DNA of 32,000 nt from Candidatus Saccharimonadota bacterium (lineage in GTDB: Bacteria > Pseudomonadota > Gammaproteobacteria > Enterobacterales > Enterobacteriaceae). Where the stretch lies: contig CP188088.1 of assembly GCA_049942965.1 (NCBI GenBank), positions 498,864 through 530,863 on the forward strand. Reading direction: 5' to 3'. Both the position numbers and the translations under genes were made by a program. The notes beneath the pieces were generated by a model. That model was not told the DNA's origin. It was given only the letters and a program-made list of their open reading frames with translations, and did no database searches. Shown here one piece after another: positions 1-32,000 of this stretch. How positions within the stretch are numbered: position 1 is the first letter of the stretch; each line of letters opens with the position of its first letter.

Positions 1-1017
1 GCTTTAAAAATAATTGATTCAAAAAATCAAAATGTTTTAATACCAGGAACAGAAGTTCCAGCACAATACTTTTTACCTGGAAAAAGTATTGTGCAAATAG
101 AAAATTTTAGAAAAATCTTTCCAGGAGATACTTTAGCAAGAATTCCACAAGAGTCAGGAGGAACAAAAGATATTACAGGAGGACTACCTAGAGTAGCTGA
201 TTTATTTGAAGCCAGAAAACCAAAAGAATCAGCAATTCTAGCAGAAGTAAGTGGAATTATTTCGTTTGGAAAAGAAACAAAAGGAAAAAAAAGACTAATA
301 ATATCTTCACAAAATTCTAATGAAGAACCATATGAAGAAATGATTCAAAAATGGAGACAATTAAATGTATTTGAAGGAGAAAGAGTAGAAAAAGGAGATG
401 TAATATCAGACGGACCAGAATCTCCTCACGATATTCTTCGTTTAAGAGGAGTACAAGCTGTTACTAAATATATAGTCAATGAAGTACAAGAAGTTTATCG
501 ACTTCAAGGAGTAAAAATTAATGATAAACATATTGAAGTAATAATAAGACAGATGTTAAGAAAAGCTACTTTAATTAATAAAGGAGATTCTAATTTTTTA
601 GATGGAGAACAAGTAGAGTATTCAAAAATAAAAATTTCTAATAAAATTTTAAAAGAACAAAAAAAAAATATTGCAACATTTTCAAGAGATCTTTTAGGTA
701 TTACTAAAGCTTCTCTAGCAACAGATTCATTTATATCAGCTGCCTCTTTTCAAGAAACTACAAGAATATTAACAGAAGCTGCTGTTGCCGGGAAAAGAGA
801 TGAACTAAAAGGACTAAAAGAAAACGTTATCGTAGGACGTTTAATCCCTGCTGGAACTGGATATGCATATCATAAAAAAAGATTAAAACGTCAAAAAAAA
901 ATAAATGAAAAAAAAATCAACAATAAAATCAATTTTTCTCATCCAATTAGTGTCGAAGAAGCATCAGCTAATCTATCAGAGTTACTAAATGCTACTAACA
1001 TAAATTCAAAGAAATAA
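1..1017 (+). CDS. rpoC: DNA-directed RNA polymerase beta' subunit, C-terminal ~338 aa (5' end outside window)
   Basis: The frame is open from base 1; the ORF-track start at 91 is an internal GTG. The translation ([34 protein letters not shown] ... [17 protein letters not shown]) is nearly identical to the C-terminus of E. coli RpoC. Confidence 0.97.
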
Positions 1018-1148
1018 AAATATTATCTAAAAAATAATAAAAACAAAAAAATAAACTATTTATTTTTTTATTTTATATAAAATAATGAAAAATTATTTTT
1101 TTGTTTGTAAAAAATAATTCAATCATAATATTAACGATCATAATAAAA

Positions 1149-2741
1149 ATGAAAAAAAACAAAAAAACAAAAAGAGCTTTGATTAGCGTATGTAATACTT
1201 CTGGCATTATACACTTTGCAAAATTTCTTAATAAAAAAAAAATCAAGATTATAGCTACGGAAGGAACAAAAAAAATTCTACAAAAAAAAAACATTCCAGT
1301 AACATCAGTATCTGAATATATTGAATTTCCTGAAATAATGAACGGTAGAGTAAAAAGTATGCACCCAAAAATTTTTGGTGGGATTTTAGGAAGACAGGAA
1401 AAAGATACTGATATTATGAAACTATATGGAATTAAAAAAATTCATTTAGTTATAGTAAATTTATATCCTTTTTTAGAAAAACAAAAAACATTAAAAAATA
1501 ATTTTTTTGATTTAAGTGAATATATTGATATAGGTGGTGTTTCTCTTATTAGAGCTGCTGCTAAAAACTGTTCCGAAGTATTAGTTATAGTGTCTCCTGG
1601 AGATTATAACAAAGTTATCAAGATGATTGATTTAAATGGAATAGAATCTATACCTTTAGAAAAAAAAATAAAATTAGCACAAAAAGCTTTTTCATATACT
1701 TCACATTATGATGATTTAATTTCTAAATATTTTTTAAAGAAAATAAAAAAAACTGAAAAAAAAAATACATTTCCAGAAATATTAAAAATAAACTTAATAA
1801 AAAAAATACAATTAAGATATGGGGAAAATCCTCATCAAAAATCAGCTTTTTATATAGAAGAAAAAAATAAAAACAATATTTTTGAAAAATCTAAACAAAT
1901 ACAAGGAAAAAAAATATCTTATAATAATATTCTTGATTTAGAAATAGCTTGGAATTGTGTTCAAAACTTTAAAAACCCAGCTTGTGCTATTGTAAAACAC
2001 TCAATTCCATGTGGAGTATGCGAAAGCGAATCAACTATTAAATCATATACGTCTGCTTATCAATGTGATCCTATTTCAGCTTTTGGAGGAGTTATTTCCT
2101 TTAATTCTAAAATAAATCAAATAGTTGCTAAAACTATTTTAAAAAATCAATTTGTCGAAGTAATTATAGCACCTATAATTACTAAAAATGCTTTAGAAAT
2201 ATTTAAAAAAAAAAAAAACATAATAGTACTTACTTTAAACCAAAAAAAAAATACAACTTTTAATTTAGATTTCAAATCAAGCTTTGGTGGAATGTTAATT
2301 CAAGAACAAGACAATTGCTCATTCGAAAAAAATAATAAAAAAAAATATTGGAAAACAGTAACAAATAGAAAAATTATAACAAACAAAGAAAAAGAAGATG
2401 CAATATTCGCTTGGAAAATTGTAAAATATGTCAAATCCAATGCAATAGTTATTGTAAAAAATAGAAAAACTATTGGAATTGGATCTGGACAAACTAGTAG
2501 AATATTTTCTACTAAAATATCTAATTTAAAAGCAATAGAACAAAATTTAGACACTATCGGAGCAACAATGGCTTCTGATGCATTTTTCCCATTTTCAGAT
2601 AGTATAAAATTAGCAGCAAAAATTGGAATTACTTGTATAATACAACCAGGAGGATCGATACGTGACAAAGAAGTGATTTCAGCCGCAAATAAAAGTAATA
2701 TAATAATGTTATTTACAAATAAAAGATGTTTTAAACATTAA
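1149..2741 (+). CDS. purH: Bifunctional AICAR transformylase / IMP cyclohydrolase
   Basis: Colinear with E. coli PurH (529 aa): RALISV..., MNGRVKSMHPKIFGGILGR, LRYGENPHQ, SYNNILD, QPGGSIRD, ...CFKH end. The ATG at 1149 gives 530 aa. The track start at 1101 is an upstream TTG extension. Confidence 0.95.
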   Translation: MKKNKKTKRALISVCNTSGIIHFAKFLNKKKIKIIATEGTKKILQKKNIPVTSVSEYIEFPEIMNGRVKSMHPKIFGGILGRQEKDTDIMKLYGIKKIHLVIVNLYPFLEKQKTLKNNFFDLSEYIDIGGVSLIRAAAKNCSEVLVIVSPGDYNKVIKMIDLNGIESIPLEKKIKLAQKAFSYTSHYDDLISKYFLKKIKKTEKKNTFPEILKINLIKKIQLRYGENPHQKSAFYIEEKNKNNIFEKSKQIQGKKISYNNILDLEIAWNCVQNFKNPACAIVKHSIPCGVCESESTIKSYTSAYQCDPISAFGGVISFNSKINQIVAKTILKNQFVEVIIAPIITKNALEIFKKKKNIIVLTLNQKKNTTFNLDFKSSFGGMLIQEQDNCSFEKNNKKKYWKTVTNRKIITNKEKEDAIFAWKIVKYVKSNAIVIVKNRKTIGIGSGQTSRIFSTKISNLKAIEQNLDTIGATMASDAFFPFSDSIKLAAKIGITCIIQPGGSIRDKEVISAANKSNIIMLFTNKRCFKH

Positions 2742-2966
2742 TATAAATAACTAAAAAATAATTAGCTGTATTAAACAATAAAAAAAAAAGTAATTCCTTA
2801 TTAAAAAAAATAAAATTTATTTTAAATAATTAATATTATTTAAAATAAATAAAAATAAAAATCAACGTTTAAAAAATATTAAAACAATAAATCGAATTTG
2901 TTAAAAACAATATTAATTAAAAATTTTTTCCACAATTTTTAATTTTTTTATGAAAAAATAATTTAT

Positions 2967-3041
2967 AAAAAAAAAAAAAGATAACAAGATGCTTTTACAA
3001 AAGCATCTTGTTGTTATAAACAAGATATGTTTGTTTATAAC
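2967..3041 (-). terminator. Intrinsic terminator candidate for metE: two adjacent perfect hairpins followed by U13 on the minus-strand transcript
   Basis: Hairpin 2 has arms 3013-3023 and 3031-3041 (11 bp perfect, 7-nt loop). Hairpin 1 has arms 2983-2996 and 2999-3012 (14 bp perfect, aacaagatgctttt/aaaagcatcttgtt). Read on the minus strand, the A13 run at 2967-2979 becomes a T13 tract 3 nt after the stem. The element lies about 25 nt downstream of the metE stop. Confidence 0.6.
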
Positions 3042-3065
3042 TTGAACAAAAATATAATACAAAAA

Positions 3066-5354
3066 TTATTTTTTAGTTAAACTTAGTTTAACTAATTTTA
3101 CTGCTTCTACCATATTTTTTAAAGAATCTATTGTTTCTTTCCAATTTCTAGTTTTTAATCCACAATCAGGATTCACCCATAATTTACTTATAGGAATAGT
3201 TTTTAATGCCTTTCTTAAAAATTTTTTCATACAATCTATAGTAGGAACATTAGGAGAATGGATGTCATAGATCCCTGGTCCTATAGAATTAGGATATTTA
3301 AATTTTTTAAAAAAATCTAATAATTCCATATCTGATCTAGCAGTTTCAATAGTAATTACATCAGCATCTAATTTTACTATTGATTGCATTATTTCATTAA
3401 ATTCACAATAACACATGTGTGTGTGAATTTGTGTTTGATCTTTTACTCCAGAAGAAGCTAAACGAAATGAATTTACAGACCAGGATAAATAATCTTTCCA
3501 GTCAGTTTGTCGTAATGGCAATCCTTCTCGTAATGCAGGTTCATCAATTTGTATTATTTTTATTCCAGAATTTTCCAAGTCTAAAACTTCTTCTCGTAAA
3601 GACAATGCTATTTGATTAGAAATTTCTTCTTTAGATAGATCTTCTCTAAAGAAGGACCATTGTAATATCGTTACAGGTCCAGTCAACATTCCTTTTACAA
3701 TTTTTTTAGTTAGTGACTGTGCAAAAACAGCCCATTTTACAGTAATGCTTTTTTTTCTTTTAACATCATTTACAATAATTGGAGGTTTTACACATCGAGA
3801 ACCATAACTTTGAACCCAACCATATTCAGTAAATGCAAAACCTTCTAAATGTTCTCCAAAATATTCAACCATATCATTTCTTTCTGGTTCTCCATGAACC
3901 AAAACATCTAATTTCAGTTTTTCTTGCTCATGTATTATATGTTTAATATGATTGCAAATTTCTTCTTCATATTTTTTATTACTTATAATATTTTTTTTGA
4001 AATCAAGACGTAATTTCCGTATATCTTTGGTTTGAGGAAAAGAACCAATAGTTGTTGTTGGTAAAATAGGGATTTTTAATTTTAATTTTTGAATTTCATA
4101 ACGAATATTATATGAATTATTTCTTTTTAAATTTTTTGAAAAAATATTTATTTTTTTACTTTTTGTATCAATAGCACTTTCCTTGTTTGTATTTTTTTTA
4201 TTTCTATTGAAAATAGAATGACTCCATTTTTTTATTTCAAAATCTAATCCAGATTTTAATGCTTGAGATAATAAATATATTTCTTCACATTTTTGTATTG
4301 CAAAAGAAAAACGATTTTTTAGTTTTAATTCTAATTTTTTTTCTTTTAAAACATCAATTGGAACATGTAATAGTGAACAAGAAGAAGAAATCCATATATT
4401 TTTTCTAATTTTAATTATTGGACTTAAAACATTGAACCAATTTAATAAATTTGATTTCCAAATGTTCCTACCATTAATAACACCTAAAGAAAGAACCCAA
4501 CTTTTAGGAATTGATGAATTTAATAAATTTAAATTATACTTTCCATGTATTAAATCTACGTGTAATCCTTGAATCGGCAGTTTTCTTATAATATCTAAAT
4601 TATGAGAAATACTACCAAAATAAGTAGTCAATAACAAATTATTTAATCCAATTAAATATTTATATGCAATAGAATAAGATTCTTTCCATTTTTCTGATAA
4701 ATCACATGCTAATGCAGGTTCATCAACCTGAATCCAATCTACACCTAAATTTTTTAATTTTATAAAAATTTCTTTATATACGGGTAATATTGACTGTAAT
4801 AAATCTAATTTATTAAAATTTTCACCTTTAATTTTTCCTAACCATAAATATGTTATAGGACCTATTAAAACAACTTTTATTCTAATTTTCAATAATAAAG
4901 CTTCTTTTACTTCATTAAATAATTGATTCCATCCTAAAAAAAATTTTTGATCCTTAAAAAATTCTGGTACTATATAATGGTAATTAGTATTAAACCACTT
5001 AGTCATATCCGAAGCAGCGATAGATTTTTCGTTTTTAGTAATCCCTCTTGCAATAGAAAACAAAAGATCTAGTTTTTGTTCTTTTTTATAATTTAATTTT
5101 TCAAATCTTTTTGGAATATTTCCTAACATCATGCTCATAGTTAAAACATGATCGTACCATGCAAAATCACCAACAGTAATAAAATCAAGCCCTAATTTTT
5201 TTTGGTTTAACCAATTTTTATTTCGTAATTCATAACCTATTTTCGTTAAATCTCTATAAGAAATTTCCTTCTTCCAATAACTTTCCTGTCCTTTCTTTAA
5301 TTCACGATTCAAACCAATCCTAGGAAATCCAAGAATGTGACTTAAAACAGACAT
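3066..5354 (-). CDS. metE: Cobalamin-independent methionine synthase (5-methyltetrahydropteroyltriglutamate-homocysteine methyltransferase)
   Basis: 762 aa against about 753 aa in E. coli MetE. The N-terminus is MSVLSHILGFPRIG.NRELKK. The C-terminal catalytic region has IQIDEPALREGLPLR, HTHMCYCEF and WVNPDCGLKTR (zinc-ligand region). Confidence 0.97.
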   Translation of the reverse strand: MSVLSHILGFPRIGLNRELKKGQESYWKKEISYRDLTKIGYELRNKNWLNQKKLGLDFITVGDFAWYDHVLTMSMMLGNIPKRFEKLNYKKEQKLDLLFSIARGITKNEKSIAASDMTKWFNTNYHYIVPEFFKDQKFFLGWNQLFNEVKEALLLKIRIKVVLIGPITYLWLGKIKGENFNKLDLLQSILPVYKEIFIKLKNLGVDWIQVDEPALACDLSEKWKESYSIAYKYLIGLNNLLLTTYFGSISHNLDIIRKLPIQGLHVDLIHGKYNLNLLNSSIPKSWVLSLGVINGRNIWKSNLLNWFNVLSPIIKIRKNIWISSSCSLLHVPIDVLKEKKLELKLKNRFSFAIQKCEEIYLLSQALKSGLDFEIKKWSHSIFNRNKKNTNKESAIDTKSKKINIFSKNLKRNNSYNIRYEIQKLKLKIPILPTTTIGSFPQTKDIRKLRLDFKKNIISNKKYEEEICNHIKHIIHEQEKLKLDVLVHGEPERNDMVEYFGEHLEGFAFTEYGWVQSYGSRCVKPPIIVNDVKRKKSITVKWAVFAQSLTKKIVKGMLTGPVTILQWSFFREDLSKEEISNQIALSLREEVLDLENSGIKIIQIDEPALREGLPLRQTDWKDYLSWSVNSFRLASSGVKDQTQIHTHMCYCEFNEIMQSIVKLDADVITIETARSDMELLDFFKKFKYPNSIGPGIYDIHSPNVPTIDCMKKFLRKALKTIPISKLWVNPDCGLKTRNWKETIDSLKNMVEAVKLVKLSLTKK

Positions 5355-5468
5355 TTTAAAAATTCCTTATATGAATATATTGATTTCACAAAAAATGTTT
5401 TTTAATTATTAAAATACTAAAAAATTTATCATTTTAATTAAAAAAAACTGTTTTTAAAACATAAAATT

Positions 5469-6272
5469 TCATAAAGAAAATAAAGAACGCAAATAACAAG
5501 CAACACCATCTTGTTCATTTGTACTAATTACTTCCATTGAATTAAGTGTTTTTTTTAACTTTAAATCAGCATTTCCCATAATACAACCTTTTCCTGAAAT
5601 TTCTAACATATCTTGATCATTCATTCCATCTCCAAAAGCAATAAAATCTTTTGTAGAAAAACCTAGAAGATTTGATATAAATTTTAAAGATTTTCCTTTA
5701 GAAACTTTATATGGAACTATTTCCAAGCATTCAGGAAAAGAAAAAAAAACGTTTATTTTTTTTTTACTTCCCCATAAAAAAATAATTTCTTTTTTTAAAT
5801 TTTCTAATTTTTTTATGTTAGAAGAAGTAAAAAAAATTTTATTAACTTTATGAAGAGAAAAATTGACAAACTTTAAAAGTTTATATTTTAATGATAATTT
5901 TTTACAAAAATTATTATTATATTCATTGGTATCTATATACCAATTATCATTAGTATATATTTGAGTTGTTATTTCTTCATCATTTCTCCTAATTTTTAAT
6001 AAAGAACTAACAACACTTTTTTCTAAAAATGAATTAAAAACTAAATTTCCTTTTAGATCATAAATTCTTGATCCATTGGAAGTAACTAAATAAGAATTTA
6101 GATTTAAATTGTTTTTTAAATCAATTAAATCCATATAATGTCTACCAGTAGCAATTATAAATTTAATTCCTTTAGAAATTAACAATTTTATAGTTCTTTT
6201 TGTATAATTAGTAATTTTATATTTCGAATTAAAAAGCGTTCCGTCTAAATCAGAAATCACAACTTTATACAT
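5469..6272 (-). CDS. yigL: Cof-type HAD-IIB phosphatase (YigL-like sugar / pyridoxal phosphate phosphatase)
   Basis: Carries MYKVVISDLDGTLFNS (HAD motif I), ATGRH and FGDGMNDQDML (motif IV). 267 aa, colinear with E. coli YigL as I recall it (MYQVVASDLDGTLL...). Confidence 0.8.
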   Translation of the reverse strand: MYKVVISDLDGTLFNSKYKITNYTKRTIKLLISKGIKFIIATGRHYMDLIDLKNNLNLNSYLVTSNGSRIYDLKGNLVFNSFLEKSVVSSLLKIRRNDEEITTQIYTNDNWYIDTNEYNNNFCKKLSLKYKLLKFVNFSLHKVNKIFFTSSNIKKLENLKKEIIFLWGSKKKINVFFSFPECLEIVPYKVSKGKSLKFISNLLGFSTKDFIAFGDGMNDQDMLEISGKGCIMGNADLKLKKTLNSMEVISTNEQDGVACYLRSLFSL

Positions 6273-6532
6273 AAACCCTCAAAAAATAAATATTTTTGAT
6301 ACTTTAAAAAAGCAAAAAAAATTTAATTTATTAATTAATCAAAATAATTATCATATTAATGATAATTTTTTAAAAAAGATAAAAAGTTTGTTAAATCAAA
6401 TTTATAAATTAAATAATTTTTTTTATTTATTTGAAAATCTAAAATACGAATTTTTAAACAAATAAAAAAAATATTAACTTTTAATTTTTTTTAACATCTT
6501 TAATTTGGAAGATTAATTATTTGAAACATTTA

Positions 6533-7390
6533 TTATGATTCAATTGCTATTCTTAATTTTTTCATAGCATTTTTTTCTAGTTGTCTAACTCGTTCTGCAG
6601 ATATTCCATAGTTGTTAGCTATTTCTTGCAAAGTATTTTTTTTATTACTATCTAACCATCTTGCATTAATTATGTTTCTACTTCTTTCATCTAATTTTAA
6701 AATAGCATTATTTAATTTAAGAGTAGCATGTTCCTCCCAATTATTTAACTCTAATAAAGTTGCAAAATCTGAAGAATCATCTCTAAAATGAGAAATTGTT
6801 GATTTTGCTCTATTTTCATTTTCAGACCCTTCAGAAATTAAATTAAATGTTACATCTTGAGCTGACATTCTTGATTCCATCTCTTTGACATCTTGTATAC
6901 TTACTTTTAATTCATTGGCAACAATTTTAATTTCTTCTTGATTAAACCAACCTAACCTTTTTTTATTTTTTCTTAAATTGAAAAATAATTTTCTTTGTGC
7001 TTTTGTAGTTGCAACTTTTACAATTCTCCAATTTTTAAGAACGTACTCATGTATTTCTGATTTAATCCAATGAACAGCAAAAGAAACTAATCGAACTCCA
7101 ATTTTAGGATTAAATCTACGAACTGATTTCATTAAACCAATATTTCCTTCTTGAATTAAATCAGAACGAGATAGTCCGTAACCGGAATAACTTCTAGCAA
7201 TATGAATAACAAATCTTAAATGAGATAAAATTAAAATTTTTGCAGCATCTAAATCTCCTTCAAAATACAATTTTTTAGAAAGCATTTGTTCTTCTTCCAA
7301 GGATAACATTGGACTAGAATTAACAGATCTAATATAAGAATCTAAATTACCTAAAGAAACAATTGATAATTTTTTTTTTCTATCTAACAT
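6533..7390 (-). CDS. rpoH: RNA polymerase sigma-32 (heat-shock sigma factor)
   Basis: 285 aa. Carries [46 protein letters not shown], the RpoH box [10 protein letters not shown] and [19 protein letters not shown]. Near-identical layout to E. coli RpoH (284 aa). Confidence 0.97.
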
Positions 7391-7574
7391 TCTATTCCTC
7401 TTTTATATTTAAAAGATCTTAAAAATTAAAAAATAGCATAAAAAAAACACTTATTTTTTGATAAAAAATACGTATATCTAAATACATCATATCACATATA
7501 AAAATAAAATGTATTTTCTGTAATTATATAAAACTAATTAACTATTATGAATATTTTTAGTACTTTAAATAAAA

Positions 7575-8714
7575 TTATTTTAATTTGTATTTTTTAAATA
7601 ACATGTTTATAAAATCAACACTACGAAAAATAAGCAAATCCGATGATTTTTCACCAATCCCAATATATCTAATGGGTATTAAAAATACATGAGCTATAGA
7701 AAAAATTATTCCTCCTTTTGTAGATCCATCTAATTTAGTAATTATTAAACCAGTAATACCCAAAAATTCATTAAAAACTTTTACTTGTAGAACAGCATTT
7801 TGACCTATAGTTGCATCAATAACTAATATTGTTTCAAATACACTAGAAATAGGAATGTTATTCTTAATAACACGAACAACTTTTTTTAATTCTTCCATTA
7901 AATTTAATTTATTTTGTAATCGTCCAGCTGTATCAATAATTAACACATCAATATTTTTTGTTTTAGCAATATTAATTGCATTAAAAACAATTGAAGAAGG
8001 ATCTTTGTGTTTTGAATCAACAGCTGAAATAACTGGAATTTTATACATATTTCCTAATTCTTCCAATTGTTCTAACGCGGCTGCTCGAAAAGTATCTCCA
8101 GCTACCAATGCAACAGCTTTTCCAAGTTTTTTGTATTTTCTTGACAATTTTCCTATTGTTGTAGTTTTACCTGATCCATTAACCCCAACTACTAAAATAA
8201 TAGTTAAATCTTTCATTTGTTCTATAAGAAAAGGATTTTCTACTTTTTTTAAAATAATGCTCATTATTTGTTTTAGTTGATTATATAAAATATCTGAATT
8301 ATTCCAATATTCTTTCTTTACGTTTTCCCGAATACTATCAATAATATAGTTCGTAGTTTCTATATTTATATCTGAAACTAATAATTGTTCTTCTAAACTT
8401 TCTAAAAGAGAACTATCAATTTCTTTTTGAAAAAAAATTTTTTTAAAACCTTTTGAAAATTTTTGACTAGTCTTATATAATTTTTCCCTTAAACGAGAAA
8501 AAATATTTTTTTTAGAATTTTCTAATATTCCATCATTTTGATGGACTTCTTTAGTTTCTTTTACTAAAGTATTTATATTTTCTTCATTTAATACTGTTCT
8601 TTTATTTTTATTAGCAACAGAAGTTGTTTTTTTTTCATGTATTAAATTTGAATTTAAAACTTTATTTTTAGAACGAAAAAAAGAAAAAAATCCTGTTTTT
8701 TTATCTTTAGACAT
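7575..8714 (-). CDS. ftsY: Signal recognition particle receptor FtsY (shortened N-terminal A domain)
   Basis: The N-terminal MSKDKKTGFFSFF resembles E. coli MAKEKKRGFFSW. The NG domain has GVNGSGKTTTIGKL, DTAGR and TKLDG..KGG. 379 aa against 497 in E. coli; the difference lies in the A domain. Confidence 0.95.
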   Translation of the reverse strand: MSKDKKTGFFSFFRSKNKVLNSNLIHEKKTTSVANKNKRTVLNEENINTLVKETKEVHQNDGILENSKKNIFSRLREKLYKTSQKFSKGFKKIFFQKEIDSSLLESLEEQLLVSDINIETTNYIIDSIRENVKKEYWNNSDILYNQLKQIMSIILKKVENPFLIEQMKDLTIILVVGVNGSGKTTTIGKLSRKYKKLGKAVALVAGDTFRAAALEQLEELGNMYKIPVISAVDSKHKDPSSIVFNAINIAKTKNIDVLIIDTAGRLQNKLNLMEELKKVVRVIKNNIPISSVFETILVIDATIGQNAVLQVKVFNEFLGITGLIITKLDGSTKGGIIFSIAHVFLIPIRYIGIGEKSSDLLIFRSVDFINMLFKKYKLK

Positions 8715-8835
8715 AAAATATAATCCTAATTTAAAAAAATTAATTTATGTGCATTTCAAAACACTTATTTTAAGAAATCAAATTTTCTTTAATCCTAATA
8801 TTTTAAAAAATAATAATAAACTAAATATAAACTAA

Positions 8836-9432
8836 ATGATGAAAAAAAAAAATAGCAAAAAAATTCGAATTATTGGAGGAAATTTAAAAGGAAGTATATT
8901 ATTTACAAAAAAATTTATCAATGTAAAACCAACAACAAACTATATGAGAGAAACATTATTTAATTGGATACGTCCAAAAATAAATCAATCAAATTGTTTA
9001 GATTGTTTTTCAGGAACTGGTGCATTGTCAATAGAAGCTATTTCGCAAGGAGCAAATTCAGTAATAGCTCTAGAAAAAAATAACAAAAATGTTTTTCTAG
9101 CTAAAGAAAATTTAAAAAGATTAAAAATTTTTAAAAAAATTAAATTTGTTATTTGCAACACTTTAATTTGGCTAAAAAAAAAAAGAAATATAAATTTTAA
9201 CATAGCTTTTATTGATCCTCCATTTAAAAAAAAAATGGTAGAAAAAACAGCTTTTTTATTAGAAAAAAATTGTTTTCTTACAAAAAATTCAATTATTTAT
9301 ATTGAAATGGAAAATAATAAAAAAAAAATTATAGTTCCAAAAACATGGAAACTTAAAAAAAAAAAAATAAAAAATAATGTTTTATATTTAATTTATAATA
9401 AAATCAATAATTGTAATTCTATTGTTGATTAA
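8836..9432 (+). CDS. rsmD: 16S rRNA (guanine966-N2)-methyltransferase
   Basis: 198 aa, the same length as E. coli RsmD/YhhF. Carries IRIIGG, PTT...RETLFNW, the SAM motif LDCFSGTGALSIEA and the catalytic FIDPPF. It sits divergent from ftsY, as in E. coli. Confidence 0.85.
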   Translation: MMKKKNSKKIRIIGGNLKGSILFTKKFINVKPTTNYMRETLFNWIRPKINQSNCLDCFSGTGALSIEAISQGANSVIALEKNNKNVFLAKENLKRLKIFKKIKFVICNTLIWLKKKRNINFNIAFIDPPFKKKMVEKTAFLLEKNCFLTKNSIIYIEMENNKKKIIVPKTWKLKKKKIKNNVLYLIYNKINNCNSIVD

Positions 9433-9489
9433 AAAAATAATTATTTATAAGATAAAATTTTTAGAACTAACTAATTCAAATATAAAAAA

Positions 9490-10044
9490 ATGAACAATAA
9501 AAACAAAATAGAAAGTATTTCTTTAAATGATTTTTTAAAAAACCCAATTGAAAAAATAAAGAAAAATCAAAAAAAAATATTAGCATTATTAAATAATAAT
9601 TTACCAATTGCATATTTAATTAAACCTGAATTACTAAAAAGATTTCTTGCAATTGAAACTGCTTATAAAGAAACAAAATCAAATATAAATTTATTAAAAT
9701 CATTATTCTTAAAAAAAAACCAAGATAGAGAAAATAAAATAAAAGAAAATCAATGTGGAAAATTTCTTATGTATGAATCATGGAATCCAGACAAAGATTT
9801 TTTAAATAAATCAGCTTTATGGGGTATAGATCTAAATGAATATCCAAAAAAAAGTGAATTAGCTTTATTTATATCATATTGGAAAGCTGAAGGAAGAATG
9901 TTTCACCACATACAATGGCAACAAAAATTGGCTAGAAGTTTACAACAAAGTAGATATTTGAATTTTAAAAAAACAATAAAAACAGATATAAATGAATTGT
10001 CTAATCCTGATTTAATTACTCCGGAAGGATTTAGAGGAAAGTAA
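9490..10044 (+). CDS. dnaT: Primosomal protein DnaT
   Basis: The C-terminal half (GKFLMYESWNPDKDF...ALWG, FISYWKAEGRMFHHIQWQQKLARSLQ ... PEGFRGK) matches E. coli DnaT (179 aa). It lies immediately upstream of dnaC (4-nt gap), as in E. coli. Confidence 0.87.
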   Translation: MNNKNKIESISLNDFLKNPIEKIKKNQKKILALLNNNLPIAYLIKPELLKRFLAIETAYKETKSNINLLKSLFLKKNQDRENKIKENQCGKFLMYESWNPDKDFLNKSALWGIDLNEYPKKSELALFISYWKAEGRMFHHIQWQQKLARSLQQSRYLNFKKTIKTDINELSNPDLITPEGFRGK

Positions 10045-10048
10045 AGTT

Positions 10049-10795
10049 ATGAAAAATTACTATCATTCAAAAATACTAAAAAAACTAAAACAATTAATTC
10101 CAAGTCGAATACAACCAAAATTTAAAAATGAAAAAGAATTGTTATCTTGGAATCAAAGAGAGGGAAAAAAATTTTCTCAATCCATAATTAGAGAAAATAA
10201 AGCAATTAAAATGGAAAAAATACTAGGAAATTCCGGAATAAGAGAATTATATATGAACTGTTCATTTGATAATTATCAAATTCAACACGACGGACATAGA
10301 AAAGTAGTAAACTCTGCTAAAAAATACGCAGAAGAATTTAATTCCAATATTGCAAGTTTTATTTTTTCAGGACGTCCAGGTACTGGAAAAAATCATTTAG
10401 CATCAGCTATTGGAAATTATTTAATTTTACATGGAAAAACTGTTTTAATAGTTACAGTAGCTGATCTAATGTCTAATATGAAGAATACTTTTAACAATTC
10501 TAGTAGAACTACAGAAGAAAAACTAATAAATACACTTAGTACTGTCGATTTACTAATGATTGATGAAATTGGAATGCAAACAGAATCACGATATGAAAAA
10601 GTAATAATAAACCAAATTGTAGATAGAAGATCTTCTTCAAAACGATCAACAGGAATGTTGTCAAATTTAGATCATAAAGGAATGACAGCTTTACTTGGAG
10701 AAAGAGTAATTGATAGAATGTGTTTAGGGAATAGTTTATGGCTTACTTTTGAATGGGATAGCTATAGAAAATACATTACAGGAAACGAATTTTAA
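10049..10795 (+). CDS. dnaC: Helicase loader DnaC
   Basis: 248 aa against 245 in E. coli. Carries NCSFDNYQ, NIASFIFSGRPGTGKNHLASAI (Walker A), LLMIDEIG (Walker B) and IVDRR. Confidence 0.94.
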   Translation: MKNYYHSKILKKLKQLIPSRIQPKFKNEKELLSWNQREGKKFSQSIIRENKAIKMEKILGNSGIRELYMNCSFDNYQIQHDGHRKVVNSAKKYAEEFNSNIASFIFSGRPGTGKNHLASAIGNYLILHGKTVLIVTVADLMSNMKNTFNNSSRTTEEKLINTLSTVDLLMIDEIGMQTESRYEKVIINQIVDRRSSSKRSTGMLSNLDHKGMTALLGERVIDRMCLGNSLWLTFEWDSYRKYITGNEF

Positions 10796-10833
10796 TCAAA
10801 TAAATTTCAAAAACTAATTTAAAAATTTTTTCA

Positions 10834-11406
10834 TTATTTTTTTATTCTAGAAACATATTTAGAATTTCTAGTGTCAACTTTTACTAAGTCTCCTATAGAA
10901 ATAAATAACGGTACTTTTATTTTAATTCCATTTTCTAAAATAGCAATCTTTTCACTAGAACCAAATATATCACCTTTTTTCAATTGTTCGGTGTCAATTA
11001 TTTTTAATTTAATAAAATTACTTGGAGCAACTGATATAATTTTATTATTCCATAAAGTTACTAAATAAGAATTTTGTTCTATTAACCATTTCAACTCATT
11101 TTTTAAAATTTTTTTTTCAACTAAAAATTGATCAAAATTTTTTTTATTCATAAAATACCAAAAATGACCATCATTGTATAAATAAATTAAATCAATATCT
11201 ACAATATCTGCAAGTTCTAAAGAAGAAGAATCAGTAACTTTAAAAGTTTTATCTAATAACTGTCCAGTTAGCAATCTTCTCAGTTTTACACGAACAAATG
11301 CCTGTCCTTTTCCAGGTTTTATAAATTCACTAGATTCAATTAAATAAGGTTCTCCTTCAAAAATGACTTTTAATCCTATTTTAAAATTACTGTTTATAGA
11401 TTTCAT
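10834..11406 (-). CDS. efp: Elongation factor P
   Basis: From the ATG at 11406 the product is 190 aa: MKSINSNFKIGLKVIFEGEPYLIESSEFIKPGKGQAFVRVKLRRLLTG, colinear with E. coli EF-P (188 aa). The conserved modified-lysine loop KPGKG is present. The track start at 11499 is a non-homologous upstream extension. Confidence 0.95.
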   Translation of the reverse strand: MKSINSNFKIGLKVIFEGEPYLIESSEFIKPGKGQAFVRVKLRRLLTGQLLDKTFKVTDSSSLELADIVDIDLIYLYNDGHFWYFMNKKNFDQFLVEKKILKNELKWLIEQNSYLVTLWNNKIISVAPSNFIKLKIIDTEQLKKGDIFGSSEKIAILENGIKIKVPLFISIGDLVKVDTRNSKYVSRIKK

Positions 11407-11560
11407 TATTTTCTCAATACCAAAAAAATAATATAAAAATGTTCTATATATCTTAAATAAAAAAATCAATATGATTGTATTTCTTCTAACTCTAAACATT
11501 TTAAAATATAATAATAAAAACTATTTTTTACAAAAAACTAAAAAAATAAAATACAGAAAT

Positions 11561-11605
11561 CCAGGTTGTTATCATATAAAAAAACTATATAAAAAAACAA
11601 CCTGG
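11561..11605 (-). terminator. Possible groESL terminator: 10-bp inverted repeat with a long loop, followed by T-rich sequence on the minus strand
   Basis: ccaggttgtt (11561-11570) pairs with aacaacctgg (11596-11605) around a 25-nt loop. Downstream on the minus strand the sequence reads atttctgtattttatttttttag. It lies between the groEL stop (11670) and the efp start (11406). The long loop weakens the call. Confidence 0.35.
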
Positions 11606-11669
11606 AAAAGAAAAAAAACTTTAAGAATAATTAATTACAAGTAGCTTTTTTGTTCGTTACTTGTGTACT

Positions 11670-13334
<1,665 letters not shown>

Positions 13335-13370
13335 TTAAGTTAAAAAAAACTAGATTATTGATTATTATTA

Positions 13371-13664
13371 TTACTCTTCAACAATCGCCAAAATGTCGCT
13401 TTCAGTCAAAATTAAAACTTCTTCATGGTCCATTTTTTCTGTTTTTGCACCATAACCTTCATTAAATATAACAACATCACCTACTTTTACATCAAGTGAT
13501 TTAACACTACCGTTGTCCAGAATTCGACCGTTTCCTACCGCTAAAACAGTTCCGCGAGTCGATTTTCCTGCAGCCGAACCTGTTAATACAATTCCTCCTG
13601 CTGACTTAGATTCAGATTCTTGACGTTTAATTATCACTCGATCGTGTAACGGACGAATTTTCAT
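13371..13664 (-). CDS. groES: Co-chaperonin GroES (10 kDa)
   Basis: From the ATG at 13664 the product is 97 aa: [44 protein letters not shown]. The track start at 13688 adds 8 non-homologous residues. Confidence 0.97.
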
Positions 13665-13746
13665 TAAATAATTCTCCACATTTAACAAATTATTATATTA
13701 CAAAAGTTAATAATTTAAAAAAAAATAAATGATTCTACAATTTCAG

Positions 13747-13775
13747 ATATGTGGATAGTTTAGTAAACTTTCAAG
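13747..13775 (-). promoter_or_regulatory. Sigma-32 (heat-shock) promoter upstream of groES-groEL
   Basis: The minus strand reads CTTGAAA (13775-13769), then a 14-nt spacer, then CCACATAT (13754-13747). The E. coli sigma-32 consensus is CTTGAAA - 13 to 15 nt - CCCCATNT, so there is one mismatch. The site is about 85 nt upstream of the groES ATG. Confidence 0.65.
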
Positions 13776-13813
13776 ACCTATATAATTTTTTTTTTCAAAA
13801 TTAAAAAAAATAA

Positions 13814-13843
13814 TTGACTTTATTTTAAAATTAATGATTAAAT
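13814..13843 (+). promoter_or_regulatory. Candidate sigma-70 promoter for tRNA-Phe
   Basis: TTGACT (13814-13819), an 18-nt spacer, then TTAAAT (13838-13843) preceded by TGa, an extended -10-like element. The hexamer ends 11 nt before the tRNA 5' end. Such hexamers are easy to find in AT-rich DNA. Confidence 0.35.
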
Positions 13844-13854
13844 ACTAAGAAAGC

Positions 13855-13927
13855 GCCCGAATAGCTCAGTCGGTAGAGCAGGGGACTGAAAATCCCCGTG
13901 TCGGTGGTTCAATTCCGCCTTCGGGCA
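13855..13927 (+). tRNA. tRNA-Phe (anticodon GAA), 73 nt, no genomically encoded CCA
   Basis: I folded the cloverleaf by hand. Acceptor stem GCCCGAA/TTCGGGC. D arm GCTC-AGTCGGTA-GAGC. Anticodon arm GGGGA-CTGAAAA-TCCCC. Variable loop GTGTC. T arm GGTGG-TTCAATT-CCGCC. Discriminator A, followed by aat. Near-identical to E. coli tRNA-Phe. Confidence 0.95.
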
Positions 13928-13973
13928 AATTAAGTTTTAAACAAAATTTATTTTTTATAATTAAAATATAAAA

Positions 13974-15353
13974 TTATTTTCCAATACAAAAACTAGAAAA
14001 AATTTTTTTTAATAAATCTTCAGTAGTAAAAACACCTGTAATTTCTCCTAAAAGTGTTTGTACATCAAATAAATCTTGTGCTAGTAATTCAATATTTTTA
14101 AATGAATTCCATCTTTTTGTTAGTTTTTTAAAAAAAATTATCGTTTTTTTTAATATACTAATATGTCTATTTCTAACTAAAAAAATGTCTTCCGACATAT
14201 CCCAGTTAGAAATTTTTAAATTTTCAATCAATCTTTTTTTTAAACTATCTAATCCAATCCCTTTCTTAGCAGAAATATATAAAACTGAAACATTATCGTT
14301 TTTCATTTTTAAAAAAAAATTTTTATTTTTTAAAAATAAATCACATTTATTAACAACAATAATTATTTGAGAACTTTTAGAGAACTTATTAGATAAATTC
14401 TTATATAACAAATATTGTTTTTTTTTGCTTATTGTTCCGTCAAACATATATATAATTTGATCAGAAGTAACAATTTCCTTCCAAGCTAAATCAATTCCTA
14501 TTTTTTCTACTTCATTAGTAGGAACACGAAAACCTGCAGTATCAATCAAACTAAAAAAAAATCCATTTATGTGCAAATCAGCACGTAATACATCTCGAGT
14601 AGTTCCTGCAATATTTGTAACAATTGCATTTTCTTGATTACAAAGAGAATTAAATAAACTAGATTTACCAACGTTTGGTTCTCCTACAATAATTACTTTT
14701 ATTCCTCTTCTAAGAAAATTTCTTAAATAAAAAGATTTTTTTAAATAATTTATTTTTTCATATAAAAAATTTAATTTTGAATCTATATCAAAATTTGTTT
14801 GTTCACTATCTTTTTCCATTTCTGAAAAATTAATCATAAGTTCTATGATTGAACGTAACTCTATAATCCTATTCAAACATTCTTTAATATATTTAGAAAA
14901 TTTTCCCTGTAAAGAATCGCAGGATAATCTTACAGCTCTTTCTGAAGTAGAATTAATTAAATCAGATATTGCTTCTGCTTGTACTAAATCTAATCTTCCG
15001 TTCAAAAATGCTCTTTGCGAAAATTCACCAGGATGTGCTACTCTAAGATTAGGAATAAGTAAAATATTTTTCATTAATAAATCTAAAACAAATGGACTAC
15101 CATGTCCTTGTAATTCTAATACGTCTTCTCCAGTAAAAGAATTTGGGGAGGTAAAAAAAATTGCAATTCCCTTGTCTAAAATTTTACCGTTATAATCAAA
15201 AAAAGAACTAAAAGTAGCATACCTCACTAAAGGAATTTTTTTTAAAACTGACATAGCAACTTCTTTAGTATGAGGTCCAGAAATTCGTATTATTCCAACT
15301 CCTGATCTACCTTTTGGAGTAGCTTGAGCAACAATAGTTTCATCAAAAATCAT
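13974..15353 (-). CDS. mnmE: tRNA modification GTPase MnmE (TrmE/ThdF)
   Basis: 459 aa. Begins ETIVAQATPKGRSGVGIIRISG. G-domain motifs are GEPNVGKSS, DTAGFR and NKCD, and the C-terminus ends in the CIGK motif. Confidence 0.95.
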   Translation of the reverse strand: MIFDETIVAQATPKGRSGVGIIRISGPHTKEVAMSVLKKIPLVRYATFSSFFDYNGKILDKGIAIFFTSPNSFTGEDVLELQGHGSPFVLDLLMKNILLIPNLRVAHPGEFSQRAFLNGRLDLVQAEAISDLINSTSERAVRLSCDSLQGKFSKYIKECLNRIIELRSIIELMINFSEMEKDSEQTNFDIDSKLNFLYEKINYLKKSFYLRNFLRRGIKVIIVGEPNVGKSSLFNSLCNQENAIVTNIAGTTRDVLRADLHINGFFFSLIDTAGFRVPTNEVEKIGIDLAWKEIVTSDQIIYMFDGTISKKKQYLLYKNLSNKFSKSSQIIIVVNKCDLFLKNKNFFLKMKNDNVSVLYISAKKGIGLDSLKKRLIENLKISNWDMSEDIFLVRNRHISILKKTIIFFKKLTKRWNSFKNIELLAQDLFDVQTLLGEITGVFTTEDLLKKIFSSFCIGK

Positions 15354-15433
15354 AATATTTTATCTTTGAAAAAAATCATTTAATAAAATTAAATTAGTAA
15401 TAAAAGAAATAATTCAATTAAATGGAATTTTTA

Positions 15434-15464
<31 letters not shown>

Positions 15465-17180
15465 TTAACTTTTATTATTTAATTCAAAATTAATTATCTT
15501 TTGTTGAAAAATAGTAAAAATATTACTAGTAATGTAGTATAAAACTAATCCTGATGGAAAGTATAAAAAACACAAAGTAAATAGTATTGGAACTAAATTC
15601 ATCATATGTTTTTGAACAGATTCTATAGCTTCATTCGAAGAACTTTTTTGAATTATCCACATTGTATATCCCATAAAAATAGGAAAAATGAAGTAAGGAT
15701 CTTTATCTGACAGATCATTAATCCAAAGTAAAAATGGTGCATGACGCAATTCTACAGAATTGACTAACATATAATATAAACCTAAAAATATAGGCATTTG
15801 AACTATAATAGGTAAAAATCCACCAAATGGATTTATTTTGTTTGAATTATATAACTTAATTATTTCCTTGCTTATTCTTTGATTATCATTTTTATATTTT
15901 ATTCTGATTGAATCAATTTTAGGTTGAATTAATTTTACTTTTTCCATAGATATATACTGAGATCTTGCTAATGGATACATTAAAGATCGAATAAATATAG
16001 TTAAAAATACTATCGACCAACCCCAATTTCCAATAAAAAAATATAATAAACTAAGAATGAAAAATAACGGCTTAGATATAAACCATAGATATCCATAATC
16101 TAAAGTTAAATCTAAATTTGGTGCTAACTCAAGCATTTTATTTTGCATAGCAGGACCAGCCCATAATTTTGAAACAAAAGTAAAACTTTTATTTGGTAAC
16201 AAATGAACTTGTTCGAATTTATATCCTAAAGTTAAAATATTATTAGTTTTTTTATTTGTATAAATTATATTATTGTTCATTTTTGAAATTTGAGGAATCC
16301 AAGCTGCTACGAAATATTTTCGAATCATTGCTATCCAACCATATTTTGCTTGTTCTGATATGATCTTATCATTTGTTGCATACAAAGAACTCTTTTCGTA
16401 TTTTTCTAAATCAGTAGAGTATGCAATGCTTCGATATTTTTGAGAAATAAAGCTATCTTTATTAAAATTTGAATTATTATTAGTATAATTAATTGGAATA
16501 TCAACAGTTTGTTTTAGTTCATTAAAAAATGATATGTCTATTGCTTTACCAGAATTGTTCAATACAGTATTTTCTATTTTAACAAAATACTTTCCAAGAT
16601 ATAAAATAAAAGTTTTTTTATACTCAATTCCAGTAAATAAATCAATCCAAATAAATGGAATCCTTAGTTCTGTTTTGGAAGAATTAGTTGAAAAAAAAAT
16701 TCTTCTATTAAATATATTTTTTTTATTAGTTATATCTAATTTTAAATTTATGATTTTTCCGTCTTTTTTAAATATTAATCCTTCATTTGCTTGATAAATG
16801 AAATCAGATTGTTTATCTAATAAACAAAAGGGAGAACCAGAACCTAAATGATCACTATATTTTAATAAATAGACTTTATTGATAGTTCCATTATTTTTAT
16901 TCACAACCATAGAAATTACATCATTGCTTAATACAATATATTTGCTGTTTTTCTTGTTATTATAATACTGATATACATTTTTTTTATGACCATATTTATT
17001 ATCAATTTTAAAATTATTATTAATATATTTAGACTTAGTCGTTTTTTTTATACTATTGTTTTCATTTTGAAAATTCGATATATTAGTGGGAATTTTTATA
17101 TCTTTACAAAAAGAATTCCAAATAATAAAAAGGACAAAAAAAAACGAAATAATAAAAATGTTTTTTTGAAGAGAACTCAT
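15465..17180 (-). CDS. yidC: Membrane protein insertase YidC
   Basis: 571 aa against 548 in E. coli. It has an N-terminal TM segment, a large periplasmic domain and a conserved C-terminal core (ISKPLF..L...F..GNWGWSI...T...R....PL, MQMPIF..LY). It sits in the conserved rpmH-rnpA-yidD-yidC-mnmE cluster. Confidence 0.95.
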   Translation of the reverse strand: MSSLQKNIFIISFFFVLFIIWNSFCKDIKIPTNISNFQNENNSIKKTTKSKYINNNFKIDNKYGHKKNVYQYYNNKKNSKYIVLSNDVISMVVNKNNGTINKVYLLKYSDHLGSGSPFCLLDKQSDFIYQANEGLIFKKDGKIINLKLDITNKKNIFNRRIFFSTNSSKTELRIPFIWIDLFTGIEYKKTFILYLGKYFVKIENTVLNNSGKAIDISFFNELKQTVDIPINYTNNNSNFNKDSFISQKYRSIAYSTDLEKYEKSSLYATNDKIISEQAKYGWIAMIRKYFVAAWIPQISKMNNNIIYTNKKTNNILTLGYKFEQVHLLPNKSFTFVSKLWAGPAMQNKMLELAPNLDLTLDYGYLWFISKPLFFILSLLYFFIGNWGWSIVFLTIFIRSLMYPLARSQYISMEKVKLIQPKIDSIRIKYKNDNQRISKEIIKLYNSNKINPFGGFLPIIVQMPIFLGLYYMLVNSVELRHAPFLLWINDLSDKDPYFIFPIFMGYTMWIIQKSSSNEAIESVQKHMMNLVPILFTLCFLYFPSGLVLYYITSNIFTIFQQKIINFELNNKS

Positions 17181-17237
17181 TGTTCTAGTCTCATTATTTA
17201 ATGCAATTCATTGTATAATTTAAAAAACAAAATTAAA

Positions 17238-17366
17238 TTATAAATAAGGATGACATTTAATTAGCCTTTTAATGATTAAAAAAAAATCTGTTAAAAAACC
17301 GTTTTTAATCAAAACTAATTTTGCATATTCTGAACATGAAGGATAAAAACAACATCTTTTTACCAT
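17238..17366 (-). CDS. yidD: Membrane protein insertion efficiency factor YidD, short form (42 aa from the ATG; homology continues upstream to 17414)
   Basis: Not in the ORF track. My hand translation is MVKRCCFYPSCSEYAKLVLIKNGFLTDFFLIIKRLIKCHPYL*. It matches the YidD core C(R/C)F.P(T/S)CS.Y......G...G......R...CHP. It lies between rnpA and yidC, as in E. coli. Confidence 0.7.
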   Translation of the reverse strand: MVKRCCFYPSCSEYAKLVLIKNGFLTDFFLIIKRLIKCHPYL

Positions 17367-17418
17367 AAAAAAATAACAAATTTTTGATAAAAAACTATTA
17401 AATAAATAAAAAATTTAA

Positions 17419-17775
17419 TTATTTTAATAGATAATTTGTTTTCCATAATTTTTTTAACAAATTCATTAACTTACTGTTATCTAAATCCATAGATGACTTC
17501 TTTATTATCAGAACGTGATCCATTGGAACTAATAATATATTTTGAGATATACGAAATGTTTCTCTAACTAATCTTTTTATTCTATTTCTCTCATTAGACT
17601 TTTTAATATTTTTTTTAGATATAATTATTCCAATTCTTGAATGTTGAAAAGTATCATTTTTTCTAGATAAAAGGACTAATTCTTTGAAAGCAATTCTTTT
17701 TGGATTTAAAAAAACATAGTTAAAATCTTTACGATTCAATAACCTCATTTGTTTTCTAAAACGACATCTATACAA
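17419..17775 (-). CDS. rnpA: RNase P protein component
   Basis: Carries MRLLNRKDFNYVF..., SRIGIIISKKNIKKSNERNRIKRLVRETFR (RNR motif) and LKKLW. The TTG at 17775 directly follows the rpmH stop and gives 118 aa, the E. coli-like length (119). The alternative ATG at 17748 gives 109 aa. Confidence 0.9.
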   Translation of the reverse strand: MYRCRFRKQMRLLNRKDFNYVFLNPKRIAFKELVLLSRKNDTFQHSRIGIIISKKNIKKSNERNRIKRLVRETFRISQNILLVPMDHVLIIKKSSMDLDNSKLMNLLKKLWKTNYLLK

Positions 17776-17931
17776 CTATTTCCCTACTCTATGACAAGAA
17801 ACAGTTAAATAAACACGGGATTTTGACCTGCGACGAGATAAAATATGACGACCATTTTTTGTAGACATTCTTGACCTAAATCCATGAGAACGTTTTTTTT
17901 TTATTTTAGAAGGTTGAAAAGTTCTTTTCAT
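17776..17931 (-). CDS. rpmH: 50S ribosomal protein L34
   Basis: Not in the ORF track (51 aa). My hand translation is [51 protein letters not shown], against E. coli [46 protein letters not shown]. It is divergent from dnaA, as in E. coli. Confidence 0.95.
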
Positions 17932-18210
17932 TTATTATTATTAATCCTCAATAAAATCCGTATATAATCTATTTTATATTTAGAATAATAATTCTAATAC
18001 ACTGAGTCAATAAAATCGAAAAAAATCTTTAAAAAAAATTATATAATTTATAAAAAAATATTAAATAAAATTAAATTTTTGAAATGATTTTAATAAAATT
18101 TTAAAAATATCAAAATTTTTTTTGTTTATGATTGACATATTACTATATTTAAGAAAAACACATTATTACCTGAATAAATTTTATTATTTCTGAATATCAA
18201 CTTTGTTCGT

Positions 18211-19583
18211 ATGGAGTCTTCTACCGTGTCGTTTTTGCTTTGGCAACGATGTCTTTTTAATTTACAAAAAAAATTAACACCTACAGAATTTAGTATGTGG
18301 ATACTTCCCTTAAAACCGAAATTGATTACTAATAATACATTAATACTATATGCTCCAAATCAATTTGTTTTTGATTGGATTAAAGAAAAATACATCGCTA
18401 ACCTAAATCAATCTATATTAGATACATTCGGAAAAAATAAACCAATACTACAAATTAAAATAAATAAAAAAAAAAAAAAAAAAAAAAATATAAAAAAACA
18501 AAAATTGTAGAATCTATAAATTTTAATATAAATAGTGTATCATTAACAAAATTGGAATCTAATAGTTCTTTTTTAAACAAAAAATATAAATTTGAAAATT
18601 TTATAGAAGGAAAATCTAATCAATTAGCGAAATCCACTGCATATCAAATAGCTAATAAAATAGGAAATCTTTATAATCCTTTATTTTTATATGGAAAAAC
18701 AGGTTTAGGAAAAACTCATTTATTACACGCAATAGGAAATACAATTGTATATAAAAAAAAAACGAATAAAGTAATATACATGCATTCAGAACAATTTGTT
18801 CAAAACATGGTAAAATCAATTCAAGAACATTCAATTGAAAAATTTAAAAAATTTTATCGATCAGTCAATGTTTTACTCATCGACGATATACAATTTTTTG
18901 CAAATAAAGAACATTCTCAAGAAGAATTTTTTCATACTTTAAATACTTTATTAGAAAGAAACCAGCAAATTATATTGACATCTGATAGATATCCTAAAGA
19001 AATAAATGGAGTGGAAGAGAGATTAAAATCAAGATTTGGATTAGGATTAACTATTTCAATCGATCCTCCCGAATTAGATACTAGAATTTCTATTCTGCTA
19101 AATAAAGCAAAAGAAAAAAACATTTTATTACCTATTGAAATAGCTTTATATATAGCAAAAAAATTAAAATCAAATATTCGTGATTTGGAAGGAGCATTAA
19201 ATAAGATTATAGCTCAATCAAAATTTATAAACCAATCTATTACTATAGATTTTGTTAGAGAAACATTAAAAGATCTATTTTCAATACAAGAAAAAATAAT
19301 CACAATGGAAAAAATACAAAAAACAGTAGCAAAATACTACGAAATTAAAGTTTCTGACTTGTTATCTAAAAAACGATCTAAATCAGTAGTTCAACCACGA
19401 CAGATAGCAATGACTATGTCAAAAAAATTAACTAATCATAGTTTTCCTGAAATTGGAAAAGCATTTGGAAATCGAGATCATACAACTGTTTTACATGCTT
19501 ATCGGAAAATAAATAAACTTCAAAAAGAAAAAAAAAACATGAAACAAGATCTATTAAATTTAATAAAAATGTTATCACTATGA
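18211..19583 (+). CDS. dnaA: Chromosomal replication initiator DnaA, interrupted by a frameshift in an A23 tract (pseudogene, sequencing error or slippage-rescued)
   Basis: The ORF at 18211-18510 is domain I (LWQRCL..L...L...[25 protein letters not shown]). The ORF at 18552-19583 carries the end of the linker, the AAA+ domain ([62 protein letters not shown]) and domain IV (RQIAM...[22 protein letters not shown]). A GTG at 18226 is a possible alternative start (MSFLLWQRC). Confidence 0.93.
18466..18488 (+). repeat. A23 homopolymer inside dnaA (frameshift site)
   Basis: I counted an uninterrupted A run from 18466 to 18488. The frame change between the two dnaA ORFs must occur within 18468-18507. 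Confidence 0.95.
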
Positions 19584-20697
19584 AATTTACTATACAAAAA
19601 GAAGAAATAATAAAATCACTTAAAAAAACTAATGTTTTATTAGGAACAAGAACAGATCTACCGATATTAAGTAATATTTTAGTTTTTATTAAAAAAAACT
19701 ACTTATTTCTTACATCTACTAACTTAGAAATTGAAATAACTACTAAAACATATTTGAAATTACCTTTCCAAGAAGGAAAAACAACCGTTCCTGGTAAAAA
19801 ATTTCTAGATATATGTCGCTCTTTTCCAAAAAAAGAAAACCTAATAATTTTCCAAAAAGAAAACAAAGTTATAATTACTTCGAAAAAAATTTTTTTTTCT
19901 TTAATTACATTACCTCATAAAAATTTTCCTATATTTCCTAATGAATTAAAAAAAAAAAAATTGATTTTTTTATTTCAGAAAAAATTTTAAAAAAAAGCAT
20001 AAAACATACAAATTTTTGTATGGCACATTCAGATGTTCGTCACTATTTAAATGGTACATTATTTGAAATAAAAAACAATTATATTAAAAGTACATCAACA
20101 GATGGATATAGAATTTCAACTTATAAAAAAAATATTAAAACAGAAAGTTTAAAAGAATCAATAATTATTCCTAGATTAACGATTAACGAATTGTTTAAAA
20201 TTTTACAAGATAAATCTTCTTTGATAAAAATATCTATTTTTGAAAAAAAAAATATTTGTGTTAAAACTAATGATTTAACTTTTACTAGTAAATTAGTAGA
20301 TGGAGAATTTCCAAACTGCAAAAATTTATTTGCAAAAGAAAAAAACAGAAAAAAAATAATAATAAACAAAACAAAATTCCAAGATGCATTACATAGAATT
20401 TCAATTTTATGTAATGAACAACTTAATGGAATTTCTTTGTTTATTGACGATAAATACATAAAAATCACAAGTCAAAATCAAAAAGATGAATTCGCAGAAG
20501 AAACAATAGAAATAATTAATCAAAATAATTTAAAAAAAATTAATATTTCTATAAATGTAAACTACATTTTAGATGTGATAAAGGTAATAGAAGGAACTTC
20601 GATCCAACTAATAATTAATCAAGATCTATCTAACATTCAAATTAAGGATTGTGAAGATAGCTCTTCTAAATATTTAATAATGTCTCTTCGAATATAA
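19580..20697 (+). CDS. dnaN: DNA polymerase III beta sliding clamp, interrupted by a frameshift in an A13 tract (pseudogene, sequencing error or slippage-rescued)
   Basis: The ORF at 19580-19990 begins MKFTIQKEE...LPILSNIL...[16 protein letters not shown]...FSLITLP..NFP. The ORF at 20020-20697 begins [15 protein letters not shown], then [17 protein letters not shown] and YLIMSLRI. Together they are colinear with E. coli DnaN (366 aa). The start overlaps the dnaA stop (ATGA at 19580-19583). Confidence 0.93.
19948..19960 (+). repeat. A13 homopolymer inside dnaN (frameshift site)
   Basis: I counted an uninterrupted A run from 19948 to 19960. The downstream frame opens at 19945, after the TGA at 19942-19944. 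The upstream frame closes at the TAA at 19988-19990. Confidence 0.95.
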
Positions 20698-20829
20698 AAA
20701 AAATACTTTTTAAATAAAAAATATTTTGATTAAAAAAATTAAAAATCTTTTCTTTAATTAAGTTTAAAAAAAATATATATGTTTATAAAAAATACTTTTT
20801 CGTAAAATAATTATAAATTTATTGATTAA

Positions 20830-23259
<2,430 letters not shown>

Positions 23260-23300
23260 AAAAATAAAAAAATTGAATAAAAAAATATATATTTTAAATT

Positions 23301-23340
23301 TTTTAATAAAAAATACGGCAGGAGCAATCTTGACCTGCCG
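23301..23340 (-). terminator. Intrinsic terminator candidate for the atp operon (GC-rich 7-bp stem plus T-rich tail on the minus strand)
   Basis: cggcagg (23316-23322) pairs with cctgccg (23334-23340) around an 11-nt loop. The minus-strand continuation reads tatttttattaaaa. It sits 27 nt downstream of the atpC stop, between convergent gyrB and atpC. There is no T-tract on the plus side. Confidence 0.55.
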
Positions 23341-23366
23341 ATCAAATGAAATAAAAAATTTATATT

Positions 23367-23780
23367 TTATTTACAATTAATCATATTAATGATTTTTAAT
23401 TTTTCTAAGGATTCTTGTAATTTATTTAAAATATGATTTTTATTATTTTGACTAAAATCCTTATTTTTAATTTTTCTTTCCAAATTTTTTTTTTCTTTTA
23501 AAATTAATTTTTTATTTAGATCTTTTTTAAATATAATTGTATCTGAAAAGATCGTAACTTTTTCAGGTTTTACTTCTAGAATTCCTGAAGATAAATAGAT
23601 AAATTCTTTATTTTTTAATTCTTTTTCTATTAATAATAACCCCGGTTTTAAATAAGTAAGTAAATGTGAATGACCTGGATAAATTCCTAACTGTCCTAAT
23701 ATCCCTGTTACGTTAATTTTTAATATAAAACCAGAAAAAAAAACTTTCTCCATGCTAATTAAACTACAATAAAAACGCAT
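23367..23780 (-). CDS. atpC: F1 ATP synthase epsilon subunit
   Basis: 137 aa against 139 in E. coli. Carries FFSG...KI.VTG..G.LGIYPGH..LLT.LKPG and FIYLS.GILEV.PE.VTI..DT. It is the last gene of the atp operon. Confidence 0.9.
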   Translation of the reverse strand: MRFYCSLISMEKVFFSGFILKINVTGILGQLGIYPGHSHLLTYLKPGLLLIEKELKNKEFIYLSSGILEVKPEKVTIFSDTIIFKKDLNKKLILKEKKNLERKIKNKDFSQNNKNHILNKLQESLEKLKIINMINCK

Positions 23781-23823
23781 AAATAATACCTTAATTTTAA
23801 CTAATGAAAAATAAGAATTCTAT

Positions 23824-25227
<1,404 letters not shown>

Positions 25228-25245
25228 TTACTTCTATTCTAAATT

Positions 25246-26112
25246 TTATAAAATTGCAGAAGAACCTGAAATAATTTCAGTTAGTTCTTGAGTAATACTA
25301 GATTGACGTAATTTGTTATAAATTAATCTATATTCATGAATTGATTTTTTGCTGTTATCAGTAGCTGTTCTCATGGCTATCATACGAGCAGATAACTCGC
25401 TAGAAATATTTTCTAATATATTTTTATATATTTTAGATTCAATAAATTTATTCAAAATAACATCTAATAAAAAATAAAAATTTGGTTCATATAGATAACT
25501 CCAATTTTTTTTTTTTTTATTGTTATCTTTTAAAATAATCGGTAATAATTTAACAAACTTTGGATTATACATCATTGAATTTTCAAAGTGATTATAAGAA
25601 ATATAAATTTCATCAATTAATTTAGAATTATAAGAATTTAAAAATTTTTTAATAGAGCTTTTAATTTTAATAAAATCAAAACGTTCACTAATACTATCTG
25701 AATAAGAGACAATTTTATTCTGATAATTAGAAAAAAAATTTAATCCTTTCAAACCAAAAATAATTAATTCATAATCAATATTATTCTTTAGCAATCGTTT
25801 TATTTCAAATAGTATTTTTTTAAAAAGATTATTGTTCAAACTACCACACAAACCTCTATTTGTAGAAATAATGATTATTCCTACTTTTTTTATTTTTCTT
25901 TCTTCTAAATAAAGATGTTTACAACTTAAATTATTCTCTAAAACAACATTTTTAACAAGTTTCTTTATATTATTTAAATAATGAAAACTATCTATCATCT
26001 TAATTTTCATTTTTCTCATTTTAGAGACAGCAACCATTTCCATTGCTTGAGTAATTTTTTGAGTATTTAAAACAGCATTAATTTTATCTCTAATTTCTTT
26101 CGATGAAGACAT
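25246..26112 (-). CDS. atpG: F1 ATP synthase gamma subunit
   Basis: From the ATG at 26112 the product is 288 aa: MSSSKEIRDKINAVLNTQKITQAMEMVAVSKMRK ... QSSITQELTEIISGSSAIL, colinear with E. coli AtpG (287 aa). The track start at 26145 would overlap the atpA 3' end and adds non-homologous residues. Confidence 0.93.
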   Translation of the reverse strand: MSSSKEIRDKINAVLNTQKITQAMEMVAVSKMRKMKIKMIDSFHYLNNIKKLVKNVVLENNLSCKHLYLEERKIKKVGIIIISTNRGLCGSLNNNLFKKILFEIKRLLKNNIDYELIIFGLKGLNFFSNYQNKIVSYSDSISERFDFIKIKSSIKKFLNSYNSKLIDEIYISYNHFENSMMYNPKFVKLLPIILKDNNKKKKNWSYLYEPNFYFLLDVILNKFIESKIYKNILENISSELSARMIAMRTATDNSKKSIHEYRLIYNKLRQSSITQELTEIISGSSAIL

Positions 26113-26135
26113 TGATAATCCTAAAATTATATTTT

Positions 26136-27713
26136 TTATGTACAATTTGAAAAAAAACCATTAACCTCTTCTTTTTTAAAACGGTTAATTACCGATAAAA
26201 AAGCAATTTCAATATCTTTATTATATTTTCCCGATAAATTAATAGAATTAATTAAACTAGAATAATTTTGATTAAAAAATTTTAAAAAAAAATATTCGAA
26301 AAGAACAATATTTTTTACTTCTATGGAATCTAAAAAACCATTTTCATAAATAAATAACAATATTCCTTGTTCAGCAATAGAAATCGGAGAATATTGTTTC
26401 TGTTTTAGTAATTCAATAATTTTTTCTCCATAAATCAATTGTTTTCTAGTTGATGGATCTAAATCAGAAGAAAACTGAGAAAACGAAGATAATTCTCTAT
26501 ACTGGGCAAGAGCTGTACGAATCTTTCCTGAAAAAACTTTTATTATTTCTCTTTGAGCCGAACTACCAATTCTAGAAACTGAAATTCCAGGATTAATAGC
26601 AGGTCGAATTCCCGAATTAAATAAAGAAGTTTCTAAAAATATTTGACCGTCAGTAATTGAAATTACATTTGTAGGTACAAATGAAGAAACATCACCTGCT
26701 TGTGTTTCAATTATAGGTATAGCTGTTAATGAACCAGTTCTATTTCTAACAGAACCATTAGTAATTCTTTCAACACAACTAGAACTAATTTGAGCTGATC
26801 GCTCTAACAATCTAGAATGTAAATAAAAAATATCTCCTGGATAAGCTTCTCTTCCAGGAGGACGTTTTAATAATAATGAGATTTGTCGATAAGCTACTGC
26901 ATGTTTAGATAAATCGTCATATATAATTAAAGCATCTTCGCCTCTATCTCTAAAAAATTCTCCCATACAACAACCTGAATATGGAGCCAAATATTGTAAA
27001 GCAGCAGATTCAGACGCTGAAGCTACTAAAATGATCGTATGATCTAACGAGTCATATTCTTTTAATTTTTGTACAATATCAACTACTGTAGAAATTTTTT
27101 GTCCTATTGCTACATATATACACTTTACATCAGAATTTTTTTGATTAATTATTGTATCTATAGCAATAGCTGTTTTTCCTGTTTGTCTATCTCCTATAAT
27201 TAGTTCTCTTTGTCCTTTTCCTATTGGAATCATGGAATCAATAGCTTTATAACCGGTTTGGATTGGTTCATTGATAGATTTTCTATCGATTACACTTGGA
27301 GCATCCACTTCTATAGACGAAAATGAATCATTTTTTATTATCCCTTTTCCATCTATAGGTTCTCCTAAAGTATTCACAACTCTTCCTAATAAATTTCTAC
27401 CAACAGGAACTGAAAACACCTTACCTGTACATTTAACAATCATTCCTTCCACAATTTTCTGACAAGAACCAAGAACTACAGCTCCAACTACATCTCTTTC
27501 TAAATTCAATACAATTGCATATTGAACTATTATATCTTCTCCTTGTAATACAAGCATCTCACCCAACATAGCATTAGGTAAACCATAAATTTCTATTATT
27601 CCGTCAATAACTGAAATTATTGTTCCTTCATGACTTGTTATACAGTTAGCAATATCAAGTTCATTTATTCTTTTTTGAATTAAGTTACTTATTTCAATTG
27701 CATTAACTCTCAT
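26136..27713 (-). CDS. atpA: F1 ATP synthase alpha subunit
   Basis: 525 aa. Carries the Walker A motif [18 protein letters not shown], then [41 protein letters not shown] and [15 protein letters not shown]. Confidence 0.98.
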
Positions 27714-28260
27714 TAGTTACTTTCTCTTTACTATTCAAAAAATTATTTATTTGTCTCATTTGAGCTAAAATTGAAAAATCAATTTTTTTACCATCAACTA
27801 ATATAATTAAACCACCGATAATAGATTTATCTATTTTTTGTTTTATTAAAATTTTTTTTAATGGATAATCTTTAACTAGTTTTTTAGTGATTTTATCTAG
27901 AATTAATGATTCTATTCGATAAACAGAAATTAAAAAAATCTCAATAATATTATCTTTCAAATTTTTAAGAATAGAAAATTGTTTTAATATCTCTGGAAGT
28001 AAAAGTAAACGATTGTTCTCTATAATTAGAGAAAGTAAATTTCTAACTTTTCTATCAATTTTATTATTTAATACAGAATAAAAAATTTCCAAAACATAAT
28101 TTTTTGAGAAAAAAATTTTTTTTTTTACTATATCTAATTCAATAACTTTAGAAAACAAATCTAATACATATTCCCAATATTCTATTGATCCATCTTTTAC
28201 AGCTATATTTAAAATAGCTTTCGAATAATTACGAGCAATTGTTATTCTATTTTGTAACAT
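27703..28260 (-). CDS. atpH: F1 ATP synthase delta subunit
   Basis: 185 aa. The N-terminal [16 protein letters not shown] resembles E. coli ITVARPYAKAAFDFAV, and GG..I.V....D.S is present near the C-terminus. It sits between atpF and atpA, and its 3' end overlaps the atpA start by 11 nt. Confidence 0.9.
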
Positions 28261-28279
28261 TATTTGTATTATTCCTTTA

Positions 28280-28750
28280 TTAAAAATCAGACATCGCTTT
28301 ATTAATTAGTTCATAGTGTTCTTTCTTATTAATACTACGATTTAAAATTTTTTTAGCTATAGATATGGATAATACACCTAATTTTTTTCTTAATTGTTCA
28401 TTAGCATTAAATGATTCAATTTCAATGATATTTCTAGCAGAATCAATGATCTTTTTGCTTTTTTTATCAGCACTTCTTTTAGCTTCTTCTAAAATTAAAT
28501 TTTTATTTTTATTAGCTAAATCAATAATTTCAGAAGCTTTTCTTTTAGCTTTTTTAACATCCTCCCTTAATTTTTTTCTTTCCATAATAATATTTCGTTT
28601 AGCTATTTCAATTTCTAAAAAAGAACTTTCGATATCTTTTTGTCTAGTTTCAATCACATTTATCAAATTTGGCCATATGTAATTCATACAAATATAAACA
28701 AAAAAAATAAAAGAAATAGATTGACCAATAATAGTAGCATTAAAATTCAT
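28280..28750 (-). CDS. atpF: F0 ATP synthase subunit b
   Basis: 156 aa, identical in length to E. coli. MNFNATIIGQSISFIFFVYICMNYIWPNLINVIETRQKDI matches [40 protein letters not shown]. Confidence 0.94.
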   Translation of the reverse strand: MNFNATIIGQSISFIFFVYICMNYIWPNLINVIETRQKDIESSFLEIEIAKRNIIMERKKLREDVKKAKRKASEIIDLANKNKNLILEEAKRSADKKSKKIIDSARNIIEIESFNANEQLRKKLGVLSISIAKKILNRSINKKEHYELINKAMSDF

Positions 28751-28822
28751 ATTAACTATTTCCCATAATAATCAATAATTGCTTTATCGTTTTTATTACA
28801 TTTTTTACAAATTAATTAATCA

Positions 28823-29062
<240 letters not shown>

Positions 29063-29096
29063 TTATTTTTCTCTAAATAATTATTTTTTTTAAAAA

Positions 29097-29972
<876 letters not shown>

Positions 29973-30104
29973 TTATATATAACATACAAAAAAAATAATT
30001 TCTATTATCAAGATACCTAAAAAATAACTTAAAGAAAATAAAACTAGATCTTTTCATATACAACTTGTAAAATTTTTATAAAAATGCAAATGAACAATTT
30101 TAAA

Positions 30105-32000
30105 TTAATTTTTTAATAAAGACATTTTTTTTAAATAAATTAATAATATAGAAATAGCTGCTGGAGTAATTCCAGAAATACGAGAAGCTTGACCTACTGA
30201 AACTGGCTTATAAGCATTTAATTTTAAACTAACTTCTTTAGATAATCCTTTAATATCGTTATAATCTATACTAATAGGTAATTTAGTTCTGTCATTTAAT
30301 CTTTGTCGAAAATTTTCTTTAATTTGTCGATTTATATAACCTTCATATTTAATTTGAGTTTCAATATAACTCATAATCTCATTACTACAATTGGAAAATT
30401 CATCTATAAAAATGTTATTTTCAATTAATGATAGAAAATTTATTTCAGGTCGTTTTAATAATTTTTCTAAACTAACTTTTGTATTAATTAATACATTCAT
30501 CTTACTTCTTAATTTCAAACTCACTTTAGAATTAGGTACAATAATAATTTTTTTTAACTCTCTTTTTTGAAATTCAATATTAGATAATTTTTTATTAAAA
30601 CAATTCCACCTATTATCACAAATCAAATTTAATTTTTTTCCAATTTTAGTTAATCTTATATCAGCATTATCTTCTCTTAAAAATAATCTATTTTCAGCAC
30701 GAGCTGTAAACATTCTATACGGTTCTGTTGTACCCCGATTACACAAATCATCAATTAAAACTCCAATATATGCTTCATCCCTTTTAGGATACCAAAATTT
30801 ACTAGTATCTAAAGAAAACAAGGCGGCATTAATACCTGCCAATAAACCTTGTGCAGCTGCTTCTTCATAACCAGTAGTTCCATTTATTTGACCAGCTAAA
30901 AATAATCCTTTAATTAATTTACTTTCTAATGTTAACTTTAAATCTCTAGGATCTAAATAATCATATTCTACAGCATAACCTGGATGAATGATTTTAGCTT
31001 TTTCTAAACCATAAATTGAATTTACAATTTTTTTCTGAATATTAATAGGAAAACTGGTAGAAATTCCATTAGGATAAATTTCTTGTTGTAATAAACCTTC
31101 CGGTTCTAAAAAAATACGATGATTATTTCTATCTGGAAATCGAATTACCTTGTCTTCAATAGAAGGACAATATCTTGGTCCACATCCTTGTATTAAACCT
31201 TTGTAAACAGGATTACTAATTAAGTTTTTTCTTATAATTTCATGAGTATTTTCATTGGTTTCAGTAATAAAGCAAGAAACTTGTAAAGGATGGTCACTAG
31301 CTTTACCCATAAAAGAAAAAACAGGTGTAGGCACATCTCCATTTTGTACTTTTAATTTAGAAAAATCAATAGTTCTTCCATCAATCCTAGGAGGAGTTCC
31401 AGTTTTTAATCTTCCTACACGAAAGGATAGATCTTTAATGTTGTCTGATAAAAAAACTGACGATTTATCTTTAATTCTACCACCAAAATAACACTTATTG
31501 CCAATGTAAATCTTTCCGGATAAAAAAGTACCTGTAGTTAATACAACTGTTTTAGAAAAAAATTTATTATTTTTAATGGTGATTACCCCAGAAATAGAAG
31601 ATTTATCTATGATCAAACTTTTTACTTCATCTTCCAGCAAAAATAAATTTTTTTGTTTTTTGATTGTTTCTATAACTACTTTTCTATATAAACTTCTATC
31701 AGCTTGACCTCTAGTAGATCTTACAGCAGCTCCTTTTGTAGAATTTAAAATTTTAAAATGAATTCCAGAATGATCAATTGCTTTAGCCATCAATCCACCC
31801 AAAGCATCTATTTCTTTAACTAAATGACTTTTTCCAATTCCACCAATTGATGGATTGCAAGATAAATAACCAATTGTTTTTATTTTTTGAGTTAATAATA
31901 AAGTTTTTCTTCCCATTCGAGAAGAAGCTAAAGCTGATTCTGTACCTGCATGTCCTCCTCCAACAACAATTACATCGAAAATTTTTTTATTTAATGCCAT
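30105..32000 (-). CDS. mnmG: tRNA uridine 5-carboxymethylaminomethyl modification enzyme MnmG (GidA)
   Basis: 631 aa. Begins [23 protein letters not shown] (FAD-binding GxGxxG), carries [11 protein letters not shown] and [23 protein letters not shown], and has a C-terminal [15 protein letters not shown]. The start codon is the last three bases of the window. Confidence 0.98.

What the first reader, a model, noticed from the sequence alone, without database searches (positions are those of the whole stretch)
18466..18488. dnaA reading frame is broken inside a 23-nt poly(A) tract in the domain I/III linker
The upstream dnaA frame (codon starts 1 mod 3) runs through an uninterrupted A23 run at 18466-18488 and stops at TAG 18508-18510. 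The downstream frame (0 mod 3) is closed by TAA 18465-18467 and open from 18468 onward. The frame switch must therefore lie in 18468-18507, most of which is the A run. One extra A, or two fewer, yields ...LQIKIN-K8[45 protein letters not shown]..., a DnaA of normal architecture. The downstream part has no ATG before the Walker A motif; the ORF-track start is a TTG with no visible Shine-Dalgarno. Domains I, III and IV are all well conserved. This looks like a gene still under selection, not a decaying pseudogene. The three explanations are homopolymer miscalling, a true genomic frameshift rescued by RNA-polymerase slippage on the A tract, or a recent inactivation. From memory, slippage rescue of this kind has been reported for Buchnera and Blochmannia poly(A) tracts.
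Basis: partly seen in the sequence, partly recalled or inferred. Interest (0 to 1): 0.7.

Follow-up and report, generated by a model that had tools for sequence, protein, structure and literature searches.

The report
Frame-broken dnaA at a poly(A) run
In an aphid symbiont (Buchnera of Tetraneura akinire) the replication-initiator gene dnaA is split by a run of 23 A's; this is a familiar kind of endosymbiont frameshift that polymerase slippage can repair, and the run's exact length is not securely measured in this assembly.

Summary
A23 lies at 18466-18488. The dnaA domain-I frame stops at TAG 18508-18510, and the domain III/IV frame is open from 18468. A24 or A21 would give an intact DnaA of 457 or 456 aa.

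The window is Buchnera aphidicola of Tetraneura akinire (CP188088), assembled from Nanopore R10.3 reads and polished with Pilon using 75-bp Illumina reads. Independent k-mer assemblies of both read sets stop inside the run, so the length "23" has no independent support.

Closest strains (99.2% identical) carry A6-G-A14, which is 21 nt, in frame and intact. A window-specific G>A change at 18474 fused the two runs; both read sets confirm this change. dnaA has dN/dS of 0.05-0.10 and no other lesion.

The neighbouring dnaN carries a frameshift at A13 (19948-19960). It is present in all ten assemblies from three Tetraneura hosts, with dN/dS about 0.18 on both sides of the shift. This lineage therefore already expresses an essential replication gene across a poly(A) frameshift.

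- **Best reading (about 0.5):** a recent, real out-of-frame tract rescued by slippage.
- **Main rival (about 0.38):** the length was miscalled and the gene is intact.
- **Pseudogene:** about 0.07.

This is a new member of a known kind (Tamas 2008; Wernegreen 2010). Interest is modest.

The parts
18211..18510 (+). dnaA 5' reading frame (domain I plus the start of the linker), 99 codons, ending at TAG 18508-18510
   Evidence: ORF list; Pfam DnaA_N E=1.5e-18
18466..18488 (+). Uninterrupted A23 tract where the frame switch must occur. It encodes the poly-Lys start of DnaA domain II.
   Evidence: Relatives have A6-G-A14 (21 nt), A6-G-A15 (22 nt) or A6-TGT-A3-G-A14 (27 nt) at this site.
18474..18474 (+). 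Window-specific G>A change (GAA Glu to AAA Lys) that fuses two shorter A runs into one long run
   Evidence: Position as placed by the gapped alignment, in which the 2-nt gap is put at the start of the run. The Illumina contig L029 ends ...ATAAAT+A9 and the ONT-run contig L041 ends ...ATAAAT+A7, whereas relatives have G as the 7th base.
18468..19583 (+). dnaA 3' reading frame (linker, AAA+ domain III, DNA-binding domain IV). It has no ATG before Walker A; the first start-like codon is TTG 18552.
   Evidence: Pfam Bac_DnaA 9.3e-69 and Bac_DnaA_C 6.2e-34
19580..19990 (+). dnaN 5' frame (beta-clamp domain 1), 136 codons
19948..19960 (+). A13 tract holding a second frameshift, in dnaN. Like the dnaA break it needs +1 A. 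It is conserved in every Tetraneura Buchnera assembly examined.
19945..20697 (+). dnaN 3' frame (clamp domains 2 and 3), open from 19945

Best explanation
The window comes from Buchnera aphidicola of the gall aphid Tetraneura akinire. Its dnaA is a functional gene, not a decaying one. A very recent G>A transition removed the single G that interrupted the Lys-coding run in the flexible domain I/III linker (A6-G-A14 in the closest strains). That created one pure, hypermutable poly(A) tract, which then changed length by replication slippage to an out-of-frame value (23 as assembled).

Full-length DnaA is still made because a 23-nt A run cannot be copied faithfully:
- RNA polymerase slips on the A:T hybrid and produces transcripts with 21, 24 or 27 A's. 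The needed +1 A is among the insertion products that RNA polymerase makes on A runs.
- Ribosomes can also slide on poly(A).
- The many genome copies per Buchnera cell probably differ in tract length.

The in-frame products differ only in the number of lysines in a linker that tolerates length changes.

Shown: the tract, the frames, the fusion mutation, the intact state in relatives, past purifying selection, and a conserved, selected poly(A) frameshift in the adjacent dnaN of the same lineage.

Inferred: that the true modal genomic length is out of frame, and that slippage supplies the protein.
For: **Tract and frames:**

**Identity of the organism.** The window is 100% identical, with no gaps, to two Logan contigs from SRR33632138 over 12.8 kb. 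That run is the Illumina run of strain TA, accession CP188088.

**The fusion mutation is real.** Both the Illumina and the ONT k-mer contigs read A beyond the 6th base of the run, where six relatives have G.

**Relatives are intact.** Five assemblies of a 99.2%-identical strain have a 21-nt in-frame linker, T. sorini has 27 nt in frame, and T. ulmi is in frame.

**The gene is constrained.** dN/dS is 0.05-0.10 in both parts. There is no other stop or indel. Against the closest strain there are 3 synonymous differences and none that change the protein outside the tract.

**The assembly is otherwise sound in coding DNA.** Against that strain, over 21 kb, all 7 indels lie in or next to A or T runs (six in runs of at least 7) and 6 are intergenic. 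Every coding tract of 9-14 nt agrees.

**Precedent in the same operon.** The dnaN A13 frameshift is identical in 10 assemblies from 3 host species. dS reaches 0.6, and dN/dS is 0.16-0.22 both upstream and downstream of the shift in the three between-species comparisons. There are no further lesions.

**Contrast with real decay.** The truly decaying yidD shows 8 substitutions in 146 nt and an extra indel between close strains.

**The linker tolerates variation.** It is hypervariable and Lys-rich across Buchnera.

**Literature**
- 12-50% of transcripts are corrected at poly(A) frameshifts in Buchnera and Blochmannia (PMC5009743, citing Tamas 2008).
- dnaX and dnaG are frameshifted in Blochmannia (PMC3017870).
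- Ribosomes slide on poly(A) (PMC4363877).
Against: - The length 23 is not independently verified. The assembly is Nanopore R10.3/Guppy 4.2.3 plus Racon plus Pilon with 75-bp reads, and k-mer assemblies of both read sets stop inside the tract.
- Parsimony from the relatives predicts A21 (G>A alone), which is in frame. A24 is one base from the call.
- The only other tract longer than 20 nt here also differs between strains: 26 versus 24 and 22.
- Unlike dnaN, the dnaA break is not conserved in any relative, so the selection-maintains-it criterion is not met.
- A genome-wide error survey in Buchnera detected no transcription error that restored a reading frame (PMC5574713).
- No RNA or protein data were available.
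Confidence: 0.5

Rival explanations
1. Assembly or base-calling artefact. The genome really has an in-frame pure tract (A24 giving K8, or A21 giving K7) and the deposited consensus is off by one or two bases. dnaA would then be an ordinary intact gene with a long poly-Lys linker.
For: - The platform and pipeline are weak at long homopolymers. Most Nanopore systematic errors sit at homopolymers (10.1101/2020.09.19.304949).
- Independent Illumina-only and ONT-only k-mer contigs all end inside the tract, with 9, 13 and 7 A's retained. Nothing corroborates 23.
- G>A alone on the relatives' A6-G-A14 gives A21, which is in frame.
- PCR stutter and Nanopore under-calling both favour reading 24 as 23 (my own knowledge).
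- Even an A14 versus A15 discrepancy appears among otherwise identical contigs from sibling runs (L030 versus L031, L032 and L035).
Against: - The polished assembly agrees perfectly with the Illumina contigs at every other site over 12.8 kb.
- It has no spurious coding indels over 21 kb against a close strain.
- Real poly(A) and poly(T) frameshifts demonstrably exist in this genome: dnaN and yidD are both seen in Illumina-only contigs.
- If slippage blurs the frame at such lengths, there is little selection to keep the tract in frame, so two of every three lengths are out of frame.
- A Logan assembly of another run does cross an A22 tract (L033), so long tracts are not always unassemblable.
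Confidence: 0.38
2. Recent true inactivation. dnaA has just become a pseudogene in this strain and no useful amount of full-length DnaA is made. Replication would start without DnaA, as in some other insect endosymbionts that lack the gene.
For: - The frame is broken as deposited.
- The event is too recent to have left any decay signal, so decay cannot be excluded.
- The strain's genome paper lists 29 pseudogenes.
- yidD next door is really decaying.
- From my own knowledge, loss of dnaA is known in Wigglesworthia and Blochmannia.
Against: - dnaA is retained and strongly constrained in all compared Buchnera.
- The lesion is the one kind that slippage repairs, at a tract far longer than those shown to give 12-50% corrected transcripts.
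- The same lineage keeps a frameshifted dnaN under selection.
Confidence: 0.07
3. Two-piece or N-terminally truncated expression. Domain I would be made as a 99-aa peptide, and domains III-IV would be made separately from an internal start (TTG 18552), so that no frame correction is needed.
For: An ORF-finder start (TTG 18552) exists upstream of the ATPase domain.
Against: - There is no ATG and no Shine-Dalgarno-like purine run before TTG 18552.
- There is no excess of promoter-like sites (8 found, 8.9 expected).
- All relatives encode one continuous protein.
- From my own knowledge of E. coli DnaA, domain I must be tethered to domain III for helicase loading.
Confidence: 0.02
4. Programmed recoding or regulation. 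The tract would be a selected device, like the dnaX ribosomal frameshift site or a phase-variation switch, that sets the ratio of a short domain-I peptide to full-length DnaA.
For: Two consecutive replication genes (dnaA, dnaN) both need +1 A at poly(A) tracts. The dnaN tract length is frozen at 13 across species.
Against: - The dnaA state is unique to this strain and relatives are in frame.
- There is no stimulatory structure downstream (z = -1.1) and no SD-like element.
- The tract arose by a single AT-biased substitution.
Confidence: 0.03

Closest known systems
Poly(A)-tract frameshifts rescued by transcriptional slippage in Buchnera and Blochmannia (Tamas et al. 2008 PNAS; Wernegreen et al. 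2010 MBE)
   Same: - An AT-rich obligate insect symbiont.
- A single frameshift inside a long A run in an otherwise intact, constrained gene.
- The repair needed is +1 A.
- Annotators of Buchnera genomes already treat such genes as functional.
   Different: - The tract is about twice as long as the 9-12-nt tracts described there.
- The gene is the replication initiator.
- The dnaA break is strain-specific rather than conserved, and its genomic length is unverified.
- No transcript data exist for it.
Frameshifted replication genes dnaX and dnaG in Blochmannia vafer and B. floridanus (Williams & Wernegreen 2010, PMC3017870)
   Same: Core replication genes are interrupted in homopolymeric tracts yet show no accelerated evolution. 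One of those frameshifts is shared between species. The dnaN case here matches this closely.
   Different: The genes differ (dnaA, dnaN) and so does the symbiont lineage. The dnaN frameshift here spans three host species, with dS up to 0.6.
Ribosome sliding on lysine-encoding poly(A) (Koutmou et al. 2015, PMC4363877)
   Same: Iterated AAA codons in a bacterial mRNA. Sliding changes frame and lowers output.
   Different: It was shown in E. coli reporters as a loss-of-output mechanism. Here it would be a secondary route to regain the frame, and it is untested.
Homopolymer length errors in Nanopore-based assemblies
   Same: A single-base length discrepancy in a run of at least 20 nt, in an R10.3 plus Racon plus Pilon assembly, that splits a conserved gene.
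   Different: The rest of the assembly agrees with short-read contigs. Bona fide homopolymer frameshifts coexist in the same region.

Membership tests
DnaA (chromosomal replication initiator) | N-terminal domain I, an AAA+ ATPase domain III with Walker A, and a C-terminal helix-turn-helix domain IV, in that order | tested here: met
   Pfam DnaA_N, Bac_DnaA and Bac_DnaA_C. GKTGLGKT is present. The protein is 99% identical to intact Buchnera DnaA P0001 and P0121.
DnaA (chromosomal replication initiator) | One continuous reading frame | tested here: not met
   As deposited, the frame breaks in A23. A24 or A21 restores it.
Slippage-rescued poly(A) frameshift genes of endosymbionts (Tamas 2008 class) | A single frameshift located inside an A or T homopolymer of at least 9 nt | tested here: met
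   The switch is confined to 18468-18507, which is mostly A23. dnaN: A13.
Slippage-rescued poly(A) frameshift genes of endosymbionts (Tamas 2008 class) | Gene otherwise intact and under purifying selection | tested here: met
   dnaA dN/dS is 0.05-0.10 with no other lesion. This measures history before the break. After the break only 3 synonymous changes are available.
Slippage-rescued poly(A) frameshift genes of endosymbionts (Tamas 2008 class) | Frameshift conserved among populations or species (the Wernegreen 2010 criterion for selection maintaining it) | tested here: not met
   dnaA: relatives are in frame at 21 or 27 nt, and one sibling-run contig has 22 nt. By contrast dnaN meets the criterion in all 10 assemblies.
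Slippage-rescued poly(A) frameshift genes of endosymbionts (Tamas 2008 class) | Genomic tract length established by accurate sequencing | tested here: inconclusive
   Nanopore plus Pilon assembly. Illumina and ONT k-mer contigs end inside the tract.
Slippage-rescued poly(A) frameshift genes of endosymbionts (Tamas 2008 class) | A heterogeneous mRNA pool containing frame-corrected transcripts, and full-length protein | not testable with these tools
   No RNA or protein data are accessible. The type (RNA or DNA) of runs SRR71865xx could not be established.
Programmed ribosomal frameshift site (dnaX type) | A slippery heptamer with an upstream SD-like element and a downstream stimulatory hairpin, conserved among relatives | tested here: not met
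   The downstream 82 nt fold no better than shuffles (z = -1.1). There is no SD-like run. The state is not conserved.
Decaying pseudogene | Additional lesions or elevated substitution relative to neighbours | tested here: not met
   dnaA has none. The positive control yidD shows 8 substitutions in 146 nt and a further indel in L033.

The most novel reading that the evidence does not exclude
The pure A23 tract in dnaA, together with the fixed A13 frameshift in dnaN, could act as a slippage "rheostat". It would cap or stochastically vary the supply of initiator and clamp, and so couple symbiont chromosome replication to transcription and translation fidelity (for example to temperature or host state) in a bacterium that has lost most initiation control. 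Tract-length differences among the many genome copies would serve as the heritable tuning knob.
Probability: 0.04. Interest if true: 0.7.

Novelty: new member of a known kind. Interest (0 to 1): 0.3.

Why it matters
If the out-of-frame length is real, the master replication initiator of an obligate symbiont depends entirely on polymerase or ribosome infidelity. The tract is about twice as long as those studied so far. Next to it sits a clamp gene that has lived with such a frameshift across three host species. That would extend the "impaired and rescued" model to the core of chromosome replication. It would also show how one AT-biased substitution can turn a harmless Lys linker into a hypermutable switch.

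Practically, the finding is a warning for annotation. This dnaA, and dnaN, should not be scored as lost functions. Homopolymers longer than 20 nt in Nanopore-plus-Pilon symbiont genomes should not be trusted to the base.

Tried and rejected
1. **Single-position bubble at 18475.** The two Illumina contigs abut the tract with 9 and 13 A's (22 = 23 - 1). That is what a SNP bubble in a k=31 graph would give, and it would have supported a 23-nt path. As a control I examined the A26 tract. There the Illumina contigs keep 17 and 21 A's, which overlap, and the ONT-run contig keeps 16. The contig ends are therefore idiosyncratic dead ends, and 9 + 13 is probably coincidence.
2. **Internal promoter or restart for a domain III-IV protein.** The promoter-like scan gave 8 sites against 8.9 expected, and there is no ATG or SD.
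3. **Programmed ribosomal frameshift cassette.** There is no downstream structure.
4. **Exact-protein look-ups of the 99-aa fragment.** Not on record. A first rpmH look-up used wrong coordinates and was repeated correctly.
5. **Whether runs SRR7186527, 528, 545 and 616 and SRR14373458 are RNA or DNA.** This matters because the A15 variant could be a transcript. The accessions are absent from the searchable literature and from the supplements of the T. nigriabdominalis genome paper.
6. **Tamas et al. 2008 itself is not held**. Its figures are quoted second-hand from PMC5009743 and PMC3017870.
7. **The companion preprint (10.1101/2025.04.02.646943)** does not mention dnaA, pseudogenes or frameshifts.

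Full report
**1. What is in the sequence**

The window has 24.3% G+C. At 18466-18488 there are 23 consecutive A's, flanked by T18465 and T18489.

- ORF 18211-18510 (ATG start, codon starts 1 mod 3) encodes 99 residues. It passes through the run as seven AAA (Lys) codons plus the first two bases of an AAT codon, and stops at TAG 18508-18510.
- The frame 0 mod 3 is closed by TAA 18465-18467 and then open to the stop at 19581-19583.
- Pfam finds DnaA_N in the first piece, and Bac_DnaA (ATPase) plus Bac_DnaA_C in the second.
- In silico, A24 gives a 457-aa protein and A21 gives 456 aa. A22 and A25 remain broken.
- There is no in-frame ATG before the Walker A motif. The first start-like codon is TTG 18552.

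A run of at least 23 is expected about 5e-4 times per window from first-order composition.

**2. Where the window comes from and how it was sequenced**

A DnaA-based scan of species-representative genomes found Buchnera aphidicola (Tetraneura sorini), CP188087, as the nearest genome. It is 98% identical within dnaA and about 95% over 7 kb.

Exact-protein look-ups of the window's GyrB, YidC, MnmE and L34 hit only Logan assemblies of two runs:
- SRR33632138
- SRR32628560

These are the Illumina and Nanopore runs of B. aphidicola from Tetraneura akinire (strain TA, CP188088, 530,863 bp) in PMC12243488. The window is 100% identical, without gaps, to two Illumina-only contigs over 12.8 kb.

The published pipeline was as follows:
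- GridION FLO-MIN111 (R10.3) with Guppy 4.2.3 HAC
- miniasm and Racon
- three rounds of Pilon with 75-bp paired NextSeq reads

The text names a "TruSeq RNA Library Prep Kit" for the Illumina libraries. It lists 29 pseudogenes for strain TA.

**3. Is the length 23 trustworthy?**

No independent assembly crosses the tract.
- Illumina contig _56011 (L029) ends ...ATAAAT+A9.
- Illumina contig _36625 (L028) begins A13+TATAAAAAAACA.
- The ONT-run k-mer contig (L041) ends ...ATAAAT+A7.
- The same contigs also break at the only other tract longer than 20 nt nearby, the intergenic A26 at 15439-15464.
- They run straight through A13 and T14 tracts.

I considered that 9 + 13 = 23 - 1 might mark a one-base bubble, which would support a 23-nt path. 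The A26 control shows overlapping ends of 17 and 21 A's, so this reading is not supported.

Against the closest other strain (L034 and L033, 99.2% identity over 21.3 kb) there are 167-171 substitutions and only 7 indels. All 7 lie in or next to A or T runs (six in runs of at least 7), and all are intergenic except the one in dnaA. Both tracts longer than 20 nt differ in length (26 versus 24 and 22; 23 versus 21).

The polished assembly is therefore reliable for tracts up to 14 nt but unverified for this one. A Logan assembly of another run does span an A22 tract (L033), so failure to cross is not inevitable.

**4. What relatives show at the same place**

| Source | Sequence at the site | State |
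|---|---|---|
| Five assemblies of the 99.2% strain (SRR7186545, SRR7186528, SRR7186527, SRR14373458, NCBI MAG GCA_035718965.1) | A6-G-A14 (21 nt, KKEKKKK) | intact DnaA |
| Sibling run SRR7186616 (no mismatch to the three contigs from its own run series, SRR7186545, SRR7186528 and SRR7186527) | A6-G-A15 (22 nt) | split gene, 93 + 343 aa |
| T. sorini | A6-TGT-A3-G-A14 (27 nt, KKCKEKKKK) | intact |
| T. ulmi (OZ060366.1) | A9-G-A10... | intact |

The sibling-run result shows that even a 14-nt run is unstable or hard to read.

The window alone has lost the interrupting G (position 18474, GAA to AAA). The Illumina and ONT contig ends both confirm A's beyond the sixth base. G>A alone would give A21, which is in frame. 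The deposit has two more A's, and A24 would again be in frame.

The tract sits at the beginning of domain II, which is hypervariable and Lys-rich across Buchnera. In-frame length changes should therefore be harmless.

**5. Selection**

Nei-Gojobori estimates for dnaA among T. akinire, the 99.2% strain, T. sorini and T. ulmi give dN/dS of 0.05-0.10 in both the domain-I part and the domain III-IV part, with dS up to 0.48.

Between the window and the closest strain there are only three synonymous differences plus the E>K change in the tract. The gene has been strongly constrained, but the break is too young for any test of constraint since it arose.

**6. The neighbours give the key context**

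*dnaN.* It is also split (19580-19990 and 20020-20697; Pfam clamp domains 1, and 2 plus 3). The switch lies inside A13 at 19948-19960 and, like dnaA, needs +1 A.
- The A13 and the split are identical in all ten assemblies examined, including T. sorini and T. ulmi.
- dS reaches 0.6, yet dN/dS is 0.16-0.22 both upstream and downstream of the shift in the three between-species comparisons, with no further lesion.
- The T. ulmi record carries a 372-aa product over 1118 nt, so the gene was annotated across the shift. This follows the authors' stated policy, based on Tamas et al. 2008.

This is a conserved, selected frameshift in an essential gene. It is strong indirect evidence that the lineage reads through poly(A) frameshifts.

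*yidD.* As a negative control, yidD (about 17238-17450, minus strand) lost one T from a T7 run in the T. akinire/nigriabdominalis lineage. It now shows 8 substitutions in 146 nt between the two close strains, about five times the background rate. These include a Cys>Tyr change in the Cys-rich CCFYPSC stretch, and L033 has an extra indel. That is what real decay looks like here. dnaA and dnaN do not look like that.

**7. Mechanism**

Published work establishes the following:
- Poly(A) frameshifts in Buchnera and Blochmannia yield 12-50% frame-corrected transcripts through RNA-polymerase slippage (PMC5009743, summarising Tamas 2008).
- Such frameshifts can be conserved by selection and occur in dnaX and dnaG (PMC3017870).
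- Bacterial RNA polymerase adds up to six extra bases on runs of 9 A or T.
- Ribosomes slide on iterated AAA codons (PMC4363877).

One dissenting note: a genome-wide error survey in Buchnera saw no frame-restoring event (PMC5574713).

For a 23-nt run all these processes should be far more active than at 10-13 nt. From my own knowledge, Buchnera cells hold many genome copies, so replication slippage should also create a mixed population of tract lengths. I therefore expect all three frames to be populated whatever the modal genomic length, which also weakens selection on that length.

I found no sign of a dedicated device:
- There is no downstream RNA structure (z = -1.1).
- There is no SD-like element.
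- There is no excess of promoters for an internal transcript.

**8. Weighing the explanations**

*(a) Real out-of-frame tract rescued by slippage, about 0.5.*
- For: real homopolymer frameshifts are common and tolerated in this genome, the assembly is otherwise accurate, and two of every three lengths are out of frame if selection is weak.
- Against: the length is unverified and the state is not conserved.

*(b) Miscalled length, with the true tract A24 or A21 and the gene intact, about 0.38.*
- For: the platform, the contig breaks, parsimony (G>A alone gives A21), and a stutter or under-call bias that would read 24 as 23.

*(c) Other readings.*
- Recent inactivation: about 0.07.
- Split or internal-start expression: about 0.02.
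- A selected regulatory device: about 0.03.

**9. Comparison with what is known, and novelty**

The phenomenon, its mechanism and even the annotation practice are established. What is particular here:
- the gene involved is the replication initiator;
- the tract is about twice as long as those described;
- its origin can be traced to one substitution that removed an interrupting G;
- it stands beside a dnaN frameshift conserved across three Tetraneura hosts.

That makes it a new member of a known kind. Its own reality hinges on a base count that this assembly cannot guarantee, so interest is modest (0.3).

Noticed in passing
window 19580-20697 (A13 at 19948-19960): dnaN is frameshifted inside an A13 run and needs +1 A. 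The same A13 and the same split occur in all ten assemblies from T. akinire/nigriabdominalis, T. sorini and T. ulmi. dN/dS is about 0.18 on both sides of the shift, with dS up to 0.6. This is a conserved, selected frameshift in the beta-clamp gene.
   Followed up: yes
window about 17238-17450, minus strand: yidD is broken by loss of one T in a T7 run, a loss shared with the 99.2% strain; the gene is intact (69 aa) in T. sorini and T. ulmi. There are 8 substitutions in 146 nt between the two close strains and an extra T9/T10 indel in L033. It looks like a truly decaying pseudogene.
   Followed up: yes
window 15439-15464: An A26 run lies directly downstream of the yidC stop (T26 on the coding strand). 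Its length is 24 and 22 in two close strains. The Illumina and ONT k-mer contigs all end inside it, with 17, 21 and 16 A's retained.
   Followed up: partly
L030 1037-1058 (Logan SRR7186616): In this contig the dnaA linker is A6-G-A15, which is frameshifted (93 + 343 aa). Contigs from sibling runs SRR7186545, 528 and 527 are otherwise identical and have A6-G-A14. This could be population polymorphism, transcript slippage (if the runs are RNA) or a sequencing artefact. The run type could not be established.
   Followed up: partly
window 18474/18476 (ends of L029 and L028): The two Illumina contigs map to 15444-18474 and 18476-28259, leaving exactly one base uncovered (9 + 13 A's = 22). This looked like a one-base bubble. 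The A26 control did not show the same pattern, so it is probably coincidence.
   Followed up: yes
PMC12243488 methods (strain TA, CP188088): The genome paper says the Illumina libraries used for Pilon polishing were made with a "TruSeq RNA Library Prep Kit". If they were really cDNA, polishing could import transcript slippage products into the genome sequence.
   Followed up: no
window 2205-2218 (purH), 9355-9367 (rsmD-like), 25505-25518 (atpG, minus strand): Other coding A13-A14 runs are in frame. The two covered by relatives have the same length in the 99.2% strain. Among coding runs of at least 13 nt in this window, 2 of 5 are out of frame (dnaN, dnaA).
   Followed up: partly
L036 11359-12476 (T. 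ulmi, OZ060366.1): The public T. ulmi record carries a 372-aa DnaN product over 1118 nt, so it was annotated across the poly(A) frameshift. The Logan assembly of the same DNA calls two ORFs (140 + 213 aa).
   Followed up: yes
window 9490-10795: The primosome genes dnaT (184 aa) and dnaC (248 aa) are retained next to each other in this 0.53-Mb genome, according to Pfam labels on the homologous loci L033 and L034.
   Followed up: no

Follow-up and report, generated by a model that had tools for sequence, protein, structure and literature searches.

A one-base frameshift in an A13 tract of dnaN, shared by Buchnera of Tetraneura aphids and probably corrected by slippage

The locus analyzed here raises the question of how a beta sliding clamp could be made from a gene that lacks a continuous reading frame. 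Within the window (i.e. the whole stretch of 32,000 nucleotides that was analyzed), dnaN is present, if no correction is assumed, as two open reading frames (ORFs), 19580-19990 and 19945/20020-20697, and no single uninterrupted frame spans the gene. By its best database matches, the window belongs to Buchnera aphidicola of a Tetraneura aphid, with T. akinire as the most likely host. Both dnaN pieces are 100% identical to XRY30687.1 and XRY30942.1 of Buchnera (Tetraneura akinire), the G+C content is ~23%, and the gene order is rpoC-purH-metE-...-efp-groEL-groES-mnmE-yidC-yidD-rnpA-rpmH-dnaA-dnaN-gyrB-atpCDGAHF(E)B-mnmG. The CP188088 assembly was obtained by Nanopore sequencing, followed by three rounds of Illumina polishing with 75-bp reads (PMC12243488). 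A protein search revealed no second dnaN from Tetraneura Buchnera. We consider it likely that dnaN is a functional, single-copy beta-clamp gene carrying a genuine one-base frameshift in a run of 13 A's, and that its frame is restored at this tract, mainly by RNA polymerase slippage.

The upstream part of the gene (19580..19947, forward strand) encodes clamp domain I and the start of the linker between domains I and II, that is residues 1-122 and two bases of the codon for Leu123. It was delimited by the ORF 19580-19990 (beginning with MKFT), by a match to PF00712 over residues 1-119 (E 3e-27) and by the alignment with E. coli beta, which starts at residue 1. The frame changes within the A13 tract (19948..19960, sense strand of the forward-oriented gene), which encodes Lys124-127. 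Read onwards without correction, the upstream frame yields an out-of-frame tail (19961..19990, forward strand), whose nine residues, LIFLFQKKF, show no homology, and terminates at TAA 19988-19990. The downstream part (19960..20697, forward strand; -1 frame relative to the upstream part) encodes the remaining linker and clamp domains II and III, as indicated by matches to PF02767 and PF02768 and by the alignment with E. coli beta through residue 366. Its first sense codon is ATT 19960-19962, the A of which belongs also to the A13 tract. This downstream frame is open from 19945 to its stop codon at 20695-20697, and it is shut immediately 5' of the tract by two adjacent stops, TAA 19939-19941 and TGA 19942-19944 (19939..19944, forward strand; IS, two stops, IKKKK). 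The third frame contains many stops across the dnaN region.

The frame change required is therefore -1 for a ribosome, or one additional A or two fewer A's for a transcript. With +1 A in the tract, a protein of 372 amino acids (aa) is obtained, and with -2 A one of 371 aa, both free of stops. Overlapping A AAA AAA heptamers are present in the zero frame of the tract, TT[A AAA AAA] AAA AAA. This anatomy agrees with a first-pass annotation of the window, which had located the break in the A13 run at 19948-19960 and the switch of homology within it, had read the same upstream ORF to LIFLFQKKF and TAA 19988-19990, had named TGA 19942-19944 as the codon closing the downstream frame (a TAA lies directly before it), and had predicted that one extra A or two fewer would repair the clamp.

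The repaired 372-aa protein contains all three Pfam clamp domains, in order and above cut-offs: the N-terminal domain (PF00712) at residues 1-119, the central domain (PF02767) at 132-246 and the C-terminal domain (PF02768) at 255-370. Residues 1-372 align with positions 1-366 of E. coli-type beta clamps (6amq, 1mmi and others; E 9e-71 to 9e-70), and in this alignment the residues at the repaired junction stand opposite VEFTLPQATMKRLIEATQFSMAHQDVRYYLNG. The end-to-end alignment bears out the earlier proposal that the downstream frame corresponds to E. coli beta. The four Lys codons (residues 124-127) lie in the linker that joins the N-terminal Pfam domain to the central one. Three ordered domains, a length of ~366-375 aa and collinearity with known clamps, as expected of a functional clamp, are found together only after the one-base correction. 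Runs of at least 13 A's are over-represented in the window (32 overlapping matches in 7 tracts versus a mean of 2.35 in dinucleotide-preserving shuffles, with 0/100 shuffles reaching 32), and thus the dnaN tract is in itself typical of the genome. What is specific to dnaN is that the homology switches frame exactly inside the tract.

The tract was then compared among 21 assemblies, comprising the window, a third-party metagenome-assembled genome (MAG) GCA_035718965.1 (L001; 99.06% nucleotide identity to the window over 12.7 kb), the complete genome of T. sorini Buchnera CP188087.1 (L002; 95.15% nucleotide identity), a contig of T. ulmi Buchnera (L044; 79% amino acid identity of the dnaN product) and 17 Logan contigs originating from 17 different sequencing runs (99.1-99.6% identity to the window; DNA or RNA libraries). 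A scan of a genome collection, in which each species is represented by one genome, gave one Tetraneura genome. Read at the assembly level, the 13-A run and the identical frame offset were present in 21/21 assemblies. In addition, when the 136-aa N-terminal fragment was used to query a protein database, only a cluster of close relatives was matched, with T. ulmi, T. sorini and T. akinire as its members. The run in T. ulmi is TTT-A13-TGAA, compared with TT-A13-TTGA in the others, i.e. it is offset by one base through substitutions at its boundaries. Exact conservation of the tract length as a sign of selection on length was considered and, given this offset, rejected; the conserved feature is the frame offset together with a long pure run, and not 13 identical positions.

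The alignment of the orthologs around the tract is gap-free, and the frameshift is therefore most parsimoniously explained as one ancestral event, which preceded the divergence between T. ulmi on one side and T. akinire and T. sorini on the other. It is also possible that one A was lost recurrently in each lineage, which would leave the conclusion unchanged. In the Buchnera of Eriosoma grossulariae, DnaN (370 aa) is intact and the Lys run is missing from this site, which places the origin of both the tract and the frameshift on the Tetraneura branch.

The evolutionary constraint acting on the two halves of the gene was estimated with the Nei-Gojobori method, after the same one-base correction had been applied to the orthologs. 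Four dnaN orthologs were collinear over 372 codons, with no further stop or indel. Between the window and T. ulmi, dN/dS was 0.178 for codons 1-127 (dS 0.43) and 0.171 for codons 128-372 (dS 0.60), while between the window and T. sorini the respective values were 0.21 and 0.17. Intact neighbouring genes, analyzed in the same way, gave 0.27 (mnmE), 0.41 (yidC), 0.28 (rpmH) and 0.08 (dnaA), so that the dN/dS of the dnaN halves (~0.17 versus T. ulmi) is equal to or below that of three of the four (mnmE, yidC and rpmH). Such low values in both halves indicate purifying selection throughout the time since the lineages split. Among the A or T runs of at least 9 in the region shared with T. ulmi, 7 of the 10 others are interrupted or shortened there and the dnaN run stays pure, which, for a small sample, agrees with the published idea that selection keeps the tracts on which rescue depends.

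These observations bear on two explanations under which no rescue would be needed. According to one of them, the break is an error of sequencing or assembly, the true tract being A14 (or A11) and dnaN being intact. Homopolymers are prone to such errors, the probable source assembly combines Nanopore data with short-read polishing (PMC12243488), and the A23 tract of the neighbouring dnaA differs among assemblies. The last point also means that assemblers do report differences that exist, and the same tract and break in every assembly, across four or more projects and several platforms, make an artefact very unlikely. Among the assemblies is the T. ulmi genome, which was curated manually and in which the frameshift was recognised by the authors, and it is improbable that all platforms would make one and the same systematic miscall (as judged from assemblies, not reads). 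Moreover, other long tracts of the window (A14 in purH, A13 and two A11 in rsmD, A14 in atpG and A11 in atpH) lie within unbroken ORFs in which domains are matched before as well as after the tract, which indicates that the assembly has no general one-base bias. We consequently leave this explanation almost no weight, in line with the first-pass annotation, which had not regarded the break as an artefact. The other explanation holds that dnaN is a pseudogene in early decay, i.e. that it is dead and clamp function has been lost or is supplied from elsewhere. The frame is formally broken, and these genomes carry 29-32 pseudogenes (PMC12243488). Nevertheless, neither a dN/dS near 1 nor accumulating lesions, as expected of a pseudogene, were found in the four lineages (dN/dS 0.17-0.21): there is a single lesion, common to lineages ~0.5 dS apart, and values of ~0.17 in both halves are incompatible with neutral evolution since the frameshift. 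The protein search, too, yielded no other dnaN from Tetraneura Buchnera that could take over its role. Decay, already doubted in the first-pass annotation, is thus extremely improbable.

In the slippage reading, the break, its conservation and the purifying selection on both halves are observed, and slippage and the level at which it would mainly occur are extrapolated from precedent. RNA polymerase would slip on the homopolymer and give rise to a mixed mRNA pool, which is the most likely route. Those mRNAs that had gained one A or lost two would be in frame and could be translated into the full-length clamp (372 aa with +1 A), and the remaining transcripts would give a truncated domain-I by-product. 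A further contribution may come from -1 slippage of tRNA-Lys on A AAA AAA at the ribosome, by which the same protein would be made. For poly(A) frameshifts in Buchnera and Blochmannia, 12-50% of corrected transcripts were reported (Tamas 2008, as summarised in PMC5009743; the summary is also given in PMC3017870 and bioRxiv 10.1101/2022.08.28.505559). In PMC6260861, slippage of E. coli RNA polymerase is reported to occur more readily on T than on A runs, and "even more" than 7 A's are said to be needed. By this measure the A13 run should exceed the A-run requirement of the E. coli polymerase, although the efficiency in Buchnera may differ.

Two further explanations accept the frameshift as genuine and differ in how the clamp would be obtained. 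It might be mainly the ribosome that restores the frame, through a -1 shift of tRNA-Lys on A AAA AAA, as at E. coli dnaX. The shift from the upstream to the downstream part is exactly -1, several overlapping X XXY YYZ heptamers are available in the zero frame, the product would be identical, and frameshifting on A runs is documented (PMC5009743). Unstimulated heptamers usually have a low shift efficiency. In the flanks of the tract, in the window and in T. ulmi, no convincing or conserved frameshift stimulator was found: the 48 nt upstream have no fold and no Shine-Dalgarno (SD)-like motif, and the 80 nt downstream have a fold z-score of -0.72 in the window, while T. ulmi has a different, non-homologous fold (z = -2.35). 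The absence of stimulatory elements weakens a programmed ribosomal mechanism and leaves polymerase slippage unaffected. Furthermore, the direct experiments in Buchnera and Blochmannia, as they are cited in PMC5009743, PMC3017870 and bioRxiv 10.1101/2022.08.28.505559, placed the heterogeneity at the transcript level. As no conserved stimulator is present, ribosomal frameshifting was ranked as a possible contributor rather than the main route, and we regard it as unlikely to predominate.

Alternatively, domain I and domains II-III could be separate polypeptides that assemble non-covalently, with translation of the second beginning either at some non-canonical codon close to the tract or through re-initiation downstream of TAA 19988. 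The break does sit in the inter-domain linker, automatic annotation gives two proteins (136 + 225/232/250 aa; 140 + 241 aa in T. ulmi), and in-frame ATT codons are present at 19945 and 19960. The start taken by mechanical ORF calling for the second piece, ATG 20020..20022 (forward strand), is the internal Met codon of CMAHSD, corresponding to the clamp motif (S/C)MAH(Q/S)D, and in the window no other ATG occurs ahead of residue 160. In T. ulmi this position is ATA (Ile) and the first ATG lies 12 codons further on, which confirms the earlier view that 20020 is not a true start. A conserved canonical start or ribosome-binding site for a second polypeptide was sought in the window and in T. ulmi, and none was found; with a start at the first ATG of T. 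ulmi, domain II would lose ~32 residues. A TAA sharing its A's with the first two positions of the tract closes the downstream frame in T. ulmi, so that no start is available before residue 125, and the out-of-frame tail of this species reads MNFLYQKKILKKI before its stop, conserving neither the sequence nor the length of the tail in the window. The starts picked by annotators differ (four in total) and are mostly non-canonical, and from the tract up to the first ATG the residues keep the conserved clamp pattern. The first-pass annotation had judged it unlikely that a ring would fold from a clamp broken here; a two-piece clamp is likewise disfavoured here, and we hold it to be highly improbable.

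One point against correction by slippage is unexplained, namely that in-frame revertants, expected often from replication slippage, have replaced the out-of-frame allele in no lineage. The ordinary answer is that the transcript pool of a long tract is mixed whatever the length of the template, in which case the fitness difference would be small, under strong drift. A different answer, which we consider unlikely, is that the out-of-frame state is itself selected as a dosage throttle on clamp output, with co-production of the domain-I fragment, a long and pure A run having been held one base off throughout the Tetraneura radiation. If this were true, clamp output would equal the slippage fraction and the replication capacity or titre of the symbiont would be limited by it, and the operon would hold another and younger case in the frameshifted dnaA tract (described below).

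Correction of dnaN by polymerase slippage would not be a new mechanism. The dnaN case is best seen as a member of a known endosymbiont class, in which poly(A) frameshifts are rescued by polymerase slippage. As this class is summarised from Tamas 2008 and Wernegreen 2010, the shared features are an AT-rich insect endosymbiont, one indel inside a long sense-strand A run, an otherwise intact gene, and a frameshift and pure tract kept between species under purifying selection; the genes studied experimentally were cell-wall genes and one gene of histidine biosynthesis, whereas the gene considered here is dnaN. Three features of the class are found in dnaN: the break lies inside an uninterrupted sense-strand A run (~9-10 or more), one indel repairs it, and it is accompanied by conservation and purifying selection. 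The class is further defined by genomic DNA of uniform out-of-frame length, for which the assemblies give A13 in 21/21, and by transcripts of varying tract length, with a substantial in-frame share and full-length protein, as would be predicted for dnaN. Frameshifted replication genes, dnaX and dnaG, were described in Blochmannia vafer (Williams and Wernegreen 2010, PMC3017870). In B. vafer and B. floridanus these are essential genes with a homopolymer frameshift common to both species and presumed to be corrected by slippage (PMC3017870). They differ from the present case in the genes and the symbiont concerned, and their correction was likewise inferred.

The closest counterpart is the orthologous gene of T. 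ulmi Buchnera, deposited as "Beta sliding clamp" CAL4041843.1, in which a 13-A run likewise carries this frameshift and the joined 372-aa translation equals the +1 A correction used here. It differs in sequence (79% amino acid identity) and in the one-base offset of the run, and it represents an annotation decision, not a described finding; the submitters' stated policy was to treat homopolymer frameshifts as functional (Manzano-Marin et al., bioRxiv 10.1101/2022.08.28.505559). RefSeq divides the same T. ulmi locus into proteins of 140 and 241 aa. Literature searches identified no paper on a dnaN frameshift in Buchnera and no transcript data for Tetraneura Buchnera. Among recoded genes, E. coli dnaX (A AAA AAG) resembles dnaN as a replication-protein gene with an A-rich slippery site and a shift in the -1 direction, and Thermus thermophilus dnaX as an example of A-run slippage at the polymerase level. 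The slippery heptamer and the -1 downstream ORF of the dnaX type are found in dnaN, and the stimulatory element is not. At dnaX, recoding yields a second, shorter functional product (gamma) with the aid of stimulatory elements, whereas in dnaN recoding would be needed for the sole functional product and stimulators are not evident.

Since dnaN is indispensable for replication, the conserved frameshift would imply a genus-wide reliance on error-prone homopolymer decoding, and the gene would illustrate cleanly, in nature, how indels that should be lethal are survived by extremely AT-rich genomes dominated by drift. In RefSeq and Prokka-style annotations, dnaN is divided between a "hypothetical protein" and a shortened clamp, and automatic annotation (pieces of 136 and 225-250 aa, and pseudogene counts) thus gives a wrong description of the locus in three or more public genomes. 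The tract, being conserved, also offers a handy and well-controlled target for distinguishing transcriptional from ribosomal slippage in an unculturable symbiont.

Homopolymers elsewhere in the window were also inspected. Within genes, the sense strand carries 38 A runs of at least 9, compared with 12 T runs of at least 9. In-frame sense-strand A runs are located in purH (A14, 2205-2218), rsmD (A11, 8842-8852; A11, 9174-9184; A13, 9355-9367) and, on the reverse strand, in atpG (A14, 25505-25518) and atpH (A11, 28116-28126). They would also be prone to slippage, giving heterogeneous products. An intergenic A26 run (15439-15464) between mnmE and yidC corresponds to A24 in the 99%-identical MAG, and long tracts therefore do change length between close relatives.

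The upstream neighbour, dnaA (18211-19583), is broken in an A23 tract (18466-18488) and needs +1 or -2 A. The MAG and four Logan contigs have A6GA14 at this site and an intact dnaA of 451-456 aa, one Logan contig (L058) has A6GA15 and a broken gene, and in T. sorini and T. ulmi the tract is interrupted and the gene (458 aa) is intact. Unlike that of dnaN, the break in dnaA looks like either a homopolymer of wrongly determined length or a hypervariable state of very recent origin. Several short Logan contigs among L046-L051, L053, L055, L057 and L059 begin in the dnaA poly(A) tract or at most ~100 nt downstream of it, and assembly graphs seem to break there; the dnaN A13 run is crossed unchanged in all of these contigs.

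Two other genes of the window deserve mention. On the reverse strand, yidD (~17238-17440) appears to be frameshifted or truncated, with a frame change adjoining a T7 run: the conserved C-terminal part is a 42-aa ORF from ATG 17366, and the N-terminal part (KLSIKIIKFFIYLIVFYQKF...) lies in another frame. In T. ulmi yidD is intact (69 aa), and the annotation of the MAG contains no yidD. In the mechanically called ORF of efp (10834-11499, reverse strand; 221 aa), ~35 residues precede the match to the Pfam domain EFP_N, and the true start probably lies further downstream.
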